A stretch of 62,002 nucleotides of DNA, the filler included. It is 5 parts of 5 records of this genome, joined end to end, with 100 filler letters (N's around TTAATTAATTAA, not from the genome) between each part and the next. Parts side by side here need not be neighbours in the genome. Positions count along the whole stretch, not along the records: positions 28,747 to 48,415 come from SRR20825010_5025; 4 more parts are not named here. The stretch is one strand, 5' to 3'. A program made the position numbers and the translations under genes. The first letter of the stretch is position 1, and the number at the start of each line of letters is the position of its first letter. Of the stretch, positions 1 through 62,002 are shown one piece after another. The notes beneath the pieces were generated by a model. The model saw only the letters and a list, made by a program, of their open reading frames with translations. It had not been told where the DNA came from and ran no database searches.

Positions 1-1207
1 CCTGCTGATAGTTTTCCATCACCGCAATCAACGTGCGGCCAATAGCGAGACCGGAACCATTGAGCGTGTGCACGAAGCGCGTTTGTTTCTCAGCCTTCGG
101 CCGGCACCGCATTTTCATGCGCCGTGCCTGAAAATCACCACAGGTGGAACAGCTTGAGATTTCGCGGTAACGGCCCTGGCCCGGCAGCCATACCTCGATA
201 TCATAGGTGCGGCGCGCACCAAAACCGATGTCGCCAGTGCAAAGCTTGACCGTACGGAACGGTATATCGAGGCGCTTGAGCACCTCTTCCGCGCAGCCTG
301 TCATGCGCTCCAGCTCTTCATCGGATTTGTCTTCGGTTGTCACCGTGACCATCTCGACCTTCTCAAACTGGTGCTGACGGATCATGCCGCGTGTGTCGCG
401 CCCCGCAGACCCCGCTTCCGCTCGGAAACACTGGCTATGCGCCGTGAAACGCAGCGGCAGGTCTTCCTCATCCAGAATTTCGCCGGAATGCAGGTTCGTG
501 AGCGTCACCTCTGAGGTTGGGATCAACCAGTGATCGGTGGTGGTTTTAAACGCATCATCGCCAAATTTTGGTAACTGCCCTGTGCCCAAAAGCGCTGTAT
601 CGCGCACCATGGCAGGGGTGATAACCTCGGTATACCCATGTTCACCCGTGTGCAGGTCGAGCATAAACTGCCCAAGCGCGCGGGAAAGCCGCGCCACACC
701 GGCGGAAAGCACCACAAAGCGCGAGCCTGAAAGCTTGGCCGCGCGCTCAAAGTCCATCATGCCAAGGGCTTCACCAAGGTCGAAATGCTCTCTCGGTTCA
801 AAATCGAAACTTGCAGGCGTGCCCCATGTACGCACTTCAACGTTTTCGTTTTCGTCCGCCCCGTCCGGCACATCGTCATACACCATGTTCGGCAGGCTCA
901 TCAGAAGCGTGTGCAACACCTCACCCGTGGTGCGCTCTTCTTCTTCAAGCTCTGACAAACGGGTCTTGAGGCCGGAAACTTCATCCATCAGCGCCTGTGC
1001 TTCTTCTTCATTGCCCTGCCCTTTGGCGCGGCCAATCAGTTTCGAAGCTTCGTTGCGGCGCGCCTGAGCTGACTGCGCTTCGGTCAGAAGCGCACGGTGC
1101 TTGGCGTCAAGCTCAACAATCTCACTTGCGCGCGGCTCTTCCCCACGGCGTTTGAGCGCCGCGTCAAAAGCTTCTGGGTTTTCACGGATGAATTTCAGGT
1201 CAAACAT
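1..1207 (-). CDS. serS: Seryl-tRNA synthetase (3' end runs off window)
   Basis: Not in ORF track (no stop in window). Manual minus-strand translation from ATG at 1207: [22 protein letters not shown]..., later [57 protein letters not shown]. Follows tatC as usual in alphaproteobacteria. Confidence 0.97.
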
Positions 1208-1231
1208 TAGGACTCTCGGTTTATTGAGGGC

Positions 1232-2074
1232 TCAGCTCGCCTCGTCTTCCAAGGCTTCAGCTTTCGCTTTTTTCTTTTCTGTCGCTGCAATCAGCAGGAT
1301 GGAAATCTCATACAGGAGCAGTATGGGAATGCCAAGAGCGATCTGGCTAATTGGGTCAGGCGGCGTGAGGAAAGCTGCGGTCAGGAACGTGCCCACAACC
1401 ATATAGCGGCGCTTGGCCCGCAGTGATTCTGCCGACACTATACCAACCCGCCCCATGAGCGTCAGGGCGACAGGCAAGAGGAACGCGGCGCCAAAACCAA
1501 AGATCATCTGCATCACAAGGGAGAGATATTCGCTTACCCGTGCTTCCGCCGTGATGGCAATAGCCCCGGCCCCACCAGCTTGCTCAAAGCTCAGCAGAAA
1601 CTGCCAAGCCCATGGGATAACAAGGAAATAGGCAAGTGAAGCGCCCATGGCGAAAAGAATGGGCGTTGCCACAAGAAACGGCAGGAATGCTTTTTTCTCG
1701 TCCCGGTACAGGCCCGGCGCAACAAATTTCCAAAGCTGCAATGCCAACAGCGGGAAGGTAACGATAAAGGCCCCGTATAAAGCCACCTTCAGGTTAACGG
1801 CAAAACCTTCCATCAACCCTGTGAAGATCATGCGCGCGTTCTCGTTCCCCGCCTGCGCTTCCATATAGGGGCGTGCGAGGATCTGGAATATCTCCGCCGA
1901 GAAATACACACCAATACCAAAGGTGATTGCCATGCCGATCAGTACCTTGATCAGGCGGCCGCGAAGCTCGTTCAAATGATCAAGCAGCGGCGCGCGGCTG
2001 GCTTCTACCTCGTCTTCGTCCGTGATATCCGGCTTGCCGGGGACTTCACCACCAAGCTGTTCCGGGGTCATCAT
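1232..2074 (-). CDS. tatC: Twin-arginine translocase subunit TatC
   Basis: [40 protein letters not shown]; multiple TM segments. Confidence 0.97.
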
Positions 2075-2478
2075 GCCTTTGGCTCCCCATCTTTAGTGGT
2101 TTTTTTAGTGGTTTTCGGCTTTTCATCACCCACCATTTTCGGGGTCTTTTGGTCTTTTGGGGAGGCTTTTTTGGCCACTTTCATGGCTTCTTCCGCTTCC
2201 TCAGCTTCCCGATTTTTCATAATGTGATTGGTGATCTCTTCAGGGCTCATGCCCGGGCGCAAGCCTTCTTTGTCTTTCAGGTCCCGAAACGGGTCTGTCT
2301 CGCGCTCAGCTTCCGCAGCCAATTGCTCAACGCCCTGTCGGAACTCAGCCGATAGCTCACGCATACGGCGGACAAGCCCGCCGATCGTGCGCAAAAGCTT
2401 GGGCAGCTCTTTAGGACCGACAACAACAAGTGCCAGCACAGCGACGACAAAAAGCTCCATCGCACCGATATCAAACAT
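2071..2478 (-). CDS. tatB: Twin-arginine translocase subunit TatB
   Basis: [30 protein letters not shown] overlap with tatC. Confidence 0.95.
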
Positions 2479-2516
2479 GAATACGGACTCCCGACCTCAG
2501 AACTGATGGTGCTGGT

Positions 2517-2759
2517 TTACGCGTCAGTTTTGTCTTTTTCTTGTTCAGCTGTTTTGACAACTTCGCCGTCGATGGTTTTTTTATCTTCCACAGCTTTTGG
2601 CGCTTCATCTTCAGGCGCGTCCATGCCTTCCTTGAGGCCTTTGCGGAAGCTTGTGATGCCTTGTGCAACATCACCCATCAGGCCGGAAATCTTGCCACGG
2701 CCAAACAAAAGCACAATCAACAGCACTACCAGTGCAATTTGCAACCAACCCGGAAACAT
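2517..2759 (-). CDS. tatA: Twin-arginine translocase subunit TatA
   Basis: [36 protein letters not shown]. Confidence 0.95.
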
Positions 2760-2850
2760 CGTTCTATTCTCCCTCTCGCCGCCAAACAGTCGGCGTTTAT
2801 GTTGTTTTGGCTTGTATCATTATCTGGGAAGCCCCGCCAGCCATGACAAG

Positions 2851-3615
2851 TCACGGCTCGGTGCGCTCATCCTCAGTGTCACCATCAATATCTTCAAACT
2901 CGTCTTCCTGAGGCTCAGACTGCTCCGCGCGCTCAGACATGGCGATGGCTTCCTCAAGGTCTATCTGACCCTGGGCCTCCTCAAGCGCCTTGGCTGGGTC
3001 TGGCATGCCACCCATTTTATCAAGCGCCACATCAACGCTATCCAGAAGCCCGGCTGCTTTCAGCTCCTGCACCCCCGGCAGGTCCTTGATCGTCTCAATG
3101 CCAAAATGCACCAGGAAATCTTCCGTTGTGCCATAAGTAACAGGTCGGCCCGGTGTGCGTTTACGGCCCATCATGCGCGCCCAGCCTGCTTCCATCAGCA
3201 CATCAAGCGTGCCCTTGGAGATGGAAACACCTCTGATCTCTTCAATTTCCGCCCGTGTAACAGGCTGGTGGTAAGCGATGATAGCCATCGTTTCCACCGC
3301 AGCGCGGGACAGTTTGCGCGGTTCGTCCACCTCACGACGCAGCAGGAAAGACAGGTCCTCTGCGGTGCGGAACATAAACTTGCCCGCCACCTGCACGATA
3401 TTGACACCCGCGTGCGCATACGCGTCCCGCAGGTCTTCAATGTGGGCTGCAACGTCAACACCTTCAGGCAGCCGTTCAGCAATATCCTCAATTGAGAGCG
3501 GGTTCTCACTCGCAAACAAAATAGCTTCCACCATACGGCGGTGCTGGATCGCCAGTTCCGGGCTAACAGCTTGTGCCTCTGCGGCCTGAGTTTCTGTAGT
3601 TTCGGTTTGTAACAT
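2851..3615 (-). CDS. scpB: SMC-Scp complex subunit ScpB
   Basis: EAILFAS, KLSRAAVETMAIIAYHQPVTRAEIEEIRGV, PGRPVTYGTT. Confidence 0.97.
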   Translation of the reverse strand: MLQTETTETQAAEAQAVSPELAIQHRRMVEAILFASENPLSIEDIAERLPEGVDVAAHIEDLRDAYAHAGVNIVQVAGKFMFRTAEDLSFLLRREVDEPRKLSRAAVETMAIIAYHQPVTRAEIEEIRGVSISKGTLDVLMEAGWARMMGRKRTPGRPVTYGTTEDFLVHFGIETIKDLPGVQELKAAGLLDSVDVALDKMGGMPDPAKALEEAQGQIDLEEAIAMSERAEQSEPQEDEFEDIDGDTEDERTEP

Positions 3616-3620
3616 GATCT

Positions 3621-4433
3621 TCAGTCGTTCTTGTTATCGTTTGCCCCGGTTCCGTCGTCCTGCACACGCTGGCGCAGGTAGATGGGGCCGAAGGTTTCCA
3701 TTTGTCTCAGGTCCGCCTGCCCTGCTTTTGCAAGCTCGAGCGAGGCTGCGAACATGCTCGCAAGCGCAGAACGCCGCAGCCTGTCGTCTTTCAAATTATT
3801 TGGCAGAAAGGTCGAAAGCGTAGACCACGTAAAAGCGTCCCCGATCAAGCCCGATAGTCGCTCAATAGCATCCTCAAGCGAATAGATGGGCCGCCGCTCA
3901 ATTCTTATCTCTGTAATCGAATGACGCTGGCGGTTATCAGCATACGCGCGTAACAACTCATAGAGCGTAACGTCATAGCTGCCTTTTTTAAGGAGCTTGA
4001 GGCCTTCAGGCTTGCCGCGGCGGAACACGTCGCGCCCCATCCGGTCGCGCGCCATAAGGCGGGCCCCTGCTTCACGCATCGCCTCAAGGCGCTGGAGGCG
4101 AAGCTGCAGACGGAAGGCCAGTTCCTCAGCGGATGGCTCTTCATCATCATCTTCCTTAGGCAGCAACAGGCGAGATTTAAGGTACGCAAGCCACGCCGCC
4201 ATCACCAGATAATCTGCCGCAAGCTCAAGCTTCAGTTTCTTAGCGGCCGCAACAAATTCAAGGAACTGCTCAACAAGCTCGAGGATCGAGATTTGGGTGA
4301 GATCCACCTTCTGTGCCCGTGCAAGCGTAAGAAGCACATCAAGAGGCCCCTCGAACCCTTCCATCTGGAGAACGAGCTGGTCAGGGTCATGGCCCTGGGG
4401 TGTTACACCTTTAATGTCTTCTTCAAATTCCAT
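3621..4433 (-). CDS. scpA: Segregation and condensation protein A
   Basis: FEGPLDVLLTLAR, AADYLVMAAWLAYLKSRLLLP; adjacent to scpB. Confidence 0.97.
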   Translation of the reverse strand: MEFEEDIKGVTPQGHDPDQLVLQMEGFEGPLDVLLTLARAQKVDLTQISILELVEQFLEFVAAAKKLKLELAADYLVMAAWLAYLKSRLLLPKEDDDEEPSAEELAFRLQLRLQRLEAMREAGARLMARDRMGRDVFRRGKPEGLKLLKKGSYDVTLYELLRAYADNRQRHSITEIRIERRPIYSLEDAIERLSGLIGDAFTWSTLSTFLPNNLKDDRLRRSALASMFAASLELAKAGQADLRQMETFGPIYLRQRVQDDGTGANDNKND

Positions 4434-5086
4434 TACACCGGCACACCAACCAAGCTCACAACAAGATCGGTCATGAAGAATGTTGGCACAAGGATTATCT
4501 CTTTCGCGAGGATGATAATACCCATCAGGATGAAAAAGCCATAGGGTGCAATCGAGCGATAGCTTTTTGCGGCCTCATGGGGCAGGAACTGCTCAACAAC
4601 TCCGCCACCATCAAGCGGCGGAATCGGCAGAAGGTTAAACACCATAAACAGACAGTTCATGAAGATGCCGTAGTACATGGTGTTGGTAATCCAGTCAGCG
4701 CCAGTGGCGCCAAAGCCGATAGAGAACCGCAGCACATAAGCGCAAAAGAAGGCCACCACAAGGTTGCCGAACGGGCCCGCAAGCGCCACAATTACCATAT
4801 CACGGCGCGTATTCTTAAAATACCGAGGCTGAATAGGCACCGGCTTTGCGTAGCCGATCAGGAACGGCAGGCTCGCGAGAACCGCAACCAGCGGAATGAT
4901 AACCGTGCCCACTTTATCAACGTGCACCAAGGGGTTCAGGGACAATCGCCCCTGCGACTTGGCTGTACTGTCACCCAGGGCGTTGGCCGCAAACGCGTGC
5001 CCCGCTTCATGCAACGTAACCGCCAGCAAAAACGGCAATGCCATGATGCTGAGCAGGTGCATTTTATCCGCCATCATATCCAACAA
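4433..5086 (-). CDS. Site-2 protease family (M50) membrane metalloprotease
   Basis: HEAGH zinc motif, ALAGP, FNLLPIPPLDGG. Confidence 0.93.
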   Translation of the reverse strand: MLDMMADKMHLLSIMALPFLLAVTLHEAGHAFAANALGDSTAKSQGRLSLNPLVHVDKVGTVIIPLVAVLASLPFLIGYAKPVPIQPRYFKNTRRDMVIVALAGPFGNLVVAFFCAYVLRFSIGFGATGADWITNTMYYGIFMNCLFMVFNLLPIPPLDGGGVVEQFLPHEAAKSYRSIAPYGFFILMGIIILAKEIILVPTFFMTDLVVSLVGVPV

Positions 5087-5121
5087 GGATTGGTCCTCTT
5101 AACTTGTGCCCTTAGTGTGGC

Positions 5122-6129
5122 TTAGAATTTTTCCATCAATGTGTCATAGCGCGCGCGCAGGTCGGCGCGGTTTGGCATAGGCTTTTGATCTGCCTCAGAT
5201 ATGAGAGAAGCGATACGTTTCTCAAGCTTTCCTGAGATGGGATGCGCCGCGCTTGCGATAGTCTGCATTTCATCAAGTTTGCCATTGCAATGCAGTACCA
5301 GATCACAGCCTGCTGCGAACGAGTTACGGGTGAGTGTTTCAAAATCACCTGACAGCGCCTTCATGGACAGATCATCTGACATCAAAATGCCGCTGAAGCC
5401 AAATTTCATGCGGATAACACGGCCAATCACCACTCTGGATAACGTTGCCGGTGCTTTGGGGTCGATAGCGCTATATTTGATATGCGCTGTCATGCCGAAG
5501 GGCGCGTCGTTGATAGCACGAAACGGCACAAAATCTGTTTTATCCAGCTCCGCAACCGGCGTGTCTACAACGGGCAGCTCGAGATGACTGTCCACAGTTG
5601 CGCGGCCGTGCCCCGGCAGGTGTTTGATCACCGGCAGCACGCCAGTGTCCATCAGGGCATCAACCACAATGCGGCCAAACGCCGCCACAAGGTCAGGATC
5701 GCGAGAGAAAGCACGGTCACCCACAATGGGGTCGGCGTCATCGCGCATGACATCAAGCACAGGCAGGCAGTCCACATTCACGCCAACACGCCTGAGGTCA
5801 TCCGCGATCAAGCGGCAATTGAGCCGAAGTGCGCTCGCCGCAAGGGTCGGGTCTTTTTTTGCCATGTTGCCGAACACTGCCATCGGTGGATATTTCCGCC
5901 AGTTCGGCTCGGTCATGCGCTGCACGCGGCCACCTTCCTGATCAATCAGGATAGGAACTTTGTGGCGGCCAACCGCTTTTTTGAGGTCAGCTACCAGCGC
6001 CCTGATCTGATCAGGCTCCACACAGTTCCGCCTAAAGAGAATGAAACCGGCTGGCTTCACGCGCTCAAAAAAGCCGCGCTCTTCTTTCGTAAGCACTGGG
6101 CCTGAGCAGCCAAAAATGACAGGGATCAT
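5122..6129 (-). CDS. nagZ: Beta-N-acetylhexosaminidase (GH3)
   Basis: IDQEGGRVQR, KHLPGHGRATVDSH, MSDDLSM. Confidence 0.96.
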   Translation of the reverse strand: MIPVIFGCSGPVLTKEERGFFERVKPAGFILFRRNCVEPDQIRALVADLKKAVGRHKVPILIDQEGGRVQRMTEPNWRKYPPMAVFGNMAKKDPTLAASALRLNCRLIADDLRRVGVNVDCLPVLDVMRDDADPIVGDRAFSRDPDLVAAFGRIVVDALMDTGVLPVIKHLPGHGRATVDSHLELPVVDTPVAELDKTDFVPFRAINDAPFGMTAHIKYSAIDPKAPATLSRVVIGRVIRMKFGFSGILMSDDLSMKALSGDFETLTRNSFAAGCDLVLHCNGKLDEMQTIASAAHPISGKLEKRIASLISEADQKPMPNRADLRARYDTLMEKF

Positions 6130-6140
6130 CTATTCGACCT

Positions 6141-6941
6141 TCAAGGGTTTACAACAATACAGGCTTGTTGCTGCGCGCGCAGGCCAAGGCAAACTTCATC
6201 AGCCGCAGCGCGTGTCTCAAGCAGACCCACACGAAGGCGGTATAGCGTACGGTCACCGGTTTTCACGGCTTCATAGCTTGGGCTAAGGCCTGAGAGGAAA
6301 TTGCTGAACTTGCCGCGCACCGCGCGCCACGCTTTCTCTGCAGATTCTTCCGAGCCATAAGCACCAAGCTGAACCTTGAAGCCCGTGCTCGCGGTTGCTT
6401 TCGCAGGTGTAGGCTTGGTTGCTTCAGGCTTTTTTTCAGCTTTCGGCTGCGGTTTTGGCGCTGGCGTTTCAGCTTTGGCAGTTGGGGCGTTTTCTGTGAC
6501 CTGCGCCGCGATATCTCCGATAGGGTCTTCAGCGTCAGCCAACTCTTCTTCCTCAGGCAGCGCTTCAAGCGGTTCTTCCGGCTGCGGCGCAAGAGTTACC
6601 TCGCTTGAGGAATCCTGCGTGCCGTTTGCACGTTCAAACACCTGCTTGTCCTGATACGGCACGTCCATACCGCCAGGGTCTGTCGGTTTTTCACGAATGG
6701 GGTTGGTATCCGCCGTGATATGCCGCGGTGCCTCGTCGGAACTCCCGTCATAAAGCGAAAAGATAACCGCAACAAAAAGCGCCACCACAGTCACAGCAAC
6801 AGCGGCTGCTACCCACATGCGTTTACCGGCAAGGAAACCAACGGGTTCTTCCTCTTCCGGTACGGGCTGCAGCCAAGGCGGAATATCCTTCTCCGCTGTC
6901 AAAGGCTCTCTATTTGGTGTGTTTTTGTCATTGTCGGCCAT
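6141..6941 (-). CDS. SPOR-domain cell division protein (FtsN-like)
   Basis: Single TM, acidic/Pro-rich linker, C-terminal FKVQLGAY...YRLRVG SPOR domain; argS-SPOR-nagZ synteny. Confidence 0.9.
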   Translation of the reverse strand: MADNDKNTPNREPLTAEKDIPPWLQPVPEEEEPVGFLAGKRMWVAAAVAVTVVALFVAVIFSLYDGSSDEAPRHITADTNPIREKPTDPGGMDVPYQDKQVFERANGTQDSSSEVTLAPQPEEPLEALPEEEELADAEDPIGDIAAQVTENAPTAKAETPAPKPQPKAEKKPEATKPTPAKATASTGFKVQLGAYGSEESAEKAWRAVRGKFSNFLSGLSPSYEAVKTGDRTLYRLRVGLLETRAAADEVCLGLRAQQQACIVVNP

Positions 6942-6942
6942 G

Positions 6943-8694
6943 TTACCGCATTTCCTCCAGTGGCGTTACGCCCAGCACAGTCAGCCCGCTTGCAATCACT
7001 ATCGCGACCGCGCGCACAAGCGCCATCCGTGCTTTGGTAACTGCCTCATCCCCTTCGATGATGAACCTCAGGCTCGCATCATCGTTACCCTTGTTCCAGA
7101 AAGTATGGAACTCTGAGGCTAAATCATAAAGGAAAAACGCAATACGGTGGGGTTCATGCGCTTCCGCTGCAGCCTCAACCATACGCGGCCAGGCCATGCA
7201 CTGTTTGATCATGCCGATCTCGCCTTCCGTTGACAGAAGCGCCAGGTCAGCACCAGCGAGGCTAGTGTCCGTTGTATTGAGGGACGGGAAAGCCTCTTTT
7301 GCTTTTGCAAGCACCGAACACACCCGTGCATGTGCATATTGCACATAAAACACGGGGTTATCTTTCGATTGTTCCATCACCTTTTTGAAGTCGAAATCAA
7401 GCGGGGCGTCGTTTTTTCGTGTCAGCATAATGAAACGGGTCACACCTGCGCCCACTTCTTCAACAACCTCACGCAGCGTCACGAAGTTGCCAGCACGCTT
7501 GGACATTTTGAACGGCTCACCATTACGGTAAAGCTTCACTAGTTGGCAAAGCCGCACGTCAAGAGATCCATCTTCCGAAAGCGCCTTCACTGCCGCCTGC
7601 ATACGTTTCACATAGCCGCCGTGGTCTGCACCCAGAACGTCAATCATCTGTTTGTAACCACGCACATATTTATCGTGGTGGTAGGCAATGTCGGCAGCAA
7701 AATAGGTATATTCACCGGTAGATTTCTGCAAAGGCCGGTCCACATCGTCACCAAAATCGGTCGCGCGGAACAAGGTCTGCTTACGCGGCTCCCAATCCTC
7801 AGGCGTTTTACCTTTTGGTGGCTCCAGCACGCCTTCATAGATGTGTCCGCGGCTTTTCAGCACTTCAACGGCCTCGGGGATACGCCCACTTTCATGAAGC
7901 GACCGCTCAGAGAAGAACGTATCATGCTCAACACCAAGTTGGCGCAGGTCTTCCCGGATCATCACCATCATGGCATCAGAGGCTTCAACCTTGAAAAGCG
8001 CCAGCCATTCGTCCTCTGGTGCATCCAGAAACTTGTCGCCGTATTTTTCCTTGAGCGTTTCCCCAACCGGCACCAGATAGTCACCCGGATAAAGCCCTTC
8101 AGGGATTTCACCGATAGCGCGGCCGTGTGCTTCCTGATAGCGCAAGTGCGCAGAGCGCGCGAGCGTATCGATCTGGCTGCCTGCGTCGTTTATGTAATAC
8201 TCCTTGCAGACCTCAAACCCGGCTTTACCGAGAAGGTTCGCAAGTGCATCACCAAACACAGCGCCGCGCACGTGCCCCACATGCATTGGGCCTGTGGGGT
8301 TGGCAGATACATATTCGATATTGACCTTCTCGCCGCCACCCTGGGTGCTATCGCCAAAGCTTGTGCCTGCATCCAGGATCGCTTTTACCTGCGCCTGCCA
8401 GAAGCTTGGTGCCAGCCGCATATTGATGAAGCCGGGGCCGGCAATCTCAACGCTTTCCACCTCAGCATGGGCCTCAAGGCCCGGCGCCAGCAGTTCAGCA
8501 ATATCGCGCGGCTTCATGCGCGCGGCTTTCGCCAGCACGAGGCCCGCGTTGGTCGCAATGTCGCCGTGGCTTGCGTCACGCGGCGGCTCGACGGCGATAT
8601 TTTTCAGGTCCAGCCCTTCGGGCAGCTTGCCGCTTTTGGCAAGGCCAAACAGAAGGTCGTCAATAACACCCCGAAAATGGGTAAATACATTCAT
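6943..8694 (-). CDS. argS: Arginyl-tRNA synthetase
   Basis: [34 protein letters not shown]. Confidence 0.98.
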
Positions 8695-9902
8695 AGTGAT
8701 ACTCTGTTCAAATCAAACAATTTTGCATGTTCGCGGAAGGCGAAGCGGTCGGTCATGCCCGCGATAAAGTCGGCGACCACACGAGCGGTTTCAGCTGAAT
8801 TACGCTCACCCGCTCGCTCGCTCCATTCTGTGGGCAGGCATTCGGGCTCAGAGATATATAGATTGAAGAGGTCAGTGACCACCCTTTTTGCCTTGCTGCC
8901 CATACGGTTGACCAGATAATGGCGGTACATGCGATCAAAGAGGAATCCCTTCAACTCCTTCACCGCCTGCTGCATGTCATTACCAAACGCAATTGTCGGC
9001 TGGCCAGCATTGCGGATCTCGTCAGGCGTTTTAGGGGCAAGGGCAGTGATACGCTTGGTGCTTTCCACCATCAGATCCGCCACCATACGGTTGATCAAGC
9101 GGCGTACCAGCTCATGGATAGTGACATCACGCGGCGCATCCGGGTAGGTCCATTTAACCTCATCAATCAGCTGCATCACAACCGGGATACGCTTGAGTTC
9201 AGAAAGTTCAAACAACCCTGCCCGCAGCCCGTCATCAAGGTCGTGGCTTGAATAGGCAATATCGTCTGCAAGTGCTGCGATCTGCGCCTCAGCGGATGCG
9301 TAGGTGTGAATTTCAAGGTCATTTTCAGGTAGGTAGTCCCGGAACCCAAACGGCAGATGCTCTGGCGGGTTTTTCGGGTCAACCGGCTCGTCGGTGAGCG
9401 GGCCGTTATGTTTCGCCAAACCTTCTAGGGTTTCCCATGTCAGGTTCAGGCCTTCAAAGGACGCATAGCGGTGCTCCAGTCGGGTCAGGAGCCGCAGCGC
9501 CTGCGCATTGTGGTCAAAACCGTCAAAGCTGCCCATGCAGTCATTCAGCACACTTTCGCCGATGTGGCCGAAAGGCGGATGCCCGAGGTCATGCGCAAGC
9601 GCAAGCGCTTCCGCCAGGTCTTCATTCAGGTGCATAGAGCGAGAGATAGACCGTGCGATCTGTGCCACCTCAAGCGAGTGGGTCAGCCGTGTACGGAAGT
9701 GATCACCCTCATGATAGACAAAAACCTGGGTCTTGTGTTTGAGACGCCTGAAGCTCGATGAATGGATCACCCGGTCCCGGTCACGCTGATAACAGCTGCG
9801 ATTCGGTGTCTCGGGTTCCTTGAATACCCGGCCACGGCTTTCAGACGGCTTGCAAGCATAAGACGCGAGCGTCTCTTCATAGCGTGGCAAAGTATCGTTC
9901 AT
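8691..9902 (-). CDS. dgt: Deoxyguanosinetriphosphate triphosphohydrolase (HD domain)
   Basis: [51 protein letters not shown]; conserved position upstream of argS. Confidence 0.95.
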
Positions 9903-10023
9903 ATGTCTCTCTCCAATTCATGATGGGCGCGTTTCCGGCACATTAAAGCTGCCCAATTTTTTGGGCAACTGTTTGCTGGATTTTTCTTGTGACGCACGCT
10001 TCCTTCTGTCACGATTGAAATTA

Positions 10024-10070
10024 TTAACAAAACGTTAATTGCATTCATTGCCAGTTAATACATTTTTAAC
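10024..10070. promoter_or_regulatory. Two tandem CtrA boxes (TTAA-N7-TTAA)
   Basis: TTAA-caaaacg-TTAA at 10024-10038 and TTAA-tacattt-TTAAC at 10055-10070, both exact consensus, upstream of the PAS gene. Confidence 0.8.
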
Positions 10071-10083
10071 TAAGCTGATAAAC

Positions 10084-10602
10084 ATGATCGAAGACGCAAC
10101 AAAAATTGAGGGTGACCTTCCTGTTGAGCCAGGTGCTTTTCAGGCGGAAATCCTTGATCATTGGCGCGAAATTCAGCATGGCAGGCGCTACCCGGACAAA
10201 CGCGAGTTTCGCCCGCAAAAGTTCCCACGCTTCCTGCCCCAGCTCGCGATTGTGTCGGTAAACGGTGAAGACGACTATGACGACCGCCTCACCGGCGCCA
10301 CAGTGCTTGAAGTATTGCGGCTCAGTAAATCTCATGACCGGCTGGTGGATCCGGCGGACGGCAACGTGCGCGAACTTGTGCGGAATATGCTTTCAAGCAC
10401 TGCCAAAGCCGATGCACCGATGTATTTCAAGGGCCAGTTCCAGCCTGAAGAAACTCGCCCTATCGACTTCACGGCACTTGTCCTACCCTTCTCCCACAAC
10501 GGGGATGCAGATGTACTGGATACCATGATGCTCGCGTTTGACTTCAGCAAACGGCAATCCATCGAGGTTTCCTTCGACGAAGAAATCAGCACCACGGACT
10601 AG
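10084..10602 (+). CDS. Stand-alone PAS-domain protein (PAS_5/DUF1457-like)
   Basis: ILDHWREIQHGRRYPDKREFRPQKFPRFLPQLAIV...RLTG...ALVLPF pattern. ATG 10084 preferred over TTG 10039, which lies among the CtrA boxes. Confidence 0.75.
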   Translation: MIEDATKIEGDLPVEPGAFQAEILDHWREIQHGRRYPDKREFRPQKFPRFLPQLAIVSVNGEDDYDDRLTGATVLEVLRLSKSHDRLVDPADGNVRELVRNMLSSTAKADAPMYFKGQFQPEETRPIDFTALVLPFSHNGDADVLDTMMLAFDFSKRQSIEVSFDEEISTTD

Positions 10603-10653
10603 TCGCCCGCGCGATCTTTCACCCGGAAATCCAACATTCCACAACCTCGTGAA

Positions 10654-10682
10654 TTGACGCGGCGCGTGCGCATGCCTACATA
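10654..10682 (+). promoter_or_regulatory. Putative promoter of erpA (sigma70/RpoH-like)
   Basis: TTGACG-17 nt-TACATA. Confidence 0.45.
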
Positions 10683-10699
10683 AGGACCATAGATTTTAC

Positions 10700-11068
10700 A
10701 TGAGCGAGTATGAGCATCAAATGAGCACACCTGAAAAAGCACCCCCTGTTGGCTTCAGCGAAAACGCGGCAAACCGCGTGGCGGCGCTGATTGCCCAGCA
10801 AGGCAACCCCAACCTGAAGCTTCGGCTTTCGGTCTCTGGTGGCGGCTGCAGCGGCTTTCAGTATAGCTTTGACTTTGATGAAGAGCAGAAAGACGATGAC
10901 ATAGTGGTTGAACGCAACGGGGTTACCCTGCTTGTGGACAATATGTCCCTTCTCTATCTCATGGGCTCGGAAGTTGATTTTGTGGAAGACCTTGTCGGCG
11001 CTTCCTTCCAGGTAAAAAATCCGAATGCCACATCTTCCTGCGGCTGCGGCACCTCATTTGCGATCTAA
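10700..11068 (+). CDS. erpA: Iron-sulfur cluster insertion protein ErpA (HesB/IscA family)
   Basis: GGGCSGFQYSF and NPNATSSCGCGTSF. Confidence 0.95.
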   Translation: MSEYEHQMSTPEKAPPVGFSENAANRVAALIAQQGNPNLKLRLSVSGGGCSGFQYSFDFDEEQKDDDIVVERNGVTLLVDNMSLLYLMGSEVDFVEDLVGASFQVKNPNATSSCGCGTSFAI

Positions 11069-11083
11069 AAGGCAATCAGGCAT

Positions 11084-11869
11084 ATGAAAATTGCGACCTT
11101 CAACATCAATGGCGTGAAGGCACGCCTGCCACGTCTTCTTGAATGGCTTGATGAATTTTCGCCTGATGTTGCCTGCCTGCAGGAAATCAAAAGCATAGAC
11201 GACAATTTTCCTCGCATGGAATTTGAAGAACGCGGCTGGCATGTAGAAACCTTCGGCCAGAAAGCCTTCAACGGCGTTGGTTTCATATCCAAACACCCGA
11301 TTGAGGATATCCACCGTGCCCTGCCCGCGCTTGATGGCGGTGAGGAGGCGGAAGACGTGCAGGCCCGTTATATCGAGGCCACAATCAAGGGTATTCGCAT
11401 CGCGTCCATCTATCTGCCAAACGGTAACCCGCAGCCGGGGCCAAAGTTCGATTATAAAATCAGCTGGATGGACCGCCTTATCAAACGCGCGGAATATCTG
11501 TTGAGCCTTGAAATGCCAGTTGTACTGGCAGGTGACTATAACGTGATCCCGCATGATGAAGACTGCCACAACCCTGCCGCATGGGTGGATGATGCGCTCA
11601 CACAGCCCGAAAGCAGGCAGCGCCTGCGCTCGATCATCAACCTTGGTTATCTTGATGCGCTTCGGCAGATCAAACCCACCGGCGCCGCCTACAGCTATTG
11701 GGATTTCCAGCGCGGCGCATGGCAGAAAGATCACGGCATCCGCATTGACCACCTTTTGCTGTCACCGCAAGCCGCCGATATGCTCAAAGACTGTCAGGTC
11801 GACCGGATACCGCGCGGCAAGGAAAAATCAAGCGACCACACACCGGTGTGGGTTGAACTAGCTATCTAA
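11084..11869 (+). CDS. xth: Exodeoxyribonuclease III
   Basis: MKIATFNING, CLQEIK, YLPNGNP, GDYN, RIDHLL, SDHTPV. Confidence 0.97.
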   Translation: MKIATFNINGVKARLPRLLEWLDEFSPDVACLQEIKSIDDNFPRMEFEERGWHVETFGQKAFNGVGFISKHPIEDIHRALPALDGGEEAEDVQARYIEATIKGIRIASIYLPNGNPQPGPKFDYKISWMDRLIKRAEYLLSLEMPVVLAGDYNVIPHDEDCHNPAAWVDDALTQPESRQRLRSIINLGYLDALRQIKPTGAAYSYWDFQRGAWQKDHGIRIDHLLLSPQAADMLKDCQVDRIPRGKEKSSDHTPVWVELAI

Positions 11870-12156
11870 CTCAACCCCTGCACCAACAAGACTGTCCCGT
11901 CTGAGCTTGCTCGCCGGTCCTGCACAATGGCTTGATATGCATCGGACGAAGCCCACTTCTGGAAATTTTCCGCGTCTTTAAAGGCCAGTAGCAAGACTTT
12001 GTCGGCATGCCATTCGCCTTCCAGCACCGCCGGGTTTTCATCATTGGCTAAAGGTGTACAATCAATGCCCTCCAGAGTTGCCATAAAACCGGCGAAATAT
12101 TTGCTATACCGTTCCGGATTGTGAATTTTAAGCTGCGCAATTGCATAAACCGTCAT
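11866..12156 (-). CDS. DUF1330-domain protein
   Basis: MTVYAIAQLKIHNPERYSKY...VLEGEW...LLAF...W..SDAYQ; ATG at 12156 after G-rich RBS. Confidence 0.85.
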   Translation of the reverse strand: MTVYAIAQLKIHNPERYSKYFAGFMATLEGIDCTPLANDENPAVLEGEWHADKVLLLAFKDAENFQKWASSDAYQAIVQDRRASSDGTVLLVQGLS

Positions 12157-12218
12157 AGCTAGCCCCCCGTGAGTTGTTCCAAGTTTCAAATAACCCTAGC
12201 ATAAACCACGTTTTTCGC

Positions 12219-12680
12219 TCAGGCGTCTACGGTCTCGTATACCTCACCTTCACGGTTATTGGCTGGCATGCCCAACTCATGCAGGTCTGGCGTGATATAT
12301 TCATCGATGCTTGAGATGCGGTTTTGGCTATCCACATGCACGGCGCGGGAGATACGCCCCGACAGGTCGCGAGCAGGCACCTGCTCATAGCCCATGATGA
12401 TGGCTAGGTCCCCTTTTGAGAACTGATGCGCCGCAGCACCGTTCAGGCAGATAACACCGGAGCCTTCCGTGCCTTCAATAATATAGGTGGTGATGCGTTC
12501 CCCATTGGTGATGTTCACCACGTCCACGGCGCAATATGGCATCAAGCCGGACGCCCGCAACAGGATCGGGTCAACGGTGATGGACCCCACATAGTTAAGC
12601 TCGGCTCCGGTCACCGTCACGCGGTGCAGTTTGCCATACATGAAGGGGCGCAATGCGCCATCAAGATGCGGTTTGCTCAT
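12219..12680 (-). CDS. panD: Aspartate 1-decarboxylase proenzyme
   Basis: KLHRVTVT, YVG/SITVD self-cleavage site, NGERITTY, ICLNGAAA. Confidence 0.93.
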   Translation of the reverse strand: MSKPHLDGALRPFMYGKLHRVTVTGAELNYVGSITVDPILLRASGLMPYCAVDVVNITNGERITTYIIEGTEGSGVICLNGAAAHQFSKGDLAIIMGYEQVPARDLSGRISRAVHVDSQNRISSIDEYITPDLHELGMPANNREGEVYETVDA

Positions 12681-12754
12681 CCGGCCTATCCTTTCACATC
12701 AGGTTGCGTGACATCTGCAACCGATAGCGGATATGGCTCACAGATAGTGAGGCG

Positions 12755-13555
12755 TCAAGCCCCGTCGCTACGTTTCACGGGAATCTCGTCGTGGTCCTCT
12801 CCAATGAAGACACGCAAGCGCCACACCTGCATGTAACCGAATGCCGCCGCTGACCAAGCCGAATATATGATGTCCTATGGTAGAAATACGACGCTCAGCC
12901 AGAAAAGACTCATGAACTCCAGTAAAAGCTGCATCAGTATATATTTCCCGGCCCAAAGCAGCCAAAGCATCGCGACAAATCGCACCGCTTGCTTCGGGCC
13001 ACCCCCCCACATCCCTTACGAGAGCTGTTTTTGCAAGCGTATCAGCGAAAATTGCCCCTGCAACACACACAAGTACAGCCGATATACAATCGTCGATCAG
13101 TTGGTTCTGTTCCAGCCCTGACACAAGGTAAAGGACCACAAGCATGATCACGGCAATAATGAGAGCACATATCCAGAGAGCCACGACCTTTATGAAGTTG
13201 ATAATGGCAGCAAAGACCGCTTCGCGTTTGCTGGGGAAAGCAACATCGTCGATGCCCCGTACGGCAAAACGTATCCACATATTGAACACACCAACACCAA
13301 ATACCGCCCCCGCGAGTATAAACATGCCCACAAAGGCTACACGAGGCCAGATAAAGTCAATATCCAGAACATCCGCCATAGCCCCCGTGCTCTGAAGATT
13401 ATCCGCTCCATTTTCCGCCGCAAAGCGGAAAGAAAACAACAGCATGCCAGTCACCACCACTGTATACACCGCAGTTATGAGCAAGCCCTTGCGGTAGCAA
13501 ATAATGCCCCGCATTGAGCTCCTCAAAAGTATTAAGGCTGGCAAATTCGGGGCAT
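12755..13555 (-). pseudogene. Decayed paralog of the neighbouring membrane protein 13625-14479
   Basis: FNMWIR..AAIINFIK..FADTLAKTAL parallels FNFWVR..AAFVNGLK..FSANLTQTAM. The hydrophobic C-terminus continues in another frame after a G7 run (13002-13008) and has an in-frame TAG (12875-12877). ATG 13555 is out of frame with the body. Confidence 0.7.
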
Positions 13556-13624
13556 GGCACGTGCTCTCGATCTATATCAGCGGCCCCCAGGGTTTACTAA
13601 TCGCCTTTAGAGGTCAGCTGTCAT

Positions 13625-14479
13625 CTATTCGTTTGATGTATTCCCGGTATCGACGCCCACTTCTTCCGCCCGGCAGATGCGGTAGCGAATTCCGTGCGCA
13701 ACACCAATCGCAAACATGACAAAAACACCCAGCACAAGATTGATCACGGTCGAGAGAACAGCAGAGCCCGTGAGCCCCGCCAACGTGACCGGCACCAAAA
13801 GCACCAGATACACAAGGATCAGCACCACGGCAAAATCCACCGTATGCGGATGGCTCAAGCCCTCATCATCCGTCCGCATCGCCGTTTGTGTAAGATTGGC
13901 GGAAAAAAGCGAATAGATGATCGAGCCCGCAACAAGTGACACAATCTGGTTAAGTATCCCCGCCCGTGTTGCCGCGGCAAGATCTTGATCCATCGATGAC
14001 GCTATCTGTTCACTGAAGCTGCTCGTCAAGCCAAGCGTGCTTAGTATACTGATGATGACAAAACTGACGATACCAAGCAGGATGGCGATCAGGACAAACT
14101 TCAGGCCATTTACAAACGCCGCAGAGAGCGCCGCACCCAATGGTTTGATACGGGCGTGTTCAAAGCCAAATGCCCCCGCACGTACCCAAAAGTTGAAGAT
14201 ATAAGCCGCAACCATCATCACAAGAACCACGACAACCAATAGTGCCGGGATCATCGCCGCTAATGCTGAAAAATCGCCATTTGCCACGCTCTCTTCAAGA
14301 CTCGCCATAGCCTCAGGGGATAGCCCGCTCGCCATGCCAACAATCATGGCCGCAATAATTGCGAGAACCGTCACACTAATGAAGAGACCAATGGTCTTAA
14401 AAAATTCGACCGGACGAGAGAATGGCAGCGCAAAAGACTGCTTGACAATATCAAGAATGGGAAGCCGTTGCATATTCAC
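13625..14479 (-). CDS. Hypothetical multi-pass membrane protein
   Basis: 284-aa ORF with about six hydrophobic segments. Confidence 0.8.
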   Translation of the reverse strand: MNMQRLPILDIVKQSFALPFSRPVEFFKTIGLFISVTVLAIIAAMIVGMASGLSPEAMASLEESVANGDFSALAAMIPALLVVVVLVMMVAAYIFNFWVRAGAFGFEHARIKPLGAALSAAFVNGLKFVLIAILLGIVSFVIISILSTLGLTSSFSEQIASSMDQDLAAATRAGILNQIVSLVAGSIIYSLFSANLTQTAMRTDDEGLSHPHTVDFAVVLILVYLVLLVPVTLAGLTGSAVLSTVINLVLGVFVMFAIGVAHGIRYRICRAEEVGVDTGNTSNE

Positions 14480-14630
14480 CCCCTGAATAACTTTTCGAAT
14501 AATTTCCCTATAGTATTCAATATACTAAAGCCAGTTTCTCACACGACCCTGAGAGAAAAGACAAATTGAACCTTTGCACGCTAGCGTGGTAGCGCGATCA
14601 AGAAAAGCTTAAATAATGATAAATTGCCGT

Positions 14631-15068
14631 CTACCGTGACCATTCCAGATGAATGATCGGAAATGGCCGCCCCGCATCATCGGTGGGGTCACGGCGGACA
14701 TCACGGAAACCACATTTATGATAAAATGCATGAGCTTGCGGTTGCTGCTCGTTCACCTGCACCGTCAACATCTCATGCCGCGCCTTCATGTGATCGATAA
14801 AGCGCGTGCCAATACCCGTTCCGTGGGCTTTGGGATCAACAAACAGCGCATCAATATTGGCGTCCGTGCAGCCCATGAATCCTTGAGGTACACCGTCTGC
14901 ATCGTCAAAAACCAGAAAATCCGCGTTTGGCAGATACTGTGTTTTCACAACGGCGGCGATCTCCTGCCGCTGTTCCGGGCTTAAAAAGTCATGCGTGGCC
15001 AGCACCGCCGCATGCCAGATGGCAAACAAGCGGTCCAGGTCGTTCGAGACTGCGGGGCGAAACGTCAT
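14631..15068 (-). CDS. GNAT acetyltransferase (YjaB-like)
   Basis: AVLATHDFL, IDALFVDPKAHGTGIG, VNEQQPQAHAFYHKCGF. Confidence 0.92.
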   Translation of the reverse strand: MTFRPAVSNDLDRLFAIWHAAVLATHDFLSPEQRQEIAAVVKTQYLPNADFLVFDDADGVPQGFMGCTDANIDALFVDPKAHGTGIGTRFIDHMKARHEMLTVQVNEQQPQAHAFYHKCGFRDVRRDPTDDAGRPFPIIHLEWSR

Positions 15069-15084
15069 TTACCCGGTATCCTGC

Positions 15085-16923
15085 CTAGATTTGCCTAACC
15101 GCGCCTTTGCTCGCCGATGTGGTCATCGCGGCATAGGCCCTGAGCGCCTTGGTTACCTTACGGGGCCGTACATTCAAAGGCTTCCAGGCTTTGTCGCCCT
15201 TTGCCTCCATCGCAGCGCGGCGCGTATCAAGGGTGGCGGCGTCCACCTTCACATTGATGGACCGGTTCGGAATAGATATCTCGATAATGTCGCCCTCTTC
15301 CACCAAACCGATCGCACCGCCCTCAGCCGCCTCAGGGCTAGCGTGCCCGATAGAAAGACCTGACGTACCGCCGGAGAAACGACCGTCGGTCAAAAGCGCG
15401 CAAGCTTTACCGAGCCCCATCGACTTGAGGTAGCTGGTTGGGTAGAGCATTTCCTGCATGCCCGGCCCGCCACGCGGCCCCTCATAGCGGATGACCACAA
15501 CATCACCCTCTTTGACCTCACCACCGAGAATGGCGGCAACCGACGCGTCCTGGCTTTCAAACACCCTTGCTCGACCGGTAAAGTTGAGAATGCTTTCATC
15601 CACACCGGCGGTTTTAACGATACAGCCGTCTTCTGCGATATTGCCAAACAGCACCGCAAGGCCACCATCCTGGCTGTAGGCATGCTCTTTCATGCGGATA
15701 CAACCGTCTTTCCGGTCCAGATCCAGCTCCGTGTAGCGCTTGCTTTGGCTAAAGGCGGTTTGTGTCGGCACACCACCCGGGGCTGCAAGGAAAAACTGCC
15801 TGAGGTCAGGATCATTGCTGGCGGCCACGTCATAACGCGCGAGCGCATCAGCCATCGTGGGCGTATGCACGGTGGTGCAGTCGCCGTTGATCAGCCCCGC
15901 ACGGTACAATTCGCCCAAAATCGCGAAGATACCGCCGGCGCGGTGTACGTCCTGAATGTGATATTTGTTGGTGGCCGGTGCCACCTTGCAAAGGTTGGGC
16001 ACCCGGCGCGAAAGCCGGTCGATATCCTCAATGGTGAAATCGATCTCGCCTTCCTGTGCAGCGGCAAGGATATGCAGCACCGTGTTGGTGGAGCCGCCCA
16101 TAGCGATATCGAGTGTCATCGCGTTCTCAAACGCCTTGAAGTTAGCCACGTTGCGCGGCAGCACGCTCTCGTCGCCGCCTTCATAATATTGTTTGGTGAT
16201 CTGCACCACTACCCGCGCGGCAGTAAGGAACAGTTCGCGCCTGTCAGAGTGTGTGGCGAGGGTGGTGCCATTCCCCGGCAAGCTGAGGCCCAAAGCCTCA
16301 GTAAGGCAGTTCATGCTGTTGGCGGTAAACATGCCTGAGCAAGATCCACAGGTTGGGCATGCACTGCGTTCAATGCGTGCCACTTCTTCGTCTGAAATGT
16401 TCGGGTTGGCCGCATCAACCATGGCGTCCACAAGGTCAAGCTTCCTGACCTCACCGTCATAATCGTCTTCACCCGCTTCCATCGGCCCACCAGAGACAAA
16501 CACTGCAGGAATGTTGAGCCTGAGAGCTGCCATCAGCATGCCCGGTGTGATCTTGTCGCAGTTGGAAATACACACAAGTGCATCCGCGCAGTGCGCATTG
16601 GCCATATATTCCACGCTATCCGCGATAATCTCGCGGCTTGGCAAGCTATAGAGCATGCCGTCATGGCCCATGGCGATACCGTCATCAACCGCGATGGTGT
16701 TAAATTCCTTGGCGATACCGCCTGCGGCCTCAATCTCACGCGCAACCAGTTGCCCCATGTCCTTGAGGTGCACATGCCCGGGCACAAACTGGGTGAAGCT
16801 GTTGGCAACCGCAATGATCGGTTTCTTGAAGTCGTCATCCTTCATGCCGGTTGCACGCCACAGCGCGCGGGCTCCTGCCATATTACGGCCATGGGTGGAA
16901 GTGCGGGAACGATACTCGGGCAT
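15085..16923 (-). CDS. ilvD: Dihydroxy-acid dehydratase
   Basis: Real start [22 protein letters not shown] (ATG 16923); [28 protein letters not shown]. Confidence 0.98.
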
Positions 16924-17058
16924 TCTGGTCTTCTCCGGACAGACGGGACTTTTCAAACATGGATATTGGCCGCGACAATAGCTTCGCGACACGCAGCTGT
17001 CGATAAGAAATGAAAAGAAAATGCTACCATCTTTGTATTTTAATTACGCGTAAAGGCG

Positions 17059-17087
17059 TTGCCTGAGACACAGCCTCAGCCTATAGA
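17059..17087 (+). promoter_or_regulatory. Putative sigma70 promoter of speB
   Basis: TTGCCT-17 nt-TATAGA; -10 lies inside an AGCCTCA/TGAGGCT inverted repeat. Confidence 0.45.
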
Positions 17088-17123
17088 TGAGGCTCGTTTT
17101 TCATCCTTTAAGGAGCAGATGCC

Positions 17124-18029
17124 GTGTCACAAGGCATGATGGAACCCTATGCGGGCCTGATTAGTTTTTTGCGTATGCCTTTTGCCGAAACAGCGGAAGG
17201 GCTTGATATTGCTGTGATGGGCGTGCCGTTTGATCTGGCCACCACCGGCCGCTCAGGCGCGCGATTTGGCCCGCGCGGCGTGCGGGAAATGTCGCTCACC
17301 ATGGCTGAGTTCCCTTGGGGGGTGTGGCCATGGGAGTATCACGTCCGTGACAAGTTCAAGGTGGCAGACCTTGGCGACGTGACAGGCTTTACGGCTTATA
17401 CGGACCGCATGATGCCCTCTGTTGAAGCGGCAGCAGACAAGGTTTTGGCAACCGGCGCGCAGCTGCTGACCATCGGCGGTGATCATTCCATCAGCTACCC
17501 GCTTCTGCGTGCGCACGCGAAGCTGCACGGCCCGCTGGCGCTTATTCACTTTGATGCACACTCTGATACATGGACGGACGACGACCTGAACCATGGCACC
17601 ATGTTCTATCACGCCATTCAGGAAGGCATTATTGTGCCGGAAAATTCCATCCAGCTTGGCATGCGCACCCCAAACCCGGACACGCACGGCATGCTGGTGC
17701 ATGATGGGCTTGAGTGCCTGCGCACACCTGCGGACGAGATGGCAAAACGCATCCGTGAACGTGTGGGTGACCGCCCTGCTTACCTAACCTTCGATATCGA
17801 CTTTCTCGACCCCGCCTATGCGCCAGCGACCGGCACACCGGTTGTGGGTGGGCCCAATGTGGCTTATGCGCGAGATGTACTGAAGGCACTCAGGGGCATG
17901 AATATTGTGGGGGGAGACCAGGTTGAGGTTGCCCCGCACTATGAAGGCCCGGGACAGATCACAGCACTTGCTGGCGCAACCATCGCCTGCGATATCCTCT
18001 ATCTTATCGCGGAAGCGCGCGGGAAATAA
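17124..18029 (+). CDS. speB: Agmatinase (ureohydrolase family)
   Basis: GARFGP, GGDHS, HFDAHSD, FDIDFLDP, GTPVVGG. Confidence 0.88.
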   Translation: MSQGMMEPYAGLISFLRMPFAETAEGLDIAVMGVPFDLATTGRSGARFGPRGVREMSLTMAEFPWGVWPWEYHVRDKFKVADLGDVTGFTAYTDRMMPSVEAAADKVLATGAQLLTIGGDHSISYPLLRAHAKLHGPLALIHFDAHSDTWTDDDLNHGTMFYHAIQEGIIVPENSIQLGMRTPNPDTHGMLVHDGLECLRTPADEMAKRIRERVGDRPAYLTFDIDFLDPAYAPATGTPVVGGPNVAYARDVLKALRGMNIVGGDQVEVAPHYEGPGQITALAGATIACDILYLIAEARGK

Positions 18030-18079
18030 TCATCAAAGCTTTACGGCGCCCGATCATTGCGGCGCCGTAACCACCCCAA

Positions 18080-18850
18080 TCAAGGTATTGAGAAGCCGTA
18101 TTTTTCCCTCAACTCCCCACGCTCGCGCAACAGCTCGATACGCGCGCTCACGTGGGCAATGAAGCGCGCCGCCTTGTCTGATGGCCAGCAGGTAAACCGC
18201 TCCCCAAGGCTGAGGAGGACGAAGTTCGGATCGCTGTGAAAATCACGGCGCCCCACCCGCGCAAAATATGCTTCCGCATCCAGTGAGTATGACAGCACCA
18301 CTTGCGCACGACCAGCGGAGAGCAGCTCAAAGGTATCGTCAATTGTCTTAGCGTAATGAATGTCAGAGAGAAACGGCAGGCGGCGTTTTGCGATAGTACT
18401 GGCGTGCAGGGATTCGTCCCCCACAATCGCCTTCCCTTCCAGACCCGCCATGCTTCGAAGAACAGGCCTTGATGCCAGAGTATAGGCGTGCAGATTGATG
18501 CGATTAAACGCTGGTGATGCCAGGAACTGGTTCGCATCCACCCCGTGGTCTCTATAAAATATTTCGTCGTCTGACACCATATAGAGGCAATCAACCTCAC
18601 GAGAGAAAAAGCTGCGTGTATATCGCTTGATCGGCAACAGGCGTATATCGACCGTGTGGGGCGCGGAAGCCATGATGTCCGAATAAAATTCCCAGTATGG
18701 CCCCACACCGTCAGCGGCGAAAACACCCTCAATAGACGGGCCCCCAAGCGAGATATGATCGAACGCACGAAGAGACCCCGCGCCGCTCAAGCAGGCAGAC
18801 AGAATCGTAACGGCTACGATATAAAACCTGCGTTTCATCCCCGTCCTCAT
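18080..18850 (-). CDS. Putative periplasmic substrate-binding (family 3-like) protein
   Basis: Signal-peptide-like N-terminus, LPIKRY, ELLSAGRAQV, C-terminal LRERGELREKY. Confidence 0.6.
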   Translation of the reverse strand: MRTGMKRRFYIVAVTILSACLSGAGSLRAFDHISLGGPSIEGVFAADGVGPYWEFYSDIMASAPHTVDIRLLPIKRYTRSFFSREVDCLYMVSDDEIFYRDHGVDANQFLASPAFNRINLHAYTLASRPVLRSMAGLEGKAIVGDESLHASTIAKRRLPFLSDIHYAKTIDDTFELLSAGRAQVVLSYSLDAEAYFARVGRRDFHSDPNFVLLSLGERFTCWPSDKAARFIAHVSARIELLRERGELREKYGFSIP

Positions 18851-19001
18851 TGCTCCGGCCCGTGCTTCATGTACAGAAAACCTTCAAAAACAATGCAATC
18901 TTATACAGTTAGCTTCCCTAATTTTTTATGAATTTTTCAAGCTATAATGGCGTTCTCGCGAATCACTGATTCGTTTTTGTAACCGTCTGTCCTACTGAGA
19001 C

Positions 19002-19027
19002 AAAAAAGGACGCCCACAGGCGCCCTT
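19002..19027 (-). terminator. Rho-independent terminator of valS
   Basis: Minus strand AAGGGCGCC-TGTG-GGCGTCCTT followed by T tract. Confidence 0.75.
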
Positions 19028-19054
19028 CCAATACATTTGACTTAATAGCAGCTA

Positions 19055-21718
19055 TCAGAGGCGTGCGAGCGCGGCTTTCACCTTCTCAGCCTGTGTTTCA
19101 AGGTCCGTGAGTTGCTCCCGCGCTTCCGCAACAACATGCTCCGGTGCTTTGACGACAAACTTCTCATTGCCAAGACGACCCTTAAGCGCACCAGCTTCTT
19201 TCATGATCTTTTCAAGGTTCTTCTCGAGCCGGGCTTTTTCTGCGTCCAAGTCCATCAGGTCTGCGAGCGGCAGGTAGACGGTCGCCTCATCGACAACCAA
19301 TTGTGCGGCGCCCTTGCTCTCGGCTGACGCAACCGCCTCAGCCTTTTCAAGCCGCGCGAGACGGCAGATCATATCCTGAAAATCTACGAGCCGCGCTTTG
19401 GTGGCGTCACTCGCGCCAACCACCAGTGCTGTTGCCTTAGCGCCAGCCGGTACGTTCATCTCAGACCGGGTTGAACGGATTTCAGAGATAAACTTGATCG
19501 CCCAGTTTACTTCTTCGCCAGCAGCTGCATCCACGCCAGTTGCTTCAGGCCAAGCCGCATGAATTAGGTCATAGGCACGGTCTGATTTGGTGGCATGCCA
19601 CAGTTCCTCCGTAATGAACGGCATGAAGGGGTGCAGCAGTACCAGAATCTGGTCCAGAACCCAACCGGCAACACGGCGGGTTTCAGTTTTCTGGGCTTCA
19701 TCCTCGCCCCAGAAAACAGGTTTGATCAGTTCAACATACCAGTCACAGAATGTACCCCAGGTGAAGTGATAGATCGCATCTGCCGCATCATTGAAGCGGA
19801 AGGCATCAAACGCCTGCGTCACAGACTCCGTGGTTTTAGCAACTTCGCCGATGATCCATTTGTTGACCGCAAGCGATGCCTCAGGTGCTGTCGCACTATC
19901 AGAGCCCGCGATCTCGTTCATCTCGCAGAAGCGCGCGGCGTTCCAAAGCTTGGTTGCGAAGTTGCGGTAGCCTTCAACACGCTTTTCACTGAGCTTGATA
20001 TCGCGCCCCTGTGCTTCCATCGCGATCAGCGTGAAACGAAGCGCATCCGCGCCGTATTTCTCCACAAACTCAAGCGGGTCGATCACGTTGCCCTTGGATT
20101 TGGACATCTTGGCGCCGTGCTCATCGCGCACCAGCGCGTGGATATACACATTCTTGAACGGCACTTCGCCCATGAAGTGGATGCCGGACATCATCATGCG
20201 CGCCACCCAGAAGAAGATGATATCAAAACCCGTGATCAGCGTTGTGTTGGGGTAATATTTCCTGAGCACCGCGCTGTCCGTATCGGGCCAGTCGATCGTG
20301 CTATAGGGCCACATGGCGGATGAGAACCACGTATCAAGCACGTCCGGGTCGCGGGTCAGCTTAACGACAGCCCCAAGCTTGGCGCGCGCGGTTTCATAGG
20401 CGGCTTCTTCGGTTTCTTCAACAAAAACGCTGCCATCCTCCGCATACCACGCAGGAATACGGTGCCCCCACCAAAGCTGGCGAGACACACACCATGGCTG
20501 GATGTTGCGCATCCACTCAAAGTAGGTCTTCTCCCAGTTTTTGGGGATAAAGTTGGTTTTACCGGTTTCAACCGCCTCAATAGCTGGTTTCGCCAGTGTT
20601 TCCGCGTCCACATACCACTGCTCGGTCAGCATCGGCTCAATCACAACGCCAGAGCGGTCACCAAACGGCTGCGCGATAACCTTGTCTTCAACACCGCGGT
20701 AGAAACCGAGCTCCTCAATTTCCTTGAGGAGCAGTTTCCGTGCCTCGAACCGGTCAAGCCCTTCATAATGCGCAGGCACATTATTCTCAGGTGTGACGAT
20801 CATCCGGGCTTCCTCATCCATCAGCTTGATGAGCGGGATGTCGTTACGGCGGGCAACTTCAAAGTCGTTAAAGTCGTGCGCACCGGTGATTTTCACGGCA
20901 CCCGAGCCGAACTCAGGGTCCGGGTATTCATCTGCGATGATCGGAATCAAACGGTCCGCAATCGGCAGGCGCACCATCTTGCCCACGAGGTTTTTATAGC
21001 GCTCGTCTGACGGGTGCACAGCAACGGCACCATCGCCCAGCATGGTTTCAGGCCGCGTGGTTGCAATGATGATTTCGGAAATGCCGTCAACCGGGCCATC
21101 AGCCAACGGATAGGCAAACCGCCACATATGGCCGTTCACTTCCTTCTGGTCGACTTCCAGGTCAGAAATCGCGGTTCTAAACTTCGGGTCCCAGTTCACA
21201 AGGCGCTGGTCTTTATAAAGCAAGCCTTCCTTGTAGAGCTGGACAAATTTCTTGAGCACAGCGGCGGAGCGCTTGTCATCCATCGTGAAGGCTTCGCGGG
21301 ACCAGTCACAGCTGGCACCAAGGTGCCTGAGCTGACGGGTGATCGCGCCACCTGATTCCGCTTTCCATTCCCACACTTTATCGATGAAGGCATCACGCCC
21401 CAACTCTTTGCGGGATGAGCCACCAGCAGCATCCAGCTGACGCTCAACCACCATCTGGGTTGCGATGCCCGCGTGGTCAGTACCCGGCTGCCACAGCACG
21501 TCCTTGCCGCGCAGGCGCTCAAACCGCACAAGGGCGTCCTGCAGGCTGTTATCCAGTGCATGACCCATGTGCAGGTTGCCCGTGACATTCGGCGGCGGCA
21601 TGACGATGACATAGGGCTCCGCATCCTCACGTTTGCCACATTCAAACGCGCCAGAGTTTTCCCAATGTTCGTACCATTTGGTTTCGATATCCGCCGGGGA
21701 GTATGTCTTATCGAGCAT
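19055..21718 (-). CDS. valS: Valyl-tRNA synthetase
   Basis: [33 protein letters not shown]-terminal coiled coil. Confidence 0.99.
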
Positions 21719-21935
21719 CTTCTATTCCGCTAGTTGTCATTATCTCAGGCTCTCATGATGGAGCCATGCTTCCAAGTAGGCTAAAAATACAGCCAAACCG
21801 GGGGCGCACAATGCACAATTATGACGCAAAACGAAAGAGCGAAGTGCCGTTTTCTGCCAGCTTTCTCCCCACTTCCGCGTCAGCCCTCACTAAAGTGGCA
21901 TTGGGGCCCCACCCCGGCCTGTGGTAAGATTGCGC

Positions 21936-22991
21936 ATGAGACATGAAAGGACCAATCATCTCAGGTGGTTATGCGCCGGGGCGTGGATGCTATTTGCGTA
22001 CCTTGCTGCGCCTTTGCAGGCAGACACACCGTCAGCGCCCATAGCCTCAGTACCCATTGATCTGACCGACAACCGCATTCATGCCGCATTTGTAATTGAC
22101 GGCAAACCCCAGCGCCTGCTGCTGGATACCGGCGCGTCCACATCGTTGCTTTTTGAAAGCTCCGGCGTTCAGGCAGGCAATCGGGGCGAAGGCGTGGCGA
22201 TCAGCTTCCCAGCGTTTGCCTCATCCGCCCCAGGGTACCGGCTTCCGAGGTTAAATATCCAAGCAGGCGAGTTTAGTTTCACCAGCGAAACTACCCTTTT
22301 CATCGGCGGCGATGAACCCGTCATCAGTGACATCGGCGGCAAGTTTACCGGTATTCTCGGCCGGGATTTCCTCAGGCGTTTTGTGGTTGAGATTGTGCCG
22401 TCAGAAAAGCTGATGAAACTCTACCCTCCCGGCACTGACCTCTCACCCCATTACCGCCTGAAGCACGCACTCATCATGCAAGCGGGCTCGCCCTATATCA
22501 TTCACCGGTTTCGCTTGCCTTGGGAAACCTGGCCCACCCAGAAAAAGCTCTTGCTCGATACAGGCTATCCGGGTGGCGTGGTGCTTTGGAATGACCGTCA
22601 TTTTGATCGCGCTACCAAACCGAAGGAACGGCAAGGGCTTAAAGAAGCCCGCAAAGGCATTGTCTATTTTGGTATCGTGAAGTTTGGCAAACTTCTGTTT
22701 CGCAACATCCCCGTCTTTGTTGGCCCTTCAATGCCCGGCCAGCTTGAAGACAGGGACGGCCTTATTGGCGCCAGCATGTTCCTGCCCTTCCGGTATGTGA
22801 TTGACCTGCCCGGTGAGCAACTATTGCTGCACCCCCGCGTGCGCTATGGCGGCCTTGGTTTTCAAATCAGCAATGAGGTGATCTATACCCCCGGCGATGA
22901 AGACTTTGTCATGAAGGACTTTCGGCCAAAACCAAGTTCCACACCGGTTGATACCTACCACCGCAGCGCAGAGATCGTACCTAGTGGTTAG
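21936..22991 (+). CDS. Secreted retropepsin-like aspartyl protease with two catalytic lobes
   Basis: Signal peptide; two DTG motifs (LLLDTGAS, LLLDTGYP) each followed by a GILG/GLIG motif. Confidence 0.8.
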   Translation: MRHERTNHLRWLCAGAWMLFAYLAAPLQADTPSAPIASVPIDLTDNRIHAAFVIDGKPQRLLLDTGASTSLLFESSGVQAGNRGEGVAISFPAFASSAPGYRLPRLNIQAGEFSFTSETTLFIGGDEPVISDIGGKFTGILGRDFLRRFVVEIVPSEKLMKLYPPGTDLSPHYRLKHALIMQAGSPYIIHRFRLPWETWPTQKKLLLDTGYPGGVVLWNDRHFDRATKPKERQGLKEARKGIVYFGIVKFGKLLFRNIPVFVGPSMPGQLEDRDGLIGASMFLPFRYVIDLPGEQLLLHPRVRYGGLGFQISNEVIYTPGDEDFVMKDFRPKPSSTPVDTYHRSAEIVPSG

Positions 22992-23043
22992 ATAAGGTCA
23001 GACGTATAGATGAAATCTGGCGATTAATCTGGCGGTGAGATGC

Positions 23044-23071
23044 AAAAAAGCGCGCTCCTTATGGAACGCGC
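23044..23071 (-). terminator. Rho-independent terminator of popZ
   Basis: Minus strand GCGCGTTCC-ATAA-GGAGCGCGC-TTTTTT. Confidence 0.75.
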
Positions 23072-23107
23072 CTCTGAATTCTTGGGGCTAATAGCCACGG
23101 CACCAGC

Positions 23108-23671
23108 TTATTTCCGGCGAGCGATCCGCGCCACTTCTCGCTCAACCGCATCTTGCACTATGGCAGGCAGGTTTTCATCCAGCCAGCCCTGCAGCATTGG
23201 CTTGAGCATCGCACGGATCAGTGATTCCAGCGTGTTATCCGCGCCTTCATAGCCAGCCACCATCATTTGGGTCAGGTGTGCAAAGCTCTCCGCTGTGCGG
23301 GTTTCAACCGGCGGCGATACAATCGCATCCACTTCACCTGGGCTCGCAAGCTCTGTCAGCTCAAACACATCCTCTTCCGGTTCGGGTTCCGGCTCAGGCC
23401 ATGGTTCAGGCTCAGGAGTTGGTTCCGGTTCCGGAATGGGCTCTGGTTCCGGCTCAGGCTCGGGCCAGGGTTCTGGCTCAGGCTCTGGTTCAGGCATGGG
23501 TTCGGGTTCTGGCTCGGGATCTGGCTCCGGCTCAGGTTCGGGCGCTTCGTCAAAGGTCTCTTCAACCTCCGGCTCTGCTGCCTCATCGTCCGACTCATCA
23601 GAAATAATCCGGCGAATAGACGCCAGTATCTCTTCCATTGTCGGTTCGTCTTCAGATGCGTTATCGCTCAT
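23108..23671 (-). CDS. popZ: Polar organizing protein Z (DUF2497)
   Basis: N-terminal [16 protein letters not shown]-terminal [37 protein letters not shown]; tolC-popZ-valS synteny; ATG 23671. Confidence 0.93.
23376..23543 (-). repeat. Degenerate hexanucleotide repeat encoding the (Pro-Glu)n linker of PopZ
   Basis: ggttcc/ggctca/ggttca units translate to [29 protein letters not shown]... Confidence 0.9.
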
Positions 23672-23886
23672 AGACCAGCCAGTGTTAGAACTCCCTAGAC
23701 CACAGGTACCGTTTAGAGAGTCACGTGTCAATAATTCTTAAACTAACAAAGGTAGTTAACAATAACTGCCATGATAGCTGAAGCGTTTCAAAAGTAAGCA
23801 AAAAATATAAAAAAAGAGACTTACTTATCTCTTAAATCAGTAAACCAGTGACATTTTGCACGCAAAAACACTGATGGAAACCAAAG

Positions 23887-23914
23887 AAAAACCCCCGCCG
23901 TAGGCAGGGGTTTT
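23887..23914. terminator. Bidirectional terminator downstream of tolC
   Basis: AAAAACCCC-CGCC-GTA-GGCA-GGGGTTTT hairpin with A and T tracts. Confidence 0.7.
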
Positions 23915-23958
23915 ATTCTACTTCTGGGAGTTCTTACTCCCGGTAGCATGAGTGTGAA

Positions 23959-25326
23959 TTAATCCACGCCCATCCCGAAGAATTTGTTGTCAACCTTGTC
24001 GGTGTAGGCGTCCGGGTCATAGCGCGTGACGCCAAGACCAAGGTCTTTGGCTGTCAGGCGACCAGTTGCGGATACAAGGCTGTAGGCTGCAACGAACTCA
24101 TCCCTCTGTGCACGCACAAGTGCCACACGTGCGTTCAGAAGTTCCTGTTCCGCGTTCAGCACATCAAGCGTTGTGCGGGAACCCACATAAGCTTCCTGAC
24201 GAACACCCTCAAGCGCGATCTCGCTTGCGCGAACCTGTGCTTCAGATGATGTGATCTGGCCAACGGCCGCGCGGTACTGGTCCCATGCCACAAACACACG
24301 CTCTTGTGCCACACGCTCAGCCTGACGGATTTCCATCAAACGCTGGCTGCGCAATTGCTTGGCGCGGCGAATGTCAGAATAGCGCGCACCACCGGCATAA
24401 AGCGGTACCGACACTGTCACACCAATACCTTTAGACTCGCTCTGGTCAGTAACCGGCACACCTGCGTCATTTACACCACCGGAATTGGTAACGTCGCTCC
24501 AGCTTGCTCCCACACCTACCGTTGGCAACAGCGTACCTTTTGCCTGGTTTACAGCGTGGCTTGCAGCTTTTTCCCCGTACTCCGCAGCAATCACACCAGG
24601 GCTGAGTTCCATGGCGAGCTCAATAGCTGTATCGAGATCACCGGGAAGTTCAGGCTTGCCATTTGGTGTTTCAAGCGTTGCTGGCGTGCGGCCCACAACC
24701 CGGCGATACTGTGCACGGCTGGAGGCAAGTGTCGCTTGTGCAGACAGAAGCGTTGATTTAGCGCCTTCAAGACGTGCCTCGGATTGCGCAACGTCTGTAC
24801 GGGTCACTTCCCCCACGCGAAAGCGGTCCTGGCTCGCTTGAAGCTGACGCTCAAGTACCTGAACGTTGTTCTGGTTCAGGGACACAACGGCCTCATCACG
24901 CACCACGTTCATGTAAGCGGAAACCGCGTCCAGAAGAACCTGCTGTTCCACTGACTGCAGTTGCGCGCGGCCTGCCATCACGTTGCTGCGGGCGCTTCTA
25001 ATCGCGTTACGATCCTGAAAGCCGCGAAACACGTTCAAGTTGGCTTCGAGGCCGAGGGTTTCCCTAGACGTACTTACCGACGGGGTATTCCCAACCTTAA
25101 CATCGCCCTCGTTATAGCTATATGAGCCACTGAGCGAAGGCAAAAAGCCTGACTTCGCTCGAGAAATTCCTTCATCAACTCCACGGAGTGCCGCACGCTG
25201 AGCCATCAGCTGTGGGTTGCTCTCATAAGCGGCAGCCAGTGCCTCTTCGAGCGTTTCCGCGGAAATATTAAAAGTGCCCGTCAGCACTGTTGTCACTGCC
25301 AACAGTGATACGATCCCCTTTTTCAT
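23959..25326 (-). CDS. tolC: TolC family outer membrane protein
   Basis: ETLEEALAAAYESNP, GEVTRTDVAQSEAR, GSRTTLDVLNAEQEL. Confidence 0.95.
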   Translation of the reverse strand: MKKGIVSLLAVTTVLTGTFNISAETLEEALAAAYESNPQLMAQRAALRGVDEGISRAKSGFLPSLSGSYSYNEGDVKVGNTPSVSTSRETLGLEANLNVFRGFQDRNAIRSARSNVMAGRAQLQSVEQQVLLDAVSAYMNVVRDEAVVSLNQNNVQVLERQLQASQDRFRVGEVTRTDVAQSEARLEGAKSTLLSAQATLASSRAQYRRVVGRTPATLETPNGKPELPGDLDTAIELAMELSPGVIAAEYGEKAASHAVNQAKGTLLPTVGVGASWSDVTNSGGVNDAGVPVTDQSESKGIGVTVSVPLYAGGARYSDIRRAKQLRSQRLMEIRQAERVAQERVFVAWDQYRAAVGQITSSEAQVRASEIALEGVRQEAYVGSRTTLDVLNAEQELLNARVALVRAQRDEFVAAYSLVSATGRLTAKDLGLGVTRYDPDAYTDKVDNKFFGMGVD

Positions 25327-25486
25327 ATGCGTCTCCTTGTTTCCTCGCTGTTTGTTTTATTATTGGCCAAAAGCCGGGTTATCAGCCTCTACCCAAGGGG
25401 TTGGTGGTTTTTATCACCTTTTTTACTTCAACTCTAGCCAGATTAAAGATGCCACATTTTTTGGCATGGCATCCTAACAGACTGCT

Positions 25487-26140
25487 TTAAAATACAAAAC
25501 CTGCTTCTTTTTCAAAGCCCGGCAACGGCTGGATGTTCGCGTCAAACAAATCCATCGCTGTTGGAATACCGGCCTCCATTGTCACGATATGGGCACGGCC
25601 CTGCCCGCCGTCAAGCTTCACGCACAAAAGGCGTCCGCCATCCTTAAGCTGTTTGAGAAGGGCTGCGGGCACTTCCGTCACCGCCCCCTCAAGCACAATC
25701 ACATCAAACGGGCCTTGTTTCGCAACGCCTGCTGCATGCGCGCCTTCAACAACCGCAACGTTCATGATCTCAAGACTTGAAAGCTTTTTCTCGGCAAGCT
25801 TCACGAGGTCTGCGTCAGCTTCAAGCGCCACCACTGCATCTGCAAGGCCCGCCATCACCGCAGCGGAATAGCCTGTTGCACAGCCGATATCGAGCACGAG
25901 GTCCTTGGGGCCGATTTGCGCTTCGTCAAGAAGGCGCGCAAAAATCATCGGCTCCATAAGGTAACGACCGCCGCCGATTGCCAGGTCTTCGTCCACATAA
26001 GCGACAGACCGTTTTGCCTTGGGCACAAACAACTCGCGCGGAACGGCGCGAACGGCGTCGATAATACGCTCGTCATTCACTTCGTTTACACGAAGCTGAC
26101 AGTCGATCATGTGGCTACGGGCTACGGCTGATTCGGTCAC
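25487..26140 (-). CDS. pcm: Protein-L-isoaspartate O-methyltransferase family protein
   Basis: MIDCQLR, VPRELFVP, VLDIGCATGYSAAV, GPFDVI, QLKDGGRL. Confidence 0.93.
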   Translation of the reverse strand: MTESAVARSHMIDCQLRVNEVNDERIIDAVRAVPRELFVPKAKRSVAYVDEDLAIGGGRYLMEPMIFARLLDEAQIGPKDLVLDIGCATGYSAAVMAGLADAVVALEADADLVKLAEKKLSSLEIMNVAVVEGAHAAGVAKQGPFDVIVLEGAVTEVPAALLKQLKDGGRLLCVKLDGGQGRAHIVTMEAGIPTAMDLFDANIQPLPGFEKEAGFVF

Positions 26141-26378
26141 GGTTCGAACCTCTATCTCAAATAAACTGCATACGGCTTTGCCGCTTTATAAATAGGCGAG
26201 CCCTCGGAGGCAACGCGTTTTCTCTTTAAAAATGCTCTTTTGCGACTGCTTCTATCACAAACCCTTCCCAGACACCGCTCCGCCTGCGGTCACCCGGTGC
26301 GTTCCTGCGGCAAATCGATGCCGTCACATGTGTCTTACGGGCCGCGCTCATCTTTCCCTTCGGGGCTATAACCTCAAC

Positions 26379-27356
26379 TCAGCGAAAGTCACCGTTCTGC
26401 GGGTCTTCCATGGGGAAAGTGCTCGGTGGTAATTCCACCGGCGTGCTGGGCTCATAAATTACCCTGTTGCGGCCAAGCCGCTTCGCCATATAGAGCGCCT
26501 TGTCAGCGCGCCTGAGCGCCGCGTCGATATTCTCGTCCGACGGGTCCACGTCCGTAAGGCCAATGCTGATGGTCAGCGACACAGTCTCCCGCGCGATCAC
26601 CGATACCTGATGGCTGATACGGCTTTTGAGGCGCTGCAACACACCCATCGCGGCTTCATGGTCTGTGGACGGGAACAATACCCCAAATTCCTCACCGCCC
26701 AAACGACCAAGGGTATCCTCGCGCCTGAGGGTTTGCTCACAAATCTCGGCCACTTCAGCCAGTACACGGTCCCCCACCTCATGACCAAAACGGTCATTGA
26801 TTGCCTTGAACCGGTCAATATCCAGCATGGCAACAGCAAGCTCAGTACCGTGGCGCTTCATACGAGCAATCTCGCTTTCCGCCGTGCTCATGAAATAGCG
26901 ACGGTTGAAACATTTGGTCAGCGGGTCAACAGCGGCCAGATAGGCCAGCTCCTTGTTGGCGGCCTCAAGTTCCTGCGTGCGGTTCACAAGGTCGAGCTGG
27001 GTTTTCACCCGCGCACGCACAATCGCGCGCTCAAACGGCTTGAGGATATAATCAACCGCGCCCAGCGCAAAACCGGAGGTCTCGTCCTCAGTCTCCGTAT
27101 GAAGGCCGGTGATGATGATGATCGGGATATGTTTGGTGGCATCGTCGGCCTTGAGCCTTTTGCAGACTTCAAAACCGTCCAAGTCAGGCAAGACAATATC
27201 AAGAAGGATGAGCGTCGGTTGATGATCCCGCGCATACAATAGCGCAGCCTCGCCGGTTTCCACGGTGTTCACCTGCGCCAAATCCGCGATGGTGGACTCC
27301 AGAAGCTTCGCCATCACGCGAATATCTTCAACGATCAAAACCTGATTATCAGACAT
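26379..27356 (-). CDS. Response-regulator diguanylate cyclase (REC-GGDEF)
   Basis: LLDIVLPDLDG receiver Asp, DPLT, RREDTLGRLGGEEF (RxxD I-site plus GGEEF). Confidence 0.95.
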   Translation of the reverse strand: MSDNQVLIVEDIRVMAKLLESTIADLAQVNTVETGEAALLYARDHQPTLILLDIVLPDLDGFEVCKRLKADDATKHIPIIIITGLHTETEDETSGFALGAVDYILKPFERAIVRARVKTQLDLVNRTQELEAANKELAYLAAVDPLTKCFNRRYFMSTAESEIARMKRHGTELAVAMLDIDRFKAINDRFGHEVGDRVLAEVAEICEQTLRREDTLGRLGGEEFGVLFPSTDHEAAMGVLQRLKSRISHQVSVIARETVSLTISIGLTDVDPSDENIDAALRRADKALYMAKRLGRNRVIYEPSTPVELPPSTFPMEDPQNGDFR

Positions 27357-27480
27357 ATCTTACTCGCATAAACCCTACATTTGCGACGCAAGTATCTGCC
27401 TTGGGGCGCCTTGTTGCAACCCTTGATTCGTGTGCACTCTACATTTCGGTTATTCTGGAAACGCTGCCATTGCAAACTGC

Positions 27481-28392
27481 TCACGCCACAACGATGCGGT
27501 TACGGCCGCCTTCCTTGGCTTGATATAGCGCCTTGTCGGCTCGTTTGAGCGCATCCTCGATCTTGAGGTCGCTTTCATAAACCTCAGCGATACCAAGGCT
27601 TGCTGTTACACCAAAATTGCGCCCGGCAAACTCGAACGACAAGGCTTCAAGTCGCTCACGCATACGTTCAAGTACCGTGAGCGCCCCTTCCGCATCAGCC
27701 ACCGGCAGCAGGATCGCGAACTCTTCACCACCCATGCGGCCAACGTTATCCTCATGGCGCACACATTCTTTCATGCAGGCGCCAACGGCCCTGAGCACAT
27801 CATCACCCGCCGCATGGCCATAGCTATCGTTGACAGATTTAAAGTGGTCGATGTCAAGCATGGCAACGGTTACGGCATAGCCGTGCCTGCGCATACGGCT
27901 AAGCTCCGCATCTGCAATACCAAGGAAATAGTGACGGTTCAGGCAGGTGGTCAACAAATCAACACTCACCAGGCGCTGCAGTTCTACATTCGCTTTTATG
28001 AGCGCCTCTTCACGCAGGTAAAGGTCAAGCTGGGTTTTTATCCGTGCCCGCACAACGGCGGGCTTGAGCGGCTTGCAGATATAGTCTGCGGCCCCTGCCG
28101 CGAAGCCTATGCTCTCCGCTTCTTCGGTAGTTCCTTCACCGGTGATCAGGATAACAGGGATATGTTTAGTGCGGTGGTCGGCTTTGATGGCGCGGCACAC
28201 CTTAAGGCCGTCAATGTCCGGCAAGCGAATATCAAGCACGATCAGCGTGGGTTTATTCTCGAGCGCTTTAATCAGGCCAATCTTGCCGTTTTGCGCCGTC
28301 ACCACCTCTGCCGTGCCACCGATGATTTTCCTCAAGAGTTCAAGAATGACCGGATTGTCATCAATCACCAGAATTTTCTCAGTCGCGCTCAT
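27481..28392 (-). CDS. Response-regulator diguanylate cyclase (REC-GGDEF)
   Basis: IDDN, VLDIRLPDIDG, RHEDNVGRMGGEEF. Confidence 0.95.
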   Translation of the reverse strand: MSATEKILVIDDNPVILELLRKIIGGTAEVVTAQNGKIGLIKALENKPTLIVLDIRLPDIDGLKVCRAIKADHRTKHIPVILITGEGTTEEAESIGFAAGAADYICKPLKPAVVRARIKTQLDLYLREEALIKANVELQRLVSVDLLTTCLNRHYFLGIADAELSRMRRHGYAVTVAMLDIDHFKSVNDSYGHAAGDDVLRAVGACMKECVRHEDNVGRMGGEEFAILLPVADAEGALTVLERMRERLEALSFEFAGRNFGVTASLGIAEVYESDLKIEDALKRADKALYQAKEGGRNRIVVA

Positions 28393-28562
28393 ACCTGTCC
28401 CCGCTCATGGCCTACACTCACGCACGGCCTGTCCACTCATGCCCCCGCATGCTCAACCTTATTCAGAAACAGCATTATCATCACAGCATTATAAGAAAAG
28501 CTTAAAATTGAAGTAATTGCCTTCGCCTGCACCACCGAGCCTGTGTGTTGGCAAAAAGTCCC

Positions 28563-28591
28563 TTGACCGGTCACTATCGTGGTTCTATACG
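28563..28591 (+). promoter_or_regulatory. Sigma70 promoter of tRNA-Cys
   Basis: TTGACC-17 nt-TATACG, 20 nt before the tRNA. Confidence 0.65.
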
Positions 28592-28611
28592 GTTCGACAC
28601 ACCACTAGAGA

Positions 28612-28646
28612 GGCGCGGTGGCGGAGTGGTGACGCAGCGGATTGCA
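28612..28646 (+). tRNA. tRNA-Cys(GCA), 5' half only (contig ends at anticodon)
   Basis: GGCGCGG-TG-GCG-GAGTGGTGA-CGC-A-GCGGA-TT-GCA: acceptor 5' strand, short D arm, anticodon stem, GCA; tRNA-Cys is commonly divergent from pcm in alphaproteobacteria. Confidence 0.85.
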
Positions 28647-28746
28647 NNNNNNNNNNNNNNNNNNNNNNNNNNNNNNNNNNNNNNNNNNNNTTAATTAATT
28701 AANNNNNNNNNNNNNNNNNNNNNNNNNNNNNNNNNNNNNNNNNNNN
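28647..28746. other. Artificial contig linker
   Basis: N44-TTAATTAATTAA-N44 (stops in all six frames). Confidence 0.99.
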
Positions 28747-28796
28747 GGATCAAGCCGCTTCGGCGCTGCTCCGGCATCTTGGTCGTCAACGGGCAA

Positions 28797-29501
28797 TCAA
28801 TGATTGAGCAACCCGGGCGTGTCCTTCTGAGTGACACGCCGGAAGATGTCCTGCAATAGGATTTGTTCCAGCGTCGTGTCGCGTCCCAGCGGAATCCAAC
28901 CAAGAGTCTGCGGGTTATCGTCGAAGTCATCCACGCGACTGGTACGTGAACCGTCGTGACGTTGTCCGGCGGTGGTTTCGGTCGCGTACTGGGTTCGATC
29001 GGTGTCTTCCAAGTCTTTTTGGACAATGATCTCGACGGAATAGCCGTTCGAATGCGGACGAACATGGACGATCGCTCGGCGTCGGATGGATTGCAACGTG
29101 CTCTGCAAACGTTCGAATCCGGGCGAACTGTCTTTCCGCCACGGCTCCAAAATGGAACCACCAACCTTGTAGCTTGTTTCAAGTCGTCCTTCGAGAACGG
29201 CACCCGGCTGATTGACCACCGGTTGCTCCCGAGAAATCCGAAACACGTCGTCCACCGCATCGACCACCTGCAACCAAAGGAAGTCTGCCGGAACGGGCGG
29301 TAGATCCAACGGATTAGGAACGTACTGGGGTGGGATATCGGTTCCAAGCCGGTACGCCAGTTGGCCACACCCGGCCGACATCAACGCCAGTGCGCAAATG
29401 ACGATCCACCGTACGTGAAGGGCACTGCGTTGGTGCGGGGTTCGGTTTGGACAAACGCGTTGGTTCCGATTCGCACGATGCCGTGATGCGCAATGGGCCA
29501 T
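28797..29501 (-). CDS. Hypothetical planctomycete lipoprotein
   Basis: Hydrophobic stretch and lipobox LMSAGC; start uncertain. Confidence 0.7.
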   Translation of the reverse strand: MAHCASRHRANRNQRVCPNRTPHQRSALHVRWIVICALALMSAGCGQLAYRLGTDIPPQYVPNPLDLPPVPADFLWLQVVDAVDDVFRISREQPVVNQPGAVLEGRLETSYKVGGSILEPWRKDSSPGFERLQSTLQSIRRRAIVHVRPHSNGYSVEIIVQKDLEDTDRTQYATETTAGQRHDGSRTSRVDDFDDNPQTLGWIPLGRDTTLEQILLQDIFRRVTQKDTPGLLNH

Positions 29502-29506
29502 ACCGC

Positions 29507-30676
29507 CTACCTTTGCAGCGCCGGTCGAGCTGACACCTGAAGCAACGGTTTCGCTTCTGGGAAATCGTCGGGATAGAACGACCAAACCGGAACACGTTGG
29601 CGAACTTCGACCATCACTTCTTCCTGGTCAGCACGAATCTTCTGCTGACGAAGAATATCTGAGATATCGTCTTGAAGCTCTCCGACAGGAGTCACCCCAG
29701 CGTCTTCTCGTTCCAACACTCGGATGATGTGATACGCATCAGTGTCCTCGATGATCTCGCTCATCTTACCGGTCGGCAACGAGAAGATTTGCTGATCCAG
29801 GATTGCTGACACCAAAGACCCTTGATTAGTCCAATCATGCAATCCGCCTGAACTCGCGAATGGTTCTTCGCTCTTGGCCTTCGCAACCGCTTGCATGTTG
29901 CCGCCGTACAACGCCTCGCGTCCCATCTCGGTGATTGCGTTCATCGCCGCATCGCGAGTTGGGTGATTGCTGAACATGACCGTCAGCTGTTCCCAACGAG
30001 CACGGGCTTTGTGTTCGTACTTGGATTGATGTTCCTGGTAGTACCGCACAATCTCGGAAAGCGAGACCGCGGGGTCTTTGTTGACCTTGCTGCGGATGTA
30101 CAAGCTGCCCAGCATCTGGTCCATGAATTCACGCTGGCGGAAGGCCAGCGACGATCCCTCTTTGCGAAGAAGATCGTCGAGTTCTGCCTTTGAATCCACA
30201 TTGGCTTTTTTCATCAGCCCGGGCAGTTCCGTTTCATAGAACATCTGACGAGCCTTGGCGGCCATCGTTGCCTCCGCTTCACGTCGTTTGTCCGCCGCAG
30301 CGGTGCCGACTTGTTCCAACAAAAACGCTTCGCGAAGCATCCGACTTTGTATGGTTTGAACGAGCAAGCTACGAGTCATCCGCAACTTCACGTAGTGCAG
30401 TTCGTCCTCCGGTACCTCGCCACTGGCTTGCGTGAGCATACGAGAAAGCTGAGCATCCACACGTGGTTTCAGCTCGCCGAGCAGAACTCGTCCTTGGCCA
30501 ACAACGGCCATCACCGTTGCCGGATCTGTGGGAAGCGGCGTTTTCTTGGCTTCTTCCACTTCTGCGCGGGTCGGCATTTGCGCATGCAATCGCGGCACAA
30601 CCATGGCGGTTACCCCAATCGCCAACGCAATCCAAGCGAAACAACGAGGGACTACGTGATGGCAGGGCGAAGGCAT
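29507..30676 (-). CDS. Parvulin-type peptidyl-prolyl isomerase (SurA/PrsA-like chaperone)
   Basis: Signal peptide; SEEPFASSGGLHDW...IFSLPTGKMSEIIEDTDAYHIIRV rotamase signature. Confidence 0.85.
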   Translation of the reverse strand: MPSPCHHVVPRCFAWIALAIGVTAMVVPRLHAQMPTRAEVEEAKKTPLPTDPATVMAVVGQGRVLLGELKPRVDAQLSRMLTQASGEVPEDELHYVKLRMTRSLLVQTIQSRMLREAFLLEQVGTAAADKRREAEATMAAKARQMFYETELPGLMKKANVDSKAELDDLLRKEGSSLAFRQREFMDQMLGSLYIRSKVNKDPAVSLSEIVRYYQEHQSKYEHKARARWEQLTVMFSNHPTRDAAMNAITEMGREALYGGNMQAVAKAKSEEPFASSGGLHDWTNQGSLVSAILDQQIFSLPTGKMSEIIEDTDAYHIIRVLEREDAGVTPVGELQDDISDILRQQKIRADQEEVMVEVRQRVPVWSFYPDDFPEAKPLLQVSARPALQR

Positions 30677-30889
30677 GGTGACCCCAATTCGCAACGGAAA
30701 CAAATGAATGAGTTCGGCTTGTAGAGAAATCGAACGCGCATTGGCAACCGCGATTTAGCGACAATCGATGGATGAACAACGGTTTTCCATGGCATATCGA
30801 CTCCGTGTCGCATTGCTGGCACCGCCAACAGGCGAAACAATGCGTGAAACCCTGACCGTGAAACCGCTCCACTTCGATTGAAACCAGCC

Positions 30890-31825
30890 ATGGATTATCG
30901 CCCTGTCCAACTCGACGACGCCTTGGAAAACGACCTGCGGCAATTGGTCCGTCTTTCGATCGCAGAGGACTTGGACATCGCCGTCGACTGGACCACGGTC
31001 GCCATGATCGCACCCGAACGCCGTGGTGCCTGCCAGATCGTCCCTCGATGCTCCGGGATCGCGGCGGGGATCGCTTTGGCACCGTGGATCGTCGATGAGT
31101 TCGACGCCGATTTGGAAGTCGAGGTTTTGATTGACGAGGGAACTCCGCTGGTTCCCGGAGAACCGATCGTGCGGCTCTCAGGTTCGGCCAGAGACCTGCT
31201 GACCAGCGAACGCGTTTTGCTCAATATCCTTTCTCGACTGTGCGGCGTCGCGACATTGACCGGACGATACGTCGAAGCAATCGGAGAACACGACGCTCGA
31301 CTGTATGACACTCGCAAAACGACCCCCGGTTGGCGACGACTCGAAAAGTATGCGGTGCGATGTGGCGGCGGCCATAACCATCGAACCGGACTGTACGATG
31401 GCTTTCTGATCAAAGACAACCACCTCGCTCTCGGTCGCAGTGAACACGATGCTTCGTCCAAACTCACCGCCGGCGAAGCAGCGACGCGAGCCGTTGCGAT
31501 GCGGGGAGCCAGCGTCAATCAATTGGTCGCACCGCCGATGGTTGAAATCGAAGTCGACACGCTGGAACAATTTGAACAAGTCGCCACGACGGGCATCGAC
31601 ATTGTTCTGCTGGACAACTTTTCGTTGGATGACCTTCGCCGCGCGGTGGCTCGACGAGACGAACTGGGTGTGACACTCGACTTGGAAGCATCAGGAAACG
31701 TCACGATCGATACGATCGGCAACGTCGCTGCGACTGGCGTGGACCGAATCAGCAGCGGGGCTTTGACGCATCAAGCCACTTGGTTGGACCTGGGGATGGA
31801 TTGGCTGGACGGGTTCGCGAGCTAG
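30890..31825 (+). CDS. nadC: Nicotinate-nucleotide diphosphorylase (carboxylating)
   Basis: DTRKTTPGWR, NHRTGLYD, LIKDNH, EIEVD, LLDNF, EASG, ISSGALTH. Confidence 0.97.
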   Translation: MDYRPVQLDDALENDLRQLVRLSIAEDLDIAVDWTTVAMIAPERRGACQIVPRCSGIAAGIALAPWIVDEFDADLEVEVLIDEGTPLVPGEPIVRLSGSARDLLTSERVLLNILSRLCGVATLTGRYVEAIGEHDARLYDTRKTTPGWRRLEKYAVRCGGGHNHRTGLYDGFLIKDNHLALGRSEHDASSKLTAGEAATRAVAMRGASVNQLVAPPMVEIEVDTLEQFEQVATTGIDIVLLDNFSLDDLRRAVARRDELGVTLDLEASGNVTIDTIGNVAATGVDRISSGALTHQATWLDLGMDWLDGFAS

Positions 31826-31882
31826 TGTTGGGGAAATCGGACCGTTGGTAGCGGTCATTCACTTCCTCTTTGTACACCGACC

Positions 31883-33394
31883 ATGCCGTCAAACCACTCG
31901 GACGCCTCCTCAGCATCGTCGAAGTCTGCGGATTCAACCCGATCCGTTTCCATTTTGGGCAGCCAACATTGGTATGACTTCGTTCAGCCTTGCCTGGATT
32001 CGGCGTCAATATTGGCTTCGCTGGTGTTGGTCAAATTCGCCGCACGAGGCCATGTCGACGATGCATCCTTTGCAATGGGATTGATCGCGGTCATCGTGTT
32101 CTTTCTCAGCAGCCAATTGACCGGACTGCAACGAGGCGACCGTCGCGCGTGCACTGACAGTGAAATCATTCGCGTCATCACAACATGGACGATGACGATC
32201 CTGGTGTTAGGTGCGATCGCGTTTGCAACCCGCTACGGGCAGTACTTTGCCCGATCGGTGATTCTGTCTTGGTGTGTGCTTTGTCCCGCCATGATCGGAC
32301 TTTCGCGAATGTGTCTGCGAATCGTCCAATTTGGATTGCTTCGTCGTGGCGTTGGTGTTCGACGAGTCGCGATTGCGGGCTGCAACACCCTTGGACATCA
32401 GACACAATCCAACATCGAATCAGATTCGTCGCTCGGACTGCAGTTCGCTGGCTTCTACGATGACCGCAATTTCGCACGAGACAATGTCGAAAATGGAAGT
32501 GGCGAAACTGAATGCACTGATTCAGAAGATCTAAGTTTGACCGAATCCGTACCAGCGGTCTCACTTCAGGGTGACTTGAACGACCTTATTGCTGCGGCAC
32601 GTTCGGGTGAGATTGAAACGGTGCTTGTCACCCTTCCCATGCGTGCCGAGAAGCGAATCCGTTTTTTGCTGGACGAGCTGAGTGACTCAACAGCATCCGT
32701 TTACATCGTGCCCGATTTCTTCGTGTTCGAACTGCTCCACGCTCGCTGGACACAAGTCGGCGGTTTGCCGGCGGTCAGCGTCACCGAATCGCCGATGTTC
32801 GGCATCGATGGAGTCGCGAAAAGGGCGGCGGATTTGATCATCGCCTCGGCTGGGTTGCTGGCCATTTCGATTCCAATGCTGATGATCGCGGCGGCGGTCA
32901 AATTGACATCGCCCGGTCCGGTGTTCTTCCGACAGCGTCGATACGGATTGGATGGACAAGAAATCCGTGTCTGGAAATTTCGCTCGATGACGACGTGCGA
33001 CGATGGTGCCGTCGTCAAACAGGCCACTCATAACGATTCGCGAATCACGCCATTGGGTGCAATCCTTCGAAAAACGAGCTTGGACGAACTTCCACAATTG
33101 TTCAACGTGATTGAAGGATCCATGTCATTGGTCGGCCCCCGGCCTCACGCCTCCGCCCACAACGAACAATATCGCGGTTTGATCCGTGGATATATGATGC
33201 GGCACAAAGTCAAACCGGGCATCACCGGGTTGGCACAAGTCAACGGCTGTCGCGGCGAAACGGAAACGGTCGACAAAATGGAACAGCGGATCCATTTTGA
33301 TCACCAATACATCCGGTCGTGGTCGCTGTTGCTAGACATTCGGATCTTGTTCCGAACTCTGATGGTCGTTTGGAAGCAACCCGAAGCCTACTGA
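31883..33394 (+). CDS. wcaJ: Undecaprenyl-phosphate glucose phosphotransferase (WcaJ-like)
   Basis: KFRSM, DSRITPLG, RKTSLDELPQLFNV, MSLVGPRPHA, VKPGITGLAQV. Confidence 0.9.
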   Translation: MPSNHSDASSASSKSADSTRSVSILGSQHWYDFVQPCLDSASILASLVLVKFAARGHVDDASFAMGLIAVIVFFLSSQLTGLQRGDRRACTDSEIIRVITTWTMTILVLGAIAFATRYGQYFARSVILSWCVLCPAMIGLSRMCLRIVQFGLLRRGVGVRRVAIAGCNTLGHQTQSNIESDSSLGLQFAGFYDDRNFARDNVENGSGETECTDSEDLSLTESVPAVSLQGDLNDLIAAARSGEIETVLVTLPMRAEKRIRFLLDELSDSTASVYIVPDFFVFELLHARWTQVGGLPAVSVTESPMFGIDGVAKRAADLIIASAGLLAISIPMLMIAAAVKLTSPGPVFFRQRRYGLDGQEIRVWKFRSMTTCDDGAVVKQATHNDSRITPLGAILRKTSLDELPQLFNVIEGSMSLVGPRPHASAHNEQYRGLIRGYMMRHKVKPGITGLAQVNGCRGETETVDKMEQRIHFDHQYIRSWSLLLDIRILFRTLMVVWKQPEAY

Positions 33395-33417
33395 TTCAAC
33401 TCCTCCGTCGATGTCCC

Positions 33418-33993
33418 ATGTTCCCTTTGCTTCTCATCGATGGATACAACGTGATTGGGCCGGTGGCTCCTCCGTCGCGGGGTGCATCGCCGAATTGGTT
33501 GCATGACGAACGGCAGTTGTTGCTCAACCGGTTGTCGGAACACCTGACCGACCCCATTCGCAGTCGCACGTGCGTTGTCTTTGATGCTCGCAATCCGCCT
33601 CACGGCGTGAGCGATCAAATGATATTCGCCGACATGGATGTTCGCTTTGCGGTCGGCTACCCAGAAGCGGATGACTTGATCGAAGAGCTTATCTTCGAAC
33701 ATCCAAATCCCAAGTCCTTGACGGTGGTGTCCTCCGATCACCGTCTGCATGCGGCCGCCAAACGCAAGAAAGCATTGCCGATCGATTCCGATGTTTGGTT
33801 GGATGCGTTGCTGGATGGGCACATTCAAATGGCCAAACTTCCGAAAGCAACTTCCAAACGAAAACGCCACAAGAAGTCCGATCGTAAATCCGGTGAACCA
33901 TCTGCCGACGCATCGCCGAGCGGGCCAACATTGGACGCAATGCTCGAAACCGAAGAGCTACAGAAATGGCTCGATCAATACGGTTCTGATTGA
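33418..33993 (+). CDS. NYN-domain (YacP/Rae1-like) ribonuclease
   Basis: LLIDGYNV, VVFD, EADDLIE, VVSSDH acidic motifs; ATG 33418. Confidence 0.88.
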   Translation: MFPLLLIDGYNVIGPVAPPSRGASPNWLHDERQLLLNRLSEHLTDPIRSRTCVVFDARNPPHGVSDQMIFADMDVRFAVGYPEADDLIEELIFEHPNPKSLTVVSSDHRLHAAAKRKKALPIDSDVWLDALLDGHIQMAKLPKATSKRKRHKKSDRKSGEPSADASPSGPTLDAMLETEELQKWLDQYGSD

Positions 33994-34161
33994 GTGAGAC
34001 CGGCGGTCACGGCGAGCTCTGAAGAATGGCTCCGTCCATTTGGTCAGACCAGCGTAGCGAACGAAACACCAGCCAAGTTTCGCGATGGTCCGCTGTGTAT
34101 GCTGTGGGACCGATTGACCGATACTACCTTCTGATTTTGCACTCTGGCGGATTTGGCTCGA

Positions 34162-36279
34162 ATGATTCTGTCGTTGACTCGTGGACTGACTCTGTGCGGC
34201 TGCCTCGTAATGGCAACCGCCTCTTCTTTGCTAGCCGATGGACCGGCAGACAACCAAGCGGAAAACGTTCGTCCAATTCCGCCCCCCGGAATTGACGTCG
34301 ATTCTGGTCAACTGGAAACACTTCGAACATCCATTGAATCAGTCAGGAACCGTTGGCAACAACTATTGGATGCTGCCGGAGAGAAGAAACAAGACGCTGC
34401 CACGGCTGCTCGGTTGAGGGATCTCGAACCAGAGGTTTTGGTGTTTCCGAGAGCGGTCGAGATGACCATCGAGCAATCGATTTTCTACTCCCCAAAGGCG
34501 TTGGATGATGCGCAGCGATTACTCAAAATCGCTAACGATCGCATCAACCGAATCGCCGCCGGTGCGTCCTGGGCGGAAGTGGTCGGACTGCGAGCGAGCA
34601 AAGAAAAACAGCTGATTGCCGGCGGCTACCGATCAAAGATCGATGATTCGTTTCAGCCCTATGGCATCGTGGTTCCCGAGAATGTGAATGCCGTCGATAC
34701 GTTGCCGATTCGCATGGACATCTGGTTGCATGGCCGAGGTGAAAAGGTGTCCGAACTGGCGTTCTTAAGCAAACACAGCAACGATCCGGAACGCTATCGA
34801 GCCGGCAATGAACCGATGCCCCAATCTGCAATTGTGGCTCACCCCTATGGTCGCTACAGCAACGCGTTCAAATTCGCCGGCGAGGTCGATGTTCTGGAAC
34901 TACGTGACTACTTGCAGCGACGCATTGCCATTGACGAGCGCCGCGTTGCGATCCGAGGTTTTTCGATGGGCGGCGCAGGTTGCTGGCAGATCGCGACCCA
35001 CTATGCGGACCAATTCTTCGCCGCCACGCCGGGCGCAGGCTTTTCAGAAACACCTTTGTTCCTTGATGTCTTCCAGGGTGAAGACGCGGCCGGCACCGCT
35101 CCATCGCATCAGAAGACACTGTGGCAACTTTACGATTGCCCGCCCTGGGCGAGCAACCTACGGAACTTGCCGACGATTGCTTACAGCGGCGAAATCGATC
35201 GGCAAAAACAGGCCGCCGACGTGATGGAATCGGCGTTATCAGAAGAAGGGATCGAGCTGGTGCATTTGATCGGTCCGCAAACCGCTCACAAGATTCATCC
35301 CGATGCTCAGCAAGAAATCGGCAGGCGATTGGACTCAATCGAACAACAAATTACATCCGGCGTCCCTCGCAACGTCCACCTAACGACGCTGACCCTGCGT
35401 TATTCGCAGATGCACTGGATCGAAGTCACCGGAATGAGCCAACATTGGTCACCGGCCACCATCGATGCATCGGTCCTGGCAAGTCAAACTGGAAACGACT
35501 CTCAGATCATGATCGAGTGCGAGAACGTGACGCGAATCCGCGTGAACTTTGATGCCGGGCAATGGCCGGGAAAAACAGCCGGACGCACCGGCGTGATGAT
35601 CAATGGCGATCAGGTTGTCGATACCGACACCGGTCCACTGGTGGCTTCGGACCGATCGCTTGAAGCTGAGTTCATATTTGACGGAACGTGGAAAGTTGCT
35701 TCCGATGACGCAGCGTCTCTTCGCAAACGACCTGGATTGCAGGGGCCCATCGACGACGCCTTCATGGATCGCTTTGTATTTGTGCTGCCATCGGGGACAT
35801 CCGATGATCCCGCCGTCGAGCAATGGGTCCAAGCGGAATCCAAGCACGCCATGGACCATTGGCGGTTGCATTTCCGAGGTGACATTCGTGTGGTCAAAGA
35901 TACGCAAGTCGACGCGGCGATGATGGCCAATCAAAACGTGATTCTGTTTGGTGACGCCAGCAGCAACCAAGTCATTGCAAGGTTGCTACCCACACTGCCA
36001 CTTCAGTGGACCAACGATAAGATCAGCATCGGCGATAATCAGGTCACCAGAGCCAGGCACGTGCCAGTGATGATCTATCCCAACCCGGAGAGTCCAGATC
36101 GCTATGTCGTGATCAACAGCGGGTTCACCTTTCGCGAGTACGACTATCTGAACAACGCTCGCCAAACACCCAAGTTGCCCGACTGGGCATTTTTGGATGT
36201 CACAGAAGGCTCGACTTTCCGCGACCCTGGCAAGGTGATCGCGGCGGGCTTCTTCGATGAGTCATGGCAACCGAAGTGA
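34162..36279 (+). CDS. Secreted alpha/beta-hydrolase (prolyl-oligopeptidase/esterase-like)
   Basis: Signal peptide, DIWLHGRG, nucleophile elbow GFSMGG, YSGEID, AHKIH. Confidence 0.8.
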   Translation: MILSLTRGLTLCGCLVMATASSLLADGPADNQAENVRPIPPPGIDVDSGQLETLRTSIESVRNRWQQLLDAAGEKKQDAATAARLRDLEPEVLVFPRAVEMTIEQSIFYSPKALDDAQRLLKIANDRINRIAAGASWAEVVGLRASKEKQLIAGGYRSKIDDSFQPYGIVVPENVNAVDTLPIRMDIWLHGRGEKVSELAFLSKHSNDPERYRAGNEPMPQSAIVAHPYGRYSNAFKFAGEVDVLELRDYLQRRIAIDERRVAIRGFSMGGAGCWQIATHYADQFFAATPGAGFSETPLFLDVFQGEDAAGTAPSHQKTLWQLYDCPPWASNLRNLPTIAYSGEIDRQKQAADVMESALSEEGIELVHLIGPQTAHKIHPDAQQEIGRRLDSIEQQITSGVPRNVHLTTLTLRYSQMHWIEVTGMSQHWSPATIDASVLASQTGNDSQIMIECENVTRIRVNFDAGQWPGKTAGRTGVMINGDQVVDTDTGPLVASDRSLEAEFIFDGTWKVASDDAASLRKRPGLQGPIDDAFMDRFVFVLPSGTSDDPAVEQWVQAESKHAMDHWRLHFRGDIRVVKDTQVDAAMMANQNVILFGDASSNQVIARLLPTLPLQWTNDKISIGDNQVTRARHVPVMIYPNPESPDRYVVINSGFTFREYDYLNNARQTPKLPDWAFLDVTEGSTFRDPGKVIAAGFFDESWQPK

Positions 36280-36436
36280 TTCGACGCGGTGTGAGCGTTT
36301 GATGACCTTCTCGTTTGGAACGCACGAAAATCCGTTCCATTGTCGTCTCCCGATTGGCGTTCAAAACCTTGGTGAGTATGGTGGCTGCGGTTCCCCGATT
36401 CACCTCCAAATGCCTGACGATTGACTCACGGTTTCT

Positions 36437-37036
36437 TTGTTGCAAGTTCACCACAACCTCATTCGGTTTCCATCTCGCTACTGGATGGCGTTGGGGCCTG
36501 TTGTGCTTGCATGGGCGAGCGTCGGACTGCAGTGGGGTGGACACCACAGCCACCCGATCACGCCATCGACTGATTCGATTCCACGGCAATTGGAATCCGG
36601 CATTCATGCGTCTCGTCTTGCTGAATTGCATTCCCAATCACATTCACATGGCCACGCTCATCCGCACGATCATGGGCATTCGCATGGCGGCCGGCATCCA
36701 CATTCGCACGATTCCTCCCATTCTCACGTGACAGACACGACGCACATCGAAGGTGCAATCGTGGGCAGTCAGCTCCATTCGCACATTCGTTTCTTCGGGA
36801 TTGAATTTGTCGTGCTCGCGACCGCCGAGCAACACGAGCGGGACTCTGTCACCACGGGACTCCACGAACGCACGAAGAACATGGTTCTGCGTGTACTCAT
36901 GATCCGCAGTCCGATGCCACCGACTGGCGATCATTTCCTTCGATCCAACAGCGGCGACTTGGTATTGCTTGCCAATTCGCTCGTTGTCGGATGCGAACGC
37001 GCGGCGCCTTTGGTTCCGCCTCCTCAAGCGACCTGA
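36437..37036 (+). CDS. His-rich hypothetical protein with C-terminal RAAPLVPPP; candidate regulatory leader
   Basis: Hydrophobic N-region, 14 His in 33 aa (36629-36727), Pro-rich end; start may be ATG 36485. Confidence 0.65.
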   Translation: MLQVHHNLIRFPSRYWMALGPVVLAWASVGLQWGGHHSHPITPSTDSIPRQLESGIHASRLAELHSQSHSHGHAHPHDHGHSHGGRHPHSHDSSHSHVTDTTHIEGAIVGSQLHSHIRFFGIEFVVLATAEQHERDSVTTGLHERTKNMVLRVLMIRSPMPPTGDHFLRSNSGDLVLLANSLVVGCERAAPLVPPPQAT

Positions 37037-37198
37037 CCTTCGCTTTCTCAGTTCCCTTGAGGTTGATGACGTCCCTCACTTGGATGTCTCAATCTCACCC
37101 TGCGCGTTTCGTGTTTTCGCGATCCGATGCCGCATGCACCATGCGTTGTCTAGATCGGTGTGCGCGATCGTGCGATCTCAAGCAACCACTTCAATACC

Positions 37199-38173
37199 AT
37201 GTCTCTCTTTCACCAAACTCAATCTCGTAGCCGCCCCCGGTTCCGTCGCAACAATCAAACCGGATTCACCCTGGTCGAATTGTTGGTCGTGATCGCCATC
37301 ATTGGCGTCCTGGTCGGTCTTTTGTTGCCGGCCGTGCAGGCTGCACGCGAAGCTGCCCGGCGAATGTCGTGCAGCAACAACTTGAAACAACTCGCATTGG
37401 GAATTCACAACTACGAATCAAGCTTCAGACAGTTCCCGCCCGGTTACCTGCACAAATTCGGCGAACCAGGATCAATGTATCTTGCCAACCATCAAGGTTT
37501 TTCTTGGGGAAGTGCGATCCTGCCCCACATCGAACAAGCGGCCTTGTACGACACGATCCACTTCGACCGACCAACCTTTGATATCGAAAACCTTTCCGCT
37601 CGAGAAACATCGCTGCCCACTTTCTTATGTCCCTCGGACACCTATTCCGAAGGAGAGTTTGTCGTCCGTGATGACAGCTTGACGCCGATTCTTCAATATG
37701 CCGGTGCGTCTTATGCAGCGAACTGGGGTCCATCCACTTCCGCGGTCAATTTGGATGACACGCCGCTGGAAAGTGACGGGGTGTTCTTTCGCAACAGCAA
37801 CTTGAGGCACGCGGACATTCTCGATGGGCTGTCCAACACATTGGCGTTGGGGGAACGAACCAACGGCCCGCTTCCCGTCAGCACACCATCACCGGGTGGA
37901 CACAGCATTTTTGAAACCGCCTGGTTCGCTGCTGTGCACGACCGAGATGACTTCGAAGACGACCACGGTCACATGGTTCTTTTCGAGACTCAGTTTCGCC
38001 CGAACCAAATTGATGGTGATGACAAAGGGTTGTCGGCTCCCCATATCGGTCTGGCTCAATTCGCGTTGTGCGACGGCAGTGTGCGTGCCATCACTCAAGA
38101 AATCGATGCCGAGATCTACAATGCCCTCGGCAGCCGGAACGGCGGTGAAGTCATCGATTCCGAGGGTTTCTAA
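37199..38173 (+). CDS. DUF1559 prepilin-type protein with H-X9-DG motif
   Basis: [70 protein letters not shown]. Confidence 0.96.
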
Positions 38174-38260
38174 ATCGTTCCGCGGACGGTTGAGACCTGC
38201 TCTCCTTCTATTTCACTGCCCACTTAGCAGAACCATCATTCGAGCCCGACTGCCACAACG

Positions 38261-39724
38261 CTATTCCGTGGCGTCGGGCGTTTCTTGCGAAAGGTTGTAT
38301 TGAGTTCGGATTTGAAGATGGATGCCAGCCACGCGGCGATTGACGGCGGTCATTCGCTCTCGCACCGTTTCGACCTGGCCATCCGGGAACTGAAGATTCA
38401 GCTCCACTTCCCACCCCACGTCGTGCCCCATTTTCGAAAGCAGCTCCACCAAATCTTCGGTGAAGCGTTTGCGTGCGAGCGAGCCATATTGCTCGCTCGC
38501 AAATGACATGATCTGCTCGGTTGAGATTCCATCGATTGACTTGAGTTGCGACCAATCGCCAGCCACACAAACCGTTGGCAGATCGTCCTTCCACCGCACG
38601 TCTGTGAACGGGGCGATCCGAGCATACTTTCCAGCATTCACAGGAGGGTCCAACGCACTGACGACTTCCGCGTTGGATGATGCTTTGGAGCTGGCATGGG
38701 TGACAAAAGAAAAGATAGCTGCGAACGCCAAGGCAGAAACAACCAGAAGCGTGATCAGGACGACGATTGCCGGACCTCCAAGTCGCTTCGAGTTCGTTCC
38801 CGTCAACGGTTGCCCTTTGTAGCGTTTGGAAATGAGATACCAACGGCCGAAGAACATGATTTCGAACACAATCACGGCCATGACCACGGATTGAAAGAAC
38901 ACCGGACCGGCTTTGTCAAATGCGAACCGGTATCCGCTGTACGCTGCCATCAAAGTTGGCAGGAGAATCATCGCCGCGATCCACCATGACGGTACGATTC
39001 GGTTCCAATTCTCAAACCATTCCGCCGCTCCGGGATTGCCCTCGATCTTCGGGTCGTTTTCGGACAACGAAGAAACGAGTTCCACCAGTTCGTCGACCTC
39101 GGCGGCGTCGCTCGCGTCTTCGCTTTCCAGAGTTGCCACAATCCTGCGCAAGTGTTCTTGCCGCGGCTGAAGCTGCTCATCGACTGCTGCTTGATTGAGT
39201 CGATAAATCTTGCGGTAGGTATAAAAGAGAAATACGCCGAACGGTGTCGCAACAAGAAGACATCCCCACCAAGTGCCAGTGAGATTCCAGGCGAGATGGA
39301 CGAAGAAAGCCATCAACGAAATCGTAAACGGCAGCAGGTACCACCAGAAAACGTTTCGCAACAGCCAAATTTGATGTTCGACCTGAGTGAGCGATTCCTT
39401 CGCATAAAACAACAGCGGTTGCCCAGGATCGCTTGACGCCTTGGGATGTCGCTTGCGATCGATCAGCATGAAGCCCGCAATCCAAAGCAACACCGGCACG
39501 GTCAACCACCACGACCACGGCAACGAAAAGCCGATCCCCAACACCAACCAAACCGGGATCAGCAACAACGAGACGCCCACTTCACGCACATCTCGCCAGA
39601 AGATCATGGTGCGAAATTGATCGTCTGATTGCTGGACCTGTTGCGACAGCAACTCAGCATCGAACGTCACCTTCAACCGCGATGCATCGGCCTTCCAGGC
39701 TTGTCGAAACTTATCAAGACTCAT
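38261..39724 (-). CDS. Multi-pass membrane protein, putative anti-sigma factor
   Basis: Directly downstream of the ECF sigma; MSLDKFRQAWK N-terminus; about seven TM segments and a soluble C-terminal domain. Confidence 0.7.
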   Translation of the reverse strand: MSLDKFRQAWKADASRLKVTFDAELLSQQVQQSDDQFRTMIFWRDVREVGVSLLLIPVWLVLGIGFSLPWSWWLTVPVLLWIAGFMLIDRKRHPKASSDPGQPLLFYAKESLTQVEHQIWLLRNVFWWYLLPFTISLMAFFVHLAWNLTGTWWGCLLVATPFGVFLFYTYRKIYRLNQAAVDEQLQPRQEHLRRIVATLESEDASDAAEVDELVELVSSLSENDPKIEGNPGAAEWFENWNRIVPSWWIAAMILLPTLMAAYSGYRFAFDKAGPVFFQSVVMAVIVFEIMFFGRWYLISKRYKGQPLTGTNSKRLGGPAIVVLITLLVVSALAFAAIFSFVTHASSKASSNAEVVSALDPPVNAGKYARIAPFTDVRWKDDLPTVCVAGDWSQLKSIDGISTEQIMSFASEQYGSLARKRFTEDLVELLSKMGHDVGWEVELNLQFPDGQVETVRERMTAVNRRVAGIHLQIRTQYNLSQETPDATE

Positions 39725-39728
39725 TGTG

Positions 39729-40253
39729 CTAGCCCTCCGCGACTTCGACGTTCAGCAACTGAGACAGTGTTTTCTTTGCACGATTCAGCCTCACTCCGAC
39801 GTTGCTTTCAGATATCCCTAGAACACTGGCCATTTCGCGGTAGGACAATTCGTCCAGGTACAGCAACACCAAAGCAACATCGGATTTCGGCAACTGATGA
39901 ATCGCCTCGTAAAGTTGCTTCAGTGTCTCTCGCTGCTCAGCGTGCTCGGCTGAATCAATTGCTTCAGATGGAATGGTTTGCACTTCGAGCAGCGGCTGTT
40001 GGCACGTCCTTCGCCGTTGATCGTTGCGACGCCAATTCATTGCGGTATGCAGTGCAACGCGATAAAACCATGTTGCCGGACTGGCTTGCCCTCGAAAACG
40101 AGGCAATGAATGCCACGCCTGAAGCAAGATTTCCTGGGCGAGATCCTGGCTCTCTTCGCTGCCAAGCGTGTAGGCACGCGCCACCTGAACGACCGAAGCT
40201 TTGTGCTTCTCCAGCCAATCAATGAATAGCGACTTGGCATCTTCTTCCAGCAC
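39729..40253 (-). CDS. ECF RNA polymerase sigma factor
   Basis: QDLAQEILLQAW, TWFYRVALHTA, LSYREMASVLGISESNVGVRLNRAK; GTG 40253 follows GAGGG. Confidence 0.93.
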   Translation of the reverse strand: MLEEDAKSLFIDWLEKHKASVVQVARAYTLGSEESQDLAQEILLQAWHSLPRFRGQASPATWFYRVALHTAMNWRRNDQRRRTCQQPLLEVQTIPSEAIDSAEHAEQRETLKQLYEAIHQLPKSDVALVLLYLDELSYREMASVLGISESNVGVRLNRAKKTLSQLLNVEVAEG

Positions 40254-40441
40254 CAGTAGCCCTCGCTCAGTGGTTCCGTTCAACGTCTTTCTATTTGTGT
40301 TGGTAACGCTGGTAGCGCATCCCTTACACAAAAAGTTGGTCGTTCACGAAAAAATCGGTGTGCCGGGCTGATTGGCCAAAAACGCCTACCCGATTGAGTG
40401 AAGTGAACTTCAACCAACGCGAGTGGGCGCCTCACAAGTGA

Positions 40442-43400
40442 TCATGGGCTCGCTTGGGAGACGAACTCGGATGGCAATTCGTACTGTCCGTCCGATGCCA
40501 AACGGGTCGTGATCAAGATTGCTGACTTGTCCGGTTTCACCACCCACACCAATGCCTGCTTCGGATCGGCCGGCCCGGTCGCGGTTCGATCGGGGTTGGC
40601 CCCAAGCACCAAATCGGTCAGCACCGTTCGCAACGGAATATCATTTTTCGCGAAATCACGAATTTGTTGGTTTTGGGTGATGCCCATCTTCTGCAAATCA
40701 CCACCAATGATTTCGATGGGTGGCAATTGATTGTTCGCGGGCAGGTCACGGTTGAACTCTTCAGCAATCGTGTCGACGGCAAACTGCAACGATTCTTGAT
40801 CAAAGCTGACCGACATCTTCCGGTCCAGCATTTCCTCGATTGACAATTTGGTTTGATTGGACGCCATTGCCTCCGAGACTGGTTCGGTCGTCGTGTTTGT
40901 GGCGAGCAAGGTTGCCAACGTCAGTTGCGGCAGAGCCAATGGTGGCAGGTAAGCGTTCCAAACAAGTTTGCGATCCACGCGACCGGTACGCACATTCTCT
41001 TGAGCAAACGCCCACATCGACGGCAGCCTTGCGGCGAGCAATCTCCACGAAGGATCGATGTCACGCGTCACCAGGAAGTCTTCTGCCCAGCGAGGTGCGT
41101 TGTCGAGTTGGGCACGAAGTGGCGTCGCCAGCGCGGTGGGATCAACGCCCGGGGCGGCTGCCAAGCGAACTTCGACATACGATCCAGTTGGGCTGGTCGA
41201 TGTTTCGTTAAACGAATCTTCGGACGCGGATGCCACTCGAACCAACACACCACCGCAATCGGCGAGAAGGTTTTGTCGAATCCATGGAATCAGTTCCGGC
41301 GAAGTCGCGTCCATCCAACGCCTCGCATCGCTGACCAGGAAATTAGGCTGGGTAAGAAACGCGATCGCATCATTGGGACGAGCCGATTGCCAAAGTTCTT
41401 CGAGCAACCGCGGCAACACAACCGGCGCGCCTCCCATCTCGGCGACCTCACCAATGCGAGCGATGGAGCCAACCGCGAACGCATCGACCAGATCGTCGGC
41501 AGCTCCCGCAGGACGACCTTGCGTCATCGGGAAATACGCCAACGCATCGCGAGTGTCACCGGCGTAGATGGTCTCACCACCGGGTCCGCGTGCGGAAGAG
41601 ACGCCCCAGGTATCCAGCAAAGTTTCCAACGACTTTGGTTTGTTCAAACGAATTGCAGCGGCGACTTCTGGAATGCCTTCTTCTCCAGGAAACCAGGCCA
41701 ACGCCACATGAGCGATCGTTTCGCTAGGCACTCCCGACCATTGGTTCAGGGCGTCCAACCAGCTTTGAGTTTCGGGACCGAACATCTCCAGCAACCCGAG
41801 TTGTTGAAGTCGTTGCCAATCCATCGTCACCACCGCGGCGGGACCTGGTGGCAACAATCCGGTGGCACGACTGACTTGTTCACCGTCTGCCCGCAAGTCT
41901 GGCGGAGCCCAAAGCATTTGCTCGCTGTCGACGACTTGAATTCCCGTCGCAGGCGGATCGGAACGACGAACTGGAGAGCGGACCGGCGTCGTGGGCTGGT
42001 TCGTATCACTGGAAACGCGAGGAATGAATTGTGGAACCGGCGGCCGGACTCGCTTGGCAACTTCCCGCGGATTCTTGTCTCGAGTTGCCAGCATGGCGAC
42101 CAACACCAACACGGGAACGCACAACGCGTAGATCCCGTACCACGCTTTGCGGTTGCGTCGCCTTCGTCGACGTCGAACCGGAACAACGGCGGCAACGTTT
42201 TGTTTTGATTCCGTTGGTTTTGGTTCAGGTGTCGCGGTCGATGCTTCGGCTTTCGTCGCCTCATGGGTCACTGCGACGGGGGCAGTCGCCTTTGGCACTT
42301 CCGACTCTGCGACAACGAGCGGAGTGGCATCGGCTTCAGGGTCTGCGTCGACGGAAGCGACGCCCGCCGTAGCTTCAAGCTGTGATGTGCCACTTCGTTC
42401 TACCAACGCTTCCTTGGCAACTTTCGCGACGGACGCCACCTCTGCGTCCGCAATAGCCTTTGCGTCAGACGGCGTCTCAACTTTCTTGGGCGAAGTTCCC
42501 GAGCCTGGTTCCGATGTGCGAGATGGCTTGGCCAGCGGCGCGTTCTGTGGCGTCGGTTTGGAAGCCTCGACCTTTGGAGCAGTTTCTCTTGCCGCAGTTT
42601 TGGGCTTCGCCGGCGAAGTCGTTCGTTCCGCCTTTTTCTCAGTCGACTTCTTCTCGGTCGACTTCTCTACAACTGACGTCTTCTCCGTCGGACGCTTGGT
42701 GATCGTCTCTGTCTTCGTAGCCGATCGCTGTTTTGTAGGCGCTGGTTCCGTCTCTGGTTCAACCGGAGTTGCCGTCGCCGCCACGTTCAAAGCTTGCGCG
42801 AATTGCTCGACGCTTGCGAAGCGAGCATTGGGATCAGTCGCCAACGCGGCTGCCAAAACTCGACACAACGGATCGCCGGTTGCACCCTGCTCAACTGCCG
42901 TCGTCAATTCCGAAGGCAATGCGGATCGCGAATCGTTGGCAAAAGCAGGACGTCCGAACCGCAATTCAAATCCCAAACATCCAATTGCAAAGATGTCATC
43001 GGCAACCGTCAGTTCGTGATTTTGCGAACCAGCCAAACGTTCGGGCGACCAGTGAGATGGGGAATCGGGTGATGAATCGAGCCATGTTTCGCGTTTTGAC
43101 TTTCCGTTTTTTCCGGCAACGCTCTGCATCGATGCAAATGGATCTCGCAGCAAAGTCCATTGACCGGAATCGTTGGCCCAAATTCGATCGCGATGAATGT
43201 CGCCATGGACCATCTTCTTTGCGTGCATGGCTGCGACCGCATCGCAGATCGGATCTAGCACGGCCACGGTTTGCTGGACCGATCGAGGCTGGTCGGGTGG
43301 ATCCAAGCATCGTCCCGAAGCCAACGGGGTGAAAACACCCGCGAAATCATGGCGGCTGCCGATGGGCTCGCCCAATGGACCGTTCCGAACCGGGACAATC

Positions 43401-43849
43401 TCGATGGGTTGCAACGCTGGGTGTGATAGTTCGGCGTGAGCCCGCAAGTTGGCGGCGGCTTCGGCGGGCAAGCCGGCCGGATTGATTTGCCGCAACCAGC
43501 CGGAGACCGGCTTTGCACCGGCTTGCGCTGGGTCGCAAACCACGGATTGCCAATCCGAGAAAGGAAAGGGAGCCGATTTATCAGCCGCAACCAGGGTCAG
43601 CGGCGGAATTCGCAGGAGTGGCGTGTTGGGAAAGTCAACTTCCCACGTGGTGTGCTGCAGCACTCGCGAAATAGGGTATTTTTTAACTCGGCCGGTTTTG
43701 ACCAGCCACGATGCGAGCGACACGGGATCCGACGGCGGTTTGCCCCCGTGATCGTTCGCGAAATCGGCGGCCCAAATTGGTGGGTCGGAGGCGTCGGCCA
43801 GTCCGCTTTGGACCATCCGTTTCCAAAAATCGACAAGTTGCAGCGGCAT
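40442..43849 (-). CDS. Membrane-anchored Ser/Thr kinase-like protein (probable pseudokinase) with large C-terminal region
   Basis: MHAKKMVHGDIH, WSPERL, DDIFAIGC, DPNARF; low-complexity linker; RRRRRRR then TM; large C-terminal domain. Confidence 0.75.
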   Translation of the reverse strand: MPLQLVDFWKRMVQSGLADASDPPIWAADFANDHGGKPPSDPVSLASWLVKTGRVKKYPISRVLQHTTWEVDFPNTPLLRIPPLTLVAADKSAPFPFSDWQSVVCDPAQAGAKPVSGWLRQINPAGLPAEAAANLRAHAELSHPALQPIEIVPVRNGPLGEPIGSRHDFAGVFTPLASGRCLDPPDQPRSVQQTVAVLDPICDAVAAMHAKKMVHGDIHRDRIWANDSGQWTLLRDPFASMQSVAGKNGKSKRETWLDSSPDSPSHWSPERLAGSQNHELTVADDIFAIGCLGFELRFGRPAFANDSRSALPSELTTAVEQGATGDPLCRVLAAALATDPNARFASVEQFAQALNVAATATPVEPETEPAPTKQRSATKTETITKRPTEKTSVVEKSTEKKSTEKKAERTTSPAKPKTAARETAPKVEASKPTPQNAPLAKPSRTSEPGSGTSPKKVETPSDAKAIADAEVASVAKVAKEALVERSGTSQLEATAGVASVDADPEADATPLVVAESEVPKATAPVAVTHEATKAEASTATPEPKPTESKQNVAAVVPVRRRRRRRNRKAWYGIYALCVPVLVLVAMLATRDKNPREVAKRVRPPVPQFIPRVSSDTNQPTTPVRSPVRRSDPPATGIQVVDSEQMLWAPPDLRADGEQVSRATGLLPPGPAAVVTMDWQRLQQLGLLEMFGPETQSWLDALNQWSGVPSETIAHVALAWFPGEEGIPEVAAAIRLNKPKSLETLLDTWGVSSARGPGGETIYAGDTRDALAYFPMTQGRPAGAADDLVDAFAVGSIARIGEVAEMGGAPVVLPRLLEELWQSARPNDAIAFLTQPNFLVSDARRWMDATSPELIPWIRQNLLADCGGVLVRVASASEDSFNETSTSPTGSYVEVRLAAAPGVDPTALATPLRAQLDNAPRWAEDFLVTRDIDPSWRLLAARLPSMWAFAQENVRTGRVDRKLVWNAYLPPLALPQLTLATLLATNTTTEPVSEAMASNQTKLSIEEMLDRKMSVSFDQESLQFAVDTIAEEFNRDLPANNQLPPIEIIGGDLQKMGITQNQQIRDFAKNDIPLRTVLTDLVLGANPDRTATGPADPKQALVWVVKPDKSAILITTRLASDGQYELPSEFVSQASP

Positions 43850-44010
43850 GGCGACGAGAAGAAGTAACAACAGACCGGATCAACCGGCATCACATAGAAC
43901 TTTGACCTAGTTTATTCTGTCTGGCACGTCGACATCGGATGCCTTTTCGACGAATGTCCTTAGTCTCGTCATTTTCCTGATTCGCAACCTTGTAGAACCC
44001 CACCGTTGCC

Positions 44011-45534
44011 TTGAATATCGTCTACCTGACGACCGAAGCCGTTCCATTCGCCAAAACCGGTGGTCTCGCCGACGTCTGTGGCACTCTGCCCAAAGTGGTT
44101 GCCGCTCAAGGGCATCGCTGTGCGGTCATCATGCCTGCCTTTTCGTCGATCGAACGATCGTTGCAACCGATCGAGACGACCGACATCAGCTTCGCGGTTC
44201 CAATGTCGGATCAAAAGCTGATCGGTTGCCGCCTATTGAAAAGCCATCTGCCGAAAGATCCCAACGATCCAAAGGACTCGGCCGAGGTCCCGGTTTATTT
44301 CATCGACCAGCCGCAATACTTCCGACGCCCCTCGCTCTACGGTGACGCCAACGGAGACTACCACGACAACGCCGAACGATTCATTTTTTACTGTCGTGCC
44401 GCGATCATCGCGATGACTCGATTGGGGTATCCGGTCGATTTGGTGCACTGCAACGATTGGCAATCTGCTTTGGTACCCGCACTGTTGCGAGCTGCGTCGG
44501 ACAACGTGGCAAAGACCCAACCAATTGCGACGATGCTGTCGATTCACAACATGGCCTATCAAGGCAACTTTGGTTTCGATGCGTTTCCGTGGACTGGTTT
44601 GAGTTGGGATCACTTCCGACCGGAATCGTTCGAGTACTACAACCAGCTGAACTTCCTCAAAACCGGCGTTGTGACCTCCGATGTTGTGTCGACGGTCAGC
44701 CCCACGTATGCCTTGGAAATCCAAACGCCAGAGTACGGCTGCGGACTGGATTCGATCCTGCAAGGCATCCCGCAACCTGTCGCGGGAATCATCAACGGAA
44801 TCGACACAAACATTTGGAATCCCGAAACCGATCCACACCTCAAACGCAATTACAGCGTGGTGGATTGGGCGGACGCAAAGATTGACAACAAACTTGCGCT
44901 GCAAGCCGAGGTGGGTTTGCCTCAAGATCCCGACGTTCCGTTGTTGGGATTGATCGGTCGTTTGGCGGATCAAAAAGGTTGGGACCTGATCCTTCCCGTT
45001 TTAAAACAACACCTCGCCGAAGCACGTCCAACGCAGTGGGTCGTGCTGGGCAGCGGCGATCCCAAAATCGAGGAGCAACTACGCGAGCTGACCGAGCAAC
45101 ATCCCAAACAACTGGCCGCTTACATCGGCTTCAGCGATGCATTGGCTCATCGCATCGAAGCGTCGAGCGACATGTTCATCATGCCCAGCCACTACGAACC
45201 CTGCGGGCTCAATCAACTCTATAGCCTTCGGTACGGAACCCCGTGCGTTGTGACCAAGACCGGCGGATTGGCGGACACAATCGTGGATGCGACTCCGGAG
45301 AACGTTGCGGCAAATCTCGCCACAGGGTTCCATTTGAATGACAGCAGCGCCGGTGCGCTTGACCACGCGATCAACCGGGCTCTGCAGCTTCGATATCACT
45401 CTCCCGAAAAATGGAAAAATCTTGTCGAATTTGGGATGTCGCAGGATTGGACGTGGAGGAAAAGTGCAGACCAATACATTCAGCTTTATGCCCGCACAAT
45501 TTCCCTAAATCGTCGAAGGCGATCGGGAAGCTAG
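44011..45534 (+). CDS. glgA: Glycogen synthase
   Basis: EAVPFAKTGGLADV, HCNDWQ, IHNMAYQG, RLADQKG, PSHYEPCGLNQLYSLRYG. Confidence 0.97.
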   Translation: MNIVYLTTEAVPFAKTGGLADVCGTLPKVVAAQGHRCAVIMPAFSSIERSLQPIETTDISFAVPMSDQKLIGCRLLKSHLPKDPNDPKDSAEVPVYFIDQPQYFRRPSLYGDANGDYHDNAERFIFYCRAAIIAMTRLGYPVDLVHCNDWQSALVPALLRAASDNVAKTQPIATMLSIHNMAYQGNFGFDAFPWTGLSWDHFRPESFEYYNQLNFLKTGVVTSDVVSTVSPTYALEIQTPEYGCGLDSILQGIPQPVAGIINGIDTNIWNPETDPHLKRNYSVVDWADAKIDNKLALQAEVGLPQDPDVPLLGLIGRLADQKGWDLILPVLKQHLAEARPTQWVVLGSGDPKIEEQLRELTEQHPKQLAAYIGFSDALAHRIEASSDMFIMPSHYEPCGLNQLYSLRYGTPCVVTKTGGLADTIVDATPENVAANLATGFHLNDSSAGALDHAINRALQLRYHSPEKWKNLVEFGMSQDWTWRKSADQYIQLYARTISLNRRRRSGS

Positions 45535-45672
45535 CTCGCGACACTCGTTTTCGCCGCTGATGGGGAAGATTGGGGATGCATCTCGGTTCTGGACTGCTAC
45601 ATTGCAGAGACGCATATTGAGCGGGGAGGTGTAACCACTCTGCCGTCAGCCCCATGATCGCGAGTCGAATCG

Positions 45673-47064
45673 ATGAAGACACAACAGTCAGGAGTCAACA
45701 TCGATCCGCGTCAAATATCGCTGAGTGAGACCTCCCGGACTGCTGAACATTCGCTTCCCGCGGAACAAAGCGGATTGGACACGCAAAGCGTGACCGACCT
45801 GCAAACCGAGCGTGACAATCCCGTCCCTACGCGCACCGGGGCAAAACCAAACTTCGATCATTCCGCCACGTCGCAACGTGCGGAGGATTTGGTGGATCGC
45901 TTGGTCGACGCCGAGATCCTCGATCAGCCCTGCAAAGACGGCCGATACGTTGATTTTCCCAATGAGTCACACGTTCAAACCGGTCGCTCGCGAAAAGACC
46001 CGATTTCGGGCAGTTGGACAATCTTTGCACCCGGCCGTGCCCGCCGGCCTGATCAATTCAAATCTCATCGGCCAAAACCTGACGCGTCGATGGATTGCCC
46101 GTTTTGTCACGGCAACGAAAACCTGACACCAGCTTCGGTGTGGTCGGCAAAACTATCGGAAGACGAAGAAGCCGTTCCACAGTCTTCTGATTGGACGGTT
46201 CGAGTCGTTCCGAACTTGTTTCCGGCCATCAAACCCGAAAGCAACGCTGAGCTCAAACCCACCGCCGCCGACGACGAAGCAGAATCGCGTTTGTCGCCAT
46301 TCGCTCAATCGTTGTTTGTCGAAGAGATCGCATCGGGCGGCCACGAGGTCATCATTGAAGCCGCTCGCCACACTCGGTCGCTTAGCGAACTGAACTTGGC
46401 AGAGATCGCCCTCGCGTTTTCCGCTTATGCGGCCCGGATGCGTCATTGGCGTCAACAACCTGGCATTCAATTCATCAGTCTGTTCAAGAACGTCGGCCGT
46501 GATGCCGGTGCGTCGTTACAGCACAGCCACAGCCAACTCATCGCTTCGAACCACTTGCCGCACTCGGTTCGCGAAGTCAACAAACGCATGCGATCGCACT
46601 TCGATCGTTACGGACGCTGTTTGCAATGCGATGTGTTGCAAGCTGAACTGGAACGCAAAGAACGAATCGTTCATCAATCCGATTCGCTGGTCGCCTACTG
46701 TCCTCACGCCAGCCGGTTCCCTTACCTGATTCGAATCACGTCCAAAATGCATGTGGGCTGTTTCGAAGACCTTTCGGTTTCAATGAACGAAGAAGTCGCG
46801 CGTTTGGTGCTGCGAAGTGTTCGTTGGCTCGAAGCGATCATTCCCGGCGTCGCGTACAACATGATGTTGCACACGGGTCCCGCCGGTGACCAGCACGACA
46901 ACGAAACGCACCACTGGAGCCTTGAATTGGCACCGCGAATCGGTCGTTTGGCCGGTTATGAACTCAGTTCCGGCGGTATGATCAACACGGTGTATCCCGA
47001 GGCTGCCGCGGACGAATTTCGTCATCAAGCCCGACGCAGCGACCCGCGTCACGCTCTGCGTTGA
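45673..47064 (+). CDS. GalT-family nucleotidylyltransferase (galactose-1-P uridylyltransferase or ADP-glucose phosphorylase-like)
   Basis: RARRP, CPFC..NE, RVVPNLFPA, GHEVIIE, FKNVGRDAGASLQHSHSQ, HWSLE. Confidence 0.88.
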   Translation: MKTQQSGVNIDPRQISLSETSRTAEHSLPAEQSGLDTQSVTDLQTERDNPVPTRTGAKPNFDHSATSQRAEDLVDRLVDAEILDQPCKDGRYVDFPNESHVQTGRSRKDPISGSWTIFAPGRARRPDQFKSHRPKPDASMDCPFCHGNENLTPASVWSAKLSEDEEAVPQSSDWTVRVVPNLFPAIKPESNAELKPTAADDEAESRLSPFAQSLFVEEIASGGHEVIIEAARHTRSLSELNLAEIALAFSAYAARMRHWRQQPGIQFISLFKNVGRDAGASLQHSHSQLIASNHLPHSVREVNKRMRSHFDRYGRCLQCDVLQAELERKERIVHQSDSLVAYCPHASRFPYLIRITSKMHVGCFEDLSVSMNEEVARLVLRSVRWLEAIIPGVAYNMMLHTGPAGDQHDNETHHWSLELAPRIGRLAGYELSSGGMINTVYPEAAADEFRHQARRSDPRHALR

Positions 47065-47172
47065 GCAATTGGGCACGCGTCTCGTCGCTGCTCGCCCAAA
47101 GTTTGCTTGCTTGAGATAGAATGTGGCTCCGATTGCCCCACATTTTGTCCACCCAATCAAGCTTGAGCAGCC

Positions 47173-48216
47173 ATGAAAAAGCGTCGTTACGCCGCCACCG
47201 CATTCGCATTTGCAGTTTGCTTCTTATCCACCGTGACCTCGCTTCATGCAGCGGATCATTTGGTGTTCGAGCCCGCCGAAGGCAAGGCCAACGGCAAACA
47301 CATCGTGCTGATCTCGGGCGATGAAGAATACCGCACCGAGGAATCCTGCCCGATGCTCGGGAAGATCCTCAGCCAAACGCACGGCTTCAAGTGCACGGTG
47401 CTGTTCGCCATCGACAAGGAAACCGGCGGCATCAACCCGTACCAGATCGACAACATCCCCGGCACGGAAGCACTCAACGACGCTGACCTGATGATCCTGG
47501 CAACGCGTTGGCGAGTTCTTCCCGACGATCAGCTCGATCCGATTTTGAAGTTCATCAACGCCGGCAAACCGATCATCGCCTATCGCACCGCCACTCATGC
47601 CTTCAAAAGTGGTCACTACGGCGACTACGACTGGGCCAACTTTGGAATCAACGTGGTCGGCGAAAACTGGCATTCGCACCATGGCAAACACAAAGCCGAA
47701 GGCGGACGTGCGGTCATCGTGGAAGACAACGCCAACCATCCGATTTTGAACGACGTTGCCGACATCTACACACCGTCGGACATCTACGGTGTCGTCCATC
47801 TCGACGAATCCGCCGCCACCGTTTTGCTGCGAGGCATGGTGATTCAGCACCTCGATCCAGCCGCCCCGCCGGTCGACGCGAAGAACGATCCGATGATGCC
47901 TTTGGCTTGGTTGAAACCCTACGAAGCTCCCTCGGGGAAAACCGGTCAATGCCTGGCCACCACCGCCGGTGCAGCAGTTGATTTCCGCAGCGAAGACCTT
48001 CGTCGCTTGATCGTCAACGCCAGCTACTTCCTCACCGGAATGGACGTCCCCAAATCGGCGGACGTTTCGTTCATCGATCCATACGTGCCATCGTTCTACG
48101 GATTCGAAACCGGAAAACTGTACCGCCAACGCGACCTTCGGGTAGAAGAGTTTGACCTCGGTTCATCCGCGACCGTCTTCGCGCCCAAAGGCACATTCGC
48201 ACCCGTGGCGAACTGA
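47173..48216 (+). CDS. Secreted ThuA-like (class I glutamine amidotransferase-like) domain protein
   Basis: Signal peptide, HIVLISGDEEYRTEES, RTATHAF, HPILNDV, MPLAW, RRLIVNA. Confidence 0.8.
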   Translation: MKKRRYAATAFAFAVCFLSTVTSLHAADHLVFEPAEGKANGKHIVLISGDEEYRTEESCPMLGKILSQTHGFKCTVLFAIDKETGGINPYQIDNIPGTEALNDADLMILATRWRVLPDDQLDPILKFINAGKPIIAYRTATHAFKSGHYGDYDWANFGINVVGENWHSHHGKHKAEGGRAVIVEDNANHPILNDVADIYTPSDIYGVVHLDESAATVLLRGMVIQHLDPAAPPVDAKNDPMMPLAWLKPYEAPSGKTGQCLATTAGAAVDFRSEDLRRLIVNASYFLTGMDVPKSADVSFIDPYVPSFYGFETGKLYRQRDLRVEEFDLGSSATVFAPKGTFAPVAN

Positions 48217-48415
48217 GTGAATCCATCCAGCTCCCACCAACCAACGAATTGGCTCACGGGATGAAACCCAATCATTCCGGCGTACTTGTTTGAATGCGTT
48301 GGGCTGGACTGCTGAATCGTTGGGGTTGTGGTGACGATCTGTTGGCGCAAGTTTTCATCCCGGTAGGGATATCAGATGGTAGCCTTCGGTAAGCGATAGC
48401 GCCACCGATGGACAC

Positions 48416-48515
48416 NNNNNNNNNNNNNNNNNNNNNNNNNNNNNNNNNNNNNNNNNNNNTTAATTAATTAANNNNNNNNNNNNNNNNNNNNNNNNNNNNN
48501 NNNNNNNNNNNNNNN
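48416..48515. other. Artificial contig linker
   Basis: N44-TTAATTAATTAA-N44. Confidence 0.99.
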
Positions 48516-49968
48516 CGTTGTCGGCCACCACATCGGCCCGCAGCTCGTCTGCCACTTCTCGCGTCGCCGCCCCCGCCAGCGTGAAGCTCGCGCCCCCACT
48601 CGCGACCCACTGCCCGCCCTGCAGCGTCTTGGCCTCGGACATCGCCCCTCCCTCACCGAGCGTGAAGAAGCCGACCCCCGACCGCCCCACTCCGCTGAGG
48701 GATTCGAGCCTCGCCAACTCCGCCGGTGGCAGCGCCTGCGACAGGTAGTACACGTGATCGAGCCAGTCCACACTCGGCTCGCGGAGCTTCTCGATGTGAT
48801 TCACCCTCGCCTCGGCCCGGAGCTGCCGGATGTACTGCATCGCAAGCGTGTTGCTCTGTTCCTTCGTGCTGTTGATCCTGCCGTTGAGCGACCGCAATTG
48901 CTGATCAGCGATCACCCAGCCGCCGCCACCGAAGATGATGAATCCGAACGCCGCCGCGAGCACCGCCTGCCGGAGCTGCGCCGAGGTGTCCGGAGCCTTC
49001 CGCGGGTTCGAGAAGTCGTACGTCGGGCGATCGATCGCCGCGCCAACCATCAAACCGATCAGCGGCGCGAGCACCGCGCGAGACTGGCTCTCCATCTCCG
49101 AGGGCAATTCCACCGCGTTGGGGAACCGCACGGTCTGCCAGGGCAACCCCAGCTCGTCGCCGAGCGACTTGCCGACCGACTCGGCCATCGCGTCGTCGCC
49201 CAGCACCGCGATGCACACGATGTCCCCGGACTCACCCGTGCCGCGGTACCCGACCCGGGTCCGCTTGGCCTCGACCGCGACCCGCTGTGTGAATGCTGCC
49301 CAGCCCGCAAGCTCCGTCGGGGGCTTGATCTCCACCGCGCGGGAGAACACCACGCGACCCTCTGCAACGATGCCCAGCTCCACCCCCTGCGCCGTCACAG
49401 ACACTCCCAGCACCGGGCCGTCCTGCGTGTACGAGAGCTGCGCAAACAGCGTCGCCGACCCTTCGCCCCGCAGCGCCACAGAGCGAAGCCGGAGCTTGGC
49501 CTTCTTCGCCACGCCCCGGGCGTGGGCGACAAAGTCACCGGGCAGCGCCGCCGCGAGAAGCTCCGTGGGGTCGCCCTCACCGCTCTCGGTCTGCGGCGAG
49601 TTGAGCCGCACATAGTCGATCGCCGCCCCCTGCAGGGGCATCGTCAGCTGACGCGCCATCTGCAACTGCACCATCCCCGCCAGATCCCCCTCACGACCGC
49701 TCGCGGCCGCGGGCAGCGTGAGCCGCTTGAGCACCACACTTGCTCGCGGCACCGCGATCACGCAGGCCCTGGCCTTGCAGCCCGCCTCCTTGAGCGAGGA
49801 CGCGACCCAGTCGCCCACCCCCTCGGTGTCCGATCCATCGATGCCCTTCGGCTGCTCGGCGGCAAGCCAGCCGCGGACTCGGACCCGGTCCTTCTGCACC
49901 GTGCCCCACACCGCGCTCAGCCGCTCGCCCTCGTGGCAGAGCACCACCAGGTTCCCTCGGAGTTTCAT
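48516..49968 (-). CDS. GspL/PilM-PilN-like type II secretion platform protein (3' partial)
   Basis: Actin-like cytoplasmic region (AVPRASVVLKRLTLP, VVFSRAV), single TM, coiled coil, DWLDHVYYLSQALP; ATGA overlap with upstream gene. Confidence 0.65.
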
Positions 49969-51635
49969 GATCCACCCGCCTTCCGTGTCGTCCAACGCCC
50001 GATCCGTCGATCCACCGCGCTCGTCCCGCTACCCGCCCCACTCTCCGACTCAACCGCCAAATCCCCATCCCCGGCGCCCGAAGCATCGGGATCGAGCAAC
50101 TCGGTCTCTCCGGCGTCAGGCGTCGCGAATCCCATCTCTTCCCCAAAGTCCAATCCGGCATCCAGCGACGCATCATCACCGGCCGTGATCCCCGACGCAA
50201 GATCGTCAAGCAGCGCCTCATCCTCCTCCAGACCGTCTGCCTCCTCGGCGCCCGCCCGCAGCATCGCCAGCACAGGCTCCAGCAGCGTGACCTCTCGCAT
50301 GTACGCCACACGCGGCCGCGAGGACGCCACATCGATGACCGCCTCTACCACCATCCGGTGCAACAGCCTGTCAAGCTCCGGCGGCTCGTCCCACGAAGCC
50401 GCAAGGTCGTCCATCGTCATCGGGAGACTCTCGTCGAATCCGCCGAACCCCTCACCGAACCCTTCCCCCTCGCCCGGCATGAGGCCAACCTCAAGCCGCA
50501 CACGCCACTGCATCGACCGCCCAGTCACCCAGTCCGATGCCTCCGCGTACGCCTCGGGCTCGATCAGGCCCTCCTGCAGAAGCCACGTTGGCAGCGTCCT
50601 TGATTCGGCGTCGATCATGCTGCGCATGTCCACGATCGCCGCCGCCTTCTCCGGCGTGATCCCCGGCACACACGCCAGCACGTCGGGACCCGCACGGTTG
50701 ACATCTACCCGCCCGGCGAGAAACTCATCATCGGTTGTGGAGAAGACATCAAAGACCGTGCTCCACCCCTCCGGATTCACCCCGCGGTCGAGCAGAACAC
50801 GCGCGAGCTCGCTATCGGTCGTAAACGTCTGGCCGCCGTCGATCAACTGCTTCACCAGCTGCGCGACGTTCGCATCGAACCGCTCGACGATCGCGTCCTC
50901 CAGCGCGTCGGACCACGCCTGATCCAGATTCACACGGAGCTTCCCGCGATGCTCGCGCTCCCCCTGCACACCGACCTGCACGTTTGGATCGAAGCTGAAC
51001 ACCGTCAGGTATTCGCCGACGCCTGCGCCCGCATCCCCCCCACCATCAAACGCCACCGCCGCCGGCACCTCGGCCGCGAAGATGCCCGCGTCCTCACTGA
51101 CCCTCGTCCCGTAGACCATGTCGGGCGTGATGCCCTCGACACCCAGCAGCTCTTCGATACTCGCGAAAGGCTGCGCCCCCCGGGCCTCAACGATCCGACG
51201 CGCCTGCGCTTCATCGATCCCCGGCACCAACGCGAGCATCTCGGCCGTCGCCGTGTTGAGGTCGAGCTTAGCGTTCTCCGAAACCACCAGCGACGCGCTC
51301 TCCGGGTCCAGATCGAGCAACCGAACGATCCCGCGAGACCCGTCGTCAAGTGTGAAAAGCGACCACTCCTCCGTGAGTTCCGGTTCGAGTCCGTCCAGCA
51401 ACCCGTCCCGTTGCTCAGAGAGCTCGGCCATCACCGCCTGCACACCCGACCACGCCAGAGCCCGCGACTGGGTCCGCTGCCGTTCCGACTCGGTTGACGC
51501 CCCCGCCGCATCGGCCGAGACCAGCACCGTCGCGACGATGATCACCCCGATCACCAGCAGCAGCAACACCGCAAAGATCGCGCTGCCCCCGCGGCAAGCC
51601 CCAAGCACCGGATGACGATCGCTGCGAACGCTCAC
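49965..51635 (-). CDS. GspK-like minor pseudopilin with helix-hairpin-helix motifs
   Basis: RGGSAIFAVLLLLVIG N-terminus, ENAKLDLNTATAEMLALVPGI, GRVDVNRAGPDVLACVPGI; GTG 51635 overlaps upstream TGA. Confidence 0.8.
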   Translation of the reverse strand: MSVRSDRHPVLGACRGGSAIFAVLLLLVIGVIIVATVLVSADAAGASTESERQRTQSRALAWSGVQAVMAELSEQRDGLLDGLEPELTEEWSLFTLDDGSRGIVRLLDLDPESASLVVSENAKLDLNTATAEMLALVPGIDEAQARRIVEARGAQPFASIEELLGVEGITPDMVYGTRVSEDAGIFAAEVPAAVAFDGGGDAGAGVGEYLTVFSFDPNVQVGVQGEREHRGKLRVNLDQAWSDALEDAIVERFDANVAQLVKQLIDGGQTFTTDSELARVLLDRGVNPEGWSTVFDVFSTTDDEFLAGRVDVNRAGPDVLACVPGITPEKAAAIVDMRSMIDAESRTLPTWLLQEGLIEPEAYAEASDWVTGRSMQWRVRLEVGLMPGEGEGFGEGFGGFDESLPMTMDDLAASWDEPPELDRLLHRMVVEAVIDVASSRPRVAYMREVTLLEPVLAMLRAGAEEADGLEEDEALLDDLASGITAGDDASLDAGLDFGEEMGFATPDAGETELLDPDASGAGDGDLAVESESGAGSGTSAVDRRIGRWTTRKAGGS

Positions 51636-52402
51636 GACGAACGCCCCTTCCACTCCGGAGCATCGGGCACGCCGATGATGCGCACATGATCCGGCTCGCG
51701 GGGTACCCACCCCGACTCTTCCTGCTCGATCGCAAACTCCGGCTCGAGAAGCCCCTCCGGACCGAACGGCTCGAACTCCTCCGATCCCGGAGCGAGCATC
51801 TCCGGCGGCCGCTCCTCCGCGCCGAGGCGACCCGCCGCCGCGAACCAGATCGAGACCTCGACCGCCACCGGCAGCCCGCCCGCCGAGACGCTGTCGTACG
51901 AGCCCGTCCAACGCCTGCCGTCGGAGTAGCGGAGCCGCACCCGCTCGACACGCCCCAACACCGGCTCCGGCTGCGGCGAAGAGCCGCTCATCCTCCCCAC
52001 CGACTGCGCGACCAGCGTGCAGGCCCGCCCGGGCTCGTCGAACATGAAGGTCAGGGCACACGCGTCGCCGACCGCCGCGTCGCCGGCGAGCATCGGCCAC
52101 ACGCCGCGGGTGATCACCGTGAGCGATGTCTCGTCGCCCTGGATACCCGACGCCCCGTCCGGGCCGACCGCCACCGTGTGCATAATGGCCGACTCGAGCC
52201 GCCCGAGCACGACCGACGCGTCACGTTGCCTCGAGGCGATATCCAGCAGCCGGCCCTGGCGGGAACTCACCTGAAAGAAGAACGCCGTCACGCCCACCGC
52301 GAGGACCGCCAGAATCGCCAGCGCCAGCATCACCTCAATGAGCGACATGCCCCGGCGCTGCGCCGGAACACCCCGCGTTCGTGATGGTCGCCGGACATCC
52401 AC
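51632..52402 (-). CDS. Prepilin-type pseudopilin (GspJ-like)
   Basis: RRG/MSLIEVMLALAILAVL class III signal; LRYSDGRRWTGSYDS...LPVAVEVSIW. Confidence 0.82.
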   Translation of the reverse strand: MDVRRPSRTRGVPAQRRGMSLIEVMLALAILAVLAVGVTAFFFQVSSRQGRLLDIASRQRDASVVLGRLESAIMHTVAVGPDGASGIQGDETSLTVITRGVWPMLAGDAAVGDACALTFMFDEPGRACTLVAQSVGRMSGSSPQPEPVLGRVERVRLRYSDGRRWTGSYDSVSAGGLPVAVEVSIWFAAAGRLGAEERPPEMLAPGSEEFEPFGPEGLLEPEFAIEQEESGWVPREPDHVRIIGVPDAPEWKGRSS

Positions 52403-52405
52403 CGC

Positions 52406-52620
52406 CTACAGCCCTTCTCCCTGCGATGCCTCCACCGCCATGTCGTCCAGTTCACCGACGGTGTCCGCGCCCTCGTCGCCGAGCCGCACGAGTTGGTGCA
52501 GCGTGTACGACGCGACCAGCGAATCGCTGTCCGGCCCCGCCCGCTTCACCACGGTCACCGTCACGAGCGTGAGACCCGGGAACTCCGACCGCATCGTGTC
52601 GATCTCGATCTCCCACATCG
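52406..52620 (-). CDS. Pseudopilin (GspI-like), C-terminal fragment
   Basis: SEFPGLTLVTVTV...YTLHQLVRL; immediately upstream of the GspJ-like gene. Confidence 0.55.
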
Positions 52621-52720
52621 NNNNNNNNNNNNNNNNNNNNNNNNNNNNNNNNNNNNNNNNNNNNTTAATTAATTAANNNNNNNNNNNNNNNNNNNNNNNN
52701 NNNNNNNNNNNNNNNNNNNN
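52621..52720. other. Artificial contig linker
   Basis: N44-TTAATTAATTAA-N44. Confidence 0.99.
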
Positions 52721-52932
52721 TCGACATGGTGATGTCGCCGCTTTCCGGCGATCCCCAGGGCATGCCGGTCAAGCTGGGCACCGTGCTTGAGGTTGCGGCC
52801 AAGAAGATGACCGACAGCAATGTCTCCATGGCGCATGTCACGGATGAGGACGGCAAGCCGGTCGGCGCACTGGACATTCATGAGGTCATCTCGGCCATGG
52901 TGACGCCGGTCGATCACGAGACCGCCGCCTGA
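52721..52932 (+). CDS. C-terminal CBS-like fragment, possibly a betaine/choline ABC transporter ATPase
   Basis: TVLEVAAKKM...AHVTDEDGKPVGALD..VISAM resembles a CBS tail; context next to bmt. Confidence 0.5.
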
Positions 52933-52989
52933 TCCCCGTCCCGCCGGGCTTGAGGTCCGGCAAGACGGAGGTCTCGGCCAGAAGTCACA

Positions 52990-53024
52990 CCCTGCGGGCG
53001 ACGCGATCGTCCGCGGGGTTTTTT
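52990..53024 (+). terminator. Rho-independent terminator
   Basis: CCCTGCGGGCGA-CGCGA-TCGTCCGCGGGG-TTTTTT. Confidence 0.75.
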
Positions 53025-53045
53025 CATCCGCAAACGTCACATCTA

Positions 53046-53074
53046 TTGCAATGACATAAAGATATCTTTATACG
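53046..53074 (+). promoter_or_regulatory. Sigma70 promoter of bmt with embedded palindromic operator (SahR-like)
   Basis: TTGCAA-17 nt-TATACG; perfect palindrome ATAAAGAT/ATCTTTAT at 53056-53071. Confidence 0.75.
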
Positions 53075-53099
53075 GTAAACAAACCTACAGGAGATCTGA

Positions 53100-54110
53100 A
53101 TGTCCGCATCCAATCCGCTCGCCGACCTGCTGGCCGAAAAAGGCATCCTGCTCGCCGATGGCGCAACGGGCACAAACCTGTTCGCCATGGGGCTGGAATC
53201 GGGCGAAGCGCCCGAGATGTGGCTGGAGACGGCGCCGGAAAAGATCACCAAGCTGCACCAGGACTTCGTCGACGCGGGGTCGGACATCATCCTGACCAAC
53301 AGTTTTGGCGGAACCCGCAACCGGCTCAAGCTGCACCAGGCCGATGACCGGGTGTTCGAACTCAACAAGAAGGCCGCCGAGATCGCCCGCGCCGTCGCCG
53401 ACAAGGCGCCCCGCAAGGTGATCGTGGCCGGCTCTGTCGGCCCGACCGGCGACCTGCTGGTTCCGCTCGGCGCCATGACCTATGAATCTGCGGTGGAATC
53501 CTTCGTCGAACAGATCGAGGGCCTCAAGGCCGGCGGCATCGACATTGTCTGGATCGAGACCATGTCCGCCCGCGACGAGATCCGCGCAGCGGCCGAAGCC
53601 GCCGTACGCTGTGGCCTGCCTTACGTCTACACCGGGTCTTTCGACACCGCCGGCAAGACCATGATGGGCGTGCATCCGCGCGACATCCATTCGATCGCCA
53701 GCGATATCGGCGACGGCCCCGTCGCGGTTGGCGCCAATTGCGGTGTCGGCGCATCCGACATCCTGTCCTCCCTGCTCGATATGACATCGGCCGATCCGGA
53801 CGCCATCGTTGTCGTCAAGGGCAATTGCGGGATTCCCGAATTCAGGGGCGCCGAGATCCATTATTCGGGCACCCCGCCGCTGATGGCCGATTACGCCCGG
53901 CTGGCGATCGATGCCGGCGCCCGCATCATCGGCGGTTGCTGCGGCACCTCCTGCAACCATCTCGCCGCCATGCGCGAGGCCGTCGACAGCCACATCAAGG
54001 CGCAGCGCCCGACCGTGGAAGCCATCGTCGACCGCATCGGCCCGATGCGCAACACGGTCGCCACCGACAACCCCGCCCCCACCCGCGAACGCCGCGGCCG
54101 GCGTGGCTGA
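53100..54110 (+). CDS. bmt: Betaine-homocysteine S-methyltransferase / stand-alone MetH homocysteine-binding domain
   Basis: LADGATGTNLF, ILTNSFG, AGSVGPTG, WIETMS, GANCG and IIGGCCGT zinc ligands. Confidence 0.9.
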   Translation: MSASNPLADLLAEKGILLADGATGTNLFAMGLESGEAPEMWLETAPEKITKLHQDFVDAGSDIILTNSFGGTRNRLKLHQADDRVFELNKKAAEIARAVADKAPRKVIVAGSVGPTGDLLVPLGAMTYESAVESFVEQIEGLKAGGIDIVWIETMSARDEIRAAAEAAVRCGLPYVYTGSFDTAGKTMMGVHPRDIHSIASDIGDGPVAVGANCGVGASDILSSLLDMTSADPDAIVVVKGNCGIPEFRGAEIHYSGTPPLMADYARLAIDAGARIIGGCCGTSCNHLAAMREAVDSHIKAQRPTVEAIVDRIGPMRNTVATDNPAPTRERRGRRG

Positions 54111-54134
54111 GGCAGTATTCCTGTTCTGAAAAGC

Positions 54135-54166
54135 CGACAGGCCGGGGCTCGCGCTCCGGCCTGTCG
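54135..54166. terminator. Hairpin terminator between convergent bmt and VWA genes
   Basis: CGACAGGCCGG-GGCTCGCGCT-CCGGCCTGTCG, 11-bp perfect stem. Confidence 0.75.
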
Positions 54167-54189
54167 CTGTTTGGAACCGCGTGATTGCG

Positions 54190-56217
54190 CTACCGGTCCA
54201 GCCCCCGCGCCAGCCGCACCAGTTGCAGGAACTCCGACCTGTAGCCGAAGGGGTCTTCTCCTCGCGCCTCCCGGGCAATCCGCTCGATCTCGTCATAGCT
54301 GAAGCCCGCGAGCTGGGCGGTGTTGCGCAGTTTCTGGCCGAAGGCCGCCACCGCTATGGAAAACCGCACGTCCTGGGAAGCCGCAGCAAAGCTCTGAGCT
54401 TCCGCCTCCCGCGTCACCGGGATTTCGGTGAGCCGGCTTTCCGCCTCGCCCGGCGTCTTGGCGCGGATCTTGAGGAACGCCAGCTCGTCGCCATACTGGT
54501 CCGGGGCGGCCGGGCTCTCCGCGCCATAGCGCAGGTCACTGTTGAGGATCGCCGGGCTTCCGACCGGCGTGATCTCGTAGATCGCGGTCACCGTGTGACC
54601 CGAGCCGATCTCGCCCGCATCCACCAGGTCATTGTTGAAGTCCTCACGGTTCAAGGCCCGGGTCTCGAAGCCGATCTGGCGATACTCCGCCACCATGGCC
54701 GGATTGAACTCGAGCTGGAACTTTACATCCGACGCGATCGGGAACAGCGACGCCGAGGCTTCCTGCACCAGCGTCTTCTCGGCCTCCGCCAGGGTGTCGA
54801 TATAGGCGGCGACGCCATTGCCGTTTTGCGCGATCGCCTGCATCAGCCAGTCGTTATAATTGCCCTGCCCGAAACCGAAGATCGACAGGAACACACCGCT
54901 CTCGCGCTTTTGTTCGATCATCGCGGTGAGCGACCGGTCGTCGCTCTGGCCGACATTGAAATCGCCATCGGTTGCGAGCATCACCCGGTTGACCCCGCCC
55001 TTGACGAAGCCTTTCTCCGCCAGCCGGTAGGCCTCTTCCAGGCCCGCGGCGCCCGCCGTCGAGCCTCCCGGGCGCAGATTGTCCATCGCCTCGAGAACCT
55101 TGCGCTTGTCGGAAACCGGTGTCGGCTCCAGCACCGTGCCCGCCTCGCCGGCGTAGGTGACGATCGACACCGTGTCGTCCGGATCAAGCGAGTTGACGAG
55201 AAGCCTGAACGCTGATTTGAGCAGCGGCAGCTTGTCGGCGTCGTTCATAGAGCCGGAGACATCGATGAGAAACACCAGGTTGGCGGCCGGGCGCTCGGCC
55301 GGCGTGATGTCGTAGCCCTTCACCCCGACATGCAGGAGCTGGGTGTCCGGGTTCCATGGCGTCGGCGTCACCGTGACGGTGGCGCGAAACGGTGTGTCGG
55401 CGGACTCCGGGCCAGGATAGGCATAAGGGAAGTAATTGACCATTTCCTCCACCCGCACCGTCTCCGGCCAGGGCATCACGCCCTGCTTCAGCGCCCGGCG
55501 CACCATCGCGTAGGACGAGGTGTCGACATCCGCCGAGAAGGTCGAAACCGGGTGTTCGGCCACGGACTTGACGCCGTGGCTTTCGAAACTCTCGACCCGG
55601 CTGGGCTCTGCTTCAGCAAGCGGCGCGCGATAGGCCCCGTCTGCACCGGCGAACCCTTGCTGATTGACTGAGCCTGCGAGATCCTGCCGCGCGATCGCGC
55701 CCATCGGCTGACCGATCGACTGTTTTGGCGCTGCGCCGCCCGGTTGCACGGCCTGTCTGGCGGCAGGCGATGCAGCCACCCGGGGCGACGGCGCCGCATC
55801 CGCCAGCTCCATGTCTTTCTGCCCCGAAGCAGGCGGCAATGGTGCCTCCATCGCCGTCTCCGGGTCGGCGGATCGGCCCATTTCCAGCGGCGCCAGCAAT
55901 TCCGGCGCAAAGCCGTGCTGGTCGCTGGCAATCTGCCAGGTCATGTAGGCTGCCGCAGGCAGGATCATCAAGGTGGCAAGGGCAGTACCCGCCATATAGC
56001 GCTGGTTCATCAGTCCACTCCGTATCGAGGTTGCGATACGTGTAAGACGTCCGACGTCGGGCGATCCTTGGGCGGGGCGTTGTTTTTGGGTGGAGCGTTG
56101 ATTTTCCGGACCGGCCTTGTCAAAGGCCTGAAGTGCGCTGTCGAGCGCCTGGCGTTTGGCATCCTCAAGCGGGGGTGGCGCGCTGCGCGCCAGTCTTTTG
56201 AGATCCTTGTCGATCAT
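54190..56217 (-). CDS. YfbK-like von Willebrand factor A domain protein with N-terminal TM
   Basis: PVSTFSADVDTSSY, VRVEEMVNYF, LIDVSGSM (MIDAS), LATDGDFNVG, DFNNDLVDAGEIGSGH; ATG 56217 overlaps sigma stop. Confidence 0.92.
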   Translation of the reverse strand: MIDKDLKRLARSAPPPLEDAKRQALDSALQAFDKAGPENQRSTQKQRPAQGSPDVGRLTRIATSIRSGLMNQRYMAGTALATLMILPAAAYMTWQIASDQHGFAPELLAPLEMGRSADPETAMEAPLPPASGQKDMELADAAPSPRVAASPAARQAVQPGGAAPKQSIGQPMGAIARQDLAGSVNQQGFAGADGAYRAPLAEAEPSRVESFESHGVKSVAEHPVSTFSADVDTSSYAMVRRALKQGVMPWPETVRVEEMVNYFPYAYPGPESADTPFRATVTVTPTPWNPDTQLLHVGVKGYDITPAERPAANLVFLIDVSGSMNDADKLPLLKSAFRLLVNSLDPDDTVSIVTYAGEAGTVLEPTPVSDKRKVLEAMDNLRPGGSTAGAAGLEEAYRLAEKGFVKGGVNRVMLATDGDFNVGQSDDRSLTAMIEQKRESGVFLSIFGFGQGNYNDWLMQAIAQNGNGVAAYIDTLAEAEKTLVQEASASLFPIASDVKFQLEFNPAMVAEYRQIGFETRALNREDFNNDLVDAGEIGSGHTVTAIYEITPVGSPAILNSDLRYGAESPAAPDQYGDELAFLKIRAKTPGEAESRLTEIPVTREAEAQSFAAASQDVRFSIAVAAFGQKLRNTAQLAGFSYDEIERIAREARGEDPFGYRSEFLQLVRLARGLDR

Positions 56218-56804
56218 TGCTCGTCTCCAGACCCGCGCAGCAGCGTTTCCAGCCGCTTCCGCGCGGTGTGCAGATGGTAGGAAACCGTCGATTCGGCGCA
56301 GCCCATCACCGTGGCCGCATCGGCGTGGCTCAATTCCTCGCCGTAAACCAGCAGCACGGCGTCGCGCTGCTTGTCCGGCAGGGTGCGGACCGCATCCCAC
56401 ACGTAATCGCTATGGCTCGGCTTGTAGCTCGCAATGTCCTCCCCGAGAGCGGTGGTGTGGACCGCGAGCGCCTCCACCTTGCGCATCTCGCGGGCAATGA
56501 ACCTGGCATGGTCATGGGCCGCATTGATGGTGATCCGGTAGAGCCAGGTCCTGAACGCGCTTTCGTTGCGCCACTTGCGGATCGCAAATCCGAGCCTGAC
56601 ACAGACATTCTGTGCAATGTCCTCGGCCGCGGACCTGTCGCGGCACCATTTCCAGGCCACGCCATGAATGAAGGCATAGTGGCGCCCGACAAGCATGGCG
56701 AAGGCTTCACGGTCGCCAACAGACGCCCGCTCCGCCAATGTGTCATCCGCCGGCTCTTCGTCGCTCTGGCTCTTCGGTTGCATGCGGGCACGCGTCTCCA
56801 TCAT
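56214..56804 (-). CDS. ECF RNA polymerase sigma factor
   Basis: GDREAFAMLV, AEDIAQ, FRTWLYRITINAAHD, LPDKQRDAVLL, ESTVSYHLHTARKRL. Confidence 0.95.
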   Translation of the reverse strand: MMETRARMQPKSQSDEEPADDTLAERASVGDREAFAMLVGRHYAFIHGVAWKWCRDRSAAEDIAQNVCVRLGFAIRKWRNESAFRTWLYRITINAAHDHARFIAREMRKVEALAVHTTALGEDIASYKPSHSDYVWDAVRTLPDKQRDAVLLVYGEELSHADAATVMGCAESTVSYHLHTARKRLETLLRGSGDEQ

Positions 56805-56996
56805 TGAAGCTTTGACGATACCGATCCGGCAATCCTTGGGTTCTGTGACACAAATTTATGAATAAGCCGTCATATGGAACCGGATCTGTGCATCGCCGTG
56901 GCGATGCGCGCGCCCGACGGGACAGGCGTCGCGCGACAGGCAGCCGGACGTCATGCAGCCTTTCCGGCCGGGTTCGGTCTTGAGCCAGGCGCGGCA

Positions 56997-57096
56997 NNNN
57001 NNNNNNNNNNNNNNNNNNNNNNNNNNNNNNNNNNNNNNNNTTAATTAATTAANNNNNNNNNNNNNNNNNNNNNNNNNNNNNNNNNNNNNNNNNNNN
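56997..57096. other. Artificial contig linker
   Basis: N44-TTAATTAATTAA-N44. Confidence 0.99.
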
Positions 57097-57462
57097 GTAA
57101 TAGGAAACGAAATACTCGACCGCGTTGTTCGGGAAGAAGCTCTTCATCTCCCCGTAAAGCTGAGCCGCCAGGGTCTTGTTCGGCGCCAGCACCAGGGCCG
57201 GCCGTTTCACCTGCTGGATCACATGCGCCATGGTGAAGGTCTTGCCCGAGCCCGTAACCCCGAGCAGCACCTGATCCATCTCGCCCTGCGTCACCCCGCC
57301 GATCAGCTCCGCAATCGCCGCCGGCTGATCGCCCGCGGGTTTGTAGTCGGAGACAATCTCGAACGGCCGCCCGCGATCCTGCGGCGCCGCGTCGGATTTC
57401 AGGTCTGGCTTCACGGCGCCGTAAAGCGGCTGCGGGCGGATATCGTCGAGTTGGGTGCTCAT
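57097..57462 (-). CDS. uvrB: Excinuclease ABC subunit B (5' part only)
   Basis: [50 protein letters not shown]. Confidence 0.97.
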
Positions 57463-57729
57463 GAGGGGAATGTAGGGCGTGAGAGAGACGGAGCAAAGAG
57501 CTGACTTTACCAGTCTGTCTCAGCTTTCCAAGTTCAGGATATTCAGCGCGCTTGGTGTCATGATTATGTGGGATTTTGAGTATAAAATCAAAAAAGAAAT
57601 TAACGTTGTAGTTATGATTTATAATTTTTTCGCATTGATGTATTTTTCATTTCTGTTTTCATGATTTAAAATTTCGGGTTTGAGGATTATTTGGTTTAGT
57701 ATAAAATTTTAGTTTTTAATGGGTGGGTA

Positions 57730-58689
57730 TTATTGAAGTTGTTCGATAAATAGTGACCAGAAATATTCTGCTGTTCCTTCTTTCGTCATTTTGGACATGC
57801 GGATTCCAGATAAAGGGAGGCCCATCGGCTTCAGGAACATGTTTTGATCGTCGTGCTCTACAGAAACGCTTTCGTTGCAGCTGTTGTCGTTAGCGTCAGC
57901 ATTCGTTGAGTAGTTTATGCTATTTCCAAACATTCCTCCTAATCGAATTTTGCAGCTAGAAATGGATTCTCCATTCTTGTAGATTGTTGTTGTAAATTTG
58001 TTTGAGTCTATTTCTCGGAAGCGAAAGTTCAATTCTGGATTGCGTGTTTTTAGTTCTTCTAGTGAATTTTGAAAGTATTGTTTAACGTGCTCAAATGTTA
58101 AGTCCAAAAAATTATCGTAATCTATGTCGGAAAATTCTTTTCTAATCCTTAAGTTGCTTGACCGTATGATTTCAATATTTGCCAATTCGGTGAGTTCGGA
58201 GATTTCTTCTGGGAGAATGATCGGTATCGGTTTTTGGGGTTGCATCTTGCTGCTTTGTGCGTTGATCGCTGATTTAATTGCTTTGACGACGTCCACAAAA
58301 GCTTCATCTAGGTCGGGCCACGTATTGATTGGTTTGCCATCTTTTGGGGTGGCTAACAATTTTCCAAAAGGCATATCGTGCCACAGGCAATGACGCAAAA
58401 TTACAGGAATAACGCGAGCTGAGCCTTCTTCGTGACGTTCAATTGCCCGTGCCATTTCGATATTGTAGCAATACGGTGAAGCAATAAAATCAGCGCTTAC
58501 TAAAAGTAGAATTATTTCTGAATTTTCTAAATTTTTGGATATGTTGCCATCAACCGGGTTGCCGGGCAAAATTCTTCTATCGTGCCATGTCTCTATAAAT
58601 TCTTGGTGTTTAAGTGCTGCAAGATGTTTTTCAAGTGTATCCCTGTAGACTTCATCAGCATGTGAGTAGGAGAAAAAAATCTTGGTCAC
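57730..58689 (-). CDS. TIR-domain protein with uncharacterised C-terminal domain
   Basis: KIFFSYSHADE, WHDRRILPG, IILLLVSADFIASPYCYNIE (Glu78), RVIPVILR. Confidence 0.92.
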   Translation of the reverse strand: MTKIFFSYSHADEVYRDTLEKHLAALKHQEFIETWHDRRILPGNPVDGNISKNLENSEIILLLVSADFIASPYCYNIEMARAIERHEEGSARVIPVILRHCLWHDMPFGKLLATPKDGKPINTWPDLDEAFVDVVKAIKSAINAQSSKMQPQKPIPIILPEEISELTELANIEIIRSSNLRIRKEFSDIDYDNFLDLTFEHVKQYFQNSLEELKTRNPELNFRFREIDSNKFTTTIYKNGESISSCKIRLGGMFGNSINYSTNADANDNSCNESVSVEHDDQNMFLKPMGLPLSGIRMSKMTKEGTAEYFWSLFIEQLQ

Positions 58690-58709
58690 AAATTTTCATC
58701 CAAATTGGT

Positions 58710-59219
58710 TCAAGCTAAAAAATCGCAGATAGTTGTCCAATCATCTGTCGATTCGAATTTATTTGGTAGGTAAATTTTCCATTTGCCAAAAAAGCCAGTT
58801 GAAGTGAGATCTTCTCTGTAATTAATTAGTTCACCTTTCTCGATATCAAAAAGCCCACGTTGACGACCAAATTCGTTTTCGTGTTCCAGAACTCTCATCA
58901 TCCATGCATCAGCTGTGCGAATGACTACTCCGTTCTCATCGTAGATGTTATTTGCATAACCTTCAAAAGGCCCTGTTTGATCAATTTTTAGGATTGGTTT
59001 TGCATCATAGGCTAGAACATCAAGGTTAGTAGGCGTTTTTATGATTTTGTAATTTGGATTATTATTTTCAAAAGAAATTAGAGATCGAATATTTTTATCA
59101 TTAAAAACAAGTGCGACTAGTGAAAGAGTACCTTTACTTCCGTACTTAAGCTCTCGGACAATTTGATTTGGTGTGCACTGATCCAATTTCTTGACTGTGC
59201 AGCCGTCTGTGATATTCAT
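58710..59219 (-). CDS. Hypothetical protein (169 aa)
   Basis: Open frame in AT-rich DNA, GGAG RBS upstream of ATG, 20 nt before the TIR gene. Confidence 0.75.
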   Translation of the reverse strand: MNITDGCTVKKLDQCTPNQIVRELKYGSKGTLSLVALVFNDKNIRSLISFENNNPNYKIIKTPTNLDVLAYDAKPILKIDQTGPFEGYANNIYDENGVVIRTADAWMMRVLEHENEFGRQRGLFDIEKGELINYREDLTSTGFFGKWKIYLPNKFESTDDWTTICDFLA

Positions 59220-59394
59220 TTGTCGGTTCTCCGGAGGGTAGTCGATTAGTGTGTTCTTTTGGCTGTCAGTTTAGGTGTGAATTTCTCTTATGGATAGAGT
59301 TTTGAGTCGAAAAAAACCTAAGCAGTTCTTCAAACTGCTAACATTTTCCATGGGAGTTAAGGGGGCACACACTTCATTTCCGCTCGCAGTCTTC

Positions 59395-59695
59395 CTAAGC
59401 AGCCCCACGCTCACGCGGTGCAATCAGGCACTCCGCCGGTACTTTCCACTTCTTATGCAACCGCCACATCACCGCCTTGGATAGCTCACGCTTGCCGAGC
59501 AGTACTTCGCTTGCCCGAGACTGGATCGGCAGCGGGGAGCGGGATGTGTTTTGCCTCCCACGCTTCCACCAGAGTGACAACCACGTCGAGTTCATCGCCT
59601 GCGGAACTGTCCGGCGCCGCGTCCATCAGGGCGTCGATCCGCGCCAGCGCCGCCGCGTGGTCGGCCTCGGTCTTGATCGGGCGTATTGCCATCAT
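59395..59695 (-). pseudogene. higA: HigA-type HTH antitoxin with internal deletion and frameshift
   Basis: IRPIKTEADHAAALARIDALM...ELDVVVTLVEAWEAKH..PAADPV in one frame, QSRASEVLLGKRELSKAVMWRLHKKWKVPAECLI in another; the intervening HTH helices are absent. Confidence 0.85.
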
Positions 59696-59790
59696 GCTCC
59701 CCTTTCCGGCGTACAGGCCTTTGACGAAAGCCGCTCACCCTGCACAAATCCTATGATATTGTCGCACCAGTGTCTCTCTGGAGGAGCCAT

Positions 59791-60042
59791 ATGAGCGTCA
59801 TACGCAGAGCCATCTCCATCACGGAACAGCAGGATGCGTGGGTCAAGGATCAGATCGCATCGGGTCAGTACGCGAACCACAGCGAATATATCCGCGATCT
59901 GATCCGGCGGGATCAGGCGGATGCGGTCGAGACCGAGGCGATCCGCGCGGCCCTCGCCGAAGCGGAGGAAAGCGGCCCGTCCGAGCCGTTCGATGCGGAG
60001 AAATTCAAGGCGGAGATGAAAGCGGTGTATGGCCGGGTCTGA
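59791..60042 (+). CDS. parD: ParD-family (ribbon-helix-helix) antitoxin
   Basis: WVKDQIASGQYANHSEYIRDLIRRDQ...IRAALAEAEESG; GGAGGAG RBS before ATG 59791. Confidence 0.92.
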   Translation: MSVIRRAISITEQQDAWVKDQIASGQYANHSEYIRDLIRRDQADAVETEAIRAALAEAEESGPSEPFDAEKFKAEMKAVYGRV

Positions 60043-60319
60043 CGTCCGCCTCACCCCCAAGGCGCGGAAGGATCTGATCGCGATATGGCGGTTCTCGGCC
60101 CGGCTTTGGGGCGCTTCACGCGCGGACCGCTACATTGACGAACTCTCGGCTGCTTTTGCTCTGCTGGCGGAACTGCCTTTCGCCGGAAGCGCGTGCGACG
60201 ATATCCGGGCGGGATATCGCCGCCACCCTGTCCAGCGGCACATGATCTATTACCGGCGGACGAAAACAGGAATTGAGGTCATGCGCATCCTGCACGCGCG
60301 CATGGTGCCGCAGCTCTGA
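60029..60319 (+). CDS. parE: ParE/RelE-family toxin
   Basis: RLTPKARKDLIAIW...WGASRADRY...GYRRHPVQRHMIYYR...MRILHARM; 14-nt overlap with parD. Confidence 0.92.
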   Translation: MAGSDVRLTPKARKDLIAIWRFSARLWGASRADRYIDELSAAFALLAELPFAGSACDDIRAGYRRHPVQRHMIYYRRTKTGIEVMRILHARMVPQL

Positions 60320-60329
60320 GAGTTGTTGG

Positions 60330-61556
60330 TCACGCAGCCTCTGGCGCCTTGAGACTCTCATAGCTCGCAACGCTTCTCAGCCCGCTGAACAGCGATACCG
60401 CGAAGGACGCGGCGAAGGCCAGCGCCACGAACGCAATCCCGACCTCCGGCCCGGCGGCACCCGTGACCGCGCCGCCGATCAGTGCGCCGAGCGGGCGGAT
60501 TCCGTAGATGGCGGTCTGGATCACCGCGTTGACCCGTCCGAGCAGGGCGGGCGGGGTGACGAGCTGGCGGACGGAATTTTGCGCGATCAGCCACATGGCG
60601 GGGCCGAAGCCGAGGCCGAAGAAGCAGGCATAGAGCAGAATATCCGGACTGCCCGGCCCGATCTGCGTCAGGCAGGCGGCGGCAATGGCCGAGCTGCCGG
60701 GGCCGAAAAGCAGGATCGCTCTCGGGGCGAGCCTGTCCGCGATCCGGCCCGACAGCCAGGCGCCGGTAAAGGCGGCCAGCCCGAAGGCGGAGAGGGCGAT
60801 GCCGAAACTGCCGGGATCAAAATGGTAGATGTCCTGGATGGCGGGAACGAGCACCACTAGCAGGGCGGCAAAGGCGAGGTTCCAGAAGATCGCGCAAAAC
60901 GAGATGGCGAGCAGCAGCTTGTGCGCCACCACATAGCGCCCGCCCTCGAGGATCCGGGTGATACGGGAGACGCGCGGCGCCTGGGATGTCTCGAAGCGCG
61001 GCAGGGACGTGGTGAAGGCCAGTGCGCCAAGGGCCGCGCATGCGGCGGCGGCATAGATCAGCTGTGGGGAAATCCGCGCCACGATCAGGCCGACAAGCAG
61101 CGGGACCGCGAAGCTGCACAGCGCGCGCGGTGTCTCGATGGCGGCATTGGCACGGGCCAGCCCCGCGGGCGGGACGGCTTTCGGCAGGATCGACAGGGCG
61201 CCGAGGGCGAACAGCACGGTGCCGAACCCGGCCAGTGTGATGCTTGCCCCGAACCAGATGACGCTCCCGGCCCAGACACCAAGCCCCGCGCCGGTGAAGC
61301 CCGAGAGCGCGATCAGGGAGGAGGCGATGGCAAGGCTGCGCAACTGCCGCCGGTCCACCAGCATGCCGAAGGGGATCGAGCCCAGAAGATGAGCCATGGA
61401 CTGGCAGGCGACGAGAAGGCCGATCAGCTCGGCGGAGGCATTGAAGACCAGCGCGGCGACGAGCGGCACCGAGACGAGGGCAATCTGGTCGGCCAGATGC
61501 GTCCCGTAGGCGGCACCGGCGAGACGGTGGATGACGGACATGGGGGTGGCGGGCAT
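60330..61556 (-). CDS. MFS transporter
   Basis: About 12 TM segments, GMLVDRRQLR motif A, RQLVTPPALLGRVNA; GGAG RBS before ATG 61556. Confidence 0.92.
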   Translation of the reverse strand: MPATPMSVIHRLAGAAYGTHLADQIALVSVPLVAALVFNASAELIGLLVACQSMAHLLGSIPFGMLVDRRQLRSLAIASSLIALSGFTGAGLGVWAGSVIWFGASITLAGFGTVLFALGALSILPKAVPPAGLARANAAIETPRALCSFAVPLLVGLIVARISPQLIYAAAACAALGALAFTTSLPRFETSQAPRVSRITRILEGGRYVVAHKLLLAISFCAIFWNLAFAALLVVLVPAIQDIYHFDPGSFGIALSAFGLAAFTGAWLSGRIADRLAPRAILLFGPGSSAIAAACLTQIGPGSPDILLYACFFGLGFGPAMWLIAQNSVRQLVTPPALLGRVNAVIQTAIYGIRPLGALIGGAVTGAAGPEVGIAFVALAFAASFAVSLFSGLRSVASYESLKAPEAA

Positions 61557-61792
61557 GAAAATCTCCAAAGCGTTTCGCCGGAAATACGCTTTGGCTCGGG
61601 GGCGGGATATCCGGTGCTTGCGCGGCTATTTCCCGGCGGCCTTGCCAGAGGATCTGCCCGGCTGCATTCGCGTTTTTCGCAACCGGCAGGGGCATTTTCC
61701 CTAAAGCCATTATTTTATAAGGTTATGAAGGCATTAACGTAATTGTTACGATTTTATTCAATTATTGATAATTCACAGAGAAGGCACAGCAC

Positions 61793-62002
61793 ATGGGCAT
61801 GCGCATTCGCGAGGATTATCGTGGAATTACCGGGCCGGAAAAGGCCAGCATCCTGCTGATGTCTCTCAACGAGGAGCAGGCAGGCAAGCTCTTCTCCATG
61901 CTCGATGACGAGGAGATCAAGGAAGTCTCCCAGGTGATGGCCGGTCTCGGCACGGTCAGTTCCAACATCGTCGAACGGCTTTTCGTTGAGTTCGCGGAGC
62001 AG
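61793..62002 (+). CDS. fliG: Flagellar motor switch protein FliG (5' part only)
   Basis: Manual translation: MGMRIREDYRGITGPEKASILLMSLNEEQAGKLFSMLDDEEIKEVSQVMAGLGTVSSNIVERLFVEFAEQ. Confidence 0.9.
   Translation, partial: MGMRIREDYRGITGPEKASILLMSLNEEQAGKLFSMLDDEEIKEVSQVMAGLGTVSSNIVERLFVEFAEQ

Follow-up and report, generated by a model that had tools for sequence, protein, structure and literature searches.

The locus analyzed here lies in a 62,002-nucleotide stretch of DNA (the window; five joined parts of one genome, filler included) and consists of a His-rich open reading frame (ORF), referred to below as the leader, followed on the same strand by a gene for a DUF1559 prepilin-type protein. 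Its features are:

36437..37036, plus strand: leader ORF, TTG start, 199 aa; RB6633 family; no family matched in Pfam or NCBIfam
36473..36526, plus strand: predicted N-terminal helix (residues 13-30; AF2, pLDDT 83-85), putative signal or anchor
36533..36562, plus strand: first conserved His motif, here WGGHHSHPIT (H37/H39); family consensus P-G-x-R-H-x-H-x-G-G
36629..36727, plus strand: His tract, in which 14 of 33 residues are His; predicted disordered, its length differing between family members
36776..36817, plus strand: HxH beta-hairpin HSHIRFFGIEFVVL; H114 and H116 invariant; also found in the sister leaders of RND operons
37007..37036, plus strand: P-x-x-PPP tail with the last three residues and the stop codon; candidate arrest motif, lying 80 aa beyond H114
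37037..37198, plus strand: spacer, 162 nt; predicted hairpins at about 37026-37045 (across the stop), 37058-37097 and 37101-37174; the start that follows is open and A/C-rich and lacks a Shine-Dalgarno sequence (SD)
37199..38173, plus strand: RB6634 orthologue, a prepilin-type DUF1559 gene (DDHGHM subfamily); ATG at 37199
37959..37976, plus strand: DDHGHM motif, candidate metal site; DDHGH kept in 18/18 aligned sequences

Of the elements on which the original prediction was built, the following are present: the ORF, the His tract (HSQSH...SHSH), RAAPLVPPP at 36998-37024, the 162-nt gap to the ATG and a DUF1559 start that lacks an SD. The DUF1559 assignment is confirmed by matches of the product to PF07596 (E 1.4e-74) and to the prepilin N_methyl profile (E 4.6e-9). 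Convergent with the DUF1559 gene, at 38261-40331 on the minus strand, lie genes for an ECF sigma factor and then a 487-aa multi-pass membrane protein without a family match, which are likely a sigma/anti-sigma pair.

The leader ORF is under purifying selection, i.e., genuinely coding; dN/dS is 0.13-0.46 in 12/12 orthologue pairs, and the window copy gives 0.31 and 0.46 against two congeners (L098 the former). Its 95% homologue, P0001, is a hypothetical protein of Rhodopirellula baltica whose cluster includes RB6633. The composition of the leader is unusual for the window, where 234 stop-to-stop frames of at least 100 aa include two with PPP within the last 19 aa and one with at least 10 His in 33 aa. 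Apart from one helix and one hairpin, the AlphaFold model shows little structure (pTM 0.33). A helix is predicted in the hydrophobic, signal-like N-terminal region that had been proposed, but its hydrophobicity is weak: the best 15-aa Kyte-Doolittle mean is 1.81, eighth lowest of 52 family members, against a family median of 2.51.

DUF1559 proteins are numerous in these bacteria, with 68 paralogues described in Planctopirus (PMC10632474) and 77 DUF1559 profile matches in genome G1186, and no tested function for DUF1559 was found in the open-access literature. The gene in the window belongs to one subfamily; in a congeneric genome from which 27 DUF1559 paralogues were parsed, HGHM occurs in one. 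In a quick version of a DUF1559 tree the partners of the leaders form one branch (SH-aLRT 99), which takes in 22 of the 23 representatives of clusters; all 26 G1186 paralogues in the tree, which were taken from 30 of the 77 matches, fall outside it. The gene is strongly conserved (dN/dS 0.04-0.08); the predicted structure of its product has a mean pLDDT of 44.6. In R. baltica, RB6634, a DUF1559 gene whose locus tag is next after RB6633, is repressed together with ribosomal protein genes in heat, cold and salt stress (PMC2754498); RB6633 does not appear in the main text or the two supplements of that study that were searched. Repression of RB6634 by stress shows that the target is transcribed and says nothing about metals.

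A six-sequence leader profile, searched against 1.84 billion representative proteins, gave 65 matches, which on reading the sequences comprise 50 with PPP tails, eight with the tail LCDxARxERSGVLLx, two with other tails and five that are unrelated. The family alignment (A2, 52 rows) was selected for PPP tails and omits 16 of the 65 matches: the eight sister tails, the five unrelated His- or Pro-rich proteins, the two other tails and one PPP member with a long N-terminus. Its motif order is a hydrophobic helix, P-G-x-R-H-x-H, a variable His tract, the HxH hairpin, a variable linker and G-R-x-x-D-A-P-x-x-PPP. H39, H114 and H116 are invariant, and H37 is kept in 51/52. As the original prediction had anticipated for a functional leader, the helix, the His motifs and the terminal PxxPPP are conserved (0.54-0.63) while the linkers diverge (0.08-0.26). 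The PPP lies 2-16 residues from the stop in PPP-tailed leaders and three residues before it in 31 of the 52; the last 15 residues include a PP in the window leader and in 51/52 members, a count to be read with the selection of the alignment for PPP tails in mind. The distance from hairpin to PPP is held at 79-109 aa (median 96, CV 0.09; 80 aa in the window), and the span across the His tract varies over 34-92 aa (CV 0.26) in the same 52 members. The leader diverges fast, with a median identity to the window copy of 28% against 65% for the DUF1559 partner.

Judged by their sequences, these leaders form an unnamed family of Planctomycetia, separate from DUF2946. Membership in DUF2946, suggested at the outset, does not hold for the window leader, which has no PF11162 match at E 1, no CXXC and no RAPP; in the family, PF11162 matches weakly in 2/52 members (best E 0.0011), and CxxC or CxxxC and RAPP or RGPP each occur in 0/52. 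The reading of RAAP as a motif of the RAPP type likewise fails, three more divergent close homologues having HAEP, RVEP and RAEP at this position. A looser pattern, R-x(0-4)-PxxPPP, is matched by 36/52 members. Family length is 159-242 aa, with 0/52 at or below 150 aa.

The association of the PPP leaders with DUF1559 is very tight. Leader profile matches occur in 40/401 genomes at the level of class and in 18/251 at the level of family (in both cases with only some candidates per genome scored), and in 7/23 genomes of the genus. Among 72 matches examined there are 43 PPP leaders, one frameshifted leader, 25 sister tails, one divergent tail and two false matches (L060 and L122). The fixed upstream position predicted for a leader is found without exception: a DUF1559 gene lies directly downstream of 43/43 PPP leaders, and belongs to the DDHGH subfamily in 42. 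These 43, of which 39 were found leader-first, i.e., without use of the neighbor, make up 23 clusters at 50% identity. Within the genus, the leader and the DDHGH-subfamily gene are present in the same 7/23 genomes, and the locus was not found in the other 16. Genome G001, which shares 57% of sampled words, has no match to positions 30000-45000 of the window, and the leader gene was found in 0/401 sampled genomes of its phylum; the words in common must lie in another part of the window or be artefactual.

Approached from the target, 9/17 intact DDHGH-subfamily genes have a leader directly upstream and 8/17 do not. Among the eight leaderless genes, a His-rich lipoprotein-like gene lies immediately upstream of, or within the same run as, four and at a distance of 3 kb from a fifth, another has HupE/UreJ downstream, and two were seen with a 1.5 kb flank only. 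Where the PPP tail is found, the leader is paired one-to-one with one DUF1559 subfamily (42/43), and the target does not require the leader. The His-rich lipoprotein-like genes (e.g., L005:4314-4982, L062:8051-8737 and L064:10148-10933) form an unclassified family, with no Pfam match in the two members tested; at L062 and L063 the gene is accompanied by an ArsP_1 permease. Two loci show damage. In L087 the leader frame is broken before the PPP tail and the DUF1559 gene is intact, by mutation or assembly error; in Rhodopirellula europaea 6C (L007:4909-5207) the upstream peptidase gene is immediately followed by a 3' remnant of the DUF1559 gene of about 68 codons, 90% identical, the leader and the 5' part being gone. 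In G1186 two other DUF1559 paralogues (L133 and L138) have His-rich upstream frames that end in RGPP and belong to a separate leader family; the leader profile has one match in this genome (E 1e-6) despite these two frames.

The 25 sister leaders have the same His module and the tail LCDxARxERSGVLLx-stop, and DUF1559 lies downstream of 0/25. The N-terminal module is common to both families (hhalign 99.4%), and the distance from the hairpin to the stop is 93-102 aa in the 22 of 25 sister leaders where it is measurable. A CusB-type adaptor or RND permease is encoded downstream of the 11 that have long flanks; the other 14 have a 1.5 kb flank only, and their downstream genes are unclassified. The CusA/CzcA cut-off was passed by 7/8 RND permeases tested, and the eighth is truncated where the locus stops. 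At many of the loci with sister leaders (L051-L059, L061, L092, L095, L109-L121 and L123) the first downstream gene is an unclassified lipoprotein-like gene. At L062:13913-14422 another small His-rich ORF, which ends in ...HHAYLI and is unmatched by the leader profiles, heads a divergent CusB-type operon. The LCDxARxERSGVLLx tail is a candidate for an undescribed arrest motif.

A link of the PPP leaders to metals is supported because the homologous sister leaders, where examined, head CusA/CzcA-type efflux operons. Metal-transport genes are also found at some loci: one PPP locus (L094) runs on into ZnuA and an ABC-3 transporter, and HupE/UreJ (L065) and the ArsP_1 permease (L062) are neighbors elsewhere. 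At most PPP loci no recognizable metal gene follows DUF1559; the gene that comes next in the window is convergent. Ligands that are His only suggest Zn, Ni or Co.

The window spacer is predicted to fold into three hairpins (z -3.99), which are kept in two congeners with 1/61 pairs doubly compensated; 22 nt across the PPP codons are identical in 3/3 aligned congeners. The TGAGG...CCTCA hairpin described originally is absent from this fold, which has the three other hairpins instead, and it is not conserved. The spacer is pyrimidine-rich, as had been noted, relative to the whole window (62% versus 51%), and lies within the range of family spacers (49-66%); C modestly exceeds G downstream of the stop (22 C and 11 G in 64 nt). 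No promoter-like or intrinsic-terminator-like site was detected, and neither leader nor spacer has an Rfam match. A hairpin immediately 3' to the PPP codons is not claimed as common to the family: z is below -1.5 in 7/23 clusters, against 8/23 for an upstream window.

In several lineages the codons of the PPP and tail are complementary to the ribosome-binding site (RBS) region of DUF1559, the sequences involved differing by lineage: CCTCCTGAG with CTCAGGAG in L105, TTTGCTTTCTG with CAGAAAGTAAA in L089, and CTCCGGAA with TTCCGGAG in L004 and L070. Compared with synonymous shuffles, the pairing has a percentile below 0.1 in 8/23 clusters and below 0.05 in 5/23; three control segments further upstream give 4, 2 and 0 clusters below 0.1 and 3, 0 and 0 below 0.05. 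The combined p of 2e-5 overstates the effect, as the clusters are related to one another and the RBS window was enlarged once following an initial analysis, in which 10/31 loci were below 0.1. The pairing is patchy, with 15/23 clusters not below 0.1. A ribosome footprint on PPP is predicted to open the DUF1559 start by at least 1.5 kcal in 14/31 loci, against 2/31 for an upstream control, and to close it by more than 1 kcal in 6/31; L084, which has no usable start, was left out of the start and RBS analyses. For the window copy the predicted cost of opening the start is 0.7 kcal without a footprint and 1.2 kcal when one is placed on PPP, and the tail-RBS percentile is 0.36; a structure masking the SD or RBS was looked for in this lineage, by accessibility and pairing, and not found.

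Among the known systems closest to this one are CruR of Bordetella pertussis and CutF of Rhodobacter capsulatus. CruR (Bp2923, DUF2946), which has a few homologues in Planctomycetes, is described as needing CXXC and RAPP 45 residues apart and as acting via Rho (PMC9426467). The leader resembles it, as there described, in being an upstream ORF whose motifs are spaced at a fixed distance and which is separated from its target by a long gap (162 nt in both), and the Rho-dependent output of CruR offers a model for the SD-less window lineage; it differs in that the window family has neither RAPP nor CXXC and a spacing of about 96 rather than 45, and the window protein has no DUF2946 match. CutF is reported to stall on PPP, opening an SD stem (PMC9973294; bioRxiv 10.1101/2025.02.05.636593). 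The leaders share with the CutF class, as presented in those sources, a predicted helix that may serve as an export signal, a putative metal-ligand His motif, a C-terminal PPP near the stop and a same-strand gene within 1000 nt (162 nt in the window; 43/43 PPP leaders), and some lineages (8/23 clusters, not the window) also have predicted RBS masking. Unlike CutF, the family is 159-242 aa long, lacks CxxxC, has a sensor-to-PPP spacing of about 96 aa and possibly an uncleaved anchor; its target is a DUF1559 pilin-like protein, the window lineage has no SD-masking stem, and the window spacer of 162 nt compares with less than 100 nt for most CutF-type spacers (PMC9973294). The survey of CutF-like proteins kept those of at most 150 aa and included His-only clusters (14 and 17) before HupE/UreJ (PMC9973294).

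The pairing of an arrest leader with DUF1559, put forward originally as not known to have been described, is in general form already catalogued in the source data (Fig. 4B) of the 2025 RAPP survey, where DUF1559 is an enriched class downstream of RAPP uORFs (112 versus 68, fold 6.5; 112 RAPP cases; PMC12992588). Those RAPP/RGPP uORFs are likewise small, His-rich and exported, carry a putative arrest motif and lie immediately before DUF1559, but they belong to a different leader family: among the 29 matches listed, most carry CxxC and all end in RAPP, as compared with 0/52 here. The His/PxxPPP family escapes both published catalogues because 0/52 members have RAPP or RGPP and 0/52 are at or below 150 aa. 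No paper on it was found in the open-access literature, and members could be present in the supplements of PMC9973294, PMC12992588 and the bioRxiv study. What is new here is the long His/PxxPPP family, its one-to-one tie to one DUF1559 subfamily and the swap of tail that tracks the target. The sister leaders in turn resemble CzcI of Cupriavidus metallidurans, described as preceding a czcCBA-type RND operon and as small, exported and lacking a proline tail (PMC9973294); the likeness of CzcI to the leader is at feature level (score 0.90), with no sequence-level match shown, and is a lead only.

The His-rich gene is probably a cis-acting, metal-sensing ribosome-arrest leader for the DDHGH-subfamily DUF1559 gene; the interpretation originally offered is partly supported and largely plausible. 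By this mechanism, the N-terminal helix would target the nascent chain to Sec, and the roughly 80-100 residues that separate PPP from the HxH hairpin would place the His motifs outside the membrane during a ribosome pause on PPP. Binding of a divalent metal at these motifs would then alter the dwell time on PPP; as no CxxC is present, Zn, Ni or Co is a likelier ligand than Cu. In SD-bearing lineages the paused ribosome would cover the codons that pair with the SD, turning DUF1559 translation on. For the window lineage, in which the start is already open, the output would most likely be a choice between read-through and, within the spacer, either Rho-dependent termination or decay of the mRNA, a weakly supported proposal; a CruR-like output is possible in this lineage because Rho is present in 4/4 genomes tested. 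The same four encode EF-P, which normally relieves pausing at PPP. As to polarity, DUF1559 being on under metal shortage is preferred, if only slightly.

Several observations converge on an arrest leader: the coding conservation, motif order, fixed position and joint presence or absence with DUF1559; the sister tail before efflux operons; the constrained hairpin-to-PPP distance beside an unconstrained His-tract span; the fast-evolving leader with little predicted fold beside a conserved target; tail-RBS pairing in part of the clusters and footprint opening in part of the loci; and the precedent of CutF and CruR. Against it stand the open start in the window, where tail-RBS pairing is unremarkable, the patchiness of that pairing across the family, the 6/31 loci in which the footprint closes the start, the normal relief of PPP by EF-P, the weak helix, the modest C>G skew, the eight of 17 target-first subfamily genes without a leader and a spacer longer than most of the CutF type. 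The long His tract and the purifying selection would also suit a His-rich metallochaperone or store of metal, stable and anchored in the membrane, acting in trans with the DUF1559 protein or pump, the PPP being structural or incidental; His-rich partners do recur, as in the lipoprotein-like gene near leaderless subfamily members (L005, L006, L062-L064), and the feature-level likeness to CzcI (0.90, a lead only) points the same way. We consider this unlikely, as it leaves unexplained why PPP is invariant 2-16 residues from the stop, why the hairpin-to-tail distance is constrained, why the tail swap tracks the downstream gene, and why there is RBS pairing at codon level and nearly no fold.

That the leader arrests but, in the manner of SecM, senses export or pilin-assembly capacity, or EF-P and the state of translation, with a secondary role for the His tract, would fit a prepilin-type membrane protein as target and the repression of RB6634 with ribosomal protein genes in heat, cold and salt (PMC2754498). 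This too appears quite improbable in view of the invariant His residues outside the low-complexity tract, the metal pumps headed by the sister family and the metal-transport neighbors (ZnuA with ABC-3, HupE/UreJ and the ArsP_1 permease). It is more doubtful still that the family senses metals while the window copy is partly degenerate and its DUF1559 gene more or less constitutive; the weak helix with an internal Pro, the open SD-less start and a locus that was not found in 16/23 congeners, is deleted in L007 and frameshifted in L087 would agree with decay, but the frame is intact at a dN/dS of 0.31 against L098, the 22 nt over the PPP codons are identical in 3/3 congeners and the spacer hairpins are kept (with one of 61 pairs doubly compensated).

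A metal-sensing arrest leader, the preferred explanation, bears on DUF1559, which is the largest paralogue family of planctomycetes: a leader that is tied to one subfamily and homologous to the leaders of metal pumps provides a concrete handle on DUF1559 function. The family also shows that catalogues of arrest leaders defined by RAPP/RGPP or by a length of at most 150 aa overlook polyproline leaders of greater length as well as a tail type without proline. A more speculative extension, which we regard as rather unlikely, is that one His module serves two interchangeable arrest tails of opposite sign, PxxPPP turning on DDHGH-type DUF1559 under shortage and LCDxARxERSGVLLx-stop turning on CusA/CzcA pumps under excess, with the DUF1559 subfamily acting as a surface metal-scavenging pilin. 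If true, a metal-scavenging pilin would be the first function assigned in the DUF1559 family.
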